Below the pieces are notes generated by a model, which did not search any database, was not told the origin of the DNA, and saw only the letters and a list, made by a program, of their open reading frames with translations. DNA of 64,000 bases. Source: a virus (taxonomy: Duplodnaviria > Caudoviricetes). The position numbers and the translations under genes are program-made. The stretch is from the IMG/VR virus record IMGVR_UViG_3300035498_000877, positions 160,001-224,000 of that record; one strand, written 5' to 3'. This document shows positions 1-64,000 of the stretch, piece after piece (the stretch's first letter is position 1; every line of letters starts with the position of its first letter).

Positions 1-1
1 C

Positions 2-529
2 ATTAATGCTTATAAATATCATTATGGAAGTTATAGAGTTGAAAGATTATCTAGGATCAATAAATATGAATATGTTTATAGATGGGATATCAATAAATTT
101 GGAACATTTACTGGAAATAAAGATATTCCATATTGGAATGATGAGAATAATCTAGTAGTAATCACAAATGATTTAATAAAGTACCAGATATATTCAACAC
201 CATATGTAGCTGGTGTATATGATGTTAATAAAACTACAGGTGAAATTACAGTTAATGATGATGCATTAAATGAATTAATTAATGGAACTCTAATTAATAA
301 AGATGGCAATCATGGATTATATGTAGTAAAGATATTCCAGAACGAAGAGAAATCTATAACATCAGATATGATATCAATTGATCTTCCATTTGGACTTGAT
401 ACAATTGGATCAACTGTTGATAAAGATGGAAACTTTATTATTATAATTCGTGAAACTGTATTTTTATTAGAATCAGAAAAGGAGGAACTAGAAGCAAATA
501 ATGGGCAAGATAAAGGAAGTACTGTATGA
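2..529 (+). CDS. hypothetical protein, 5' truncated by the window edge
   Basis: Frame 2 is open from base 2 to TGA at 527-529 (INAYKYHYGSYRVERL...GSTV*). It overlaps the start of the next gene, whose RBS (AAGGAGG ~479-485) lies inside it. Confidence 0.75.
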   Translation: MNAYKYHYGSYRVERLSRINKYEYVYRWDINKFGTFTGNKDIPYWNDENNLVVITNDLIKYQIYSTPYVAGVYDVNKTTGEITVNDDALNELINGTLINKDGNHGLYVVKIFQNEEKSITSDMISIDLPFGLDTIGSTVDKDGNFIIIIRETVFLLESEKEELEANNGQDKGSTV

Positions 530-770
530 AGAAATTGATGAATCTATATATTCAAATAAAGATGCATCAGAATTTCAATTTCTATATAATATGATGGATA
601 GTGGATATATGAATGAATATGAAGAATTTGAAAAACGTCAATTGGAAGTTAGAAATAAAATATTGAAAACATTATCTGAAGCATCAGGTAATATATCAAA
701 TTCTAATTCATCAGTTATTTTAGGCACATCAGATTATAATAAGAAAGTAGTTTTAATTTGTGACTTATAA
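501..770 (+). CDS. hypothetical protein (89 aa)
   Basis: ORF with an upstream AAGGAGG and a terminator hairpin downstream. Confidence 0.65.
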   Translation: MGKIKEVLYEEIDESIYSNKDASEFQFLYNMMDSGYMNEYEEFEKRQLEVRNKILKTLSEASGNISNSNSSVILGTSDYNKKVVLICDL

Positions 771-773
771 AAA

Positions 774-800
774 TAAGAGGAAGCATTTAGCTTCCTCTTA
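774..800. terminator. bidirectional intrinsic terminator
   Basis: TAAGAGGAAGC / GCTTCCTCTTA stem between convergent genes. Confidence 0.8.
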
Positions 801-808
801 TATTATTT

Positions 809-2131
809 TTATTCTAAGTGGTATAATTGTTTTATCAATTCATTTACATATTCATTTGATACTGTAATAATCAATCGATATGTTCTACGAATATTTGGAT
901 GTACCACAAATAAAGTTCTTCGTTGCCAATCAATATAGAATGCTTCATCATCTAATATTAATCCATTTTCTCTAAATTGGATCTTAATAAACCTTTCCAT
1001 TGGAATTCCATGTTGCAAATGATGATCAATTACTACTCTCAATGAATCATTCAATATTCCATCTATTGATACTGAATTCTCTCCATATTTTAATTTGAAT
1101 ATAGGCCATCCTAAAATAGACCATCCTATTGGTAAATCAAAATCATTCAGATTTATAGAATCTGAGAATATTGGAATAATTGATTTATCTGTATCTGTTT
1201 TAAGATTTATATGTTTCTTTATATTTGGAGAATCTAAAGTAAAGTATCCTATTGTATTAAACTCACATGATACTGTAAATGATATATCAAATGCTCTTTT
1301 AATTTGTCCATCTTTAATACCAGCACCAGCTTGTGGTTCTCCAATTACTACATCAAGGTCAGCAATATAATACATAAAGAATTCATTTGTATTAGATCCA
1401 CCTTTAAGCTTATATGTTATTGGATAATGCCATATCTTATTCATATATGTCAGAAATTTATATACTGAATTATTCTCTTCTATTGGATTACCAGTTACAT
1501 GCGAAATTAAACTACAGAATTCTTCTGGTATATATAACTCCAATGGAGCCTTAATAAATTGATTATGTCCCAATGGTACCATATTATTCAAATATGCCAT
1601 ATAGTTAATTTGTTCTGAATATGTATTAAAACTCAATACAATATCTATATCAACAGAGCACCTATTATAGTGACCATGGATATAGGTTTTATTTTTTTTA
1701 TCTTCAGCTAGTGGTATTAGCGATCCATCTCCCCAGAATGCATGTGTATTCGTAATTCGAGATGCCATTAATGTATTAGATAAAAATGCATTATTATCGC
1801 GACTAAAATTTATTCTAGGAATAAGTACCATAATTGGCATTTCTTTTTTATGCAATTGATGTGGTAGATGAGTTATCTGCCTACTTGCTAATGTAGTATT
1901 TGCTAATACAGTTTTAAATAAATCTTGTGGAAATACATTTTCAAGTAGATATTTCTCTATTATTGCAACTACATTTCCATATGTATGAGAAGCTGCTGTA
2001 TTACAGATAGCTCCAGTATTCATTATATGTTCTCCATATTCAGCTCCGGGATTTGTCTCATATTGGATTCCTATTGGTCTAACATATCTATTTGCTAAAG
2101 CAGGATTCGTTTGAGGATCTCTTGTATCCAT
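809..2131 (-). CDS. probable virion structural protein (possibly tail-completion type)
   Basis: Long ORF; likely start MDTRDP at 2131 after the AAAGGAG RBS. It is divergent from the tail fibre gene and has a late-type promoter motif upstream. The function is inferred from context. Confidence 0.45.
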   Translation of the reverse strand: MDTRDPQTNPALANRYVRPIGIQYETNPGAEYGEHIMNTGAICNTAASHTYGNVVAIIEKYLLENVFPQDLFKTVLANTTLASRQITHLPHQLHKKEMPIMVLIPRINFSRDNNAFLSNTLMASRITNTHAFWGDGSLIPLAEDKKNKTYIHGHYNRCSVDIDIVLSFNTYSEQINYMAYLNNMVPLGHNQFIKAPLELYIPEEFCSLISHVTGNPIEENNSVYKFLTYMNKIWHYPITYKLKGGSNTNEFFMYYIADLDVVIGEPQAGAGIKDGQIKRAFDISFTVSCEFNTIGYFTLDSPNIKKHINLKTDTDKSIIPIFSDSINLNDFDLPIGWSILGWPIFKLKYGENSVSIDGILNDSLRVVIDHHLQHGIPMERFIKIQFRENGLILDDEAFYIDWQRRTLFVVHPNIRRTYRLIITVSNEYVNELIKQLYHLE

Positions 2132-2250
2132 ATCTTTCTCTCCTTTCATGATAATAAAATTATTACTTAATAATTTTGTCGAACATATTAAAACCCAAAC
2201 CCAATATTAAATAGTATATCTATAATAAACTGAAAAGGAGTGAAAAATAT

Positions 2251-5200
2251 ATGGGACTTATTGGACGTAGTATAGAGCAAACCAGAATTTGGATAGATCC
2301 ACATCCAGATCCTGCTCCATCGTTAAATTATAAAGAAGTATTTCCGTATACTACATTAGATGCTGTATATGATGATATGAATAATGTTCCAGATGGTGTC
2401 AACCTTAGAACTATTTTGGAAGAAATAAAATCAGAATTATCTCAGAAGCAAACTAAAATCCCTGGAAAATCAGCCAATTACATAATGACATTTGCCGGAA
2501 CTCAAGGTGCTGTGGGTGCTATTCAAATGAGTAGGGAAATACCATGGGATCCAAATAAACAGAGTCATGATAAAATTCCTACCGAAAAAGCAGTTGGAGA
2601 ATTAATCAGAAAACTTGGACTGGTTGATGCTAATGGAAATGTTATTGAAGACAGTGCAGCAATACATTGGTCAGATATAATTGGAAGACCTTTATTATAT
2701 GAAGATACTGGAAATAATGATGATGGATTTATGACCCAGAAAGCTGTTTCAGAACATCTTGCTGATATTAGAACGGACTTAGCTGATCTATATAATGATA
2801 CATCTGGTAAACTGGAAACTGCAATAGAAGCAATTACTTCTCATTCTAATAATAAAAATAATCCTCATAATGTTACAGTTAGCCAGATTGGTGCTGTAAG
2901 TGAGGAGGAATTCAATAATCATCTTATTTCAGATACTGCACATATTCCATCACAAGTTGGACTTGGTAATGTGGATAATACATCAGATATGGATAAACCA
3001 ATATCTACTGCAGCTCAAAAAGAATTTGATCAGATTAATACTGTATTGAAAACTATACAAGATGATGATACATTTATTCATACTATTGATTATTCAATTG
3101 AAACAGGAGTAATGACTGTATCATATTTAAATGGTGTTACTAAAACCATGAATATTCCTATTAATGGAACATGTGTTGATATTGAATATGACAGAGATAC
3201 CAAGAATCTTGTATGGACAGAATTATCTGGAGAAGTTCATAATGTCAGTCTTCTTGATCTATTTACGGTATATGAAGGTGGGACTTCTGATAATATTACG
3301 GTATTAATTGAGCCTGATGAATTGAAAAATGCTGGATTTAACTATGGCAATACAAATTCCACTTCAGATGGATTCATTGAATTAGTTACTAAGGAAATTA
3401 ATAATCTTTGGAATAAAGGTGAAATGCCAGCAAATGCCGATGATGATGCAGATAGCCCAGGTATTGGTCAGATTTCTACACAACAAACTGATGACATGTG
3501 GGAATCAAGTATATTACCTGATGAAAGTGGTACTGAGCAAATTACAACTCGTATTTCATTGACAAATGACGAGATTGAAGATCTGTGGTATAATGCAACA
3601 TTACCAAATGAAGAAGCTGATGAATATGATGAAGTTGCAACATCTGATATTGGATATGCAGGATATCAAGTAATCACAGCATATATCAATGCTCACTCAA
3701 TTACTGAAAATGAAATTTCAGATGGTGCAATCAATACTAGAGTATTAGGTGATGAATCGGTAACAACTATCAAGATTGCTAATTCAGCAGTAACTACTAA
3801 TAAATTGGCAAATGCAGCTGTCACTAATGAAAAGATTGATAATTATGCTATATCAAATAAAAAGATTGCAAATAGAGTTGTTGATGGAAGAACTCTATTT
3901 ACTTCTAATAAGAGTAATAGAGTACTTGCAGTTGGAACAAACAATACTGATCCATCATGGGTACAGGTTAATACTGATATGATTGAAAATAATTCAATTA
4001 CTAATGAAAAATTAGTAACTGGATCAGTATCAACTGCTAAGTTGCAAGATAAATCAGTTACAACTAGTAAACTTGATGATAGTTCAATTACTAATGAAAA
4101 GATATCAGCTAGCTCAATTACAACTGATAAGATTCAGAATGGAACTATATTAGGTGAAGATTTTGCAAAGAATATTGTTATTCCTGGAACTCCATCTATT
4201 ACAGTTAGACCTGATACAGGAGATAACTCAACTAAGATTCCTGATACACATTGGGTTACACAGACAATAGATAATTTTGTATTTGATACAGATAACTATG
4301 GAGACAGAACTGTTACAGGTGCTAAACTATTTACATCAACAACAAGACATAGAGTACTTGGTGTATTGAGGGCAAATACAGATCCAGAGTGGGTTCAAGT
4401 TGATAATGATATGGTTGCTAATGATGCTATCAGTACAGTTAATCTTATTGACAAAGCTGTTACTGGTAGTAAGATTGCCAATGAAACAATTACTGATACT
4501 AATTTAGCAAGTAACTCAGTAACTACAGCGAAGATTGCTGATAGTAATGTAACACTTGATAAGATTGAACCTCATCATACTGCTAATAGAGTTATTGCTA
4601 CAATTGCCGATAATGCTAATCCAATATATACTCAAGTCAATAATGATATGATTGCAAATAATGCAATTAATGCAGCTAAGGTTCAAGATCAATCATTATA
4701 TCCATCTAAGGTACAACCATCTTCAACAGCTAATAGAGTTCTCACAACTACATTAGCTAATGCTAATCCATCATGGACTCAAGTAAATAATGGTATGATC
4801 GCTGATAGAGCTGTAAATGGTTCCAAATTATTCACAACATCAACTCCTTATTCTATACTTGGAATTACAACCCAAGGAACCGATGCAGTATGGACTAAAT
4901 TACTTGCTGATATGTTGGGTGATAAAGCTGTTACAAATAGAGCTATTGATGATAATGCTATATCGAATAATAATATGCAGACTGATTCTGTATCAGAGGA
5001 TAATATTATTGATGGATCTGTTACTGCTAATAAGATAGGTGAAAGAGCTGTAGAAGGACGTCACCTATTTACTTCGGAAAATCCTAATATGATATTAGCT
5101 GTTACTAGTGTTCCATATACAAATGCAGTATGGTCTAAAGTAACATCAGAGATGATTGATGATAGAGCAGTTACAAGAGAGAAATTATTTAGTGATCCAA

Positions 5201-6414
5201 CTCCTTATACAGTAATTGGTATTACTGAAGAAGATGGTGTTCCTGAATACTTAAAGATTAGAAATGAATTTATTGAAGATGATACAATTCTTCCCAATAA
5301 ATTAACTCGAGACTTTGTATTATATGGAACTCCACAGTTAACAATATCACCAGCTGACGATGCTGATAATCATCAATTAGCAGATACACAATGGGTACGT
5401 CAAACCATTGATTCATTATTAAAAGACTTTGATTATATCTATGGAACTGTAGATGAAAAGATGATCAAAGATTATAATGTAACTGGAAAGAAATTATACT
5501 TGAATGAGTATAAGGGACCTAGAGTATTAGGATCTACAAACTATCATGAAGAAGCTGAGTACTTATTAGTCGAAGGCGAAATGATAGCTGATGGTGGAGT
5601 TACTGAGAATAAGATTCAGAGAGATGTTCACTTATTAGGATCTCCTGGAATCGAATTGAGACCTAATACTGATGCTTCAGATTCAACTGGTGAAGGTCAT
5701 CTTATTCCTGACTGCCAATGGGTTATTGATCGTATTAATGATGCTGGTGGCAACTTGGGTACAAGTAGTTCATCTTCTGCTACAGTTGGAACAGTAGCTG
5801 ATGAAGGAATTACAACAAAGAAGTTACAGAATAGAGCTGTTACTGGTGCTAAGTTATTTACAACTCCAACAGCTGATCGTGTATTAGCAGTACTATCTTC
5901 AAATGCTGATCCTGAATATACTCAAATTAATCATAATATGCTTGAAGATAGAATTATTGAAGGAAATAATCTATTTACTACTGATACAGTAAATTCTATT
6001 CTTGCAGTTACTAAAGCAAATGGAGATTCAGTATGGACAAAGATTGTTACTGATATGATTACTGATAAAGCTATTACAACTGAAAAGATCAATGATAACT
6101 CAGTAACAAATGCTAAGATTGTAAATAAATCTATTACTAGAGAAAAACTTGCAAATGAGGCAATGATTGGAAATGATCTATTGCAGGATAATTCTGTATC
6201 TACAACAAAGATTCAGGATAGTGCAGTAACTACAGCAAAGATTGCTGATGGTAATGTAACAAGTGAGAAGTTAGCTTCTGATCTTGTATTACCAGGCCAT
6301 CCAACAGTTAGCTCAGATGCAGGAATTGGTACCAGATCTCTCAGATGTGTTGTTATATCTCCTAATGAACCATCAGGTGGAGAGAGTGGTGATATCTGGT
6401 TTAGATATGTATAA
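2251..6414 (+). CDS. long tail fibre protein (1387 aa)
   Basis: NPHNVT..QVGLGNVDNTSDMDKPIS tail-fibre motif, many 10-aa VTTAKIAD-type repeats, longer GAKLFT..RVL..PxWxQV repeats, and a C-terminal EPSGGESGDIWFRY. Confidence 0.85.
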   Translation: MGLIGRSIEQTRIWIDPHPDPAPSLNYKEVFPYTTLDAVYDDMNNVPDGVNLRTILEEIKSELSQKQTKIPGKSANYIMTFAGTQGAVGAIQMSREIPWDPNKQSHDKIPTEKAVGELIRKLGLVDANGNVIEDSAAIHWSDIIGRPLLYEDTGNNDDGFMTQKAVSEHLADIRTDLADLYNDTSGKLETAIEAITSHSNNKNNPHNVTVSQIGAVSEEEFNNHLISDTAHIPSQVGLGNVDNTSDMDKPISTAAQKEFDQINTVLKTIQDDDTFIHTIDYSIETGVMTVSYLNGVTKTMNIPINGTCVDIEYDRDTKNLVWTELSGEVHNVSLLDLFTVYEGGTSDNITVLIEPDELKNAGFNYGNTNSTSDGFIELVTKEINNLWNKGEMPANADDDADSPGIGQISTQQTDDMWESSILPDESGTEQITTRISLTNDEIEDLWYNATLPNEEADEYDEVATSDIGYAGYQVITAYINAHSITENEISDGAINTRVLGDESVTTIKIANSAVTTNKLANAAVTNEKIDNYAISNKKIANRVVDGRTLFTSNKSNRVLAVGTNNTDPSWVQVNTDMIENNSITNEKLVTGSVSTAKLQDKSVTTSKLDDSSITNEKISASSITTDKIQNGTILGEDFAKNIVIPGTPSITVRPDTGDNSTKIPDTHWVTQTIDNFVFDTDNYGDRTVTGAKLFTSTTRHRVLGVLRANTDPEWVQVDNDMVANDAISTVNLIDKAVTGSKIANETITDTNLASNSVTTAKIADSNVTLDKIEPHHTANRVIATIADNANPIYTQVNNDMIANNAINAAKVQDQSLYPSKVQPSSTANRVLTTTLANANPSWTQVNNGMIADRAVNGSKLFTTSTPYSILGITTQGTDAVWTKLLADMLGDKAVTNRAIDDNAISNNNMQTDSVSEDNIIDGSVTANKIGERAVEGRHLFTSENPNMILAVTSVPYTNAVWSKVTSEMIDDRAVTREKLFSDPTPYTVIGITEEDGVPEYLKIRNEFIEDDTILPNKLTRDFVLYGTPQLTISPADDADNHQLADTQWVRQTIDSLLKDFDYIYGTVDEKMIKDYNVTGKKLYLNEYKGPRVLGSTNYHEEAEYLLVEGEMIADGGVTENKIQRDVHLLGSPGIELRPNTDASDSTGEGHLIPDCQWVIDRINDAGGNLGTSSSSSATVGTVADEGITTKKLQNRAVTGAKLFTTPTADRVLAVLSSNADPEYTQINHNMLEDRIIEGNNLFTTDTVNSILAVTKANGDSVWTKIVTDMITDKAITTEKINDNSVTNAKIVNKSITREKLANEAMIGNDLLQDNSVSTTKIQDSAVTTAKIADGNVTSEKLASDLVLPGHPTVSSDAGIGTRSLRCVVISPNEPSGGESGDIWFRYV

Positions 6415-6426
6415 GGGGGATGAAGT

Positions 6427-6771
6427 ATGATACTTGAATTGAAAGATGGAACTCAAGTGATTGTTAATTGTATATTCGGAGGACCTAAGAAGATTGATGG
6501 AAAAGAAAGGGATGTTCTCAGAATTGAAATAGATCCAAAGCAATATACAAAGAGTTCTTTAGAGACATTATTTAAAGACAATCCAAATACAGATATGCTT
6601 TATACATATTCAACTAATGATGCCAAAGAATCAGATAGAAAAGAAATTGGATCGGGATACAATTTATTTGTATCCCTCCAATTAGAATCAAAACACAGAT
6701 TGCAAGTACCAGGATCTACTGTAACTGAAAGTACTGACTCAGTATATATGGTTACACTAGCACATGAATAG
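6427..6771 (+). CDS. hypothetical protein, tail-fibre associated
   Basis: RBS AAGGGGGA; lies in the same operon as the tail fibre. Confidence 0.6.
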   Translation: MILELKDGTQVIVNCIFGGPKKIDGKERDVLRIEIDPKQYTKSSLETLFKDNPNTDMLYTYSTNDAKESDRKEIGSGYNLFVSLQLESKHRLQVPGSTVTESTDSVYMVTLAHE

Positions 6772-6782
6772 GAGGTGATAAT

Positions 6783-7607
6783 ATGCCTATATCAAATAAT
6801 ATTCATGGAGAATGGCATGATAACTGGAATAATATGGTAAATGTAAATGGTGTTTGGAGAGATGCAATTTCATATGTAAATGTAAATGGGAAATGGAATC
6901 AGATGAATAAACTGGAGATTGAAGAAAGTGATATCGTAGGATTTCATATTATATATAAATTAAATAAAGAAAAGAAATCTACACAATTTCCATATCTCTC
7001 ATATAATGAGCATATCCCTTATAATATAAATCTAACTGGTGATACAGCTGGTAAAATGGACTTAGGTGATAAAGGAGTTATATTTACATATAATCATACT
7101 GCTGACAATGAAGCAGGTATTGTTGAATATGATGGATACATGTATGCTGAATTAACTGATGGAAATTATATTGACATTGGTTATTCTAAAGAATATTTTG
7201 GAAGTGAAGATAGAGTTACTTCTGTATCACCAAATATTTCAGAAGTATGGCATACTTATAAAGCACATAATTTGGATATTAAATTCCAAGGATATGAAAT
7301 GTTTCAGTGCGATGGATATTATATATCTGGATGGAATAATATGTTTAATACAATGCCTTATGTCAGCAGAGAAGATGAGAAAGAATCCAATGATTCTTCA
7401 TATCGACATTTGAATGATTATATTATGCTACCATATGAAAGTAGGGATCAAGATGCTTTTAGTCCAATTGCTGAAATTGGAATAGCTAGAGATATCCATA
7501 CTGACTATACGAATATGGTAGGAAGTTATGGTTCATTAGATCACACAATATATTGGATAACAGTCAACGGTGTAAAGAAACCATTTGTATTTGAAATATA
7601 TGAATAA
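6783..7607 (+). CDS. tail-fibre-associated/receptor-binding-like protein
   Basis: RBS AGGAGGTG; N-terminal repeated VNVNGxW motifs typical of fibre-tip proteins. Confidence 0.55.
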   Translation: MPISNNIHGEWHDNWNNMVNVNGVWRDAISYVNVNGKWNQMNKLEIEESDIVGFHIIYKLNKEKKSTQFPYLSYNEHIPYNINLTGDTAGKMDLGDKGVIFTYNHTADNEAGIVEYDGYMYAELTDGNYIDIGYSKEYFGSEDRVTSVSPNISEVWHTYKAHNLDIKFQGYEMFQCDGYYISGWNNMFNTMPYVSREDEKESNDSSYRHLNDYIMLPYESRDQDAFSPIAEIGIARDIHTDYTNMVGSYGSLDHTIYWITVNGVKKPFVFEIYE

Positions 7608-7684
7608 TATAAGAGGGGATATTATATCCCCTCTTATATTCACTTTTTTATAAATATTAACATTATGAAAGGAATGGTATTAAT

Positions 7685-7960
7685 ATGAGTAATAAATTTA
7701 TTGGTACCAATTCAATTCGTGATTTAGTTAAATTAAGTAAAAAGGATAGTAAAGACAGAATAGAAAAACATTTAAGTGATACAAATCCACATAATATTAC
7801 TAAATCTACAATTGGATTGGATAATGTGGAGAATTATAAAGCACTGAGTACTGAGGTACAAGAACTTACTGATAATGAAAAAGATATAGTTAAAAGTAAT
7901 TTGGGCATAGATGATTACATTTCTGCAATAATTAATGATGTAATTAATGAAATGATGTAG
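7685..7960 (+). CDS. tail fibre N-terminal fragment (probably frameshifted from the 8014-9189 ORF)
   Basis: HLSDTNPHNITKSTIGLDNVEN tail-fibre motif; RBS AAAGGA. Confidence 0.65.
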   Translation: MSNKFIGTNSIRDLVKLSKKDSKDRIEKHLSDTNPHNITKSTIGLDNVENYKALSTEVQELTDNEKDIVKSNLGIDDYISAIINDVINEMM

Positions 7961-9189
7961 TAACAGGTGTATTTGGTTTTAGTATTGATCAAACACAATC
8001 AGATCCATCATCAATGATATCATATATAGAAGGTACAGCTAATGAAAACTATACAGCAGTACATATGGATTATGATAATGATGTATTTGATTATGGAGAT
8101 TGGGGTAATGTTTGGTTTATTAAAAATCTAAGACCATGTATGCTTAATTATGATGGTACTGAAGCATATCTATTAGATCCTAATGATTATACAAAGAAAG
8201 CAGATGGTACTGATTCAGATATATCAGATAGTACATTTGATGGAAATGTAATGGTAGGAATACCTAAAGTGTATTTTAAAATAGTACCTATTGATGATGA
8301 TCATTGTAATTTTTATTTCTCAGATAAAAAAGTAGATGATAATTATCATTGCTGGGCTCACATAAATAATTATGGTGATGAAATACCATATTGTTACTTA
8401 TCTGCATACGATGGATCATTGGTGGATAGTAAACTACGCAGTATTAGTGGATTAATGCCTGAATTAAGAGGTATTAACACACTTCAAGAATTTATAGCTC
8501 CAAATAATCAAAATGATGATAATATTTGGTCTATGAATACATATAGTGATTGGTTATTAATAGTACTATTAGGTTTATTAATATCTAAAACAACAAATTC
8601 ACAAACATCATTTGGATTGGGACATTCAAATGGATCTAGTACTAGTAACACGTATAAAGGATGTATTAATTGTGGATTAGCTAATGATAAAGGATTATTT
8701 TGGGGTACAAATGTAACTGGAAGTCCAGTTAAAATATTTGGTATTGAAAATTTCTGGGGTCAATACTATAGGTTTATGCTAGGAGCAATTTATAGTAATG
8801 GTATCCAGAAAATAAAACTTACATATGGCACTCAAGATGGTTCTACTGTAGAAGGATATAACCTAACAGGTAATGGATATATCACAATAGATGATTCTAC
8901 TGTATCAGGCACAGTCTCATCATATAATTCTAAATATAATTCAGGATATTTATTACAATTAGCATTTACTGAAGAAGGTATTTTTATTAAAAAAATGGAT
9001 GAATCATCTGATTATAAATCATTATATTATGATACATCTTCAATATATTTGAATGGCGGTACATATATTATGACTTCTAGTAATTATTATTACAATAAAA
9101 ATGATATAAGTATAGTGACTTTATCTGGATTTATAAGTTATGATTCTCAGAATATTTCATATATTAAATGTTTACCAAAAGTTAATTAA
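7951..9189 (+). CDS. tail/receptor-binding protein with a C-type-lectin/FGE-like domain; the frame is open from 7951, upstream of ATG 8014
   Basis: Motifs GNVMVGIPK, YLSAYDGS, LRSISG and FGIENFWG. The in-frame upstream sequence VTGVFGFSIDQTQSDPSS looks like the true domain start, and there is no RBS before ATG 8014. Confidence 0.6.
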   Translation, partial: NDVVTGVFGFSIDQTQSDPSSMISYIEGTANENYTAVHMDYDNDVFDYGDWGNVWFIKNLRPCMLNYDGTEAYLLDPNDYTKKADGTDSDISDSTFDGNVMVGIPKVYFKIVPIDDDHCNFYFSDKKVDDNYHCWAHINNYGDEIPYCYLSAYDGSLVDSKLRSISGLMPELRGINTLQEFIAPNNQNDDNIWSMNTYSDWLLIVLLGLLISKTTNSQTSFGLGHSNGSSTSNTYKGCINCGLANDKGLFWGTNVTGSPVKIFGIENFWGQYYRFMLGAIYSNGIQKIKLTYGTQDGSTVEGYNLTGNGYITIDDSTVSGTVSSYNSKYNSGYLLQLAFTEEGIFIKKMDESSDYKSLYYDTSSIYLNGGTYIMTSSNYYYNKNDISIVTLSGFISYDSQNISYIKCLPKVN

Positions 9190-9224
9190 TAGAAGAGGGA
9201 TTTAATCCCTCTTCTATTATCTGT

Positions 9225-12200
9225 TTAATCTAGATCATATTCTTGTTGTATTTCTATTATTGAAGATTTTTTTGTTTTTGAATTAATTTGTAATATGTGA
9301 TTATCTGCAACCATATATGCGGCTAACTCTAAATCATGAACTTGGTTACCATATTCATCATATAATCTAGCAGCCATTCCATAATATTCATTAGCAGATA
9401 TAATTACATGTGTTGATACCTGTCCAGACTTAATCTCGTCAGCCCACTCACTATTCAGCATATTAACAATCATTTCATCTGATATTGGAGCTAATCCAAA
9501 ATCTTCAAAATCCATTGTTTGATCTAGTATAGCTTTTCCCTCTAATGTAGGTAAATCAGATACTGTATATTGATAATTCTGATTACTCAAACTTCCAGTA
9601 CTAGAAGTTCTTACAAGTATATCATCATCCGTATCAACATTTGGAGGATAATTTTTAAAGTCTTTATTATCTTCATCTACTTGTTGCCATACAGGAGTTA
9701 ATAAATATTCTTGTTCTGTATCTGAATAATTATCTCCATCTAGTACAGCTTCAAGCACGTCATCAAGATAAGTTCTATAATTCCATCTTACATATGATCT
9801 GTTTATTTCATTAGATTCTACATAAATGAAATCATCAGCAAAATATTCATTTGAATCTCTATTAATTTCTATTATCTCAAGATTCTTTAATGAAGTTAAT
9901 CCATGCATAAAAAATTTAGTTGGTGATATAATAGTAACTTCATCATTCAGTAATTTTCCATTAACCCAGAATTCAAAATGTTTTTTGTCCAAAGGCTTAT
10001 TAAGTCTTCCACCAAGATCAATATATCCTGATTCTGGAATAGTTCTTAATGTATATACAGATCTCATTGGATATGGAGTAGAGCAAATCATTAAATGTTC
10101 ATATGCAACATATGTATTCAAGAAAGTTACATCAGTTCCATCTCCATTTATCTCTGCATATAGTGTGGGTTTATTTGTTGAAGGATTTATTAATGGAAAT
10201 CTTCCCTTATCAGTTAATACATATAATCTATCAGTCTGTATTGAGACATTATCAAGATGAAAGGTTATATATGATTCTGAGTCAGGTCTTATGAATGTCC
10301 ATTTTTGAGGTGTCTTATCAATGATAACTTTATAGTCAGCAGTATCAGCTACATCATATTGAACTATTACTTGGAATTCATTTGGTATTATAGCCATTCT
10401 ATTAGATACTTCATGGATATATCCATCTCCAAATACTTCAACCTTTTTAGTCTCAAACTCAATAAGTATAGTAGCTGATTGATTCATTGTTTGATCATCA
10501 TTCTGGAATACAGTAAATTCCATTGACATATTTTCATTAGGAGCATTGATTGTGTGTATTGGAGTAAATGTTAATATATGTCCATCTTCCAAGAAATCAG
10601 AAGTTACATATCCAAATACATGTACATCATATGTTGCATTGTATGCCCAGACATCTCCATTATTAAATCCACTACCAGAAGTTCCAATTACTGACTGCAC
10701 AATAGTAGTTTGGGTTTCCCATCCATGACCTTTTGATTTATCATCTTTAAATCTAACTTCAAATTTAGATCTATCAAGTATATCCTCAAATCTACCAGCT
10801 GTCTCATTGTATATCTTTATATCCTCTAAATGTATTTCATTTTTGTAATATTGATATTCAGGTATTTTGACGTTCATTATATATCCCAAGGTACTATCAT
10901 CTTCATTTGGATATCCAATTTTAAATGATTGCTCAAAATAGAATGGGAATAATTTTCTTATGCGTAGATGCCTACCTGTATTAACTATTGTATTCTTTGC
11001 AGCTTTATTTACATAATCATATACTGTAGTCTCAATATTAAGTACTGCATTTCTTTTCAGTTTCTCATTCTTTATCTGAGTAGCTACAGTTTTATTCAGA
11101 TATAAAGCCATATCATAAGTATATTTTCCTTTACCAATATATGACAATGTAAATCCATACTTATGATTTTTTTCATCTTTTGTTACTTCTAATTTCCATT
11201 TATCTGTATCTGATAAATCTTCCCAATCTTTTGTAGTCCAGTTGAATACTGATATATCATCAATTGTAATATCATCAATATAAGTATTAGTACCATATTC
11301 AAGTCCTTCATATGCTACTTGATGTTTTTCATCAGTAATCTCATGTTGAACTTCATTGAATGTTACTGCTGTATTCCATGGTGCAGTTGGATACTGTGAT
11401 TTTAATGAAGGATAATCGGAAATCCAATCATCTGATAACCAGTTAACTACAAACTTATTCCACTTATAGTCAGCATACTCTGGTAGTTCATATATAATAT
11501 ATCCAGTGACTGCAAATGATCTGACTTTATATAACATTCTATGACCTTGATGTGTTTCATCTGATTCTACAATAACATTCTTACCAACTGATACATTTTT
11601 AAATTGTGAATAATATCTAGGAAGATCTTCATATGATGCACATGTAAAATCAGCTTTAACTTGAGCTGCATTCAGTACTGATGTTTCAGGCCATTCAGTT
11701 ATATTAGTATTATTGATATTTTTTGAATTATGAATTCTTACTTGTTGAATTAATTGATATTCGCCTTTGAATGGTTGATTCATTGGTACTATTTCTGGAT
11801 CTTCTATAAAAGGATCTGTTGGAGGTACAGTTGTTTGAATTCCATTCCATCTCTTTGTATCATCATATCTAGTACCTTGATACCAGTGATAATCCTGATC
11901 ACCATTTTGAGGAGCTTCTTCAACATCATTAATATCAACATCTCCAAACATAAATGTACTATTATATTCTGAACTATTAAATTCATCATCGATATTATTA
12001 AAGGTATCTGTAACTACTTCAGCATTAGGATTACCTGGATCTAAATCTTTAAATGTCAGACCACTTTCAAGTTCTACCTGTGATATTCCTTTATAAGGAT
12101 CATTTGTTAATTCAGATACAAACATATGAAGTGTTGTATTTTCACAATCAGTATATACTTCTTGACCAACAGTATATCCAGCACCTGGATCCACTACTTT

Positions 12201-15200
12201 TATATCTTCAATTCTATATACATAATATTGCTCTGCTGGTTCAAACAATGATGAGTTTTGTAAATCAGCTACTGAGTTGGCATTAACATAGATACTATCA
12301 ATACTTCCATCTGTTACTACATTGAAGTCAGTTATTTGTTTACCAGCTAAAAATACTTCATATTGAATATCTAAGTCATGTGTATTTTCAAATTGATATA
12401 CAAGATTATCAGTATCATTAAATTGATTGGCATTTGTTTTATCAGATGTATCATCATATAAAATAGTATTATCTGTAATATCAACTTGTTTTGATGATAT
12501 AAGTATACATAATCCAGATCCTATACCAACATCTTTCTTAGTTTCATATAATCCTGTAATATCATATTTAATTGCATATTGCAATAATGGAGTTACTGAT
12601 GTTACTACTCCCTTTTCTATTGAAGATACTAAGAAATAGAATTTATCTTCAAACTTATCTGATACTAATTCAACTATATCTCCAATTGAATATCCTGTTC
12701 CACCAATAGATGCTGCTGATGATTCTATTCTATACCAAGTATCTGATATATAGTCATATGGTATATCATTTATTCTATTATCTATTGCTTTTATTAATGG
12801 ATCTATATCAATTCTATATAATGGAAGATCATCAATTGCTGAATCAATAATCGTTACTTGTTTTATTACATTAGATGCTGTTTCTGAGAAAGTGATTGAT
12901 TCATCTTCTATATTATTAAGTATTTTATTCTTGTAAACATTTACACTCATTGATAGAGCATCTGCTAAATATCTAATTGATTTACTATCATCCCATGCAG
13001 AATTATCAATCAGAAAGTTTGATAAATTTGTACAAGACTCTTTCACTAACTCATAGTAATTAATATAAGCTTCATCATCAAGATTATTTTCTGCTATATA
13101 AGTATATGATTCATTGAGTAAAGTTTCAGTATCAGATAGTAAACCTGAGACATCAATATTTTCTCTACAATCAATATACTCTTTCATTTGCGAACATAAA
13201 TCAATTAATTTATCATATGTCTCTTCTATGTACTCTAACAAATTAGTACTAATATAAGATCCATATTTCTTAATTAAAGAACTCCATTCTTGATATGACT
13301 CTTTTGCATCATCAATATCATCTTGTAAATCAATATTTAATTTTGGATCATATGTTTCTATATTAGTTTCAATAGATAATATGATATTAGTAATCTTCAT
13401 TACATATCTATCTACTGCATGATCATTCATAATTTTTTCATGAGTTACTGTTAGTGGTTTAATAGTAATACCTAATCCTGGACCATCTGATATAGAATCA
13501 TATAAATTATTTTGCCATAATGGATTTCTAAAACTTGTAGCAATATCATCAATAAATTCAATTGACTTAGCTTTGTTGATATTCCCTTCTACTTCAGTAA
13601 TCTTATATACACCTATATTTTTGACATATATAATATCATTAATATCATGATCAAATCCACCTGTTACCAATTCAATAGTATCAATTTTATATACATCTGA
13701 ATATGTAGGCTGATCACTATCTGGTATATATTCAGTATCTATAGTATTTAGATATTCAATAATTGCATTAAACAATTCTGAGTACTCATCAAGTTTTCCA
13801 AGTATATCTTTTTCAGGATTTACAACTGAATCAAGTGTATTAAATGTATTCTCTTCTTCATCTAATAGTATTTTCCAAGTATCAAGTTGATTCTTTAAAT
13901 CACTCAAACTATTAAGTGCTAATGTTTGATTATCATCATTTGATCCTGATAAATATGATAGAAATGACTTTATTGAATCTCCATATAATTTAATCGTATC
14001 AAATACTTTTTGTTCACTTTCTGTCCATGGAAGTTTATCACTATCAATAATAGCATATAAATTATTCAATGATTGTACAAATGTGTCTCGATAAACTAAA
14101 TATGTTGATATGTCAGTAATCATAGATTCTAGTACTTCATCACAATAACTTAGTTTATCTAATATGGCATCATCTTGATCATATCCAAAATTCTTCCAGT
14201 AATCAATTAATACTAATTTGAGATTATGAATATCATTATCACTAGTATTTATATACTCCATTATATTACCAATCATTTCATCAGAGTAACTAATATTTGG
14301 AACAAATGTACCAAATAATTTTGATGTTGATTGGAATAATAAATTTCTAGCAGTTTTTACTTCATCTGACCATGGGTACTCAAATTGATTAATATCATAT
14401 ATTAAACTAGTATCATCAGGATTTTCTTTTTGGAATATCATTAGTGTTTTTAAGTTATTAATCGTATCCATAAACTTATTCATATCTACTGAATAACTCT
14501 TTTCAAATACTGCATTAATTTGTTTTTCAAATCCATCTGATATAAATACTGCTTCTTGATATTCTTCTAGTTTATCTTCATATACTTTATGATTATTATT
14601 GTCATTATATACTTCAGCAATTACTGATTTTATGGAAGCAAATAATTCATTATATTTATTCATCATTGCAGTAATATCATTTATCTGATCAATAGTAAAT
14701 GTATTAGTATCCAGATCATATATAGTCTTTATAATAGTACCAAGTAATGATTGCATTTCAAATAATTGATCTTTGATCTCAATAACATTATCAGTATTTA
14801 ATTGATAATCATTTCTTTCTAATACATCAATTACATTTACCAGATCATGATATACATTCTGTATTACATTATCTACTTCAAGTTCAACTCCACTAATAGT
14901 AGGAAGGAATTTATCAGTATCAAATGATTCTCTTGGTCTTCTAGCAGTATGTGATGAGAAATCATAGTTATCAGTAATCTTAGCAATGTAATCAAAGTAT
15001 GATGGAGTCCATTGTTTATTTAAGTACTGCTCAAAATTAGTTACTTTCTGATATCCTAACCAATTTAAATTGATGGCTTCTTTCATCTTATCAATTGCAT
15101 CATCAAATGGAAATTCATTATTACTATTTTTCAAGTACGTAGCTAATCCTAATTTGTAATATGGATCCATAGTATTCAGGAATAAATCATTAAACCTTTG

Positions 15201-17222
15201 ATATGATGGATTATCTATTACATGCTCTATAGCTTCATATCTATAGTTGGTAGTAGTAAGTCCTTTGTATATTGATTGTATACCCATCCAATAGAACTTC
15301 TCCATGAAGATTTCTCTAAATGTACCTTCTTTTTCATACTCAAACTGGTTCATATCATCATCCCACGATGCAGTAGCTCTAGTAATTGGAATAGTCTCTT
15401 TATTCACATTGATAGTATCAGTATAGAAAAAGAATGCTTTAAATATTCTATTGGATATAGAAGTACTATCATCAGTTTCTGATAATAAATATACATCAGG
15501 AAAATGATGTTCTACATTTAATATGTATGGTCTCCATACTTCATTATTTGAATCATATTCAAATGTCCAGAAATCAGTAGTATCTATAGGTCTTTGAAAT
15601 CTGATAGTACCTTCTAATCCAGATTCCCATAAATCCTTCTTTTTCATTCCACTCAGTATAATAGATACATAGTACTTATCTACTATCTGCTGAGGAATAT
15701 AAATTAGTGGTGATAAATAAAACCATAAAGTTAGACTTTCATCTCTATTAGGTGTATCTTGATCATCTAACCACTCACTATATATTCCATCTTTCTTAAT
15801 TTCTTTAACAGTCTCTAGGAACTCCTCATACTTAGTATCATATTCATCATTATGATCAATCTCTAGTACATCAAGAAACTGATTATATGCACTATAAATA
15901 TTTCCTAAATCTGTTTTAAGTTTTTCTAACCACGTATTTAGTACTTCATCATTATTATTTACTTTAATATCAAATCTAAAGTCTTCAATAGTATCAGCAC
16001 CTATAACAATTAAGTTCCTTAATTTATCAAGGTATGAAATGTACTCATTATCAGCATCATCTCGTTCATATTCAAATGCATCTGATAGTACTACTGGTCT
16101 TATCATTTCTTTAGTTTCATCATGTGATTCTTTCATACCATTATTCATATCAACATAAATATTTCTATTTGCTCCTGATGATCTGAATTTACCATATACT
16201 TCCTTACTTATTTCATGATTAATAGTTACTACTTTCTGGAAGTCAGCTAAGTATGGTCTATTGATAACATCAGTTGGTAGTAGTATAGGAAACTCATGAA
16301 GAAATTTAGGTACAAATACGGATAGCCATAAGTTCTGTTCAGATGTTGTTTCTGATAGTATTAGGTTTCTATTGTACTCACTCATTTCAGATAAATCAAT
16401 ATATCCATCTTCAATAGGTAGAAATTCCATATTATCACCTAATACATCAACTGATGTAACATCATCTGTTCTATATCCTGAATCATTACTAACTTTATTT
16501 ACAGTAATAACTACTTTGGATGAATTACGTATATGATCATTAGTTAAATATGATACAGGTAATTTCCATCCCCATATTTCTTCACATTGATATCTACTAA
16601 TGAATACTCTACATGATGCATTGGTATCAAATTTATATATGTATATAGGAAAATTAGCTTTCTTCCAGTAAGTATTATAGTTCCATCTAATAGTAACTTC
16701 TTTATCATCTATTCTAATCTCGTACTCTGAATATACTCTTTGATTTACAAACATCATACAGAACCATTTGAATTTATCCCAATTATTAAGCATATCTTCT
16801 ACTTTAATCCATTTACGGAAGTACTGAGATAATTTAAATTTATCTCTCATATCAGATGATATAAAGTTTTCTGTTGGTATAATAATAGAACACGTATTAG
16901 ATGATATATCTATATCCACGTCTTTCATAGTACAATTCCATTGAAAGAAATGTGTATTATCATGATTATTTGCTTTTAATTTATGAGATGAATTTAAATA
17001 GATATCTTTTAATGTTTCTACTACTTTATCTTGACTAAATGTATTAGTAGTAATTGCATCTTTTCTAAATGCACTTGATCTAGTTCCATCATAATCAGGA
17101 ATTTCATATCCTTCACTAATTAATGTATTTCTATTGAATAATTGATCAGCTGTACTAATATTTTGATCAAATGCTTTTTGGTACCATTCTGGATCAAATG
17201 GACTCCATTTATTTTCATACAT
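9225..17222 (-). CDS. giant virion structural protein, probably baseplate (2665 aa)
   Basis: Very long ORF with RBS AGGAGG, repeated GGTGYSIGD/PGAGYTVGQ/GSGFNNGD beta-motifs, a central coiled-coil region and a late-type promoter. Confidence 0.65.
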   Translation of the reverse strand: MYENKWSPFDPEWYQKAFDQNISTADQLFNRNTLISEGYEIPDYDGTRSSAFRKDAITTNTFSQDKVVETLKDIYLNSSHKLKANNHDNTHFFQWNCTMKDVDIDISSNTCSIIIPTENFISSDMRDKFKLSQYFRKWIKVEDMLNNWDKFKWFCMMFVNQRVYSEYEIRIDDKEVTIRWNYNTYWKKANFPIYIYKFDTNASCRVFISRYQCEEIWGWKLPVSYLTNDHIRNSSKVVITVNKVSNDSGYRTDDVTSVDVLGDNMEFLPIEDGYIDLSEMSEYNRNLILSETTSEQNLWLSVFVPKFLHEFPILLPTDVINRPYLADFQKVVTINHEISKEVYGKFRSSGANRNIYVDMNNGMKESHDETKEMIRPVVLSDAFEYERDDADNEYISYLDKLRNLIVIGADTIEDFRFDIKVNNNDEVLNTWLEKLKTDLGNIYSAYNQFLDVLEIDHNDEYDTKYEEFLETVKEIKKDGIYSEWLDDQDTPNRDESLTLWFYLSPLIYIPQQIVDKYYVSIILSGMKKKDLWESGLEGTIRFQRPIDTTDFWTFEYDSNNEVWRPYILNVEHHFPDVYLLSETDDSTSISNRIFKAFFFYTDTINVNKETIPITRATASWDDDMNQFEYEKEGTFREIFMEKFYWMGIQSIYKGLTTTNYRYEAIEHVIDNPSYQRFNDLFLNTMDPYYKLGLATYLKNSNNEFPFDDAIDKMKEAINLNWLGYQKVTNFEQYLNKQWTPSYFDYIAKITDNYDFSSHTARRPRESFDTDKFLPTISGVELEVDNVIQNVYHDLVNVIDVLERNDYQLNTDNVIEIKDQLFEMQSLLGTIIKTIYDLDTNTFTIDQINDITAMMNKYNELFASIKSVIAEVYNDNNNHKVYEDKLEEYQEAVFISDGFEKQINAVFEKSYSVDMNKFMDTINNLKTLMIFQKENPDDTSLIYDINQFEYPWSDEVKTARNLLFQSTSKLFGTFVPNISYSDEMIGNIMEYINTSDNDIHNLKLVLIDYWKNFGYDQDDAILDKLSYCDEVLESMITDISTYLVYRDTFVQSLNNLYAIIDSDKLPWTESEQKVFDTIKLYGDSIKSFLSYLSGSNDDNQTLALNSLSDLKNQLDTWKILLDEEENTFNTLDSVVNPEKDILGKLDEYSELFNAIIEYLNTIDTEYIPDSDQPTYSDVYKIDTIELVTGGFDHDINDIIYVKNIGVYKITEVEGNINKAKSIEFIDDIATSFRNPLWQNNLYDSISDGPGLGITIKPLTVTHEKIMNDHAVDRYVMKITNIILSIETNIETYDPKLNIDLQDDIDDAKESYQEWSSLIKKYGSYISTNLLEYIEETYDKLIDLCSQMKEYIDCRENIDVSGLLSDTETLLNESYTYIAENNLDDEAYINYYELVKESCTNLSNFLIDNSAWDDSKSIRYLADALSMSVNVYKNKILNNIEDESITFSETASNVIKQVTIIDSAIDDLPLYRIDIDPLIKAIDNRINDIPYDYISDTWYRIESSAASIGGTGYSIGDIVELVSDKFEDKFYFLVSSIEKGVVTSVTPLLQYAIKYDITGLYETKKDVGIGSGLCILISSKQVDITDNTILYDDTSDKTNANQFNDTDNLVYQFENTHDLDIQYEVFLAGKQITDFNVVTDGSIDSIYVNANSVADLQNSSLFEPAEQYYVYRIEDIKVVDPGAGYTVGQEVYTDCENTTLHMFVSELTNDPYKGISQVELESGLTFKDLDPGNPNAEVVTDTFNNIDDEFNSSEYNSTFMFGDVDINDVEEAPQNGDQDYHWYQGTRYDDTKRWNGIQTTVPPTDPFIEDPEIVPMNQPFKGEYQLIQQVRIHNSKNINNTNITEWPETSVLNAAQVKADFTCASYEDLPRYYSQFKNVSVGKNVIVESDETHQGHRMLYKVRSFAVTGYIIYELPEYADYKWNKFVVNWLSDDWISDYPSLKSQYPTAPWNTAVTFNEVQHEITDEKHQVAYEGLEYGTNTYIDDITIDDISVFNWTTKDWEDLSDTDKWKLEVTKDEKNHKYGFTLSYIGKGKYTYDMALYLNKTVATQIKNEKLKRNAVLNIETTVYDYVNKAAKNTIVNTGRHLRIRKLFPFYFEQSFKIGYPNEDDSTLGYIMNVKIPEYQYYKNEIHLEDIKIYNETAGRFEDILDRSKFEVRFKDDKSKGHGWETQTTIVQSVIGTSGSGFNNGDVWAYNATYDVHVFGYVTSDFLEDGHILTFTPIHTINAPNENMSMEFTVFQNDDQTMNQSATILIEFETKKVEVFGDGYIHEVSNRMAIIPNEFQVIVQYDVADTADYKVIIDKTPQKWTFIRPDSESYITFHLDNVSIQTDRLYVLTDKGRFPLINPSTNKPTLYAEINGDGTDVTFLNTYVAYEHLMICSTPYPMRSVYTLRTIPESGYIDLGGRLNKPLDKKHFEFWVNGKLLNDEVTIISPTKFFMHGLTSLKNLEIIEINRDSNEYFADDFIYVESNEINRSYVRWNYRTYLDDVLEAVLDGDNYSDTEQEYLLTPVWQQVDEDNKDFKNYPPNVDTDDDILVRTSSTGSLSNQNYQYTVSDLPTLEGKAILDQTMDFEDFGLAPISDEMIVNMLNSEWADEIKSGQVSTHVIISANEYYGMAARLYDEYGNQVHDLELAAYMVADNHILQINSKTKKSSIIEIQQEYDLD

Positions 17223-17319
17223 AATTGCTATTACCTCCTGTTATTAATATTTAAAGCTAAGTCGATCACCATCCTCTAATAAATATAAATACCTATTAAT
17301 ATCGAAGAGGAGGTTAATT

Positions 17320-18471
17320 ATGGCTACTACTTTACAAAACTTAGAGAATACTATTGAAGACTTAAAAGCTGATATATCAGATCTTAAAAAATCTATTAGT
17401 GGTCTTCAAATTGATTTACAAAATACTGTTACTAAGAATAAAAAAATATTACCTGGAATTGGTACTAAGATTGGTTATGATTCAAATGGATTAGTTACTT
17501 CATCAATGGAACTTGAAGTAAGTGATTTACCTACAATTTCTATTAGTAAAGTAACTGGACTTAGAGATGAACTTGATAGTTATGTTACTTCAGATTATTT
17601 AGATAAGAAATTAAAAAATCTAACTACTACTATTGATAAGTCAACTCCAGTAGCTACTGGTATTAAAGTTAATTATGATAAAAATGGATTAATAGTATCT
17701 AGTAGTGATGAGTTATTATCAGAGGATATACCTCAATTATCTATTGATAAGATAACTGGTCTTACTGATAGATTATCTAATATTGAATCATTATTAAATG
17801 AAACTACTACTGAAGATACTAAATCTAATACTATCTTTAATGCAGGTGAATATACTAAAATAACTATAGATGCAAATGGTAATATAGTTAAAGGTTCTAA
17901 ATTATCTATCAATGATATACCTATTGATATTATTACTAGATTAAATGAATTAGAACTATCAATAGGTTCATGTGTAAATCAAGATGTTATAACTACTCTA
18001 TCATCTAAAGTAATTAATAAACTAGATGCTAATGATCCTATTATTTCAGGTACATATACTAAAGTATCAGTTGATCAGAATGGTTTAATTACTAATGGAT
18101 CATCATTGGAGTATGAAGATTTACCTGATAGACTAATAAATGAAATAGATAGTATTAAATCTCAACAAGAAGATATGGTAACTGGTACCAAATTAGTTGA
18201 TATAGTTAATCAGATAAATGAAAGATTGAGTATTATAGATACTTTATTCACAACATATGATGAGCAAATAAGTAATAAAGCTACTAATGAAGATCTTACT
18301 AGTTATAAAATGGATATGATTCATTTAGAAGATTTAGTTAATGAACTTAATGAGAAAATACCTAATGATACTATTATGGAACAACTAAATCTGATTACTA
18401 AGAATTTATCTAATTTAGATGGTAGAATATCAGTAATAGAAAATAAATTAAATATTACTTCAGATATTTAA
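17320..18471 (+). CDS. fibre-like virion protein with tail-fibre repeats and coiled coils
   Basis: Four G(T/E)YTKxxxDxNGL(I/V)-like repeats; heptad-rich termini; RBS GAGGAGG. Confidence 0.65.
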   Translation: MATTLQNLENTIEDLKADISDLKKSISGLQIDLQNTVTKNKKILPGIGTKIGYDSNGLVTSSMELEVSDLPTISISKVTGLRDELDSYVTSDYLDKKLKNLTTTIDKSTPVATGIKVNYDKNGLIVSSSDELLSEDIPQLSIDKITGLTDRLSNIESLLNETTTEDTKSNTIFNAGEYTKITIDANGNIVKGSKLSINDIPIDIITRLNELELSIGSCVNQDVITTLSSKVINKLDANDPIISGTYTKVSVDQNGLITNGSSLEYEDLPDRLINEIDSIKSQQEDMVTGTKLVDIVNQINERLSIIDTLFTTYDEQISNKATNEDLTSYKMDMIHLEDLVNELNEKIPNDTIMEQLNLITKNLSNLDGRISVIENKLNITSDI

Positions 18472-18520
18472 TTTTTTATTTTTCAAAAAATAAAAAATTG
18501 GAAACTTCCCCTTAGAATTA

Positions 18521-18691
18521 TTTTACGTAACAAGTAAAGCATATATCAATATGTTTTACTTGACGTATACGTTTACTGTAAAACTCAACTTTAGGTTGAT
18601 TTTACGTAAACATACGTTTTTACGTAAAATATATAATTGAAAATTCGAGCACTTTTTTCGGCACCTTTAGACCAGCAAATTTGCTGGGGTT
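18521..18691. repeat. nested inverted-repeat element (candidate origin or ncRNA)
   Basis: Outer TTTTACGTAA...TTACGTAAAA arms enclose two hairpins; six ACGT sites; perfect palindrome CCAGCAAATTTGCTGG at 18672-18687. Confidence 0.7.
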
Positions 18692-18740
18692 AGAGCATAA
18701 AATAATTTACGACTATAAAATTTTATTAAAAATAATAAAA

Positions 18741-18769
18741 ATAAAGAGAGGTTAAATACCTCTCTTTAT
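18741..18769. terminator. intrinsic terminator (identical 29-mer at 23247-23275)
   Basis: ATAAAGAGAGGT-TAAAT-ACCTCTCTTTAT hairpin with flanking A/T runs. Confidence 0.85.
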
Positions 18770-18777
18770 CTTTATTT

Positions 18778-19155
18778 TTATTCTCTAACATTTCTGTACA
18801 TCTCTACCATTTTATGTGATATTCTGTAAACTAGTTCATTTACATCTTTCACTAAGTTTTCTTTCCAGTCTTCATTAGGATATCCTTTGATTTTTGATTC
18901 GTACTCATTAATATCAGTCTTAATACTGAATAAAGACTGATATAATATATTGCATGAGTTACTTATTAATTTTTCTCTTGGCATATTTAGCTTATTCTCC
19001 TGCAATTCAATTACATCCTTTTCATGTAATATCTTACATTCAAGAATAGATATTTGGAATATCTCTAACTGGTGTTCTGCGTTTATTGAATTATTAGATT
19101 TCTTCTCTTCTGTGTTAAATTCATCAAAGCAATTTTGTTTTGTTAATAAAGCCAT
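18778..19155 (-). CDS. hypothetical protein (125 aa)
   Basis: RBS GGAGGA; last gene of the minus-strand accessory operon. Confidence 0.75.
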   Translation of the reverse strand: MALLTKQNCFDEFNTEEKKSNNSINAEHQLEIFQISILECKILHEKDVIELQENKLNMPREKLISNSCNILYQSLFSIKTDINEYESKIKGYPNEDWKENLVKDVNELVYRISHKMVEMYRNVRE

Positions 19156-19158
19156 CTT

Positions 19159-19233
19159 TTAATCCTCCTCCGAATCATCAATTTGGTATTCTGTATCATA
19201 TAGGTCTCTATCATTATATTCTATATCATCCAT
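19159..19233 (-). CDS. 24-aa highly acidic peptide MDDIEYNDRDLYDTEYQIDDSEED (not in the ORF track)
   Basis: RBS AGGAGGAAG upstream of the ATG; it fills the gap between neighbouring genes, and its last codons form the next gene's RBS. Confidence 0.65.
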   Translation of the reverse strand: MDDIEYNDRDLYDTEYQIDDSEED

Positions 19234-19245
19234 AACATCTTCCTC

Positions 19246-19773
19246 CTATTTGATACCTGTTAACTTGTACAACACATCCTGGAAGTCTCCGAATCTGCGA
19301 TATCTGTATTTAGATTGTGCTAAGCACATCTTTACAGTTATATCAACTTCGGTTTCCTTGTCATTAACTTTCCTACCCCATCTTGTGACTTTGAGATTTA
19401 GATTTTCTCCTTCGCATAATCCTTCAAAGAAATGTGCAGGAATGTTATCGAATGTATCTCCGAAATATGGGAGATAGTATTCTTTGTCACCTGATGTTAC
19501 AGTTAATCCATGATCAGATAAATTGTCGCCTTCTTCTGATACTAACCATAGATTTACTATTTTATCATTTGCAGGTTCAAGAATTTGATGATTATCAATT
19601 GCCAACTGTAATATATCCAGCTTAGCACTATCCATGAACAAGTCATTGATACGAGTTGGTGAGTTAGGAATTATAAAAGCATCAACTGCAAGTGTTCCTG
19701 TGATTGTTACCTTATCTTCTGTTTCATCGATTGTTAGATTAGTTGCCTCTTTGTTCATTAATTCATTACTCAT
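19246..19773 (-). CDS. hypothetical protein (175 aa)
   Basis: RBS AAAGGAGG; operon context. Confidence 0.8.
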   Translation of the reverse strand: MSNELMNKEATNLTIDETEDKVTITGTLAVDAFIIPNSPTRINDLFMDSAKLDILQLAIDNHQILEPANDKIVNLWLVSEEGDNLSDHGLTVTSGDKEYYLPYFGDTFDNIPAHFFEGLCEGENLNLKVTRWGRKVNDKETEVDITVKMCLAQSKYRYRRFGDFQDVLYKLTGIK

Positions 19774-19774
19774 T

Positions 19775-19909
19775 TTATATTTCCTCCTTTGAGATTCTTA
19801 TAGGTTTAATTTTGGTTGTTTTTACTTCTGTCATTGATATCTTTGTGGTTTTAACATTAGTAGTTTTTACTTCCACCGTTGAAATCTTTGTTGTTTTAAA
19901 ATTACTCAT
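19775..19909 (-). CDS. 44-aa pentapeptide-periodic peptide (KTTKI repeats; not in the ORF track)
   Basis: MSNF KTTKI STVEV KTTNV KTTKI SMTEV KTTKI KPIRI SKEEI*; strong RBS TAAGGAGG; the stop lies 1 nt before the next ATG. Confidence 0.75.
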   Translation of the reverse strand: MSNFKTTKISTVEVKTTNVKTTKISMTEVKTTKIKPIRISKEEI

Positions 19910-20031
19910 GATTAAATCCTCCTTAGATAATTAATATACCATATTCAGTTTTTATGTAATAATGATAACTTACTCTTATCTTATTACACTATTAGAATAT
20001 ATCGTTAATACTGAAGAATATGCGATAAAAA
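19901..20031 (-). repeat. promoter-leader-RBS cassette, copy A
   Basis: The reverse complement of 19901-20003 matches 31885-31987 at 102 of 103 nt; both copies share the upstream TTTTTATCGCATATT. Confidence 0.95.
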
Positions 20032-20070
20032 GAAAAGAGGGTATTTAAACCCTCTTTTCAATATTTATTT

Positions 20071-21726
20071 TTATAACTTAATATGCACCTCTTTATTCTT
20101 CGATAACTCAAGATGTCTATTGCAAATAGTTGGTCCAATATATACCATAGTACCATTTCGATTCTTTCTCCAGAATCCTCGACGCTCCCATGAATCAACA
20201 TAGTATTCTCGTTTGATTATACCACCTTTTTTAGTTGCTTCCCTGATATAACTCTTTGCTTCATTTGATGTCATTAATATATGGCGTATTGCATATTCTG
20301 GTTTATTATTCTGGACCCTAGATTTTGATGATGTAGCATGAGTATTTGTAGGTTGTTTTAACTTGGTTTCTTTAATCATCTTAGATCTTTCAGGTCTATC
20401 ATGTAATACTAATAACATTGCACACAAACTCATGATTGTTTCTATGATGCCAGGAAGATCAAATATTCCTTTTGGAATGAAATCCATTACTTCACATATC
20501 CCAGCTGGAAAATTATCTCTAGGATTCTTTAGATGAATATATGTATCAATCAATGATATATTGGCTACTTTGAAATCATGCAGATTTACAAATCTCAATA
20601 ATGCTATTATAGACATATCATGGTTTACATCATGCTTGATATAAAATTCACAACAATCTGAATCCTGATCATATTCAAAATGAAAGATAGATGGCTCCTC
20701 AGTTCCTTTAAATACATTAACTTTTAGAGTTTTATCAATTCCAAATCGTTTTTCAATTAAAGCATTGCCTAAATCAACAGCTTCATCCTTTTCATATTTA
20801 TCCTCCAGATATTCATTAATAAACTTCCATTCTCTTTTGGATAAATCTACTATTGGAATAATATTTCCATCTTTCTCATTGCCCATTATTACTTTTGGAA
20901 AAGTACCTTCTACTTCGGATTTGAACTTAGGTTCCATGACAGCTTCAGTATGGTGGTGCCAATTATTCAAACCAACAAGGTGTTTTATATCATTTAAATT
21001 AGATGAGGTAAATACCATCTTTAATACACTCTTTTCTAATTTCGTATGATATTGAAACTGGGCTAAATCATTATTCATCAATTCATCACCGATACTACTA
21101 ATTATAATATCTAATGTAGTTTGAATATTATCAATAACATCAAAGAATCTTGATCTGGATGTTTTAAGATTATGCTTTCTGATAAAATTATCAATATCAT
21201 AATCTTTTTTAGATACCATCAATGGTTGTACATCCGAATGCATCTGAAAACAATTGTCTTTTCTTAATAGAGCATGATATATTTCACACACATTATCATT
21301 ATCATTAAATATATAAAATAATATAGTAGCACGTGCGCTGCTATCATCGATACCACTTATCATGTGAAAATATATTGTGCATGGTTTACTATTATTGAAT
21401 CTAACCTTACAAATTACATTCTCATTTGGATATTTCTTATACAATCTATGGATATTGTCATTAATTTTATCAATATTATCAATGTATGATATCCCTGTTG
21501 TATCTCCAGAAGTTAATTCTGTATTAACAGTAATTTGTGGCAGTTTTCTAAAATATAGATCATGTAAACAACTTTTTGTATATGTTGTAATATCATCCAT
21601 CATATCTTTTCTAAACTTCTTTACATTCGGATTTATATATGTAAATATATCACTCCGCATTACTTGCACTTTGTTATTTGTGATAGATCCTGGTGTTACT
21701 CTAAAAGTATTCATTTTGTAAGACAT
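20071..21726 (-). CDS. hypothetical protein with a C-terminal (V/E)RRG(H/F)WR-type basic domain
   Basis: C-terminal SWERRGFWRKNRNGTMVYIGP resembles the common phage VRGHWR motif; RBS AGGAGG. Confidence 0.65.
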   Translation of the reverse strand: MSYKMNTFRVTPGSITNNKVQVMRSDIFTYINPNVKKFRKDMMDDITTYTKSCLHDLYFRKLPQITVNTELTSGDTTGISYIDNIDKINDNIHRLYKKYPNENVICKVRFNNSKPCTIYFHMISGIDDSSARATILFYIFNDNDNVCEIYHALLRKDNCFQMHSDVQPLMVSKKDYDIDNFIRKHNLKTSRSRFFDVIDNIQTTLDIIISSIGDELMNNDLAQFQYHTKLEKSVLKMVFTSSNLNDIKHLVGLNNWHHHTEAVMEPKFKSEVEGTFPKVIMGNEKDGNIIPIVDLSKREWKFINEYLEDKYEKDEAVDLGNALIEKRFGIDKTLKVNVFKGTEEPSIFHFEYDQDSDCCEFYIKHDVNHDMSIIALLRFVNLHDFKVANISLIDTYIHLKNPRDNFPAGICEVMDFIPKGIFDLPGIIETIMSLCAMLLVLHDRPERSKMIKETKLKQPTNTHATSSKSRVQNNKPEYAIRHILMTSNEAKSYIREATKKGGIIKREYYVDSWERRGFWRKNRNGTMVYIGPTICNRHLELSKNKEVHIKL

Positions 21727-21817
21727 TTCTATTTCCTCCTTTTTATTGATATAATTTAGTTATATATCATTATTATAAGAATATATAATTTCAAAGAAAG
21801 GAAATGCGTGATATAAC

Positions 21818-23242
21818 ATGAATTTAGATATTTATAATACACATATGGAATTATATCCATATAAGAAAGATGATTATCCTGTAATTGAAAAGATGTATAC
21901 AGCAGTTGATAAATTTACAGGTTTAGATAAGCCTTGTGGATATATGATAGAAGATGGTAAACTATTATTGCCAAGAGGTACATCAATTTCTAGATTGGAA
22001 AGTATATGCGATGTAAAAGCAAATTATATTAAAGAATCAGATTCTTTAGAAAATATGGATAAAAAATTCTATCCAGTATATGAACCTAGAAATGATGTAC
22101 AAAAAGAAAGTATTGAATTCTTAATAGGTAAACAACATCAATTGGCATTGAACTTAAAGACAGGAGTCGGTAAAACATATTGTGTTGCATATGCGATTAC
22201 TGAATTGAATGAGAAGGCTTTAATAATTACACCTAATGAATCTATTAAACAACAATGGCTAAATACATTTGTTAAGATGTTTGACTATAGGTCAAAAGAT
22301 CTTATGAATATTGCTGGATCAAATATAATAGCTGGATTGATTGATGGATCAATAGAAGAAAGAAATGTGTACTTTGTTAATCATCAAACACTACATAGTT
22401 ATATGACTTCTACTAATGGATATATGTTGCATGAATTTTTCAAGAAGATTAAAGTTGGTATTAAAGTATATGATGAATCACATATGAATTTTGGAAATAT
22501 TCTATTGATGGATTATTATTCCAATACTAATAGAACTTGGTATATTACTGCAACATTTGACAGATCGGAGAAAACTGAATCAGAATGTTTTAAGAGAGCA
22601 TTTAGTTCTGTTGAAGCATACGGAGATATTGAGTCAGCTAAATTGGTTGATAAACATGTAGTATATCATGTAGTAAAAATTAATAGTAGAATATCTCCTA
22701 AAGATAGATCTAGAGTAATCGGATATGCTGGAATGACTGCTGCATCATATGGAAGATATGCATTCTTGAGTGATCCAAATAATACAGCTTATCATGCAAT
22801 ATTAGAGATACTGAATAAAGTACAAAATGTTGAAGGCAAAGTTCTTATATTTGTACCTTTGATAGAAGCAGTAGATGAGGTTGTAAAGAAACTTAAGAAA
22901 GACATCCCAGATAAATCAGTAGCTGCATATCATTCTAAATGTACAGCTGATGAAAAAGAATCAGCAGAGAAAAAAGATATCATTGTATCTACAATTAAAT
23001 CATGCGGAACTGGTCGAGATATTCCTGGACTAAGAGTATTGATATGTTGTGAACCAGTAGCATCGAAAGTGGTTGCTGAACAAATGATCGGAAGGTTGCG
23101 TCCATATGGAGAAAATATGGACACTTACTTTTGGGATGTAATTGATATATGTTTAGCTCCAATAAATTGGTGGTGGAAAGCTAGATATAAAAAGATACAG
23201 GATCTTGTAAAGAAAACTGTATATATTGATATAGATAGTTAA
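21818..23242 (+). CDS. superfamily 2 (DExH) helicase, UvsW-like
   Basis: Q-motif PRNDVQ, Walker A TGVGKT, DESH, TAT, TGRDIPGL and QMIGRLR. Confidence 0.9.
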   Translation: MNLDIYNTHMELYPYKKDDYPVIEKMYTAVDKFTGLDKPCGYMIEDGKLLLPRGTSISRLESICDVKANYIKESDSLENMDKKFYPVYEPRNDVQKESIEFLIGKQHQLALNLKTGVGKTYCVAYAITELNEKALIITPNESIKQQWLNTFVKMFDYRSKDLMNIAGSNIIAGLIDGSIEERNVYFVNHQTLHSYMTSTNGYMLHEFFKKIKVGIKVYDESHMNFGNILLMDYYSNTNRTWYITATFDRSEKTESECFKRAFSSVEAYGDIESAKLVDKHVVYHVVKINSRISPKDRSRVIGYAGMTAASYGRYAFLSDPNNTAYHAILEILNKVQNVEGKVLIFVPLIEAVDEVVKKLKKDIPDKSVAAYHSKCTADEKESAEKKDIIVSTIKSCGTGRDIPGLRVLICCEPVASKVVAEQMIGRLRPYGENMDTYFWDVIDICLAPINWWWKARYKKIQDLVKKTVYIDIDS

Positions 23243-23291
23243 AAAAATAAAGAGAGGTTAAATACCTCTCTTTATTTTTAATTACCACATT

Positions 23292-24422
23292 TCAATATTT
23301 CAATTTAAATTCATTAAATAATTGAGATTTATCATTTCTTATCTTTTTATATTTGAGAAGTAATATGTATATAATTCTATAATCAGCAATACGCCCTGGT
23401 GAATTTAATAACTCATAAATATTACATTTACTCAATTGAGGAGTCTCACTGCATTCATATTTGTTTACTGGAATCAAACATGATTTGCCCGAATTAACTC
23501 CATTAAAATTATACTTAACTATTGGATTAGTTACTTCATTAGCATCTACTGATATTTCAATCGTCGATTGTAACTTATCATCTATATATATTCCCAAAGT
23601 ATATGTAATCCTGTCTTTATCATACCATCCATATACATATAAAGCACAATATGTTCCTTTTGCAAATGAATATTTGATACCTGATTCAGATGAAGATGCA
23701 ATATCTATATATAATGGATGGGAATTTGTGGGTTGACAATTTGGCAATGCAGTAATCATATATTTCATAAATAAATATAGATCTGTCGCCGTAAACTTAT
23801 CATCTATAAATTTATTCTCTTTAACAGTATTATCTGGTGTCGCTTCTTTGAATTTCACCGGATGGCTAAATAAATTATAATAATATCCAGATACTAAAAT
23901 AAGTGCCACAGATATAAATTTATCATATGATTTATCTACTTTTGAATACCAGCTCATTTTGGCAAATTCTTCAGTATCAATAAATATATCTTCTTTATTC
24001 GTATAATATTCAACTGAATGTTTTATTGGATTATTTAGATCACTTACACAAATCTTGCATATATCTTTATCATTAAAATCTAATCCCTTATATGATATAT
24101 CAATCTTAACATCTTTAATAGTCGTTAATTCACGATAACGAATTATAAGTGAAATAAATTTTAATTCATGTTCCACATTGATCTGAGATGATAAACTTAC
24201 GATAAAATAATCAGATGATAAGTCTGATCTAGTATCACATATTATTTCATAATACCGATAATTTATCTCTTTATTATCTGAGTGCGGTTTTGGTATCATT
24301 ACCAATTCCAAATTCTTTGGATTTCTTTTAATGATATTTAATATTGCATCTCCAAATTGATTGAATGTTATAGGTGTTTCACTGGGAAAAATATTTTTAA
24401 GTGCATCCTCAAGAATACTCAT
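23292..24422 (-). CDS. hypothetical protein; its N-terminal half is paralogous to 24659-25219
   Basis: MSILEDALKNI..ITFNQFGD..INYR..ICDTRS aligns with MTIIEEAIKDI..ISFGDFGD..LNYR..LCDYRS. Confidence 0.8.
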   Translation of the reverse strand: MSILEDALKNIFPSETPITFNQFGDAILNIIKRNPKNLELVMIPKPHSDNKEINYRYYEIICDTRSDLSSDYFIVSLSSQINVEHELKFISLIIRYRELTTIKDVKIDISYKGLDFNDKDICKICVSDLNNPIKHSVEYYTNKEDIFIDTEEFAKMSWYSKVDKSYDKFISVALILVSGYYYNLFSHPVKFKEATPDNTVKENKFIDDKFTATDLYLFMKYMITALPNCQPTNSHPLYIDIASSSESGIKYSFAKGTYCALYVYGWYDKDRITYTLGIYIDDKLQSTIEISVDANEVTNPIVKYNFNGVNSGKSCLIPVNKYECSETPQLSKCNIYELLNSPGRIADYRIIYILLLKYKKIRNDKSQLFNEFKLKY

Positions 24423-24433
24423 TTATTTACCCC

Positions 24434-24640
24434 CTATTTATAATTGAATTGTGATTCTTTAGACTTATAACTTTTGCATCGACATGTAGGAGTGCACATT
24501 AAATCTGGCCATGTTCCTGCTACTACATGTTTCATAACAACCTCATTTAATTCATCAATTATTTTCTTTTCATCTTTTGAATACATGCATACTGAATTAT
24601 GCATGCATGTGTCACATTGATAAGTACTTTCTTGTTCCAT
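24434..24640 (-). CDS. small Cys-rich (Zn-binding) protein, paralog of 25224-25427
   Basis: CDTCxxxxVC...GTWP...CxxY; RBS AAGGAGG. Confidence 0.8.
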   Translation of the reverse strand: MEQESTYQCDTCMHNSVCMYSKDEKKIIDELNEVVMKHVVAGTWPDLMCTPTCRCKSYKSKESQFNYK

Positions 24641-24658
24641 TGTTATTTCCTCCTTTAA

Positions 24659-25219
24659 TTATAAATTATAATAATATTTAGCTGCAATTTTAAGTGCTGC
24701 AAAAATTGGATTATCTAAATCATCATGCTGTACTTTTGGTGATGAATAATACCACTTCATATATTGCTGCTCATCTTTAAAGAAATCAATAAAGCAGTCA
24801 TTAATATTAGCATAATAATTAATAAGATCTTCTCCATCTTTATGTATATCAATATTGCATATACCATTTGGACTAAAATTGTCATCTTTATACCATATAT
24901 CAATTATAGTATGATCGAAAGATCTTAATGTACTATATCTTATATTGAATTCAATTAATCTTAATTCTTTCTCATTAGTAATTTGCACAATCATATCTAC
25001 TTGATAATATCCAACTGGATTATTAGATCTATAATCACATAACTTTATATGATGTCTATAATTTAAGTGATTTTTATCATCAAAAGATTTTGTTGTAACT
25101 GGTTCAAGTTCTGCTGGAATATTTAAAACATTCCGTAATAGTTTATCTCCAAAATCCCCAAATGATATTAATGCTTGATCAACATCAATATCCTTTATTG
25201 CTTCCTCTATAATTGTCAT
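24659..25219 (-). CDS. hypothetical protein (paralog of the 23292-24422 N-terminal half)
   Basis: Likely start MTIIEE at 25219 after AGAGGGG. Confidence 0.8.
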   Translation of the reverse strand: MTIIEEAIKDIDVDQALISFGDFGDKLLRNVLNIPAELEPVTTKSFDDKNHLNYRHHIKLCDYRSNNPVGYYQVDMIVQITNEKELRLIEFNIRYSTLRSFDHTIIDIWYKDDNFSPNGICNIDIHKDGEDLINYYANINDCFIDFFKDEQQYMKWYYSSPKVQHDDLDNPIFAALKIAAKYYYNL

Positions 25220-25223
25220 ACCT

Positions 25224-25427
25224 TTATCCCCTCTTTTCATCTTGTACAAAATATTTACATTTTATGACCGTCTCTGTTAAACATTCTGGCCATGTTCCCA
25301 TAGATATTGCTCTTGATAAAAATCCCTCTAATTCGGAATTTCTCTCTTGTACTTGTTTCGTGAGTTTACATACATTAACACATACACATGAATCGCACGT
25401 GCATCTTATTTTTACTTCTGTTCCCAT
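25224..25427 (-). CDS. small Cys-rich (Zn-binding) protein
   Basis: CDSCxxxxVC...GTWP...CxxF; RBS AAGGAG. Confidence 0.8.
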   Translation of the reverse strand: MGTEVKIRCTCDSCVCVNVCKLTKQVQERNSELEGFLSRAISMGTWPECLTETVIKCKYFVQDEKRG

Positions 25428-25439
25428 ATCAGATCTCCT

Positions 25440-26522
25440 TTAATTCATTAATGATGGTAAATTGATTGGGTAATCTAAGAACCGCTTATTATTTAAAGAA
25501 CTCAAAGAAGCCATATCAACTTTATCAACTATTTGTGATTTTATATTATCAATATCAGATTCACTCAATAATTGATACTGTGTTTCTATATTAGTACACA
25601 TAAATGCTGTTTTGATATCTTGCCTATATTGTGCTGGAAATGACTCTAATATGGAATCTATTGAACTGAAGTCTTTCAATATAATTTCATTATCCAATCC
25701 ATTTTTTATTATATTAAGAAACTTGCCATATCCAAATCCTTTAGCAGATTTAATATTTCTAATCTTTGATCCTTTAATAGACAATAGTAATTTATAATAC
25801 ATTTCAGAATTGAATATTGCTAAATCAAAAGGTGATTCATCTTTTACTATACTTCTTACTGTATCTTCAATTGTACTATATACACCAAAGTGATTAAATC
25901 TCCTTTTAATATAAATATCTAGGAAATTTCCTTGAAACATATATAGGGTATCAAATATATCTGCACTAATGATAACATTCTTACTATTATCAAATGTGGA
26001 TACTATATATGGAATTATAGATCCATCAAATGTATCAGCTTTCAATAAATAACATTTATCAATATATGATAATATCAATTCTACTTCTGGAATGATTGTA
26101 TTATTTAGCAATTCCCCAACCAATTTGAATTGAGGATTCTGCATATATCTATTATGATAATAATTCCTATAGAATTTATTATATACAGACATCTGTTGTT
26201 CATTATTAGATAATGAAGTGATATAGAAATACATTTTCACATCACATTTTTCTTTTCTGAAATATGCTTTATAACTTGCCATTAGATTTAATATTGCTGA
26301 TTCTAATTCTATAACCATCTTTTGTTTATAGAAATTTACCATTGGTAATATTCCTTTATACATCGAAATATTATGTAATACACATTCTAAGTTTATAAAT
26401 ACATTTACATTATCTCCAGGCTGTATATTCAATGTACTTCTATGTACATGCTCATCAATCATATTCCATTTTAGCATTAGAGAACCTGCCGTAACTCCAA
26501 TACCAGGTTTATATACCTCCAT
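25440..26522 (-). CDS. divergent FEN/5'-nuclease-like protein
   Basis: VFINLE near the N-terminus, IISADIFD, and an H3TH-like GSKIRNIKSAKGFGYGKF; the acidic catalytic residues look degenerate. Confidence 0.45.
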   Translation of the reverse strand: MEVYKPGIGVTAGSLMLKWNMIDEHVHRSTLNIQPGDNVNVFINLECVLHNISMYKGILPMVNFYKQKMVIELESAILNLMASYKAYFRKEKCDVKMYFYITSLSNNEQQMSVYNKFYRNYYHNRYMQNPQFKLVGELLNNTIIPEVELILSYIDKCYLLKADTFDGSIIPYIVSTFDNSKNVIISADIFDTLYMFQGNFLDIYIKRRFNHFGVYSTIEDTVRSIVKDESPFDLAIFNSEMYYKLLLSIKGSKIRNIKSAKGFGYGKFLNIIKNGLDNEIILKDFSSIDSILESFPAQYRQDIKTAFMCTNIETQYQLLSESDIDNIKSQIVDKVDMASLSSLNNKRFLDYPINLPSLMN

Positions 26523-26533
26523 TTTTGTTCCTC

Positions 26534-27505
26534 CTAAATTGTTGATTCTGTTAGTTTGATTTGATTCATTGGAACCCCTATATCTTTCGATAATACATTC
26601 TGATATAAAGTTATTTTATTATACAGAAATTTATACTTCTTTAATTTTATCTTTTCTTCTTTCATATCAATATCTGAATCAAGATAAATATTAACTATAA
26701 TATTAGATCCCATTAATCCTTTACTGATTGCATAATCAATTCCACTTATATAATCACTTCCAAGTACCGCGATATATGCAGAATTATTTCCTGTATTAAA
26801 ATTCTTATATGCTGATAATATATCAAATATTCCTTCAGCAATATTTACATATACTAGATCTTTTGAAAATATATCTATTGAAGTTGCAATAGTATAGAAT
26901 GATCTTACACTTGGTTCTCTAACTACTGGAATCTTTCTCCATCTGACATCATCTCGAAAATTTCGTGATAAAATGTATGATCTGTCATCAGACATGAATG
27001 ATATTGAATCTTGTATAGATGGTAATGTATTACTGGTGATACTACATCTTCGAAGATATTTTTTAACAGGTTCCATAGTCCATACTATTTTAAATTTCTC
27101 AATATCCTGATATTCAAATCCTTCTCCTAATCTATGTTCTATATATTGAACTTGCTTAGAATTTATGTCAATATTTCCTAATTCAAAATTCTTGCCAGAT
27201 TTATGATAATAATTAATTCGGTTATAATTATTATTGGTTATAGGATTAATATTTTTGATACCTAATTTATCCAAGAAAAATTTATTTACTTGACCTTTGG
27301 AATTACATAAGAAACATATATACAACAAAGGCTCTGATGGATCATAACTACATTTTATATAGCAATGAGAATCTTGAGCATTCTTTTGGCTATCCCCACA
27401 TATAGGACATCTTATGCGGTACATCTGCTCATTCACTTTTCTAAATACAGGACTTTGCTTTTGTATCGCTTCTAAAATCTCAGTTTTATCTAAAGATGCA
27501 ACCAT
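26534..27505 (-). CDS. DNA primase, T4 gp61/DnaG-like (Zn finger + TOPRIM)
   Basis: RCPICGDS...CFLC zinc finger; TOPRIM motifs AEGIFD and YLDSD. Confidence 0.85.
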   Translation of the reverse strand: MVASLDKTEILEAIQKQSPVFRKVNEQMYRIRCPICGDSQKNAQDSHCYIKCSYDPSEPLLYICFLCNSKGQVNKFFLDKLGIKNINPITNNNYNRINYYHKSGKNFELGNIDINSKQVQYIEHRLGEGFEYQDIEKFKIVWTMEPVKKYLRRCSITSNTLPSIQDSISFMSDDRSYILSRNFRDDVRWRKIPVVREPSVRSFYTIATSIDIFSKDLVYVNIAEGIFDILSAYKNFNTGNNSAYIAVLGSDYISGIDYAISKGLMGSNIIVNIYLDSDIDMKEEKIKLKKYKFLYNKITLYQNVLSKDIGVPMNQIKLTESTI

Positions 27506-27642
27506 AACTTTCCTCCTTATTCACCTTCTTACTTCAAAATCATAATATATATTTTAAAATTATATATTATTAGTATATAGAGGTTATGAATTAACTTAGA
27601 ATTTAAACCCTATAAATTCAAATGTAAAGGAGATTTAAAATC

Positions 27643-28803
27643 ATGGAAAACAAAAATGTAGGCATTATAGGAATTGGTAACTGTGGTTGCCAAATCGCAA
27701 ATTTAGCCGAGAAGAAGTATCCGACTCTATTTGATTGTATTTATTTTAATACATCATCAGATGATCTCGCTATGGTATCAACAGATACTGGACTAAAGTT
27801 CAAATTAGGAGATGAAGACATTAAAGGATCAGCTAAAATTAGATCTAAATCATTTGAGTATTTTGAGAAAGAACTTCCTCAAATTATATCAAACGAAGCA
27901 ATCCAAAATGTAATTCTAGAAAAGAGTCATATATTTATCATTACTTCTGTAGCAGGTGGTACAGGATCCGGAGCTGCACCAGCTATGCATAAGATAATGA
28001 GTAATCTGTTCCCTGACGTGAATTTCATTATGGTGGCTATTCTTCCTAAACAGGAGTCATCAGAATTAGAGTTGGAAAACTCATTAGAGTTCTTAGAAGA
28101 CCTATATGAAAATCTTGGAACAGATATCACATATATGATGTATGATAATGAGACTACATGCAACGAGAAGGGATCATTATCTTTAACTAAAGTAAATGAA
28201 AATGTAGTTGAAGATATCAGGATTCTTACAGGTGTAGATAATTATCCAACACCATTTGAGAGCATTGATGCGGCAGATATGGATTCACTTCTTACAACTC
28301 CTGGCAGGTTATTAGTTGCCAGAATAAATAAAGGTGTAACTGAGAAAGCTATGGAAGATAATAAACTTGATGAGATCATTATTAAGAGCATTAAGTCTTC
28401 ATGTCATGCAGAGACTGACAGGAATAAGAAAGTTGTTAGATGGGGAGTTGTAACATATTTCACTGAAGATGTGAATAATTTGTATGTTGCGAGTTTGGAT
28501 GCATTGAAGGAATTCTTGGGAACTCCAGTAGAAAGATTTAACCACAATGCAATCAATTCTGGCAAAGAGGATATGAACTTTATATATCTGATTGCCGCAG
28601 GATTATCACCAATTAATGATAGAGCTGTTAAGATTAAAGAAAGAATTGAATATCTCAAAGAACAGAAGGCTGATAATAATAGTTATGTATTATCAGGTAC
28701 TTCTACAAACACAAATGAGAATAGAAAGAATCTTAATAACAAAACTAATACTTCAGGTGAAATAAATTCACAAGAGCTTTTAGCTTCACTGAGAAGAAAA
28801 TAA
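27643..28803 (+). CDS. tubulin/FtsZ-family GTPase (PhuZ/TubZ-like)
   Basis: GIGNCGCQI, NTSSDD, the tubulin signature AGGTGSG, YDN, and the T7 loop SIDAADM. Confidence 0.9.
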   Translation: MENKNVGIIGIGNCGCQIANLAEKKYPTLFDCIYFNTSSDDLAMVSTDTGLKFKLGDEDIKGSAKIRSKSFEYFEKELPQIISNEAIQNVILEKSHIFIITSVAGGTGSGAAPAMHKIMSNLFPDVNFIMVAILPKQESSELELENSLEFLEDLYENLGTDITYMMYDNETTCNEKGSLSLTKVNENVVEDIRILTGVDNYPTPFESIDAADMDSLLTTPGRLLVARINKGVTEKAMEDNKLDEIIIKSIKSSCHAETDRNKKVVRWGVVTYFTEDVNNLYVASLDALKEFLGTPVERFNHNAINSGKEDMNFIYLIAAGLSPINDRAVKIKERIEYLKEQKADNNSYVLSGTSTNTNENRKNLNNKTNTSGEINSQELLASLRRK

Positions 28804-28879
28804 AATTCTGGTAGAGAGGGAATAAAATCCCTCTCTATCAATCACTTTTTTAAGTAACTAAATTAAAGGAGGCAAGTAA

Positions 28880-31192
28880 ATGAAATTAATCAAAAACATT
28901 AAAGACTGGAGCAAAGATAAATTATATAAAAATATATTAACTCCAGTTGATGATTTGATAGATCAAAATTTAAATGATATATCAACCACCATTGGATCAT
29001 TTGTAATAAGATCTGTTAGGGGAAAATTTCAACGTTCTATTACTATTCCAATTGGAGGTCAAAATTCATATAATAAATGGATGGAAGATGCATTGTATGA
29101 AATATTATATGAATGGAATAATATTAAAAGTGCTAGTAGATTAGAATTATCTGCAGGTAGTAGAGCAAGAGATAAAGATGTAATATACTATAGACTTGAT
29201 GATGGAACTCATAATTTGAAGTATAGAAATTTTAATATACTTCTGCATATTCAATCATCAACAGTATCTGTGACAAATATGAGATCTTCAACAATGAAAA
29301 TCTATACTATTATCACATATGATTTATCACCTGATTTTGTTGTTAAATTTGAGAATGATATGCTCAAACATCGAAATTCATTATTGAAAATAAATAAAGA
29401 TCTTCCAACAGTAAATCTATATCAAGATTATCATGAGTCAGATGGTTATACGTATTGGGAATCATGTGGTAAGATTAGTAAGAGAAGACTTGGCACAATA
29501 TATTTGCCATATGATCAAAAGAAACAGATTGTTGATACCGTAAATGAATTCGTTTGTAATAAAGAATATTACCGCAAACATGGTATTGTTCATAATTTAA
29601 AAATTCTTTTATATGGGGAGCCGGGTCCACAACCAGTTTCTGAGATAATTCCAACTCCAGATGGTATGAGAATATTTGGTGATATAATGCCAGGTGATAT
29701 GGTATTTGGACCTGATGGAAATCCTACTGAAGTAGAAGAAGTTTATGAATATACACATTTGGATGTGTATACTGTTCTATTAGGTGATGGACGTAGGATT
29801 AGATGTGCTGGTGAGCATAAATGGCCAATAATAACAAATGATGGTAATATCATTGAGAAAAGCGTAGATGAATTACATGCAGAAAGATTGTATGATGAAT
29901 CAAGCAATCCAAGATTCTATATGCCTTTAGGTAAAGCTGCCCAATATCCAGAAAAAGAATTACCTGTAGATCCATGGGTACTCGGCGTTATTCTAGGATG
30001 TTGCAACTTTAGTAATCCGGATCAATTATCAATAAATACACAGCATGAGCAAATCGCAAATGCAGTTGCATTTATATTAGAGCTTGATGTTAAATCATTT
30101 GGTGATGATACTTGGTATTTCTATAATAAAGATGGATCAGCAGTAAGTACAAAAGAGTTCTTCTCAAATATACCAGAAATATATCAACTTTATGATGGCA
30201 ATGATCATTTTGATCAAATAGAGTATAATATATTTATTCCTGATTATTATATATTCAATTCAAAGATTAATAGATTACAATTAATTAGAGGATTGATGGA
30301 TGCAAGAGGCAAATTTAATGAAATTACAAATCCAAATGTAAATCCGAAGAATCATCTTATATTCTATTCAACTTCAAAGAAATTATGTTCACAAGTAACA
30401 TTTATTATTAGAAGCCTAGGATATATGTGTAAAGATAATGAATACTCAACCATTATTTGTTGGAATGGAGATAAGTATTTATTCTATCAAGAATTAAAAG
30501 AAGATGATAAGAATTATGAAGAAGAATCTGTTAGATCAATAGCTATTATAGATATCATAGAGATGTTTTATAAAGAAAATATGCATTGCCTCCATGTAAA
30601 GAATGATAAGCATATGTATCAAACTACAGATTTTGCTGTAACATTTAATACCGGCAAAGATAGCATAGCTAAAATGATTGCTTCAGAATGGAATAGGGAA
30701 ATCTACTATATCAAAGGCGGCAAAGATGGTAGGTTTATACCACATGCTTTAACTGATGTTGATGATAATATCAGGTATCCTTTGTATTTGATTTCTGATA
30801 TTGATAAGTATCCATATCTTATCAATGAACCAGATATAAATATTACTGATGGAGAAGCAAAGGAAGATGCAATAAAACAGAAACAATTATTTGGTGAAAT
30901 GATTAATGCACTTGATGGAGTATTATCTAATGAAGATGCTATTATAATAATGACAACAAATCATATTGAGAAGTTTTCTGATACTTTCCTGAGACCAGGA
31001 AGAGTTGATCTTAAAATGTATATTTCATATGTCACTCCAGAGGTATTCAGAAAATATGTATTTGATTTTTATCATGTAGAATTACCAAAAGATATTAAAA
31101 TCAAAGATAAGATAACGGTTGCTATGATGCAATTTGATGTTGTATTTATGAAATTACCTGTAGATGAATTTGTAAAGAAATATACTCTATAA
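28880..31192 (+). CDS. BCS1-like AAA+ ATPase containing an intein
   Basis: After removing the intein: LLYGEPG|TGKD, INALDGV, IIIMTTNHIEK and LRPGRVD. Confidence 0.85.
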   Translation: MKLIKNIKDWSKDKLYKNILTPVDDLIDQNLNDISTTIGSFVIRSVRGKFQRSITIPIGGQNSYNKWMEDALYEILYEWNNIKSASRLELSAGSRARDKDVIYYRLDDGTHNLKYRNFNILLHIQSSTVSVTNMRSSTMKIYTIITYDLSPDFVVKFENDMLKHRNSLLKINKDLPTVNLYQDYHESDGYTYWESCGKISKRRLGTIYLPYDQKKQIVDTVNEFVCNKEYYRKHGIVHNLKILLYGEPGPQPVSEIIPTPDGMRIFGDIMPGDMVFGPDGNPTEVEEVYEYTHLDVYTVLLGDGRRIRCAGEHKWPIITNDGNIIEKSVDELHAERLYDESSNPRFYMPLGKAAQYPEKELPVDPWVLGVILGCCNFSNPDQLSINTQHEQIANAVAFILELDVKSFGDDTWYFYNKDGSAVSTKEFFSNIPEIYQLYDGNDHFDQIEYNIFIPDYYIFNSKINRLQLIRGLMDARGKFNEITNPNVNPKNHLIFYSTSKKLCSQVTFIIRSLGYMCKDNEYSTIICWNGDKYLFYQELKEDDKNYEEESVRSIAIIDIIEMFYKENMHCLHVKNDKHMYQTTDFAVTFNTGKDSIAKMIASEWNREIYYIKGGKDGRFIPHALTDVDDNIRYPLYLISDIDKYPYLINEPDINITDGEAKEDAIKQKQLFGEMINALDGVLSNEDAIIIMTTNHIEKFSDTFLRPGRVDLKMYISYVTPEVFRKYVFDFYHVELPKDIKIKDKITVAMMQFDVVFMKLPVDEFVKKYTL
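29627..30649 (+). mobile_element. class-3-type intein (341 aa) with a degenerate LAGLIDADG endonuclease
   Basis: Starts PQPVSEIIPTPDG; block B CAGEHKW; block F MHCLHV; ends AVTFN|T; LAGLIDADG remnants PWVLGVILGCC and LIRGLMDARG. Confidence 0.9.
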
Positions 31193-31255
31193 CAAACAAT
31201 ATAGTAGTGGGGTTTATCCTCACTACTATAATTCTTTTAATAGGAGGGACTAAAA

Positions 31256-31834
31256 ATGAAACTATTCTCTGATAAATTGAGGGAAGCTGGTATTAGTTCA
31301 TTTTCTTCATTTGAAGATCTATTTAATATAACAAATAATATTATTAACTCAAATGTGACTCATCTAATTCCAGTATGTGATCCAAGTGATAGTATGTCAT
31401 ACATGAGATATGATGAGATGGCTACTATAAGTCAATATAGTACTATAGAATTCATTCAAGCTGTGTATGTTGAGATCAGAATTGATTCTGACAGTATGTA
31501 TATGAAATTTAATCGTTCATGTATCAATCCTTTGAATAATGGAATCAATGCTAAGATATATCCAATATTCTCTATCAATTTCACAGATGCCGATCTTGGT
31601 AATAAGAAATCAGTATCTATGTTTGATGGTGGTAATGATTATTTGATCAGTCTACTAAAATATGATGTAGAAGGTAGAGCTGTTATATGCGATGCTATTC
31701 ATATTGATAAGAAAGATCAATTATCAATATTAGCAGCAACAGAATTAAGACTATCCAATCCTGAACGATATAATATGTTTGGGGTTGAAGAAATATTTGA
31801 TTCTCTTGGGATATCATTTAGACTATCAAATTAG
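31256..31834 (+). CDS. hypothetical protein (192 aa)
   Basis: RBS AGGAGGG; followed by a terminator. Confidence 0.8.
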   Translation: MKLFSDKLREAGISSFSSFEDLFNITNNIINSNVTHLIPVCDPSDSMSYMRYDEMATISQYSTIEFIQAVYVEIRIDSDSMYMKFNRSCINPLNNGINAKIYPIFSINFTDADLGNKKSVSMFDGGNDYLISLLKYDVEGRAVICDAIHIDKKDQLSILAATELRLSNPERYNMFGVEEIFDSLGISFRLSN

Positions 31835-31856
31835 GAGGGAATAATTCCCTTCTAAT

Positions 31857-31987
31857 TTTTTATCGCATATTATATCAGATTAATGATATATTCTAATAGT
31901 GTAATAAGATAAGAGTAAGTTATCATTATTACATAAAAACTGAATATAGTATATTAATTATCTAAGGAGGATTTAATCATGAGTAAT
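31857..31987 (+). repeat. promoter-leader-RBS cassette, copy B
   Basis: Near-identical inverted copy of 19901-20031; ends ...TCTAAGGAGGATTTAATCATGAGTAAT. Confidence 0.95.
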
Positions 31988-32302
31988 AAGTATGATGTTA
32001 AAAGAGGAGCAAAATCAGCAATGGAGAATAAGATCATTAATCTTAAAGATGAATGTAAACCTATCATTGATGAGCTAAAAAAGGAAATGAATATAATTGA
32101 TGTCATTTCCAATTTGACACCGGAACAGCTTAAGGCAATGCAGACAGCAATTAAGCTTGCAAAGAAAACATCTGATGATGCTATTGATCTTATCGCTGAG
32201 TTAGAGTGGAGAATCCAGGAGATTGACGAAACACACGAAATGGTACAAGAAATCAAAGAGCAGAATGAAGAAATATTAAGATTGCTCAGATCAAAAGAAT
32301 AA
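31979..32302 (+). CDS. small coiled-coil protein (107 aa)
   Basis: Heptad-rich ORF behind cassette B, followed by a terminator. Confidence 0.8.
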   Translation: MSNKYDVKRGAKSAMENKIINLKDECKPIIDELKKEMNIIDVISNLTPEQLKAMQTAIKLAKKTSDDAIDLIAELEWRIQEIDETHEMVQEIKEQNEEILRLLRSKE

Positions 32303-32336
32303 AAAATATTGGGAGATGAAAATCTCCCTTTATTTT

Positions 32337-32867
32337 TTATATGATTGATAATATTTTTATTACTGCAAATCCATAATTTTTTCCATCTAATTCAAATGGA
32401 AAATACTTCTTAATTGATACAGCCAAATTATTTGAATATTTAAATGTAATATAATTCAAATTATTCAACTCAGCTTTTCTCAATCTAACTGGAAACAAAT
32501 TCTTATTAATCATAATTTGATATGCTAATTCATCACTCAATTTGATTTCTATATTCTTCCCTTGATTAAATAGATCTGGATCTATATCAATCCAATTATC
32601 ATATGTATTCATGATATCAATTATCTTAAATAGATAATAATTTTCATCATTAATTGTAGCTTCTTTAATACTTCCCTTTAGTTCTTCATCATTCAATATT
32701 AGATTCCATAATTCAATATCTGGAATAATCACTACATTGTTAGATTTTTTATCTTTAGAAATTATATTCCTATTAACATAAATATAATTTGTAAGTGATG
32801 CTCTATGCATCACCTCTTTAAATATATTTAATGAATCATCAATGCTTTTGATTTTCTTTCCGGCCAT
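32337..32867 (-). CDS. hypothetical protein (176 aa)
   Basis: RBS AGGAGGG; overlaps the end of the HD-protein gene. Confidence 0.75.
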   Translation of the reverse strand: MAGKKIKSIDDSLNIFKEVMHRASLTNYIYVNRNIISKDKKSNNVVIIPDIELWNLILNDEELKGSIKEATINDENYYLFKIIDIMNTYDNWIDIDPDLFNQGKNIEIKLSDELAYQIMINKNLFPVRLRKAELNNLNYITFKYSNNLAVSIKKYFPFELDGKNYGFAVIKILSII

Positions 32868-33643
32868 GCCTTATTCCCTCCTAGGTCTTTAATACTTGAT
32901 ACCTCTGAAACTATTGGATTATCAACTTTCAGTCTATTAAAATAATATTGTACTGATTCTAATCCATATTTTTCTTCAGATTTTCCATTGCCTATTACAC
33001 GAGCTAAATATAATCCTAAACTATAATTTAGCTCCCTACCTGAAGATCCAAATACAACTTGATCAAGATCAACTCTTACTTCTGAATGTAAATGATTGAT
33101 CTTTAAATAATTGGATGATAATTTATCAGCTAATACAATTATATCGATCATACGTTGTAACTTTAATGGTAGTGTTTCATAAATAGGTATAATTGGGCAA
33201 GCATGAAAAGCAACTGGATAAATTATATAAGGATCTTCAATACCAAATTCTTTGTTCAAAAATATTGCCCCTGATAATGGATGATACTGAATTGATGTAT
33301 TAAAATAATCATCTAATTTAAATTTCTCAAGTGTATCAAGATTAGATCTTACATACCTAGTAGTATCTTGTGGAATAACATGACCTCTCCAGATAACTTG
33401 ATTTTCAAGTTTTGGATCTAAAGATTTTTCTTTAAGTATGTCATGTGCCAATGCACAGTATACAAGTTTCTTCCTGTCAAGATGAAAATGCATTCTATCA
33501 TTTAATAATAATGCATAATCTCTGACAAGTTGAATATGTTTCATTTTGTATTCCCATGTAGGAATATTTTTACAGATGAAATAATTCAAATCAAGTAATA
33601 ATGCTTGGTCTGGATCTAAATATCTAAATTTATTATTCATCAT
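32828..33643 (-). CDS. HD-domain phosphohydrolase, YqeK-like
   Basis: H(IQLV)...ALAHD(ILKE)...YHPLSGA...AFH...IIVLADK pattern. Confidence 0.75.
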   Translation of the reverse strand: MMNNKFRYLDPDQALLLDLNYFICKNIPTWEYKMKHIQLVRDYALLLNDRMHFHLDRKKLVYCALAHDILKEKSLDPKLENQVIWRGHVIPQDTTRYVRSNLDTLEKFKLDDYFNTSIQYHPLSGAIFLNKEFGIEDPYIIYPVAFHACPIIPIYETLPLKLQRMIDIIVLADKLSSNYLKINHLHSEVRVDLDQVVFGSSGRELNYSLGLYLARVIGNGKSEEKYGLESVQYYFNRLKVDNPIVSEVSSIKDLGGNKAWPERKSKALMIH

Positions 33644-33784
33644 AATTAGAACTCCTTTATTATTTATTTTTATATCTATATATAGAATATATAATTTAGA
33701 AGCGAAGTATATATTTTGATGATATATTATGTAATCAGTAATAAATATATACTATCATTTTTAAAGCAAGAAAGGAAAACCAAA

Positions 33785-34693
33785 ATGAAAAAGTACACAA
33801 CACGCAACTGTGACAGGAGAAATCCTTACACAAATGCAGTAACACCAAAACTATATCATCGCGGGAAAATCAATTATGGACGAAGAGCAATGTATTTATT
33901 ATTATTGCTAGTTATTATTTTGACATTATCAATTTCAGCTATAATTTATTCTAATCGAGAAGAAACACCAAATGAAGAAATTATAACTGAGAAAGCGATG
34001 GCAACAATTGAAGTCAGTGATATGTATAACTTCTGTGGAATTACAGGACTTGGCGGAACATATGGAACATCAAATGCACAAGGAGTATACCTTGATATGA
34101 CTTCACCGTTAGTACGAAAGAAACTAAGTAACACATATGACGTATCTACTATTAATATGCTAGTAGGTGCTGATACACTTAATCTTGGAACATCTATATT
34201 GACAAATCAAATATTGCCAACTAAATATTATGGTAATATAGATTTCTCATCATTCCAACCTTATATGTCATACAAAAAGATTACTTCTAAATCATCTCCA
34301 GCATATAAGATATCACATTCTGAAAATGCATATACAGATGAATATGGATTTAGAAGATATAAAACGAATTCAGAAAATCAAATTACAATTAATGAACAAG
34401 ATGATTATATTGTAGCAATGGGTACATTTTATAAAGAGAAAGGGACAGCAGGAGAACGATTTTTAGTAACGACAACAACAGGAGCATTTACAGTAATAAC
34501 TGGAGATGAAAAGGCTGATCAAGATACAGATTCAATGAATATGTTTACTACTCATAAAGGATCGGCAGCAATATTAGAATGGGTAGTAGATGAAGATAAA
34601 TTAGAATCAGAAGTAAAACAATCAGGTACAGTTACTAGTTCATCAATGGAAGCATTGCATGGAACTATAACTTCAATATATAAAATTAATTAA
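33785..34693 (+). CDS. membrane-anchored protein with a C-terminal 3D/DPBB-like domain (possibly cell-wall related)
   Basis: Likely start MKKYTT after AAAGGA; one TM helix; YIVAMGTFY...GERF...VITGDEKADQDTD. Confidence 0.55.
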   Translation: MKKYTTRNCDRRNPYTNAVTPKLYHRGKINYGRRAMYLLLLLVIILTLSISAIIYSNREETPNEEIITEKAMATIEVSDMYNFCGITGLGGTYGTSNAQGVYLDMTSPLVRKKLSNTYDVSTINMLVGADTLNLGTSILTNQILPTKYYGNIDFSSFQPYMSYKKITSKSSPAYKISHSENAYTDEYGFRRYKTNSENQITINEQDDYIVAMGTFYKEKGTAGERFLVTTTTGAFTVITGDEKADQDTDSMNMFTTHKGSAAILEWVVDEDKLESEVKQSGTVTSSSMEALHGTITSIYKIN

Positions 34694-34731
34694 GTAATAA
34701 ATAAGAAGAGAGGGAGAAGTCCCTCTCTTTA

Positions 34732-34822
34732 TTTTTTATCGCATATTTGATAATAATGATAATATATTTTAATAATGTAATAAAATAAAATAATATTTTA
34801 TATTAAGGAGGAAATATATATG
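34732..34822 (+). promoter_or_regulatory. degenerate third copy of the promoter cassette
   Basis: TTTTTTATCGCATATT...ATATATTTTAATAATGTAATAA...TAAGGAGG, directly after a terminator as in copies A and B. Confidence 0.65.
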
Positions 34823-34987
34823 ACAGTAAAAGAATATCGTGACTGGATGTATAATCCAGATAATCAACTTAACTGTGATGAATGCCCTGAAAATCTAGAT
34901 ACCACTAATTCACAGTGGAAATATCCATGTGGCCAACAAACATGTTGGGTCACTGTACATTGCAATAGAAAGGAGGAAGAATTATGA
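34820..34987 (+). CDS. 55-aa Cys-rich protein (not in the ORF track)
   Basis: MTVKEYRDWMYNPDNQLNCDECPEN...PCGQQTCWVTVHC...; RBS TAAGGAGG; ATGA overlap with the next gene. Confidence 0.8.
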   Translation: MTVKEYRDWMYNPDNQLNCDECPENLDTTNSQWKYPCGQQTCWVTVHCNRKEEEL

Positions 34988-35169
34988 TAGTAGATCTTAC
35001 AGATACGAGCTGGTGGTGGTTAGGTTATATTATATTCTTCATATTTATGATTGGATTATTCCGTGTAGGAATTATTCTAGATCGTGTTATCTGTGCTTTC
35101 ATCGATGCAGTCCAACAGGAACTTGCAGAGAGAAGAGCAGATAACAGTAATAAAAATAAGAGATGTTAG
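34984..35169 (+). CDS. small membrane protein (61 aa)
   Basis: WWWLGYIIFFIFMIGLF TM segment; RBS AAGGAGG. Confidence 0.7.
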   Translation: MIVDLTDTSWWWLGYIIFFIFMIGLFRVGIILDRVICAFIDAVQQELAERRADNSNKNKRC

Positions 35170-35245
35170 CATCTCTTATTTTTTTCTCATGATGATTTTC
35201 CACCACCTTCTAAATAATATTTTGAAGGGATAAGGCGGTGAAGAC

Positions 35246-38200
35246 ATGAGTGCTTCTATAAGTACAAAAAAGGAAAAGAGCTCTTCTATTACTAAGTTGG
35301 CTCCAATCGGATCCATGTTAAAAGAAGTAGGCATAGATTATATCAAAGAAGTTGCTCCGACTTCTTCATCTATAGCAGGGGAAGTAAATAGAGCTGGAAC
35401 AGAAGTTGCAAAAACAATAGCTATTACTAATAAAGATATTCAGCAAAAAGTTAAAAATTTTAAATTGCAAAATGTATATAAAAGTATACGAGGTTGGTTT
35501 GACAATGAACTTGATCAATATCGGGCTGCAGATGAAATGAATAATTTTGACGATTATAATTTTGATTTTGATGATGGAGAATCATCAAATTCAAATATAT
35601 CTATGGCTGAAGTTGAAGTTGATACAGCTACCCAAAATGCAAATAAAATATCTAGAGCTATAACTGAAACATCTTCTCATTTGATGGAAGCTCAAATAGC
35701 TTCTGTTGCAAATGTGAATACTGCTATTGATAATCAGACCAAAATTATTACAGCTGGTTTTGATAAATTAAATGGCAATGTTGAAAAGTTAATGGAGATC
35801 ATGACTACAAATACAGCTGCTACTATTGAATCAACTTTAGCTGCAGCTGTTGCAGCTACTGAATCTGAAAGCAAGAATATTGATGGAACAGATATGCTTT
35901 CAAATGGAAAATTCAATGCATCTGAATATGTCAAAATGGTTACCCAGAACATAGAAAATACTACACCAGTAATCATGTTTAATACATTTAAGAATTTGAT
36001 GAAAAATAATATGGTTGGTGTATCCGATGTATTATCTATGGGACTAAAAAAGGTAATGGATGAAACCAAGATTGGTAGTGGAATTCAAGAAGGCATTAAA
36101 GCATTAGATGAATCATTGAATGATACATTATTATCAGCAGCTGTAACTCTTGGTAATGATACTGGATATGGTATTGGGTCTCAATTTAAGAAATTATTTG
36201 GTATTGATACTTCTCGTAAAAATGTCAGTATGGTTAAAGAGCCATTGAAACTTCAATCAGTTGCTTGGGATTCAATATCTAAGGAAGCTTTAGTAAATAC
36301 TATTCCAGGATATTTAAGAAAAATTCTTAAAGCAGTAGGTGGAGAAGATGTTATCTATGATTATAAGGGCAGAGGATTCAAAACTGAAAAGCAAGTGCAG
36401 CAACAGTTTGATAGAATCGTAAATAGAACTGGTAATTTATATAGTGCCAGTGATAATATTAGGAAGGCATTTGGAAATTCTACAGATTCATTTACATTAA
36501 TGGCATATGATATGATGATAAATGATCTTGGAGAAAGATCAGGTAAGTATGGAAAATCAATGAATGATACTATCATGTCATTCAGTGATAAAAATAAAGC
36601 AGAAAATTATGTACTTAATGATCTATTCCAAGGACAATTAACTGAAGCTGATGCAGATAAAGCAAAGAAGTTTGCTGAGTCTCTTTCTAAGATGGAAAAA
36701 GGATATGGCTGGGAAGAGCTTCAAATGCAAGCTGCTAAGCAGAATGTAAATAGAAATAGAACTGTTGCTGAATATAAGAGAAATGCTAATTTATATAATC
36801 TCGATATGAGTGCAGTTAGTGATGATTTTAAAAATCAGCAACGATATATTCAAGATCAGTATAATATACTTCCAGAAAAATCTAAGATACAGAATGAATC
36901 TGCAACTATAGTTTCAGCAGATCTATTTACATCTGGAGTTGATTATACAAATAAAGCATTATATGAAATATTCAGAAGACTTGATACTGGTATAAATGTA
37001 TTTAAAGTTGGTGAATCAAATATTCAAACAGAAAAGTTTGAAGAATTTGGAGATGATAAATTACCACCTCCAAAGAATTATATCCCTAAACATCTAATAC
37101 CTAATACTTCAATTGGTACTACTGCATCAACAATTGCTGGTTCAATACCTCCAAGATCTGAAGAAGATAATCTTCTCAAAAATAATGTTGATGAAGAAAC
37201 TGGTGAAACTGAAAATCTTACAAGAGGTGAACGTTTTAAGAGATGGGCACATAAACGTGGTGGTGATTTCAAATCAGCTGTATTTGCTGGTGATAAAAAT
37301 CAAATAAGACAAGTAGTACGTGATACAGTTGGAGATATGTCTGATATTGCTACTGATTATGTTAAAAAAGGCGCTGGTAAAGTAAATGATGCTTTTGGTA
37401 ATGTATCAGGATATCTTAAACACAAGATGTTTGGTACAGGATATTCATATACATCCAGAGATGAAAATGGTAATCCTAAGACAGTTAATATTGGAAAGAA
37501 CGAAAAAGGTGGTATATTAGGATTTGTTACCGATAATATCAAAGAGTCATTTAGTAATATAAAAGCTAAAGGTTCTAAATGGTTGAATGATGTCAAAGGT
37601 TACTTTGATTATGGTCCCACTAATTCAAATGATCCAGAAGACAAGAAGATTGCCACCAAACGTAAAGCATTTATGGGAACAACTATCGGTGCAATGGCTG
37701 GCGGTGGAATATTGGGTGGTCCTATTGGAATGTTAATGGGAGCAATTGGCGGAGCAGCATTATCAGTTGGCGGAGTTGATATTAAGAGTAAACTATTTGG
37801 TATTGATAAAAAGACTGGCAAACCCACTGGATTTGTTTCCAAGATAGCTGATAAGATAGTTAGCCCATTTCAATATCAAATGGAAAAGACATTCAATTTC
37901 ATTGGCGGAAGTTTAAAGAAGAATCTTATTGGACCAATATCAGATATTGGATATACCATTAAACGAAAATTCGTTGATAAAGTTGAAGAGAAAGCTAAAG
38001 GATTTGGAGCATTTATTAAGCGAGAAGTCAAAGCTGGTATCAAAGGTATATTCGGACTGATATCGTTACCATTTAAAGGATTAAGTTTCTTGGGTAAAAA
38101 AGCTAAAGAAGGTATTGGTTCATTAGGTGAAAAGATATCTGGAGCAACAGAAGATTCAACATCAATAAAGGGTAAAGTTGCTAATAAGGTTGGTCAAGGA

Positions 38201-41200
38201 TTGCAATATGTTGGTAATAGATCTGTTGGCGGAATGTTATCAGATGCTATTGTTGGCGTAACTGGTAAAACTTCTGAATTGACTAGTCAACTTGCTGGTG
38301 GTGGTATTAGAGCAGTTCTAGGCACAAAAGGATTTGTTACAAGACATGGATTGGAAAGCATATCAAATGTTATTGCTGGTGATACTGTTATCAGAAATGA
38401 GTTAAAAGATAGACGTAAAGCTAGAGATGCACAAGTAGATCAAGAACGTGAAGGATATAAATGGGGAAGCTTTAAAGATTGGAAAGATCAAAAATATGCT
38501 AACCGTGCTAAGAAGATGGGAGAACTTAGTGATTATCTAGCTGAGCAACAAGTTGATATGTCAGCCAATATAGCTGAGTCTAATGCAGAAATTTCTGAAC
38601 AGATAAAAGATACAAATGAAAAGATGGATTCAGTTGAAGATAATGTACAGACACTTACTGATTTAGGATCTGAAATAGGTTCTATTTATGTACATGATCA
38701 AGGAATACATGATCGTCTTGATACAATTATCAGTATAATATCTAAACATTTTGGAGTTGATGTTGAAAATAATGAAGAAATACCAGATATTATTGATATT
38801 GATGAAACAAGTGGATTTAAAGAACTTCCTGAGTTACCAGAAAGCAATACATCAATAATACCTACTGATGATGGAAATCCTAAAGATGATGTTGTTGGTT
38901 CAGCAATTACAGCTGCTTCAACACTTGCAATATCAGGTGATACAATTGAAACAGATGAATTACATGACGCAACATCAATTATTGATGAAGCAAATAAAAC
39001 TGATCCTTCAGAAGAAAAGATTACTGATGATTTGAAAGATATGATGTCAATTCAGCAGGATAAGAAGGAAGAAGAAAAAGAAGATGATGATGAGAATGAA
39101 AGTATATTCAGTAAAATACTTTCTGGAGTTAGTGGAATCGGATCTTCACTTCTAAGTGTAATTGGTAATATACCTTCAATACTTACGGCAGCTCTTGGTA
39201 TCTATGCATTAATTACTAATATTGATACAGTTGTATCAAATATATCTAGTTGGTTTAAAAAAGATACTGATGAAGATGCCCAGACAAAAGGTGCTAATGC
39301 GGTAACAGCAGTTGTTGATACACAAGCTGATAGTTTATGGGATTATGCTATTCCAGGAGCTGATTTATATCATAATGATAAAGATGCCACTGGTGAATAT
39401 ATCAGAAATGATGCAGCAACAAATCTCAAAGATGATCTACTATATGAAACTAACTTAAAGACATCATTAGCAAACTCAGCATGGAATAATCCTTCAATGA
39501 ATTCATTGAGATCTGAGATATCATTAGATAATGCAGTAAAATATGCTGAGAAAGCTGAATCAGCTAAATCTAGTATAGGTAAGAAGTATTATGAGTATAA
39601 ATCAGAGAAAGCTTTAAACAATGCTGAAAAGTATGAAGGAATGGCTAACTCTAATGAGATAAATACTGATAATCTTACTCAGAAAAAACTACAAAATCAA
39701 GCTGACAAAGCACAAGCTAAAGCTGATAAATATCAAGAAAAAGCTGATAATGCTACATCAGAGAAACAAGCTGAGAAATACCAGAAGAAAGCAGATAGTG
39801 CACAAGCTGAAGCTTCAAATCTTGAGAGTGAAAAAGAGAAGTTCTCTAATTCTACAATTGGTGGAGTTGCAACACAAGCAACAAAAGTTGGAATAACATA
39901 TCTTGGATCTAGTGCAGCTGGAGGAATCGCCAGTACGATTGCATCTAAAGCTGGTGCAAGTGAAGAAACTGCATCTACTATTGGTAATGTTACAACATCA
40001 GCTGTTACAGCAGGTGTAGTTGCTGCAGAAGGACTTGCCACAATGAAAGGCAAGACTACTGCATTGGATAAACTTGCAACAGCATTGGTAGATGGTCTTG
40101 CTAGTATATGTTCTACAATTGGAACAAAACTTGCATCTTCATCATTGGGTAAAAAATTAGGAGCTGATAAAATTAGTGATTGGATAAAAGAATTTAGTAG
40201 CAATCTTACTACTGGATTTGCATCTAAATTAACAGATACTATTCTGAAGAAGATAAATAGTGGTTTGGAAGCTGTTTCTGCAAAATTGGGTCTTGGAACA
40301 ACATTAACATTATCAACAGCCGGATTAGCTGTACTAGCTGGTGGTGCAGTAGGATTACTTAGTGGAGCTTGTACAACCCCACATCTTTTTGGTGTTGCAC
40401 CAGATGATGCTGATATATGGATGAAATTAATTTCATCTGCATTGGGAGCTGCATTTGGAGCTGCTGAAATGACACCTGCAGGATGGATATTCTGTATCAT
40501 AGATATCATCGATGAAGTTGTAAAGATGATTCCTGGTGGATTCTTTAAGTATGGTCTAAAGGGAGCACTTGCACAAGGATTATATAGCTTATGTGGTGGA
40601 TCTGAGAAACTTGAAGAGAAACAAGAGCGTATGTCAGAAATACGTGAAAATTACAATAGTACATATGGAACTAATTTGGATGAAGCAACATTCAATGATT
40701 ATGTAAACTCTTCAGGATTGTTAGACACAATATGGAATGGTACTGCCAAAATTACAGATGATAATGAATTAGTAACTGATGAAGGTGGTAAAGTTAAAAA
40801 GTCATGGGGTCTTAAGAACATCTTTGTCGGCAATGATACTGAATATGAAAAAGATGAAAATGGTAATCTTATTAAAGATTCCAATGGCAATTCTATTGTT
40901 AAGACTGATGCATATGGAAATGTACAGAAGAAGAATGCTAAAATTGTTGATACAATAAAAGATGATGCCAATTCTATTAAACGATTCTTTACTGGTGGTA
41001 CTGAATATGAGACTGATGAAAATGGTAATGTAGTTTATGATGAAAATGGTAATGCTGTTGTTGCAAAAGAAGAAAAAGGATTAGTTGGACGTATTAAAGA
41101 AAATGGTCTTAGTGCAAGTTCAATTCTTGGTGATAAGGCAATGAATAAAGCCAAAGCGAAAGCAGAAAATATGGCAGAAACCATTTCAACTATCAAAGAG

Positions 41201-44200
41201 AAAGCATCCAATGTACTTGATAATATATCAACAGGGTTATCATCTATAGGTACATCAATTTCAGATACAGCATCAAGTATAGCCGATAAAGCAACTACTG
41301 GTTTGAAAAATGTTAAAGATTCATTAGATAAGAAAACTTCTGAGATAGCTGATAAAGCATCTGAATTAGGAGATAAAGCTGTATCAGGATTAAAGAGTGC
41401 TGGTAGCAGTGTATTAAGTTTCTTTGGATTTGGAAATAAAGACTCAGAAGAAGATACTGATGAAGATGGTACTAAATTATCTGATAATGTTTCTGCATCA
41501 GCTAATACTGGTAAAGCATTTAAATCAACACTCAGTGGTTTGAATAAGATTAAATCAAAACTTCTTGGTGACTTAACTGATACTCTCGATGAATGGGAAA
41601 ATGAAGAATACGAATTAGATGAAGATGGAAATCCATTACTTGATGCTGATGGAAACAAGATAAAGAAAGGCGGTATATCTACAGCTATTAAATCATCAGC
41701 AGCTAAGATTACAAAATCAACATTATCTAAAGCAACAGATGCACTTGATAGTGTCAAGAGTGGTCTTGGAAGCTTATGGAACTCTATCAAAGATAAAGTA
41801 TTCAATACATCTAAAGATAGCAATGATACTACTGATGTAGCAATTGGTGGTCCAGAGGTATCTAATTATGATGATTCAGATGAAGCTGGTGCTGAAGCAT
41901 TTAGAGAATATCAGGATAAAAAACAAAGACAGAAGTATTATGAGAATAAAAATAAAAGTACTAACTATGATGATTCTGATGAAGCATTATTTGAATATCA
42001 ACAGGAACAACGAGCTGAAAATTATGCTAATTCTAAAGTTGCTGGTGGTAATCCATTATCACAAAACTATGATATTACTAGTGGATATGGTCAAAGAAAT
42101 ATCTCAGGTATTGAAGGAATGGGATCAATGCATTATGGAGTTGATTTACAACCAGTTGATTCATCACAAATTACTTGGGTTAAATCAACATATCCTGGAA
42201 CTATCATTGATGTTAAATCAGATGTACCAGATACTGATACAGCTGAAAAGACAGATAGTGGATGGAAATATAGTGGTAACAATAGCAGTGGTAACTATGT
42301 TAAGTATCAAACTGAAGATGGACAAATAATTGAAAATATGCATCTTAAACAAGGATCTATTCCTGGAAGTATATTTAAGGGTATGCATATTAATGCTGGC
42401 ACTGATCTTGGACAAGTTGGTTCTACTGGATTTTCAACTGCACCACATTTACATTATGCAATTAAAGATGAGAATGGTACATATAAAGATCCTACATCAT
42501 CATTGAACTCATCTAATCCAGTCGATAATTCAGTAAAGAATGAGGTACTAAATGATAGTACATCATCAGCTCAAGAGTATAATTCACAATATTCATCTGG
42601 CGATTATTCTTCATCAAGTAGTGATAGTAGTTCTAGTGGTATTAGTGGATTTATATCAAAACTACTTAGTCTTGGAAAACAATTTATATCAAAACTTACT
42701 GGTGGACTTATTGGTAGTGATGATAGTGACAGTAATAGTAGTATTGATTCTTCATCAAGTTATTCATCAGATAATGGTAATTATACATCATATGATTCAG
42801 TAGAATTAACAACAACTCCAAATACTAAGTGGGTAGAAATAGTTAGAGATGTAAAGAAAGCTGTAGCAGCATATCAACCAACATATTATACAGATGCAGG
42901 TTCTGAAAAATACGTTAATGTTACTGCGAACAATAAGACATACAAAACACGTGTTGACTGCTCAGGTATTATTGCAACAATGCTTAAGATTTATGGTGTG
43001 TTGGGAGACAGTGTTAATGTTACTTCAAGTTCATTATTAAGTAATAATTGCATACCAAGTGGATTTACACAGGTATCTTGGCCAGGTTGGGATAAGCTAG
43101 TTGAGGGTGATATAATGGCTAGATCTGGACATACAGAAATATTTGCTTATAATGATGGATCTAAACATTATGTTTATAATGGTGGATCTACAAAAGCTCT
43201 TAGAGCTGCTGGAGCTACAGTAAGTGGAGGTAGCCCATTTACAGTTATATGGAGATGTAATGAGGTTGGCTCATCAATTGGAACCGATGGATCATCATTA
43301 GTATCATCTGATGCTGTTAATAATAATCTAAGCGGTGGTGGAACAGTTTCATCTGCTTCAGAACAGCAAGTATGGTCAGAACTTGATAAGCTTGGTTATA
43401 ATGATACAGCTAAAGCCGGTATTATGGGCGTATGGTCATCTGAAACAAATAACAGAAATGATAGAATTGAAGGTGATTATCTTAAATCATTCCCTGGCTT
43501 CGATACAGTTACTACAGATAATACAGCTCTTAATGATTATACTCAGAATAAATTATTTGGAGCATATGCAAAATCAGGATTATCAATTAATAAATCAGCA
43601 TATAAAGGATCTGATGGAAACTTATATCCTGGATTCGGTATTGCACAATGGACTGGACCTAGAGCTGAGAATTTATTTAAATATACAAGCAATAAAGGAG
43701 AAAGCTGGAAGAGTCTAAAAGGTCAGATGGATTTCTTCAATAATGAAATGTCAACTAATGTTCGTGGGGTTACACAATCTGATATGAATTCACAAAAATC
43801 ACCATCAGATGCAGCTAAATTATTTGCCAATAAATTTGAGGGTACAAGCAAGAGTGATTGGATTTCACAACGTCAAGCAAATGCTAATCGTATTTATAAT
43901 AGTTTGGCAGGTTCAACATCTAATGGAGATAGTACAACAGCACTTGGTGGACCTATCCAGAATAATGCACCAATTGAAATTACTGAAGATAGTGGAATCC
44001 AGATTTCAGCTCCTGATGCTAAGAAATCTAGAAAAAAGAAGATTGATGATAACAAGATAATTGACATGAATAGAGTTTTACAAAATAGGAATAAATCATC
44101 TAAACAAGATGAAGGTTCTAGTTCTGATGGAACTACTTCTAAACGTGGAGTTGGTGGACCAAAGATTGATACAAATGCTATACCAGATAAATCTGAACTT

Positions 44201-44620
44201 AAACTAGACAAAATTTGTATAGGAGGTCCTTCAAGTAATATTGGAAATACATCAACATATACTAAATCAACTACTACATCAGCAAATAAGAAGACAACAT
44301 CAAGTAACTCTAATATTGTAAACTTTAGTAATAGATCAACAAACAATACATCATCTTCTAATAATACATCTTCAGATAATATTAATATTAATACAACTGA
44401 AATTGTTGAAGTATTACAAAAGATGATTGTTGTATTACAGTCTATTGATGGTAATACATCTAAATCAAATACTTTGTTGAACAATTTAGGAACTGGAACT
44501 AATGGAACAACTTCTTCTAGTACTAGTTCTAGAACTGTAAAGAATTCATCAAAAGCATATAGTTCAATAAAGAACTCATCTAACAATAGTAGAATGATAA
44601 CTTCAATGGCAAGACCTTAA
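35246..44620 (+). CDS. tape-measure-like virion protein with C-terminal peptidoglycan hydrolases (M23 peptidase, NlpC/P60-like, phage tail lysozyme)
   Basis: Helical Gly/Ala-rich body with TM-like segments; HYGVD...MHL...APHLHY (M23); RVDCSG...GHTEI (NlpC/P60-like); KAGIMG..E...GFGIAQWTGPR (tail lysozyme). Confidence 0.85.
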   Translation: MSASISTKKEKSSSITKLAPIGSMLKEVGIDYIKEVAPTSSSIAGEVNRAGTEVAKTIAITNKDIQQKVKNFKLQNVYKSIRGWFDNELDQYRAADEMNNFDDYNFDFDDGESSNSNISMAEVEVDTATQNANKISRAITETSSHLMEAQIASVANVNTAIDNQTKIITAGFDKLNGNVEKLMEIMTTNTAATIESTLAAAVAATESESKNIDGTDMLSNGKFNASEYVKMVTQNIENTTPVIMFNTFKNLMKNNMVGVSDVLSMGLKKVMDETKIGSGIQEGIKALDESLNDTLLSAAVTLGNDTGYGIGSQFKKLFGIDTSRKNVSMVKEPLKLQSVAWDSISKEALVNTIPGYLRKILKAVGGEDVIYDYKGRGFKTEKQVQQQFDRIVNRTGNLYSASDNIRKAFGNSTDSFTLMAYDMMINDLGERSGKYGKSMNDTIMSFSDKNKAENYVLNDLFQGQLTEADADKAKKFAESLSKMEKGYGWEELQMQAAKQNVNRNRTVAEYKRNANLYNLDMSAVSDDFKNQQRYIQDQYNILPEKSKIQNESATIVSADLFTSGVDYTNKALYEIFRRLDTGINVFKVGESNIQTEKFEEFGDDKLPPPKNYIPKHLIPNTSIGTTASTIAGSIPPRSEEDNLLKNNVDEETGETENLTRGERFKRWAHKRGGDFKSAVFAGDKNQIRQVVRDTVGDMSDIATDYVKKGAGKVNDAFGNVSGYLKHKMFGTGYSYTSRDENGNPKTVNIGKNEKGGILGFVTDNIKESFSNIKAKGSKWLNDVKGYFDYGPTNSNDPEDKKIATKRKAFMGTTIGAMAGGGILGGPIGMLMGAIGGAALSVGGVDIKSKLFGIDKKTGKPTGFVSKIADKIVSPFQYQMEKTFNFIGGSLKKNLIGPISDIGYTIKRKFVDKVEEKAKGFGAFIKREVKAGIKGIFGLISLPFKGLSFLGKKAKEGIGSLGEKISGATEDSTSIKGKVANKVGQGLQYVGNRSVGGMLSDAIVGVTGKTSELTSQLAGGGIRAVLGTKGFVTRHGLESISNVIAGDTVIRNELKDRRKARDAQVDQEREGYKWGSFKDWKDQKYANRAKKMGELSDYLAEQQVDMSANIAESNAEISEQIKDTNEKMDSVEDNVQTLTDLGSEIGSIYVHDQGIHDRLDTIISIISKHFGVDVENNEEIPDIIDIDETSGFKELPELPESNTSIIPTDDGNPKDDVVGSAITAASTLAISGDTIETDELHDATSIIDEANKTDPSEEKITDDLKDMMSIQQDKKEEEKEDDDENESIFSKILSGVSGIGSSLLSVIGNIPSILTAALGIYALITNIDTVVSNISSWFKKDTDEDAQTKGANAVTAVVDTQADSLWDYAIPGADLYHNDKDATGEYIRNDAATNLKDDLLYETNLKTSLANSAWNNPSMNSLRSEISLDNAVKYAEKAESAKSSIGKKYYEYKSEKALNNAEKYEGMANSNEINTDNLTQKKLQNQADKAQAKADKYQEKADNATSEKQAEKYQKKADSAQAEASNLESEKEKFSNSTIGGVATQATKVGITYLGSSAAGGIASTIASKAGASEETASTIGNVTTSAVTAGVVAAEGLATMKGKTTALDKLATALVDGLASICSTIGTKLASSSLGKKLGADKISDWIKEFSSNLTTGFASKLTDTILKKINSGLEAVSAKLGLGTTLTLSTAGLAVLAGGAVGLLSGACTTPHLFGVAPDDADIWMKLISSALGAAFGAAEMTPAGWIFCIIDIIDEVVKMIPGGFFKYGLKGALAQGLYSLCGGSEKLEEKQERMSEIRENYNSTYGTNLDEATFNDYVNSSGLLDTIWNGTAKITDDNELVTDEGGKVKKSWGLKNIFVGNDTEYEKDENGNLIKDSNGNSIVKTDAYGNVQKKNAKIVDTIKDDANSIKRFFTGGTEYETDENGNVVYDENGNAVVAKEEKGLVGRIKENGLSASSILGDKAMNKAKAKAENMAETISTIKEKASNVLDNISTGLSSIGTSISDTASSIADKATTGLKNVKDSLDKKTSEIADKASELGDKAVSGLKSAGSSVLSFFGFGNKDSEEDTDEDGTKLSDNVSASANTGKAFKSTLSGLNKIKSKLLGDLTDTLDEWENEEYELDEDGNPLLDADGNKIKKGGISTAIKSSAAKITKSTLSKATDALDSVKSGLGSLWNSIKDKVFNTSKDSNDTTDVAIGGPEVSNYDDSDEAGAEAFREYQDKKQRQKYYENKNKSTNYDDSDEALFEYQQEQRAENYANSKVAGGNPLSQNYDITSGYGQRNISGIEGMGSMHYGVDLQPVDSSQITWVKSTYPGTIIDVKSDVPDTDTAEKTDSGWKYSGNNSSGNYVKYQTEDGQIIENMHLKQGSIPGSIFKGMHINAGTDLGQVGSTGFSTAPHLHYAIKDENGTYKDPTSSLNSSNPVDNSVKNEVLNDSTSSAQEYNSQYSSGDYSSSSSDSSSSGISGFISKLLSLGKQFISKLTGGLIGSDDSDSNSSIDSSSSYSSDNGNYTSYDSVELTTTPNTKWVEIVRDVKKAVAAYQPTYYTDAGSEKYVNVTANNKTYKTRVDCSGIIATMLKIYGVLGDSVNVTSSSLLSNNCIPSGFTQVSWPGWDKLVEGDIMARSGHTEIFAYNDGSKHYVYNGGSTKALRAAGATVSGGSPFTVIWRCNEVGSSIGTDGSSLVSSDAVNNNLSGGGTVSSASEQQVWSELDKLGYNDTAKAGIMGVWSSETNNRNDRIEGDYLKSFPGFDTVTTDNTALNDYTQNKLFGAYAKSGLSINKSAYKGSDGNLYPGFGIAQWTGPRAENLFKYTSNKGESWKSLKGQMDFFNNEMSTNVRGVTQSDMNSQKSPSDAAKLFANKFEGTSKSDWISQRQANANRIYNSLAGSTSNGDSTTALGGPIQNNAPIEITEDSGIQISAPDAKKSRKKKIDDNKIIDMNRVLQNRNKSSKQDEGSSSDGTTSKRGVGGPKIDTNAIPDKSELKLDKICIGGPSSNIGNTSTYTKSTTTSANKKTTSSNSNIVNFSNRSTNNTSSSNNTSSDNININTTEIVEVLQKMIVVLQSIDGNTSKSNTLLNNLGTGTNGTTSSSTSSRTVKNSSKAYSSIKNSSNNSRMITSMARP

Positions 44621-44941
44621 TACAAATAAGAGGGAGAGGATAGTCCTCTCCCTCTATATTTTATTTTTAATTATATATTATAAATATAATATGATAAATG
44701 ATTTTTAAGTTAAAAGTAATGATATTAATTCCAAGTTTGATGGTATTGAGAAAACCGATATATTTCTCCTACAATAACCAATAGTGGTGTAGTAAATCTC
44801 GTGACAGCGGCTAATCTGTATATATCATTATACCGAAATATTTTTGTAACTTGATAACAATACTTATTGAACGGAATAATTACATAACCTGCAATATGTG
44901 ATTATCAAAAAATATTATAATATAAGGAGATTATAAAGAGA

Positions 44942-46141
44942 ATGATTTTAGTATTCGACCAGCAGTGTATGGATAAACATCATACAACTAAAGAAGAACT
45001 AACATCAATGTGTAAATCTGGTGTAAGAAATATTCCAAGAGAATTTTATGACAGAACAGGATTTACTCGAGATGAATTGATTATGTATCATCATATGATA
45101 ATGGCTAAGAATATTGCTGAAGAAAAAGCTAGAGAGAAAGCTGCTAAAGAAGTAAAACGTAAAGAGAAAGAAATTGCTAAAGAAAATGAGGAAAAGCGTA
45201 AAGAAAAAGAGAGATTAGAATCAGAGTATAGGGAATATAAAATAAGGCATGCTAATAAACCACCTCAGCCTTTTACTCTTGAAGAATATCGTAAGTGGAA
45301 CCCGAATCCACAAATACCAAAACCAATTCCAATGTCTCAATCTAGGATACCAGAAATAAGAGCATTAGCAGCTCAACTTGCTGAAGAAGATGATGAGGAT
45401 CAGGATGATTTGATCAAGCATAATTTCTTTGATGAAGATGATGAGGATGAAGATGATGAAATAACAATTGACTTATCAGAAAATACTGAAATATTTGGTG
45501 ATGGATATGATTTTGAAATCATTGATGATGAGCCAAAATCTAAGAAGAAAAAGAAACATAAGAAAGAATCTAATATAAAGAAGTCATCTAAGAAGTCAAA
45601 GACTGAAAAAGTACAGAAACAATCAGAATTAAAGAAATTTGATATATTGCAGAAAATGGAGAGTACAAACATATTTGAGAAGAAAGCTGTAAAAGTTGAT
45701 AAGGTTGAGGAGTCAGTAGAGCAGCCAAAGTATCGTGAAAGTGATAAGAGATTATTAGAAGCTGGAATGAAAATGAATATAAGAAAGAAGGAGAAATTGT
45801 ATAAGAAGCTTCGAGATCTGGATCCAATTGATAAGAAAGATGTTCATAAGATTAATGATATATCAAAGAAGATATCTAAATGTAACAATAATATTGAAGT
45901 TATCGAAAATGAAATTGGAACTTCCGAGAAATCAATGAAAGAAGAACTCGATTATGAATTACATGGAAGCAGATGGGATCGATTCAAGAAAGAGTTCAAG
46001 AAAACTGCAAAAGCAGTTGGAAAATCAGTTTATAAATTCACTAAGAGATGGGGCGGTGTTTTGATACAAGCAGCTGCAACTATTGTTTCAGCTATAGCAA
46101 TATGCAAAGGTGGTGCTGCATTAGTACCGCAAGGATCATGA
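44942..46141 (+). CDS. highly charged protein with acidic and Lys-rich tracts and a C-terminal amphipathic/TM anchor
   Basis: RBS TAAGGAG; DEDDEDEDDE, KSKKKKKHKK, and a hydrophobic C-terminus. Confidence 0.8.
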   Translation: MILVFDQQCMDKHHTTKEELTSMCKSGVRNIPREFYDRTGFTRDELIMYHHMIMAKNIAEEKAREKAAKEVKRKEKEIAKENEEKRKEKERLESEYREYKIRHANKPPQPFTLEEYRKWNPNPQIPKPIPMSQSRIPEIRALAAQLAEEDDEDQDDLIKHNFFDEDDEDEDDEITIDLSENTEIFGDGYDFEIIDDEPKSKKKKKHKKESNIKKSSKKSKTEKVQKQSELKKFDILQKMESTNIFEKKAVKVDKVEESVEQPKYRESDKRLLEAGMKMNIRKKEKLYKKLRDLDPIDKKDVHKINDISKKISKCNNNIEVIENEIGTSEKSMKEELDYELHGSRWDRFKKEFKKTAKAVGKSVYKFTKRWGGVLIQAAATIVSAIAICKGGAALVPQGS

Positions 46142-46212
46142 TAAAGGTAGAAGATATGAATACGGAATGATTTGCAGGGCATCTGTATCACGTATCTTCT
46201 ACCAATACTCAC

Positions 46213-47469
46213 TTATTTAAAAATTTTTCTAGCTAATATAATCATTTCTTTAAACATGAAATCTATAATCTCATCGTTTATTTTACCAATATAAGCTTCG
46301 ATATTATTATAGTTAATAGATATTATACATCGCGAAGTATATAAAGATGGGAGTAATGAAAACTGTAATGTTTGATCAACATTTTCTTTATTTTTTGATA
46401 ATAATGAAATTGTATTTAGTGTAGCTTGATTACATTCAGCAATGCGAGTTCTATATCCATCAATTCTATTCAAATCATTTTGATTTCCCTCTACATCATC
46501 TTCATCATGATATGGGAAAGTAAAATCATTAAATCTAATTCCATCAGATATAATAGTACTAATGGATGAATTATAAGATATATGAAGTTCATCATCACTA
46601 TAAATATTCTGAAGTACTTGCATATATTCAATTGGAAGTCTTACTGCAAAATCTACATACAATGGACTATTGATAGATTTTATCATTTTAATTCCACTTT
46701 CTATTGATTCCTTTTTAGAATTGAATAATACAAATCTTCTTTCTCCATGTGATACTGGATCATATTTGTGCCATCCAACTAATCCAATCTGATACAATGT
46801 AGGTGAAGTCTCTTGAGTTGGTAATGGAGAAAACTTAACAATGTTTAGATATTGATCATATTTAGGACTGTAATTGATCACAGTAGTTACTTTATAGAAT
46901 AATAACTCTAATACCCTAATTAATTCTGGAGTTTCCTCAGTAGATATCATATTCAATGAATTAGGATAATTAGAATTGAATAATTTTGCATCTTCACCTT
47001 CACCTAATGATGTAACAATATCGACAAATGAAACAGGTATCTGAACAATAAACTTTCTACTTATCATAGGTAAAAATAAACGCAATGATGATGGATTAAT
47101 AATGTCATCATCTGTCTTCATTTGTAATGTCAAATTAATAAAACTTTCAATAGCTGTTTCTGCAGCTTCGTATCCTTTACATATTAATTCATCTTTATCA
47201 TCATAAAGATCAACATTAAATGCATTCATGAGTTCTTTTCTGGTAGGTATAGATGCTTGTGTAGAATTAACTATTCTAAGCTTTTCTCTATAAGTTTGAG
47301 TTAATCTAAATAGCTCGAAGAAATTTACGTCTGAATATTCTACTTCATAACATAAGTCATCATTGATAATTGCTTGAAGTTGTGGCTCTGATTTGATATC
47401 AGCACCAGCATTAATGGCCCACATTAATATATTATGTGTGCCAGTTTCAGTAACTTTTTGTATTTTCAT
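46213..47469 (-). CDS. hypothetical protein, possibly a degenerate tandem ThyX-fold
   Basis: RBS AGGAGG; two LRLFLP/QFSLLP segments reminiscent of the ThyX ARYxLP motif; no RHR motif. Confidence 0.35.
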   Translation of the reverse strand: MKIQKVTETGTHNILMWAINAGADIKSEPQLQAIINDDLCYEVEYSDVNFFELFRLTQTYREKLRIVNSTQASIPTRKELMNAFNVDLYDDKDELICKGYEAAETAIESFINLTLQMKTDDDIINPSSLRLFLPMISRKFIVQIPVSFVDIVTSLGEGEDAKLFNSNYPNSLNMISTEETPELIRVLELLFYKVTTVINYSPKYDQYLNIVKFSPLPTQETSPTLYQIGLVGWHKYDPVSHGERRFVLFNSKKESIESGIKMIKSINSPLYVDFAVRLPIEYMQVLQNIYSDDELHISYNSSISTIISDGIRFNDFTFPYHDEDDVEGNQNDLNRIDGYRTRIAECNQATLNTISLLSKNKENVDQTLQFSLLPSLYTSRCIISINYNNIEAYIGKINDEIIDFMFKEMIILARKIFK

Positions 47470-47550
47470 TTAATATCCTCCTATTTTAAGTTATATATTA
47501 TTTATATATCGAGAGGAAATAATGATTTTATTCTAGGAGGTGATCATATC

Positions 47551-47808
47551 ATGAAAGGATATGGATTAGATAATGATGTATTTTCAGTTGATAATGTAAC
47601 AAAAGCAGATATGAAGATATTAGCTGAAAGTATAGCAGAATATTTGGATATATTCCAAAATGTCATGGTAATTCCTGAAGATTTAAAAGATGAATATGAA
47701 GATAAAATAAAGGAGGGCATAAAAAGAACAGAGAAACTTATAAAGAAACTTGAAAAAGGTGATAAGTCTGTATTTAAAGATCCAGATGATGTTGAGCCAA
47801 TATGGTAA
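47551..47808 (+). CDS. hypothetical protein (85 aa)
   Basis: Start MKGYGL after AGGAGGTG; TATATATT promoter at 47492. Confidence 0.75.
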   Translation: MKGYGLDNDVFSVDNVTKADMKILAESIAEYLDIFQNVMVIPEDLKDEYEDKIKEGIKRTEKLIKKLEKGDKSVFKDPDDVEPIW

Positions 47809-47841
47809 TTAAAAATAATTATAAAGGAGGATTGCTTTAAA

Positions 47842-48774
47842 ATGGCAACTATAACAAATTTAGCTTTTACAGTATTTCCTGATGAGGAAGTGAAGAATGG
47901 TATTGATCCAAAGAAATATCCACCTAGTATGTTTGGATCACGTATATCATCTCTTGAGAAGGTGAGAGTGAATAGTATTAGTGGTGGATACACAATAATA
48001 TTCACTTATTCTATGATAGCAAAGTGTAACCCAGAAGCTGTTGCTAACATTTTGAGAAATCTTATGTTAAAAATGGAGCCAAATGGAACTAGGAATTTAA
48101 TATACCAATTGGTGACATTTAGTAATCAGAGATATAGTTTTGAATTCATGACTAAAATGTATGCAATATATTTAAGAACATCAAAGTTTAACGATATCAA
48201 TGTGCAGCTTGGTAAAATGATGCGTGAATTATTTGAGAATCATGATGATGAATATTTATATGATGAAGATGATTCAGTTGGAATTGATATGAATTTATAT
48301 TCAAGAGCAAATAAGAAAGATAATTCTGATTTATGGTTAGAAAATGCTAATCTTCTTAATATGGAATTAAATGTTAAAGGCAAGAAGAAAAAGAAGAAAT
48401 CTTCTAAAGATAAAGACAAGGATAAAGATGATATTGCAATCAAGAAATCCGCAATATATAAAAGTTCAGATCATCCTAAGAGAGATGTCAAAAAGTATGG
48501 TCTAATTCGTATTGAAGATAAAGATGATATTAAGAAGGATTATAAACAGCTATTAGCTGTGACTAAAGATTTCATTCCAGGAAATGAAAAATGGAAGAAA
48601 GAATTTAGACAGAACTTAGCAGCTAGATGGTTAATGTCATATGCAGTTACTAAGAAGAAACTTAAGAAACTTCAATCTGCAAGAAATAAAGATAATAGTA
48701 AATCAGAAACAGTTAAGAAGATATCAAAGTCTTTATATAATACTTCATCAATATGGACTAATCCAAAAAGATAA
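47842..48774 (+). CDS. hypothetical protein with a poly-Lys tract
   Basis: RBS AAGGAGG; KGKKKKKKSSKDKDKDKD. Confidence 0.8.
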   Translation: MATITNLAFTVFPDEEVKNGIDPKKYPPSMFGSRISSLEKVRVNSISGGYTIIFTYSMIAKCNPEAVANILRNLMLKMEPNGTRNLIYQLVTFSNQRYSFEFMTKMYAIYLRTSKFNDINVQLGKMMRELFENHDDEYLYDEDDSVGIDMNLYSRANKKDNSDLWLENANLLNMELNVKGKKKKKKSSKDKDKDKDDIAIKKSAIYKSSDHPKRDVKKYGLIRIEDKDDIKKDYKQLLAVTKDFIPGNEKWKKEFRQNLAARWLMSYAVTKKKLKKLQSARNKDNSKSETVKKISKSLYNTSSIWTNPKR

Positions 48775-48832
48775 TGTATTTTAATGATATATTCTTCATA
48801 TGTATAATAATATAAAAGGAGGGCTTATTTAA

Positions 48833-49165
48833 ATGGCTGATCAAACAACTGAAATTGCTGTAATACCATCAGTAGTTTCTAATAAGAAAGAATCCATGAC
48901 ATTAATGGAGAAGATTCAAGTAGGCAAGGAAGTTCAGAAGATGGTTCTTGGTTCAAAGAAGAATGGTGAACCAGTTTCTCTATTGGATGGATTAAAAGAT
49001 CTATATGAGATTGATGATTCTGACAAGAAGAAAAAGAAGAAAAAGAAAAAGAAAAGTAACAATGGACTATATGGAATGGACATATCACTGTATGCCGGTA
49101 AGAAAAAGAAGAAAAAAGGCAAGAAGAAACATAAAAAGAATTTAATGAAGTATTATGGGTTTTAA
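48833..49165 (+). CDS. small poly-Lys protein (110 aa)
   Basis: RBS AAGGAGG; K10 and KKKKKKGKKKHKK tracts. Confidence 0.8.
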   Translation: MADQTTEIAVIPSVVSNKKESMTLMEKIQVGKEVQKMVLGSKKNGEPVSLLDGLKDLYEIDDSDKKKKKKKKKKSNNGLYGMDISLYAGKKKKKKGKKKHKKNLMKYYGF

Positions 49166-49230
49166 AATTAAGATAAAGAATGGTAATATAAATTTACCAT
49201 TCTTTATTTTTGCAAGGGAAGTGATTAAAT

Positions 49231-51108
49231 ATGATAGTGGGCTCTAAGCCAGCACTGATAAATGTTACTTATATTCAACCATCAAAAGATGAAAATGGTA
49301 AAAAAATAGATGCTCACTTTGAGGTTATATATAAAGATGATAATGGTAATGTTAGAAAATCTGATGAACCTGCATTGGTAGATATTTATTTTGTAAAGCC
49401 TGAATTTAGAAACTTTAATTACAATAAACCAGAAGAAAGAATAGAACATCTTGAAAAAAGAACAGTTCCATATCCAGACATTAAAACAGCAATTGCTAAA
49501 GAAATTGGACCTGATGCTGTTGCATATCTTAATCAATGTAAAACTAGTGGAAAATATTCAGATAGTAACAGTTTATTTGGATGGCCATATGCATTCAAAT
49601 GTGATTTCCAACCAGAGTTTTATTTCATTCAACGTTGGTTTGAAAAATATCCAATGACTGATCCAGATCTTGATTTGGCATTCCTTGATATAGAGACTGA
49701 TTTAATAGATGGACAGACTAATCTTGACAATCTTAAGGATACTGCAATAGCACCTGTAAATGTTTCAACATTGATATTTGAGAAACAAAAAGAAGCATTT
49801 ACATTTATATTGAGACCAAAGAAGCCATCTAAATTTGGAAGAAGTTCAGAAGAATATGAAGAGCGATATAAATTATATGAATATCAGTTAGCCGAATATA
49901 TTGATTTATTTGAACATAAACAGGAATTCATAAATGAACTTCATAAAGAATTTGATTCAACGTATGGATTTATAAAATATCATTTAAGATTCTATGAAGA
50001 TGAATTAGAAATGATAACGGATATGTTCAGATGTATTCATTCCAGAAAACCAAACTTTCTGTACTGCTGGAATATGCGTTTCGATATTCAGTATCTATAT
50101 TATAGAATTATAATGCTGGGTGGTGATCCAAATCAGATAATGACTGAGATGGATTTTAAATATCCAAGGTGCTATTTCAAAGTTGATAAATCAACATTTG
50201 AGATTGGTAAGCAGATGGATACATTCTATTGTTCATCATATACCGTATATCTTTGTCAAATGAGAACTTATGCAGCATTAAGAAAGTCTCAGCATAAACC
50301 AAGATCTCTGAAATTGAATGCAATTGCAGATAAGGAATTAGGAGATAAGAAAGTTGAATATCCAGATAATTCATCAATAGTAAATTTTGCATATAAAGAT
50401 TATAAGAAATTTATTAAATATAATATCAAGGATGTTTTACTTCAGGTTGGTATTGAGAGAAGAACAAAAGATTCTAAGTCATTATATCATAGAATGGCAT
50501 CTAATAGAACTCATTATTATAAGGCATTTAAAGAAACACATCTGCTGAGAAATGTTAGAGAAATCTATTTTGAACCAGAAGGATGGATTCAATGTAATAA
50601 TGTAAATGTATTAGGCAATGATAATAAGTCAAAAGATGATGGAACTGCTAGGTTCTATATGAGAACTGGTGATGATGACGATAGTGATAGCGATGAAGAA
50701 TCATCATTTAAAGGAGCCATTAATGCAGATCCATTTTGGAATGATAAAGTTGGTGTTGAAATCAATGGAGTTCCAAGTAATAATATTTTCAATAATGCAA
50801 TTGATTATGATATGGCTTCATTCTATCCATCTATAAAGATTGTATGCAATATGGACGGAATTACTCTGATATTTAAGGCTTCATTTGATAATGAAGAATT
50901 TATGAGTGGTGAGTTCAGTAATAAGTCTCTCAATACAAAATATTTCGAGAAAGATAAATATGGAAATATCAGAAAGCTTGATATAACAGGTGAAGCTGTA
51001 AATACTTATGTTAGTAAGAATATATTGACTACTGCTTATAATTATTTAGGTCAACCTGATATCACAAGTGTATTAAAGTATATATTTGAAAATATTGCTG
51101 CATTATAG
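49231..51108 (+). CDS. family B DNA polymerase N-terminal subunit (3'-5' exonuclease + motif A); split polymerase
   Basis: ExoI FLDIETD, ExoII WNMRFDIQY, ExoIII YNIKDV, FKGA and motif A DYDMASFYPS; no motif B or C before the stop. Confidence 0.85.
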   Translation: MIVGSKPALINVTYIQPSKDENGKKIDAHFEVIYKDDNGNVRKSDEPALVDIYFVKPEFRNFNYNKPEERIEHLEKRTVPYPDIKTAIAKEIGPDAVAYLNQCKTSGKYSDSNSLFGWPYAFKCDFQPEFYFIQRWFEKYPMTDPDLDLAFLDIETDLIDGQTNLDNLKDTAIAPVNVSTLIFEKQKEAFTFILRPKKPSKFGRSSEEYEERYKLYEYQLAEYIDLFEHKQEFINELHKEFDSTYGFIKYHLRFYEDELEMITDMFRCIHSRKPNFLYCWNMRFDIQYLYYRIIMLGGDPNQIMTEMDFKYPRCYFKVDKSTFEIGKQMDTFYCSSYTVYLCQMRTYAALRKSQHKPRSLKLNAIADKELGDKKVEYPDNSSIVNFAYKDYKKFIKYNIKDVLLQVGIERRTKDSKSLYHRMASNRTHYYKAFKETHLLRNVREIYFEPEGWIQCNNVNVLGNDNKSKDDGTARFYMRTGDDDDSDSDEESSFKGAINADPFWNDKVGVEINGVPSNNIFNNAIDYDMASFYPSIKIVCNMDGITLIFKASFDNEEFMSGEFSNKSLNTKYFEKDKYGNIRKLDITGEAVNTYVSKNILTTAYNYLGQPDITSVLKYIFENIAAL

Positions 51109-51258
51109 AATAATTAAAAGAGGGATTATCAGATCCCTCTTTTTTGTTTTGAAATGTCAAATAAATATGCCTGAGTAGTTACTCAGGTAATATTTTTAAA
51201 TTATATATTCTACTTATATAGCAATACAAAATTTACAATAAGAAAGGAGATAATTAAA

Positions 51259-52815
51259 ATGGCTAAATATGTTGATGACCATTTTGATCATCTAGTCAGT
51301 GACATAGAAAAGATAAGAGTCAGACATAGACAATATATATCTTATTCTAATGAAGCTGGTGCAAAATCAGTAGTCGATGAGATATTAAATAACTCATTGG
51401 ATGAATGTAGAAACCCACGTTCACCAGGTAAGAATATTCACATCGAATTTGATGAAAGGACTGGATTTATTACAGTTGAGGATGATGGAAGAGGAATTCC
51501 AACTGATAAATTGGAAGAAATTTATACATCATTGAACATGGGTTCCAATATTAATACATCAAATAAAGCTAATCTTAAAGCAGAAACATTAGGTCAAAAT
51601 GGTACTGGTACACTTGCTATATGTGGATTAGCAGAACATGTTGAAATTGTTTCAAATAGAGGAGGTACTGAAGATATCTCAAAGACATTAATCTTTGAAG
51701 AAGGTAAAAAAGTTGCTGAGAAAATATCACCTAAATGTACTAAACATGGTATGTATGTTAAATATAAACCATCTAAAGTAATGGGTAAAAATACAAAGAT
51801 TATTTGGCAAGATGTAAGAAATGAATTATTGAATCTTCAGTTCTTAAATAAACAAAAGATTCATATGGATTCTATTTATTATGATAAGAATGGAAAGAAA
51901 ACTATAGAAAAATATATAGCATATCCATTTGTAGAAATTCTATCAAGGAATAATAAAGAGAATTTAATAAGTAATAAGTATTTTGTTACAGCTAGTGATA
52001 ATAATCAGGTTGAAGAATTAGATGGAATTAATGTAAAACGATTTATAGAAATTGATGTAGCATTTGCATATACGAATTCTTTAAATCCATACATTGATTC
52101 ATTTAGTAATTCAAATAATACTGTGGATAATGGAGATCATTTAGATGGTGCATTAGAAGCATTATGTAGATATCTTCAAATAGCTGTTAAGAATTCATTA
52201 TCTGAAAAAGAAAAATCATCTTTGGATATTAAATGGGATGATGTAAAATCTGGACTATCTATATGTGTGGCATTAAGAACTAATTTTGAACGATTGTATA
52301 CAGGTCAGACTAAACACAAAGTAGTATCATCTGAAATTAAGAGAGCAATAGTTCAATTGGTTCAAGATAACTTAAATCTATATTTCCAAAAGAATCAATC
52401 CCAATTAAGAGAATTAATTAATATAGTAAAGATGAATGCTAAAGCTCGTAGAGAAGGTGATCGAGTTAAAACGGCTGTAGTAAAAAATACTCTGAATAAC
52501 TGGTCTTCATATAAGATCAAAAACTATGATCCATGTGCAAGAACGGGAGTTAAAGAGTATAAAGAGTTATACATCATAGAGGGCGACTCGGCAAAAGGTA
52601 GCTTAAAGAAGGCTAGAGATCCTATGTTTCAAGCACTATTTGCAATCAGAGGCGTATCACTTAACGTTTTTGGGGTTCAACTGGATGAAATAATAGGACA
52701 AAATGGAAATAGAGAATTTACAGACTTAGTAACAGTTATGGGCTGTAATGTAGGCGCTAAATTTGATATAAATAAAATGCAGTTCAATAAAATAATCATA
52801 TCATCAGATGCGGAT
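51259..52815 (+). CDS. gyrB: type IIA topoisomerase/DNA gyrase subunit B, exon 1
   Basis: EILNNSLDE, VEDDGRGIP, GQNGTG, GQTK, IIEGDSAKGS and IIISSDAD; interrupted by an intron. Confidence 0.93.
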
Positions 52816-53207
52816 AAACAAACTATGTCCGCTTAAAACTTCTTTAATTGCTGGGAGTTCCTTAGAGCTTTAATTACTATTAATAGTAATAATATTAAAG
52901 ATTGGATAATCAGCAGTTAAGCCAAAGTGGAAAATTCATCGACTATCGACCAGCTATGGTATTCGAGAAATACGGTACCAATATAGTCAGTAGAGTACAC
53001 CCAAAGTGAATGTGGGCCATAAACCATGGAATGGAGTGGGGTAACTGGAAACGGGAAGTAGTTGTACATCGGTAATAGATGTACACTAAAGATATAGTCA
53101 CAACGATCAATAGATCACTCAACCTTGAGATAGGTTGTTGTCCTATGAGAGTAGGAGAAGCATTAAGTTGCTGCTAGTATGTTGCGAGTACTAGTGTAAG
53201 ATAATTG
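52816..53207 (+). mobile_element. group I intron (IA-like, 392 nt, no ORF) in gyrB
   Basis: P1 GCGGAU/GUCCGC with a U.G splice site; P10 CUAU/AUAG; P AATTGCTGG, Q AATCAGCAG, R TTCATCGACTA, S AAGATATAGTC; terminal G at 53207. Splicing restores DAD-IDG in frame. Confidence 0.93.
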
Positions 53208-54107
53208 ATAGACGGATTATTTATTAGAAGTTTACTATTAGCATTCTTCTTTAAAATGTTTCCGGAACTTATTTATGATGGTAGGATTTATATAAGTGAA
53301 CCACCTCTGTATAGAGTAGATGATAAAAAGAATCCATTTGTAATTAATAAAGCCGATTACTTGGATAGATATGTAAAGTCAGTTACTAAAGATTATAAAG
53401 TTGGACATTATATATCAAAACACAATATAGAATATTTTGATAAGAAAGATTTAATAGAATTTCTATCAGATACATCTACATATGTAGATGATATGAGTAT
53501 GCTTCAAAAACATTATCAGATTAATGATAGACTATTAGAAATTATATTAGAAGAATTTTCTATGTTGTTAGATAGCGAGAAAACTACACCAGAAGAAATT
53601 ATTATGAGAACAAATATACAGCATCTGATGGATCGAATTGGTGAGGAATTCAAAGAACTTCAATATGATGACACTCATCATGAGATTAAAGGAAGTATAG
53701 ATGCAAAGATGCAGCTTATAGAAATATCAACTAATCTTGTTAAGCGTTCAATGTCTATAATAAAGATAATGAATAAATATCATGTTGGAAAAAATAAATT
53801 TGTATTGCTAGATATCAGAACTAAATCTGAATATGATTTATCATTATTAGGAATATTAAAGATGTTAAAGAAATATCAACCAACAATACTTCATAGATTT
53901 AAAGGTCTTGGAGAGAATGATGATGAGGATATTAAAGAAACAATTATGGATCCAAATACCAGAACTTTGATCAGAGTAAATATTGAAGATATTGAAAATG
54001 ATGCTAAGATATTCCAATTATTAAGAGGAAAGACAACAGCTGATAAGTTGGGACGTAAAACAATGATGCGTGAATATCAGATTGATCCAGCATTGATTGA
54101 TACGTGA
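53208..54107 (+). CDS. gyrB: gyrase/topoisomerase II subunit B, exon 2
   Basis: IDGLFIRSLLLAFF, EPPLYRV, RFKGLGE and TIMDPNTRTLIRV. Confidence 0.92.
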   Translation: MDGLFIRSLLLAFFFKMFPELIYDGRIYISEPPLYRVDDKKNPFVINKADYLDRYVKSVTKDYKVGHYISKHNIEYFDKKDLIEFLSDTSTYVDDMSMLQKHYQINDRLLEIILEEFSMLLDSEKTTPEEIIMRTNIQHLMDRIGEEFKELQYDDTHHEIKGSIDAKMQLIEISTNLVKRSMSIIKIMNKYHVGKNKFVLLDIRTKSEYDLSLLGILKMLKKYQPTILHRFKGLGENDDEDIKETIMDPNTRTLIRVNIEDIENDAKIFQLLRGKTTADKLGRKTMMREYQIDPALIDT

Positions 54108-54163
54108 TTTAAAAGTATATATTCTATAACTGTAAATAAAAAATGTTTTAGGAGGAAATAGTT

Positions 54164-54940
54164 ATGCCAAGAGTAAAGAAAACTGAAAAAGAAGAAGAGT
54201 TAGATATCAAGAAACCCGTACGAGATTCTGTTGTAACTCGGTGGTTTAAAGAGAATGCTGGAGACTCAGCACATGATCTAAAGATTGTATCTGAACTAAC
54301 TGCACGTAGTTGTTGGGATCAGTTCAATTTAAGCCCTACAGTATCTGGAGAAGTTTATGCAGTAATATTCTATGCAACATTTATGACAATAATTGATTTC
54401 TTGATGTCACAGAGAAAGAAGTATTCTCAATATACTATGGAAATCGGACAGTGCATCAATATTGGGTATATGAATAATACAAATGATGATAATGAGAAAG
54501 TAGGATCATTTGATCCAATCATTGAGTACATTGGCACAAATACACGTGTGCAGAAAGATAATGAAACAAGTATCACAGCAAATCTTAATAAATGGAAAGG
54601 TGCAAATGTTAAAACAGAAGATGAAATTAGGGAAAAGATTGAGAAAGCAACACTTGCTAGACTTAATTCAGATGAGTTTAAGATTGATACTAGAACTGAT
54701 CAGATGATCTTTCCAATATTTGGTACATTCATGGATAATCTTGTTGCATATGTAAAAGTTAAATACAAAGAAGCAATGGGTACAAATGTATCTACAGTAT
54801 CAATAGATGTATTCAGGATATTCAGAATCAAGTATTCATTCAATGAAGAAGAGAATATGGAATGTATTGAATATGAGCCATTAACATTGATGAAGTGTCC
54901 TATGAAATCAGATGATATTTCTAAGACATATGTAGATTAA
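54164..54940 (+). CDS. hypothetical protein (258 aa)
   Basis: RBS AGGAGG; TATATATT promoter at 54116. Confidence 0.8.
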   Translation: MPRVKKTEKEEELDIKKPVRDSVVTRWFKENAGDSAHDLKIVSELTARSCWDQFNLSPTVSGEVYAVIFYATFMTIIDFLMSQRKKYSQYTMEIGQCINIGYMNNTNDDNEKVGSFDPIIEYIGTNTRVQKDNETSITANLNKWKGANVKTEDEIREKIEKATLARLNSDEFKIDTRTDQMIFPIFGTFMDNLVAYVKVKYKEAMGTNVSTVSIDVFRIFRIKYSFNEEENMECIEYEPLTLMKCPMKSDDISKTYVD

Positions 54941-54970
54941 AAATAAAGGAGGAGATAATCTCCTCCTTTT

Positions 54971-55714
54971 TTACATGAAATTAAGCCACTCAGTACGATC
55001 TACATGATACTTATCTCTCCATTCATTGAGAAGAGATGTTCTATCTGAATCAGCAGATTGATAATCTTCAATTTTCAAATTTATATTACCAAATGCTGAT
55101 GCAATATTATCATACATTTTCAAATTATTATATAAGAAAGATTTAACATCCAATTTAGCAAGTTCCATAAAAGAATCATAACATCCATCAGGAATAGTCT
55201 CACCATTGTCTAAATGCTCACAAGCAACTTCAAATGATAAAATTGTTCTAGGATACCCATATAATCGAATCTTATTCTCTCCAAGATATTCAAATGTTGG
55301 CTCTGCTCTCATTTGTGAAGTCATCATCAAGTATGCATTCGCTGTAATAACTCCAGTAGGTGATAAATCCATTCCATATCCATATGGGATATCTCCATAT
55401 GCTCCTGTTGCATTATATGCAGGAGTGACACTAGCTACATACATTACTGGTGTCATTGTTAGAAAAGGTGGAAGCATATATACTCTTCTAGATTTATCTA
55501 TGACTTTTAAATTATCTACATGACAATCACCATTACGAATCCATGGTTGAAATTGAGAATACTCAGGGATTGTTATCGTTGATAATATATTGGATAGAAT
55601 ATTTTCAGTTGGTATGGGTTTACCAGTAGTTTCATCTTTGAAAGGTAATGTTATCGCATATAAATTCAAACTTAATTTCAATGCTGAAATTACTCTAGAC
55701 ATATTCATTATCAA
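54971..55714 (-). CDS. probable neck/head-tail connector protein
   Basis: PTFEYLGENKIRLYG and ELAKLDVKSFLY...FGNINLKI resemble myovirus neck proteins; late-type promoter upstream. Confidence 0.5.
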   Translation of the reverse strand: MIMNMSRVISALKLSLNLYAITLPFKDETTGKPIPTENILSNILSTITIPEYSQFQPWIRNGDCHVDNLKVIDKSRRVYMLPPFLTMTPVMYVASVTPAYNATGAYGDIPYGYGMDLSPTGVITANAYLMMTSQMRAEPTFEYLGENKIRLYGYPRTILSFEVACEHLDNGETIPDGCYDSFMELAKLDVKSFLYNNLKMYDNIASAFGNINLKIEDYQSADSDRTSLLNEWRDKYHVDRTEWLNFM

Positions 55715-55795
55715 TCATCTCCTTTATTTAATTTTAATATTTTGTCACATAATCCAATATTTTACATAAACTAATTATAGAGAGGAAAAATTAAA

Positions 55796-56185
55796 ATGGA
55801 AACAGAAATTGAAACATGTGCAAGAATACCAACACCAGCTATTGATAAAAATGGAAATGAATATATCATTTGTGTTAAATTAGGTGGAACTTATCAGCCA
55901 CCTCATTTCTATGTATTTAAAGATCCTACTAGTTGTTCAGAATGGAAAAGTGGATATGCTATAACATTTCAAGGAAACTTACTAACAGAGAGAGGAATGT
56001 CTATAGTAGATCCAAGTCAAGATATGCTAGATGCTGTTAAATCTAAATTATCAGATATGAATGAAACTGGAGAAATACAGAATTGGCAAATATTATTAAT
56101 GCTATGGAATTATTCTAATCCGAAAGTACAACTTACATATCGAAATATGCCCGAAGATTTATTTAAAACAATAAAACGATTTTAA
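55796..56185 (+). CDS. DUF4160-like protein
   Basis: QPPHFYVF motif and a terminal LLMLWN. Confidence 0.4.
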   Translation: METEIETCARIPTPAIDKNGNEYIICVKLGGTYQPPHFYVFKDPTSCSEWKSGYAITFQGNLLTERGMSIVDPSQDMLDAVKSKLSDMNETGEIQNWQILLMLWNYSNPKVQLTYRNMPEDLFKTIKRF

Positions 56186-56223
56186 AATAAAGAGAGGGAA
56201 TCAAATCCCTCTCTTTATTTTTA

Positions 56224-56778
56224 TTAAATAAATTGAGTACATTCTTTTTTCTGTTTACCAAGTTTCTCAAATCTCTTTTTAGTTTTATATCCAGAGGCTC
56301 CTAATATCTTATCCATACATGGTTCAAATGCTTCATTCATTTTTTCCATAAACTTATCTGCATATCTATTTACATTTGCAGATTCCTGTTGAAATCCTTC
56401 CATTACTAAATCTTCTTTTACTTTATTAATGGTATTTGTCAATGACTTAATTCCTTCAGTATATGATTTAACAAATGACGGCAATTCAGAATATTTTAAT
56501 TTACATTCTGAAAATAGTTGAGTATTAATAAATGTATCAACGCTTTCATTTATTGTTTCATCAGATGATCTATTATCATTATTTACATTTTTAATAATGT
56601 AATCACAATAGCCCTCAAGATATTTGCTAAATGTATCAAATGATTCTTGGATATTAAATCCTGGAAGTGTTTGTCCAGTTATATTTAAACCAAAATCTTT
56701 TGATATATCATCAATAAATTTCATCGACTCTTCATCATATTTTTCTAAGAAATCTTTAATTGCATTATCTATTATCAT
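56224..56778 (-). CDS. possible internal head protein
   Basis: Helical protein with repeated xxE-(S/A/G) sites (IQES, INES, VMEG, QQES, MNEA) resembling prohead-protease sites. Confidence 0.4.
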   Translation of the reverse strand: MIIDNAIKDFLEKYDEESMKFIDDISKDFGLNITGQTLPGFNIQESFDTFSKYLEGYCDYIIKNVNNDNRSSDETINESVDTFINTQLFSECKLKYSELPSFVKSYTEGIKSLTNTINKVKEDLVMEGFQQESANVNRYADKFMEKMNEAFEPCMDKILGASGYKTKKRFEKLGKQKKECTQFI

Positions 56779-56919
56779 GAGATATAACTCCTTTCTAAAA
56801 ATTTTAATAATTTTATTTAAACGTTGTTACATATATATTTAAATAGTTGACAATATTTCATTCTTTGCTTATTTCCCCATTCACGGAGAATGCAATATTT
56901 TCAATTATATATTATTATA

Positions 56920-57252
56920 ATGAATGAAGATAAGTATTCAGTTTGTTATGTATTAAAATAATTATCGATGTCAAAAATGAATTACCAATTAGAATCCAGC
57001 TCCTTAGATATGAATTCTGTACCTCTTAGATAGAAAATATATTTTATGGATATAAATTGGGATTTGTTTATTATGACTATTTCCTCTAAAGTAAAAAGGT
57101 TTTAATGTGAGCACTTCCTTTCACGATTCATTATCTTCATTCATGCATTCACCTATGGGCAGATATCTTACTCGTATCTGCCACTCCAAAGTATTCCGCA
57201 TTAACTGTGACGCTAGATATTAGATCGCGCGTCATGGTTAAGCGGGATTTTT
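56920..57252 (+). ncRNA. candidate structured non-coding RNA (long rod + two 3' hairpins + U-tract)
   Basis: TATATATT promoter at 56906; a 14-bp ATGAATGAAGATAA/TTATCTTCATTCAT closing stem; further interrupted helices containing G.U pairs; no credible ORF. Confidence 0.65.
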
Positions 57253-57314
57253 AATCGTTAATTTGACACATTGTGTCTTATTATAAAATAAAAACATTTA
57301 GGAGGTAACAGATT

Positions 57315-57560
57315 ATGAAGTATCCAGAGAAATATCTTTTGGAAGAAGGAGTAAGCCAACCAGAGAACACTACTATAGTGGAGTGTGAGATTTGTCACAG
57401 AAAGTTTGCAATTCCCAATGATGAATTGGAAAAGATGACCGCAAAAATATGTGAGAATGAGGCTTGTATTAAGGCAGCAAATGAGCAGGCAGCTGCTCAA
57501 ATTAAAAATCTGATGAAAGCAAATACATCGGATGATGTTAAGACAGCATTAGGAAATTAA
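57315..57560 (+). CDS. small Zn-ribbon protein
   Basis: CEICH...CENEAC; RBS AGGAGG. Confidence 0.75.
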   Translation: MKYPEKYLLEEGVSQPENTTIVECEICHRKFAIPNDELEKMTAKICENEACIKAANEQAAAQIKNLMKANTSDDVKTALGN

Positions 57561-57621
57561 TCCAAGAGAATAAAGGCAGTTATTATAACTGCCTTTATTT
57601 TTATATTAATGGAGGACAGTT

Positions 57622-57954
57622 ATGATTATCATTTATTTAATTATAGAATTGATATATGAATTAAAATCACTTATATGGTTAATAGGAATGCAACCAATTC
57701 TAATTTTTGCATCAGTAGTAACTTCTGAAATATGGTGGGATGGTGATACTATTGATGAAAAGATTGATGAAACCTGTCAATTTTTAGATTGATTGGATAA
57801 ATCAATAGATAGATGTAGAGAGGTGAAAGCAATAACAGGAAGTTGGGCCGTATCGATTTCGATAATTGAATGGGAAGCAATCATAAACAATTACAGAGAA
57901 AATTTATATTACTATGATATGATAGGAGGCAATATAGAAGATGAAGATATATAA
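57622..57954 (+). pseudogene. membrane protein ORF interrupted by an in-frame TGA (57790-57792)
   Basis: RBS GGAGG; hydrophobic N-terminus; the frame stays open for 53 more codons after the TGA and overlaps the next gene. Confidence 0.5.
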
Positions 57955-58294
57955 ATCTGATAGAAATAGTTATTGTACATTTATTATTACTTGTGAAAAG
58001 AAACAACTAAAGAGTATTTTAGAAAAACTAGTAAATATTAGTATTAAGACTAGAGAGATTGAATCATTTAATCTAACAGATAAAATAGTCTGTTTAAATA
58101 AAGGAAACATATTTAAATTTATAACATTGAAGGAATATAATAAACTTAAATCGTCAAATGATGTATCTGATTCAATAACACGTAAAGTTTATGTTCATGG
58201 ATGGGCATTAGATCAAATATTAGACCATTACAGTGATTATCCAAAATTTAACATCATTGATGAAATATTTGAATACTGTGAAGGAGATAAATAG
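57941..58294 (+). CDS. hypothetical protein
   Basis: RBS AGGAGG. Confidence 0.75.
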   Translation: MKIYKSDRNSYCTFIITCEKKQLKSILEKLVNISIKTREIESFNLTDKIVCLNKGNIFKFITLKEYNKLKSSNDVSDSITRKVYVHGWALDQILDHYSDYPKFNIIDEIFEYCEGDK

Positions 58295-58876
58295 ATGCAA
58301 GGTTTAGTTTATGATATTTATAATGAAATCACAGATTTTGTTAATAAGAATAATATAACAGATTTTCCATATCATCATAAAGGAATAATTGCAGGTACTA
58401 AATATACTCCATATTTTATTATAGAAAGTATTCGTAAGTATAAGAAAATCTTCAGGAATGATGATTCCGGTAGATATGCAGATGGATGTTTTTATAATAT
58501 ATTTGAAGAGTTACAATCAATAATACAATCTGGAGATGATGAATTAATGTATCTATGTGATTCAAAAGATCTTTTAGATCACCCATTATATGGAGATTAT
58601 TCTTATTACATGGGGAAGCTAGATAATGGGGTTCCATTTGTATTTATTGATTCATCACATTTGTATTCATATCCATGTAGATTATATATTTATGGAGATT
58701 ATACAATTCAGATATTTGAAGAGAATGCATTTCCTATAATATTGGAGAAAAATGAAACAATGCAACAATTATTAATCAGCCATAATATTAAGTTGATAGG
58801 AATGATATTACAGGATATTCAATTGCCAAAAATTTTAGAAGTTGAAGAAGAAATAAAAAATAAAGAGAGGTTTTAA
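58295..58876 (+). CDS. hypothetical protein
   Basis: RBS AAGGAG; ends within a terminator hairpin. Confidence 0.75.
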   Translation: MQGLVYDIYNEITDFVNKNNITDFPYHHKGIIAGTKYTPYFIIESIRKYKKIFRNDDSGRYADGCFYNIFEELQSIIQSGDDELMYLCDSKDLLDHPLYGDYSYYMGKLDNGVPFVFIDSSHLYSYPCRLYIYGDYTIQIFEENAFPIILEKNETMQQLLISHNIKLIGMILQDIQLPKILEVEEEIKNKERF

Positions 58877-58911
58877 TTTCCTCTCTTTATTTTTATGATT
58901 TTTTGATACAT

Positions 58912-59091
58912 TTAAATTTTTCCTAATTTTCTGTTTATTTCACCGATCTGATAGTTAACCGAGGCTTGCATATCACACAATCTTATATTCTGCATGTAAG
59001 CATTTATTTGCTCTTTTATCCACTGTTGCTCTTCTGGTGTAAATGTAGTACTTCCGAATTGTACCATAGGATCATTGGTAATTGTTGCCAT
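58912..59091 (-). CDS. 59-aa hypothetical protein (not in the ORF track)
   Basis: MATITNDPMVQFGSTTFTPEEQQWIKEQ...; RBS AAGGAGGG; TATATATT promoter at 59164-59171. Confidence 0.75.
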   Translation of the reverse strand: MATITNDPMVQFGSTTFTPEEQQWIKEQINAYMQNIRLCDMQASVNYQIGEINRKLGKI

Positions 59092-59183
59092 AACTAATAC
59101 CCTCCTTTTTAAAAATACATTAATTATCTATCCACGCGAATTTATCTTATTGCTTACATTCATAATATATAATCAAAATATAG

Positions 59184-60149
59184 TTACACCAATTTCAATA
59201 GTTCACCTCTAAAGTTTTTAATTCCTTTAGCTTCTTTAACTATATCAGATGCTGCTATTGAAATAATATTATTTCCTGAAAGTAAAGTTAAAACCATGAA
59301 TATCAAATAATCAATTGTATCAGTAGCCAACATTGACGGAACATAGTAATAGTTGATCCAATCAGATATAAATGATGGCCATGCAATTGTTTTAAGTCTA
59401 GGAGAAAACTCCTTTAATGTATTCAGCATTTCCATTACAGTAGTTGGATTTATTTGATCATAAATTCCTTTAATACGCATTATCTCTGTTTGATCAATTG
59501 ATTTAGTAGTTGATACAGCTAATTTCTCAATTGTATCAGGATCATCCTTAGTTCCAAATATATGTATTAAGAAGAATTTATTGATTACATATCTAATATC
59601 ATCAAGCACTAACTTATCAGACATTATGGAGAATTCTCTATTAATAATCCTTAAAACAAATTGACAATATATATCCATTAATAATCTCTGTAAGAAAACA
59701 TTTGATACAAGATTATCATAATTATTTCTCAATCCATTTGATATTGTTGCACCTATTAGAAGATCTCGTAATATTGGAGCAGATAAATTCATTACTCCAT
59801 CTCTTCCAATCTTAATCCACTTATCCATGAATACATATGTAACATATCCTCTGCTAGTCTTAACTGTCATAAATGGAAGTGCTTGACTAGTAGATAGTGA
59901 AGCTACATTATTGTATAATAATACAACTTTTCCTTCATTGAATGCTTTAACTGCAGCCATAGTCAATGTATCAGTAATCATTTTAACTTGTATATATGCT
60001 GCTTCAATATCAGTATTAGATAATTTTTGAGCATTCTTTATTAAATCGATTGCTTTATCTTGTGCACTTTTTCCAGTTGAAGTTTCATTAATTCCTTTAT
60101 ATACTGCTGAAGTTCCCAATGATGATTCAGTATAATAACTCATTCCCAT
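59184..60149 (-). CDS. hypothetical protein (321 aa), possibly virion/head
   Basis: RBS AAGGAG; N-terminal YTES possible processing site. Confidence 0.7.
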   Translation of the reverse strand: MGMSYYTESSLGTSAVYKGINETSTGKSAQDKAIDLIKNAQKLSNTDIEAAYIQVKMITDTLTMAAVKAFNEGKVVLLYNNVASLSTSQALPFMTVKTSRGYVTYVFMDKWIKIGRDGVMNLSAPILRDLLIGATISNGLRNNYDNLVSNVFLQRLLMDIYCQFVLRIINREFSIMSDKLVLDDIRYVINKFFLIHIFGTKDDPDTIEKLAVSTTKSIDQTEIMRIKGIYDQINPTTVMEMLNTLKEFSPRLKTIAWPSFISDWINYYYVPSMLATDTIDYLIFMVLTLLSGNNIISIAASDIVKEAKGIKNFRGELLKLV

Positions 60150-60151
60150 TT

Positions 60152-60382
60152 CTATTCATCTCCTTTATTTAAATTAATTGGATCATTTGCAATTTTAACT
60201 AAACATGCATATCTTATTACTGTAGCATAAGAATATTTATCGTTAAAATGATCTATTCCAATAATAGTATATGTATTTCTTGAATTCTGAAGTTCATCAA
60301 TAAAACTATTGATTTTATTCTCAAGATCATCAAGATCGGAATCATATAATATTTTTACTCTTTCTTTTGGTCCATTAATCAT
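60152..60382 (-). CDS. Cse60/DUF2758-like small protein
   Basis: Start MINGPK after AGGAGG; VKIL..DLENKINSF...II.I...Y..VIRY pattern. Confidence 0.45.
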   Translation of the reverse strand: MINGPKERVKILYDSDLDDLENKINSFIDELQNSRNTYTIIGIDHFNDKYSYATVIRYACLVKIANDPINLNKGDE

Positions 60383-60407
60383 ATTTATATTTCCTCCTAA
60401 TATCATT

Positions 60408-61292
60408 TTAAATTGTGGTCATCGATTTACTATTAAGCAAATCATCAACAACATAGTACAATGAGAACAATTCATTCTCTTTAATCTCGTTATATATATC
60501 TTCCTTATTACCCCTTATACATTTTATATCATCTAATGTTAGGTTTATTTTTGTATAATCAGTAATAATAGTTACAAGTTCTCGAGTGAGTGGTAATACA
60601 TTTTTATTGTTTATTAATATTTCTCTTGGTTTTGGTTTAATCTTTGTCAAATTATTATATATTCCATCAATAGATCCAAATTGCTGCATTAGTTGTAATG
60701 CAGTTACTTCACCTATTCCTGGAATACCTGGAATATTATCTGATCTATCACCTTGTAACATTTTTAATTCAATCCACTGTTCTGGGGTTAGATGATATCT
60801 TTCCATTAAAACATCATTGTCAATAATTTCTTTATTTCGATGATTGTATATATAAGTATTTTCATTTATTAATTGATATAAATCTCTATCGGTTGAAACT
60901 ATAATACAAATCATATCATTCTCATTTGATAACTTTGCTATCATTCCTAATATATCATCAGCCTCATATAACTCATTATTATTAAATTGATATCCCATCA
61001 TTACTGCTATTGACGATGCTATTCTCATCTGAGTAGATATATCTGTGTCTTGTGGTTTTCTCTGAGCCTTATAGGGTTTATATAATTTACGTCTAAATGT
61101 CTTTGTTCTACTGAGATCATTTGCAAATACTACATAATCTGGATCAAATATATCATTTAATGATCTGAGTTTTAAAAAGAATCCTTTAACAGCATTTACA
61201 TTAATCCCATTGCTGTTGATCAATTTCTCCCCATAATAACTTCCAAATAGAAAGTTATTAAAATCTATTGCTAAAACAATTTTCTTTTCCAT
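60408..61292 (-). CDS. 5'-3' exonuclease / flap endonuclease (PolI N-terminal/T4 RNase H family)
   Basis: LAIDFNN, FRRKLYKPYKAQR, YEADD, STDRDLYQL and GDRSDNIPGIPGIGEVTA. Confidence 0.92.
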   Translation of the reverse strand: MEKKIVLAIDFNNFLFGSYYGEKLINSNGINVNAVKGFFLKLRSLNDIFDPDYVVFANDLSRTKTFRRKLYKPYKAQRKPQDTDISTQMRIASSIAVMMGYQFNNNELYEADDILGMIAKLSNENDMICIIVSTDRDLYQLINENTYIYNHRNKEIIDNDVLMERYHLTPEQWIELKMLQGDRSDNIPGIPGIGEVTALQLMQQFGSIDGIYNNLTKIKPKPREILINNKNVLPLTRELVTIITDYTKINLTLDDIKCIRGNKEDIYNEIKENELFSLYYVVDDLLNSKSMTTI

Positions 61293-61407
61293 AACAATTT
61301 CTCCTTTTCGAATTGATAATATATAATTGACAAAAAATAATTAGAGAAGAGCCTACTCTTCTTTTTATTTATATATTATTATAGTAGAAATAAAATATTA
61401 TTTAAAT

Positions 61408-62115
61408 ATGAAAGGAAGTTTAACCATGAATAGTATAATTGAAACTATGAAAACCAAACATGCATTAGGAAGGTTATTTTGTTATTATATTGAGGATTAT
61501 TATGTATTCATAACTGCCTCAACTAAAGAACAAGAACTGGTATATCAGTATATAATTAATGAATTTAATTATATGAAATATTTTCCCAATATTCCCAATG
61601 CTGATATTATAGTGAAAGAGATTATCAATCGTTATGCTAAATGCAGATGGAATGAAAATACCATCGCAAATAATTTAAATAAAAAATATAGTTGGCTTAA
61701 TTTAAATTTTGATGAAGATGATATAGATTTTATAATTGAAAGATTTACTGAAAGTGTTTTACTGAAGCCTTATTTCAGAGAGTTAATTAATTCTGGCTTC
61801 CATGGAATATATGAGGAATATGTAGATGCTTGTATGATGATTGGTAAAAAGATGATCAAACTTAAAAACAATCATGAATTATCAAAATTATCTATTTATG
61901 ATATAGGGCTACAGCAATTATCTATATATCGATTAGAGAAGATTGGTGTAAAAATAGTAGGTGATATACTGAGATGTATTAAAGATAATAATTTGATAGA
62001 AAAAGCTAAATTAAGTAAAAATAGTTATGATGATATAATTTCAACTTTAATAAAGATTGGATATACAGATTCATATCTTAAAGATCTTAGAGAGCTTTCA
62101 GAAGGAGAAGACTAG
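61408..62115 (+). CDS. protein with a C-terminal RNA polymerase alpha-CTD-like domain
   Basis: SIYDIGLQQLSIYRLEKIGVKIVGDIL...LSKNSYDDIISTLIKIG follows the alpha-CTD helix-hairpin-helix pattern; the true start may be 61426. Confidence 0.55.
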   Translation: MKGSLTMNSIIETMKTKHALGRLFCYYIEDYYVFITASTKEQELVYQYIINEFNYMKYFPNIPNADIIVKEIINRYAKCRWNENTIANNLNKKYSWLNLNFDEDDIDFIIERFTESVLLKPYFRELINSGFHGIYEEYVDACMMIGKKMIKLKNNHELSKLSIYDIGLQQLSIYRLEKIGVKIVGDILRCIKDNNLIEKAKLSKNSYDDIISTLIKIGYTDSYLKDLRELSEGED

Positions 62116-62116
62116 T

Positions 62117-62830
62117 ATGTATGACCCAAAGCAATCATTATGGTTTAATCCAGACATACAATACATATTCAATCAAGAAATTATAGAGTATGATTTAAGA
62201 GATGCTGGATTTAATTTAATTAAACAATATAATTTATTACCATTATCGGAAATAAATAGATTAGAGCAAATTGGTAAAGGTTTAGCTAGACATATTGAAA
62301 TTGGTAAACTTGAAAGAGATAATAAAAAATTATCTCAAGAGTTAGGATATAGATTTGCTGATATACGAAAGATATTTATTACTACAAATAATATTTCTAA
62401 CAACAATATACTTGCAGTAAAAAAAGATGCATTATTTGTAATAGGAAGTGTAGACAGAACTAAATTTGGTTTACTAGAATTTGCTAGAAAGAATGTCTAT
62501 TCATCATATATTAGATTTATTAATATAAACAATCTAGAGTTATATTATAATAATGAAGGAATAGATATCAAAGGTATGAGTGATTCTGCAATTAATCGTC
62601 ATCGTTTATATATGTATGATTTCTTAATACAAATGATCGGTCTTATAGAATCAAATAATAAGAAAGCTAAAAGAGTATTAGTTGAATTTATTGATAATTA
62701 TAAAACAGGGAAATTAGATGCAGAATATTATTATGAATTCAATAATATGAGTAGTAATACTAATATGGCTTTTAATTATCAGAATATACTTATACCATTG
62801 ACGCAAATCGTATTAAAAGAGGTCAATTAA
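62117..62830 (+). CDS. minimal divergent family-B-like polymerase palm protein
   Basis: Start MYDPKQ after AAGGAG; motif A-like IIEYDLRDAGFN, motif C-like AVKKDALF, and IDIKG. Confidence 0.55.
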   Translation: MYDPKQSLWFNPDIQYIFNQEIIEYDLRDAGFNLIKQYNLLPLSEINRLEQIGKGLARHIEIGKLERDNKKLSQELGYRFADIRKIFITTNNISNNNILAVKKDALFVIGSVDRTKFGLLEFARKNVYSSYIRFININNLELYYNNEGIDIKGMSDSAINRHRLYMYDFLIQMIGLIESNNKKAKRVLVEFIDNYKTGKLDAEYYYEFNNMSSNTNMAFNYQNILIPLTQIVLKEVN

Positions 62831-63502
62831 ATGAAAGATGACATATATCTTATATTTAGGAAGTACAAGAAAAATGAAAGAATTAATGCAGAACGTCATT
62901 CATTGTATGGGTGGTCCAAATCTTCTAGTGCCATAGCAGCTTTCTTAGCTCAAAGAGATAATAAGAAATATAAAGTTGTTAAATATGATTATGAAGATCT
63001 TAAACTGGAAGTACCATATGTATCTAATGAATTACTGACTCCTGAAACAATGATTGATTATGTAGAATTAACTTCTGCTCAAGATGGTTCTAAAACATAT
63101 CTATTCACAACGTCTAATGAAATGATGGAAACTGAGAAGAAAATTCAAAGATTATTCCATGATTTATCTTCAACTGCGAAAATAAATGGTAAAGGTGATT
63201 ATCTGAATATGATAATTAACTTAAATCCATATTACAGAATTCCATTATTTTATATAGGGTATAGACCAGAGGAAATAGATATATTATATCCATCTGCAGA
63301 TGAGTCAGATAATATTGCACCACTCAGTTATATTGAGCAATGCATTGATGATGCATATGAAGATGTGAATGATTTTACTGATGATAATCTTGAGCGATAT
63401 CACTATCTTCCGGGACAAATGGGTCTTGATGAAGCAAATATATCGGCTAAGGTAATATACTCATTAGAATCATTTATAAAGGTGATGGTTGATGATATGT
63501 AA
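62831..63502 (+). CDS. hypothetical protein
   Basis: ORF directly abutting the previous gene. Confidence 0.75.
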   Translation: MKDDIYLIFRKYKKNERINAERHSLYGWSKSSSAIAAFLAQRDNKKYKVVKYDYEDLKLEVPYVSNELLTPETMIDYVELTSAQDGSKTYLFTTSNEMMETEKKIQRLFHDLSSTAKINGKGDYLNMIINLNPYYRIPLFYIGYRPEEIDILYPSADESDNIAPLSYIEQCIDDAYEDVNDFTDDNLERYHYLPGQMGLDEANISAKVIYSLESFIKVMVDDM

Positions 63503-63516
63503 AAGGAGGATTTAAA

Positions 63517-63831
63517 ATGAAGAAAGATATAACTTTAGATCAAGTTGAGGTTGAAAGGGTAAGAAAAAACCATTATGAAGGTATAAGTATGTTGATAGCT
63601 ATGGCTGCAGTAGCTATAGGTATGATTTTCTATGTTCTTTCTACAATTAGAAGCAATGCCTATAGATATGCATATATCACTCTTCCAACTGGACAAGTTA
63701 TAGAAGGTGATATAGAAAGTCTTCGTGAATATGATGATGGTAAGGTTGAAATTACTATTGATGGAACTAAATACACAACTAGTATTATGAATGCAGTAAT
63801 AGTTAATAAAGGAGGAAATGAAAATGATTAA
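63517..63831 (+). CDS. small membrane protein
   Basis: One TM helix; RBS AAGGAGG. Confidence 0.75.
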   Translation: MKKDITLDQVEVERVRKNHYEGISMLIAMAAVAIGMIFYVLSTIRSNAYRYAYITLPTGQVIEGDIESLREYDDGKVEITIDGTKYTTSIMNAVIVNKGGNEND

Positions 63832-64000
63832 AATTGAAAATGCTGAAATATTTGGATGGAATGCTGCTCTTAGAGGTATGAGAAACCCACATAATAGTTG
63901 GGATAAATCAGATTCATTTGTAAAGACAATTGATTATTGTGCTTATCATCATGAAGAATGTTTTAATTGTGAGCACTATGATGATTGTGGTGATTGGGAT
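63824..64000 (+). CDS. ThyX-like (flavin-dependent thymidylate synthase family) protein, 3' truncated
   Basis: MIKIENAEIFGWNAALRGMRNPHNSWDKSDS is an N-terminus typical of phage ThyX-annotated proteins; the catalytic region lies outside the window. Confidence 0.55.
   Translation, partial: MIKIENAEIFGWNAALRGMRNPHNSWDKSDSFVKTIDYCAYHHEECFNCEHYDDCGDWD

Follow-up and report, generated by a model that had tools for sequence, protein, structure and literature searches.

What is encoded in an ORF-free gap of 536 bp between two divergent genes of a jumbo phage? The gap (56779-57314) lies in a 64,000-nucleotide stretch of viral DNA, called the window below, and an earlier note had proposed that it specifies a small RNA, either a 6S-like decoy of RNA polymerase or a multi-target translational repressor. 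Regulatory RNAs have, to our knowledge, hardly been explored in jumbo phages, and for none of them is a mechanism established. The reading that we favour, tentatively and at somewhat less than an even chance, is that a non-coding RNA of ~330 nt, encoded here as the only copy in the genome, works as an anti-RBS translational regulator in an AR9/phiKZ-like jumbo phage.

The ORF-free gap and its early promoter

Judged from its genes, the phage is an AR9/phiKZ-like, multisubunit-RNAP jumbo phage of the nucleus-forming type: the genome (G000) measures 289 kb, the phage gene scan gave a PhuZ-like tubulin match at 27643-28803, and a split 397-aa RNAP beta-like (Rpb2_6) ORF at genome positions 234595-235416 scored above the Pfam cut-off. 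The gap, put at ~535 bp in the earlier note, was found where it had been described. Only two ORFs of at least 30 aa occur in it, both GTG-started, of 36 aa on the - strand and 38 aa on the + strand. A coding reading was rejected because neither has an RBS and both are frameshifted by indels in L004, a 93%-identical relative; no ORF in the gap is conserved between the two phages. L004 is the sole informative relative of this RNA type; five other contigs encoding the identical protein show no difference anywhere in the gap. Contigs with the identical locus derive from SRR11792607, SRR11792099 and JGI 3300035499, 3300035495 and 3300043104. The locus is laid out as follows.

56224-56778, - strand: divergent neighbour gene of 184 aa (P0001 family), an ORF that anchors the synteny of the RNA slot
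56779-56895, no strand assigned: fast-evolving spacer, including the RBS of the 184-aa gene
56898-56921, + strand: early promoter of the virion RNA polymerase type, matching the AR9 early consensus (a T-run, AATTATATATTAT at 56903-56915, then the 6 nt TATAAT at 56916-56921)
56922-57252, + strand: predicted non-coding RNA of ~331 nt, from +1 G56922 to the U-run, as suggested by promoter spacing and terminator
57315-57560, + strand: downstream 81-aa zinc-ribbon-like gene (P0002), ORF with RBS

The promoter motif that had been claimed at 56906 is present, and only its position needed correction, with the core at 56903-56915 and the predicted +1 at G56922. By its sequence, the TATATATT box belongs to the AR9-type virion-RNA-polymerase early promoters: AATTATATATTAT is identical at 12 of 13 positions to the AR9 early consensus, AAATATATATTAT-(6N)-G+1 (PMC5312081), and a G occupies the +1 position (56922). 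The predicted start of the RNA follows from this copy, and its predicted end lies near 57252. With one mismatch allowed, the strict 13-mer has ~45 copies genome-wide, mostly intergenic and upstream of an RBS and ATG; a looser core pattern lists 103 promoter sites, many within genes. Convincing copies are followed by leaders of ~15-80 nt, compared with 393 nt from this copy to the next ATG. The promoter is kept in L004 and in five further relatives (L006, L008, L010, L028 and L035).

Folding, strand and constraint

The minimum-energy and centroid folds of the RNA contain a closing helix, a multi-branch region of small hairpins and a central imperfect helix; a large symmetric bubble is absent. 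Their main elements are given below.

56922-56933, + strand: 5' arm of the closing helix, GAAUGAAGAUAA, pairing perfectly with 57131-57142; the RNA start lies within the helix
56970-57075, + strand: central imperfect helix of the rod (GUCA...UGAC, AAAUGAAUUACCAAUU/AAUUGGGAUUUGUUU, AUCCA/UGGAU), in both folds
57131-57142, + strand: 3' arm of the closing helix, UUAUCUUCAUUC, forming a perfect 12-bp helix with 56922-56933
57158-57182, + strand: hairpin 1, a folded GC-rich stem of 8-9 bp with loop CUUACUC
57194-57252, + strand: hairpin 2 and U5, a probable intrinsic terminator; the folded ~20-bp stem ends in GCGGGA and is directly followed by UUUUU (57248-57252)

The inverted repeat proposed at 56920-56933 and 57131-57144 was confirmed as a perfect 14-bp pair. 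Its 12-bp part within the RNA, the closing helix, has a duplex energy of -17.0 as against -10.5 +- 2.1 for shuffled arms, and encloses a 197-nt AT-rich imperfect rod. The internal pairings that had been claimed stood in part: the GTCA..AAATGAATTACCAATT / AATTGGGATTTGTTT..TGAC helix and ATCCA/TGGAT belong to the minimum-energy fold, whereas TGTTATGTATTAAAAT / GTTTTAATGTGAGCA does not, these segments forming small local hairpins instead. The two GC hairpins and U-run were recovered at 57158-57182, 57194-57247 and then U5. The GC-rich stem 57194-57247 stands directly 5' of the U-run on the + strand, as expected of an intrinsic terminator; the - strand has no U-run after the stem, and the terminator is predicted to be functional only on +. 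A simple terminator scanner missed 57194-57252 because the loop and stem sizes exceed its limits.

Comparison with shuffled controls, a check set by the earlier note, showed that both strands fold more stably than shuffles. For 56915-57262 the z scores were -4.4 on + and -3.3 on -, and for the whole gap -7.35 and -2.64, respectively. The whole gap on the + strand ranks as the second most extreme of 26 strand-specific folds from the 13 largest gaps; the lower z belongs to another gap, G000 67522-67969.

Promoter, terminator, G.U pairs and the substitutions in L004 all favour the + strand at the level of sequence. The claim that G.U pairs favour this strand thus agrees with the stronger + fold, the terminator and the comparison with L004. 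At 56920 an A-U pair has become G.U in L004 and is kept as RNA on + only, and changes from G.U to A-U occur at 57066 (central helix), 57174 (hairpin 1) and 57207 (terminator). The hairpin 1 stem also contains a compensatory pair (57163/57177, A-U to G-C), its loop being unchanged. Overall, the L004 substitutions keep pairs only as + strand RNA. Divergence from L004 is lower in the rod (4.1%) and the terminator (3.4%) than in the spacer (13.7%) or in the neighbour gene at its third codon positions (11.9%), with the reservation that the values form a mosaic along the locus (0% to 19%), so that the lower rod rate could partly reflect recombination. All four C/U loops are unchanged in L004, but with ~6 independent rod changes chance alone would give this in about a quarter of cases, and it is not significant. 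From this evidence, together with the structured RNAs in the same slot of relatives, we consider it quite probable that a real, functional + strand RNA is made from the locus.

Proposed anti-RBS loops and predicted targets

The C/U-rich motifs, described in the earlier note as unpaired, are real and mostly unpaired in the ensemble, with a core unpaired probability of ~0.9; values for the four motifs range over 0.5-0.99 as compared with 0.39 for the RNA overall.

57000-57010, + strand: anti-RBS loop 1, CUCCUUAGAUA; CUCCU has an unpaired probability of ~0.99
57022-57032, + strand: anti-RBS loop 2, CCUCUUAGAUA, an unpaired near repeat of loop 1
57076-57087, + strand: anti-RBS motif 3, ACUAUUUCCUCU, partly unpaired (0.5-0.6)
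57112-57124, + strand: anti-RBS loop 4, CACUUCCUUUCAC, a small hairpin loop with unpaired probability 0.8-0.9

The RNA has 7 anti-SD pentamers, as against 1.6 +- 1.5 in shuffles (p = 0.003), a number reached by only 0.7% of genome windows. Six phage genes (155460+, 191979+, 232902+, 249710+, 179909- and 38674-) have at their RBS the sequence UAUCUAAGGAG, to which loop 1 is exactly complementary; this 11-mer has seven genome copies, the seventh lying antisense within the RNA itself. Loop 2 is complementary to the same target with a one-base bulge. Motif 3 is a perfect complement, over 9-11 nt, of GAGGAAAUAG(U), ~-12, in ~19 TIRs, and loop 4, which we take to resemble the 3' tail of 16S rRNA, matches (GU)GAAAGGAAG(UG) over 9-13 nt in ~17 TIRs. 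Three recurrent leader classes, UAUCUAAGGAGG, GAGGAAAUAG and GAAAGGAAG, are complementary to the loops and together include ~40 of 270 TIRs, a count to be read in light of the mutual similarity of these AT-rich TIRs, which lets any U/A-flanked anti-SD word match many.

As whole-RNA duplex prediction against the TIRs gave unrealistic long-loop duplexes, exact-complement counts were used instead. Perfect complementarity of 11 nt was found for 16 TIRs, as compared with 5.3 +- 2.7 for shuffled sequences (the highest of the 200 also giving 16) and 3 for the - strand; the excess is weak at 9-10 nt. No paralogous match of more than 17 nt to the RNA occurs elsewhere in the genome, so the TIR matches are seed-like and do not reflect recent duplication. 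The anti-SD enrichment is absent in the syntenic RNAs of L006, L008, L010 and L028 and is thus lineage-specific.

With four accessible C/U loops complementary to three RBS contexts, a multi-target translational regulator is our best guess, and the repressor proposed in the earlier note remains a plausible mechanism, its loops being accessible, enriched and perfect complements (9-13 nt) of recurrent phage TIRs. Given a functional + strand RNA, we rate the chances that anti-RBS pairing is its mechanism as evenly balanced. The virion RNA polymerase would transcribe the RNA early, most transcripts ending at ~57252. The exposed C/U loops (57000, 57022, 57076 and 57112) would then pair with the Shine-Dalgarno regions of three phage mRNA classes, and possibly of host mRNAs, occluding 30S binding and so setting the timing or level of translation. 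If true, this mechanism would represent a novel means of timing translation by a phage, and the locus offers a concrete candidate for which a start, an end and target leaders in three classes are predicted and four seeds are defined.

The syntenic RNA slot and the Ro60-like gene

The RNA slot is syntenic in relatives, which carry RNAs of 290-750 nt behind the same promoter. Homologues of the 184-aa protein, whose P0001 family has ~100 cluster representatives in metagenomes, flank the slot in L004, L006, L008, L010, L028 and L035; the one intermediate relative, P0004, is 74% identical. Closure of the 5' end onto a distal 3' segment recurs with a helix of different sequence, which reaches significance in L006, L010 and L028 but is weak in L008. 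The long rod is not shared by related jumbo phages: the interiors of the RNAs of L006, L008, L010, L028 and L035 are branched and unrelated in sequence, and GC-rich in L006, L028 and L035.

In L006, L008, L010 and L028 the RNA lies directly upstream of a DUF2828/DUF7788 gene on the same strand. According to structure models, the DUF2828 gene product of these relatives folds like Ro60: the top 13 structure matches of the protein model are full-length and all Ro60/TROVE (E 3.5e-9 to 1.5e-4). The relationship is seen only by fold comparison, as a DUF2828 alignment profile search of PDB sequences gave nothing. The RNAs of the same four relatives have 1 to 5 copies of a handle module, helix + ACAGCAAU ('AAGAC-NN...ACAGCAAU' hairpins), with compensatory changes in the stems of most copies; the L008 copy has no closing partner. 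P0002 homologues sit downstream of DUF2828 in L006, L010 and L028, so that, relative to them, the window lacks exactly the Ro60-like gene. Neither a Ro60/TROVE/DUF2828/DUF7788 gene in the 289-kb genome nor a helix + ACAGCAA(U) handle in the gap or any intergenic part of G000 was found. This co-occurrence of gene and handle in four relatives, and the absence of both here, is comparative support for a Ro60-like protein-RNA partnership. In different gut jumbo phages, a single RNA slot with a virion-polymerase promoter appears to hold widely differing structured RNAs, the majority of them coupled to a Ro60-fold protein.

These relatives raise the possibility that the window RNA descends, in reduced or orphaned form, from a Y-RNA-like slot and either binds a protein as its scaffold or decoy (candidates being host Ro60/Rsr, an RNase and another phage protein) or is decaying, with incidental C/U loops. 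Besides the shared promoter, 5'-3'-closed RNAs and covarying handles upstream of DUF2828/DUF7788, and the gene missing beside P0002, this is suggested by the 12-bp perfect helix (56922-33/57131-42), since a stem made by the two ends, with a variable interior, is a hallmark of the Y RNAs of Ro60 (Rsr), including bacterial and phage YrlA (PMC4201824). A Ro60 orthologue within ~4 kb on the same strand accompanies the syntenic RNAs of L006, L008, L010 and L028, but not the window RNA. The latter also lacks the ACAGCAA handle, and neither it nor any of the relatives' RNAs contains GGUCCGA or the Ro60-contact motif GNCGAAN0-1G, which occurs near the 5' end of Y RNAs (PMC4201824). No tRNA-like domain was found in the window RNA (ARAGORN gave nothing and the T-loop motif is absent), and the Rfam YrlA and Y_RNA models did not match. 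Simple decay is at odds with a rod that is still under apparent constraint relative to its flanks. We therefore regard descent of this kind, as an explanation of the present RNA, as unlikely.

Since protein gene and handles are both absent here, the RNA would work differently from its syntenic relatives, and under the anti-RBS reading the slot would hold partner RNAs of the Ro60-like protein in relatives and would be occupied here by a differently working RNA. A more elaborate version, which we find rather doubtful, is that the early RNA may carry an antisense catalogue of the phage's RBS variants, including a mimic of the 16S anti-SD tail, thereby control the translation of entire mRNA classes of the phage and perhaps of the host, and have arisen after loss of the Ro60-like protein. 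If true, an RNA gene would have changed mechanism while keeping its promoter, closing helix and position.

Leader, DNA-level and other readings

The rod and hairpins might instead belong to the 81-aa zinc-ribbon gene, forming a long 5' leader or an attenuator whose structure stabilises the mRNA 5' end and sets read-through of the terminator, with the short RNA perhaps a by-product. Between the terminator and this gene (57253 to 57314) there is no copy of the early promoter, so the RNA may chiefly be its leader. Early transcripts of the phage often have at their 5' end a hairpin (GUAAUAA...UUAUUAC) with homology to the 5' arm of this RNA, L008 and L010 have no clear terminator between the RNA and the next gene, and 8 of the 11 sRNAs of the giant phage 201phi2-1 come from premature termination in 5' UTRs (PMC11512511). 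However, 393 nt far exceeds the leader length seen with convincing early promoters, an alternative antiterminator pairing was not found, and a TTGACA box with a nearby A/T-rich -10-like box, at suboptimal spacing, lies 3' of the terminator. In L035, moreover, a 750-nt RNA (z -7.25) has its own strong terminator and the downstream P0002 homologue its own early promoter, so that the slot is an independent RNA gene in that lineage. A leader role is, in our judgement, quite unlikely.

That no functional RNA is made at all, the gap being a divergent control region with repeats from a rearranged promoter/leader cassette or acting at the DNA level, for instance as an origin or a palindrome bound by protein, we hold to be improbable. 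Similarity to the recurrent leader cassette of the phage offers a non-RNA origin for some motifs: 56902-56943 on the + strand is homologous to the cassette promoter and hairpin arm, and 56965-56935 on the - strand to its second arm and ACTGAATA element. The latter covers one further feature.

56935-56953, + strand: segment similar, when read as its complement TACATAACAAACTGAATAC, to the ACTGAATA element of the cassette, by local alignment

This segment scored 33-37 in local alignment with the cassette as compared with 21 +- 3.4 in shuffles, which is of marginal significance. The divergent gene may have its promoter here; alternatively, the segment may serve as another antisense site. A shared late-promoter motif was sought upstream of structural genes as a test of the - strand ACTGAATA as a promoter; none was evident, and this idea therefore stays speculative. 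The absence of functional RNA would also fit the RBS-like words without start codons on the - strand and the tendency of AT-rich phage intergenic DNA to fold well, as illustrated by the lower z of the gap G000 67522-67969. Opposed to it are the strong strand asymmetry in folding, the G.U-dependent pairs and + strand-specific substitutions, a terminator working on + only, structured RNAs of unrelated sequence in the same slot of six lineages, the lack of a long paralogous genome match and a cassette similarity only marginally above shuffles.

An active - strand, whose RNA would use several Shine-Dalgarno-like sites to soak up 30S subunits or else a repressor or nuclease that binds TIRs, is scarcely credible. 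Its four RBS-like words do match real phage TIR contexts, none with a usable start codon, but there is no leftward early promoter on the right side of the gap, folding is weaker, L004 substitutions would break - strand pairs and a terminator is missing. The 6S-like rod of the earlier note, a decoy sequestering host sigma-A/70 RNA polymerase, was rejected and is highly improbable: the long, largely paired shape, closed ends and predicted early phage promoter would suit it, and the phage would benefit from host shut-off, but no Rfam 6S model matched 56700-57400 at E <= 10 with permissive filters, the multi-branched fold shows no central bubble that is large and two-sided, the closing helix is retained in relatives and the rod is not, and by analogy with AR9 and phiKZ, phages with such promoters transcribe independently of host RNAP (PMC5312081). 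6S RNA (RF00013) shares with this RNA a size of a few hundred nt, a mostly helical form and paired ends, and differs in being ~190 nt long with an open-promoter-like bubble, as opposed to ~330 nt with neither bubble nor covariance-model match.

Comparison with known RNAs

No Rfam family matched at its gathering score across the window. Readings of the gap as a retron, CRISPR, tRNA/tmRNA, riboswitch or intron were rejected, as there was no Rfam or ARAGORN match and no partner gene. For the anti-RBS reading, the nearest known systems are RNAIII, RsaE/RoxS and FsrA, C/U-rich base-pairing sRNAs of Firmicutes that mask Shine-Dalgarno sequences. Like them, the predicted RNA has several C/U-rich loop motifs, seed-like complementarity to many RBSs, its own promoter and an intrinsic terminator. 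In contrast to them, it is phage-encoded, probably made by the virion RNAP and ~330 nt long with sealed ends, and its targets are predicted only. Its U-rich anti-SD words (CUCCU, CCUCU, UUCCUC and CUUCCUUUC), extended to the flanks of phage RBSs, also differ from the UCCC/CCC loops of the Firmicute sRNAs.

Among giant phages, sRNA005 of 201phi2-1 and the phiKZ sRNA upstream of gp182 (PMC11512511) likewise combine a promoter, a premature terminator ahead of a gene and positional conservation. They are shorter than 250 nt, lie upstream of a tail gene in Pseudomonas phages and have mapped ends, whereas those of the window RNA are predicted; the latter occupies a different slot, has no sequence in common with them and is not in Rfam.

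Searches of 50,697 GenBank phage records by blastn with the gap and 6 kb around it, and by tblastn with the two flanking proteins, gave nothing, nor did IMG/VR scans with these two proteins. IMG/VR scans with two more distant structural proteins and a family alignment recovered only relatives of 28-60% identity (L002, L003 and L012). In a metagenome scan, three further relatives (L013-L015) lack the RNA and have a small ORF of 53-56 aa in its place.

Structure of the intergenic gap

The virus record holding the window (289 kb, 30% GC) contains the gap between two divergently oriented genes.

Genes flanking the gap (window coordinates)
56224-56778, leftward: 184-aa gene
56779-57314: intergenic gap, 536 bp
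57315-57560, rightward: 81-aa zinc-ribbon-like gene

All sequence features listed in the earlier note occur in this gap at or near the positions reported there. The 14-bp inverted repeat (56920-33/57131-44) is perfect, and the fold contains the central GUCA/UGAC, AAAUGAAUUACCAAUU/AAUUGGGAUUUGUUU and AUCCA/UGGAU helices together with two hairpins (57158-82 and 57194-57247), after which comes a U-run; a proposed pairing of 56945-60 with 57100-14 is missing from the minimum-energy fold. Folding z-scores were -4.4 (+ strand) and -3.3 (- strand) for 56915-57262, and -7.35 (+) and -2.64 (-) for the whole gap, whose + fold ranks second most extreme among 26 strand-specific folds of the 13 largest gaps in the genome. 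The structure is above chance. No Rfam family reached gathering score across the window, including any intron family (52816-53207 included), none appeared at E <= 10 in the gap, and a tRNA/tmRNA search found none.

The most extreme folding of the gaps tested (z = -9.1 on +, -5.0 on -) belongs to a 448-bp gap outside the window, at 67522-67969 of the whole record. Its GC content is 18%, each strand carries promoter-like motifs, and an origin or a palindromic control region is a possible reading. Downstream of the terminator, ahead of the 81-aa gene, lie a small hairpin, GACACAUUGUGUC (57265-57277), and a TTGACA box accompanied by an A/T-rich -10-like box whose spacing is suboptimal (57263-57290); the two boxes may form a weak host-type promoter.

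Predicted early promoter and probable phage type

The previously proposed promoter box TATATATT is present, as part of a longer motif consisting of a T-run and AATTATATATTAT. This motif has about 45 genome copies (one mismatch allowed), mostly ahead of an RBS and ATG. It differs little from the early promoter established by experiment in the Bacillus jumbo phage AR9, AAATATATATTAT-(6N)-G+1, used by the virion RNA polymerase (PMC5312081). Here the motif ends at 56915 and six bases precede G56922 at +1, so that the first nucleotide of the RNA would already belong to the closing helix (56922-33 with 57131-42). A 5'-terminal hairpin, GUAAUAA...UUAUUAC, also opens several other predicted early transcripts of this phage. 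Behind convincing promoter copies the leader is about 15-80 nt long; downstream of this one lie 393 gene-free nt. We consider it probable that a + strand RNA of ~331 nt is made early.

A PhuZ-like tubulin match and a split RNA polymerase beta-like ORF point to a jumbo phage of the AR9/phiKZ type, in which the multisubunit RNA polymerases would be split. No late-promoter consensus was definable.

Features relating to phage type and promoter use
Window 27643-28803: PhuZ-like tubulin match
Whole record 234595-235416 (-): split RNAP beta-like (Rpb2_6) ORF, 397 aa, above Pfam cut-off
Window 44669-44941: second early-promoter copy TTAATTATATATTAT, +1 near 44688, with ~250 ORF-free nt before the gene at 44942; a candidate for another long leader or small RNA

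Strand and constraint

The + strand is favoured by the rightward promoter, a U-run after hairpin 2 on that strand only, its stronger folding and the substitution pattern in the relative L004 (93% identity), where helix changes keep pairing solely as + strand RNA. The hairpin 1 loop CUUACUC is the same in L004. Coding was rejected, as both small GTG ORFs of the gap are frameshifted there.

Helix changes in L004
56920: A-U to G.U
57066, 57174, 57207: G.U to A-U
57163/57177: double compensatory change

Divergence from L004
Terminator hairpin: 3.4%
Rod (interrupted helix): 4.1%
Neighbouring gene, third codon positions: 11.9%
Upstream spacer: 13.7%
Hairpin 1 and linker: 19%

The lower divergence of rod and terminator is only suggestive of constraint, because divergence along the locus is mosaic, with some flanking genes only 0-1% from L004. 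Five more contigs from different samples were identical to the window and added no variation.

Putative anti-RBS loops

The RNA interior contains seven anti-Shine-Dalgarno pentamers; dinucleotide shuffles average 1.6 +- 1.5 (p = 0.003), and among 221-nt windows of the genome just 0.7% hold at least as many. The ensemble leaves the motif cores unpaired, and each motif is part of a 9-13 nt perfect complement to a recurrent phage translation-initiation region (TIR) context.

Motifs and their complements
57000, near repeat at 57022: CUCCUUAGAUA, complement of UAUCUAAGGAG(G), at the RBS of six genes
57076: ACUAUUUCCUC, complement of GAGGAAAUAG(U), ~19 TIRs
57112: CACUUCCUUUCAC, complement of GAAAGGAAG, ~17 TIRs

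Perfect 11-nt matches involve 16 TIRs, versus 5.3 +- 2.7 for shuffles and three for the opposite strand, with a weak excess at 9-10 nt. The UAUCUAAGGAG 11-mer has seven genome copies, six at RBSs and one antisense in this RNA. Since no stretch of the RNA longer than 17 nt recurs elsewhere, the matches appear seed-like rather than a recent inverted duplication. Accessible anti-RBS loops are the feature distinguishing this RNA. As they match the TIR classes of the phage itself, the multi-target translational repressor of the earlier proposal is a plausible mechanism, and our best guess from sequence is a multi-target translational regulator.

Most of the six UAUCUAAGGAG(G) genes have a promoter, 5' hairpin and leader cassette in common. 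This recurrent cassette precedes at least six genes, whose products have no family match, and comprises an early promoter GATATATTCTAAT, +1 G, a 5' hairpin GUAAUAAGAUAA..UUAUCAUUAUUAC, AUAAAAACUGAAUA, UUAUCUAAGGAGG and ATGAGUAA.

Leader cassettes
Window: 31890-31981 (+), 19998-19907 (-)
Whole record: 232810-232904, 38760-38672 (-), 137665-137560 (-), 35970-35880 (-)

The - strand at 56965-56935 resembles the cassette hairpin arm and ACTGAATA element, barely above shuffles; the ACTGAATA-like segment may serve the divergent gene as its promoter. Several predicted early transcripts have the word AGAUAAG in about their first 20 nt: this RNA (56922-56940), those with the cassette hairpin and that of the relative L035, with a variant, AAGAUAA, in L010; it may be an initially-transcribed-region preference or a binding site.

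The same slot in relatives and alternative readings

The 184-aa protein family has about 100 cluster representatives. One main alternative to a translational regulator is that the RNA serves the 81-aa gene as a structured leader or attenuator. In L035 (43% identity, 292-kb contig), the 81-aa homologue is served by its own separate early promoter and the RNA has a strong terminator, so the slot is an independent RNA gene in that lineage; no Ro60-like gene adjoins it and it has no ACAGCAA handles, the motif following a short helix in other relatives.

The other main alternative sees the RNA as a scaffold, or as what remains of the ancestral slot. A 400-900-bp ORF-free gap before the 184-aa gene homologue, with the window's promoter on the same strand, is found in L006/7, L008/9, L010/11 and L028-31 (45-50% identity). 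In their predicted transcripts the 5' end is joined to a stretch 280-640 nt further on by a closing helix of lineage-specific sequence (GAAUGAAGAUAA in the window, GAAUGAGAGA.. in L006, GAACAAAGGG in L028, AUAUUGGA..AAGAUAAUC in L010). Compared with shuffled arms, the closing duplex is lower in energy by 3-5 sd in four of five lineages, the window counted (L008 is weak), and overall folds have z of -3 to -4.7.

Structured RNA slots in relatives
L006:4266-5000, L008:2295-2692, L010:4291-5000, L028:2098-3000 (- strand of locus): 290-640 nt
L035:2600-3500 (-): 750 nt, 38% GC, z -7.25

The interiors of the L006, L008, L010 and L028 RNAs bear no relation to the window's and show no anti-Shine-Dalgarno enrichment. 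They contain 1-5 covarying hairpins made up of AAGAC-NN with (U/A)NACAGCAAU, or ACAGCAAU in its short form, and in most of these the stem shows compensatory changes.

Directly downstream of these four RNAs, on the same strand, lies a DUF2828/DUF7788 gene. Sequence searches by themselves gave no Ro60 link for its product; the AlphaFold model (pLDDT 69) had Ro60/TROVE proteins as 13 of 13 best PDB matches, full length (E 3.5e-9 to 1.5e-4, including Thermus phage Ro60 and Deinococcus Rsr), and the protein is thus modelled with a Ro60/TROVE-like fold. YrlA motifs and an Rfam match are absent from these RNAs, which by context look like Y-RNA-like partners. In L006, L010 and L028 the gene next after DUF2828 is homologous to the window's 81-aa gene; therefore the window lineage lacks exactly the Ro60-like gene, and none was found anywhere else in the 289 kb. 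A Y-RNA (YrlA) reading thus fits the relatives' RNAs but not the window RNA, where partner protein and handle are both lost. On sequence and structure the 6S-like reading fails for want of a model match, a central bubble and a rod in relatives.

In more distant relatives a conserved ORF, with RBS and terminator, occupies the gap in place of the RNA.

Conserved 53-56-aa ORF (..EEQKR.EEEVQKYNE..ECEIR..)
L002:1453-1656, L013:2733-2894, L014 ~90-260 (+)
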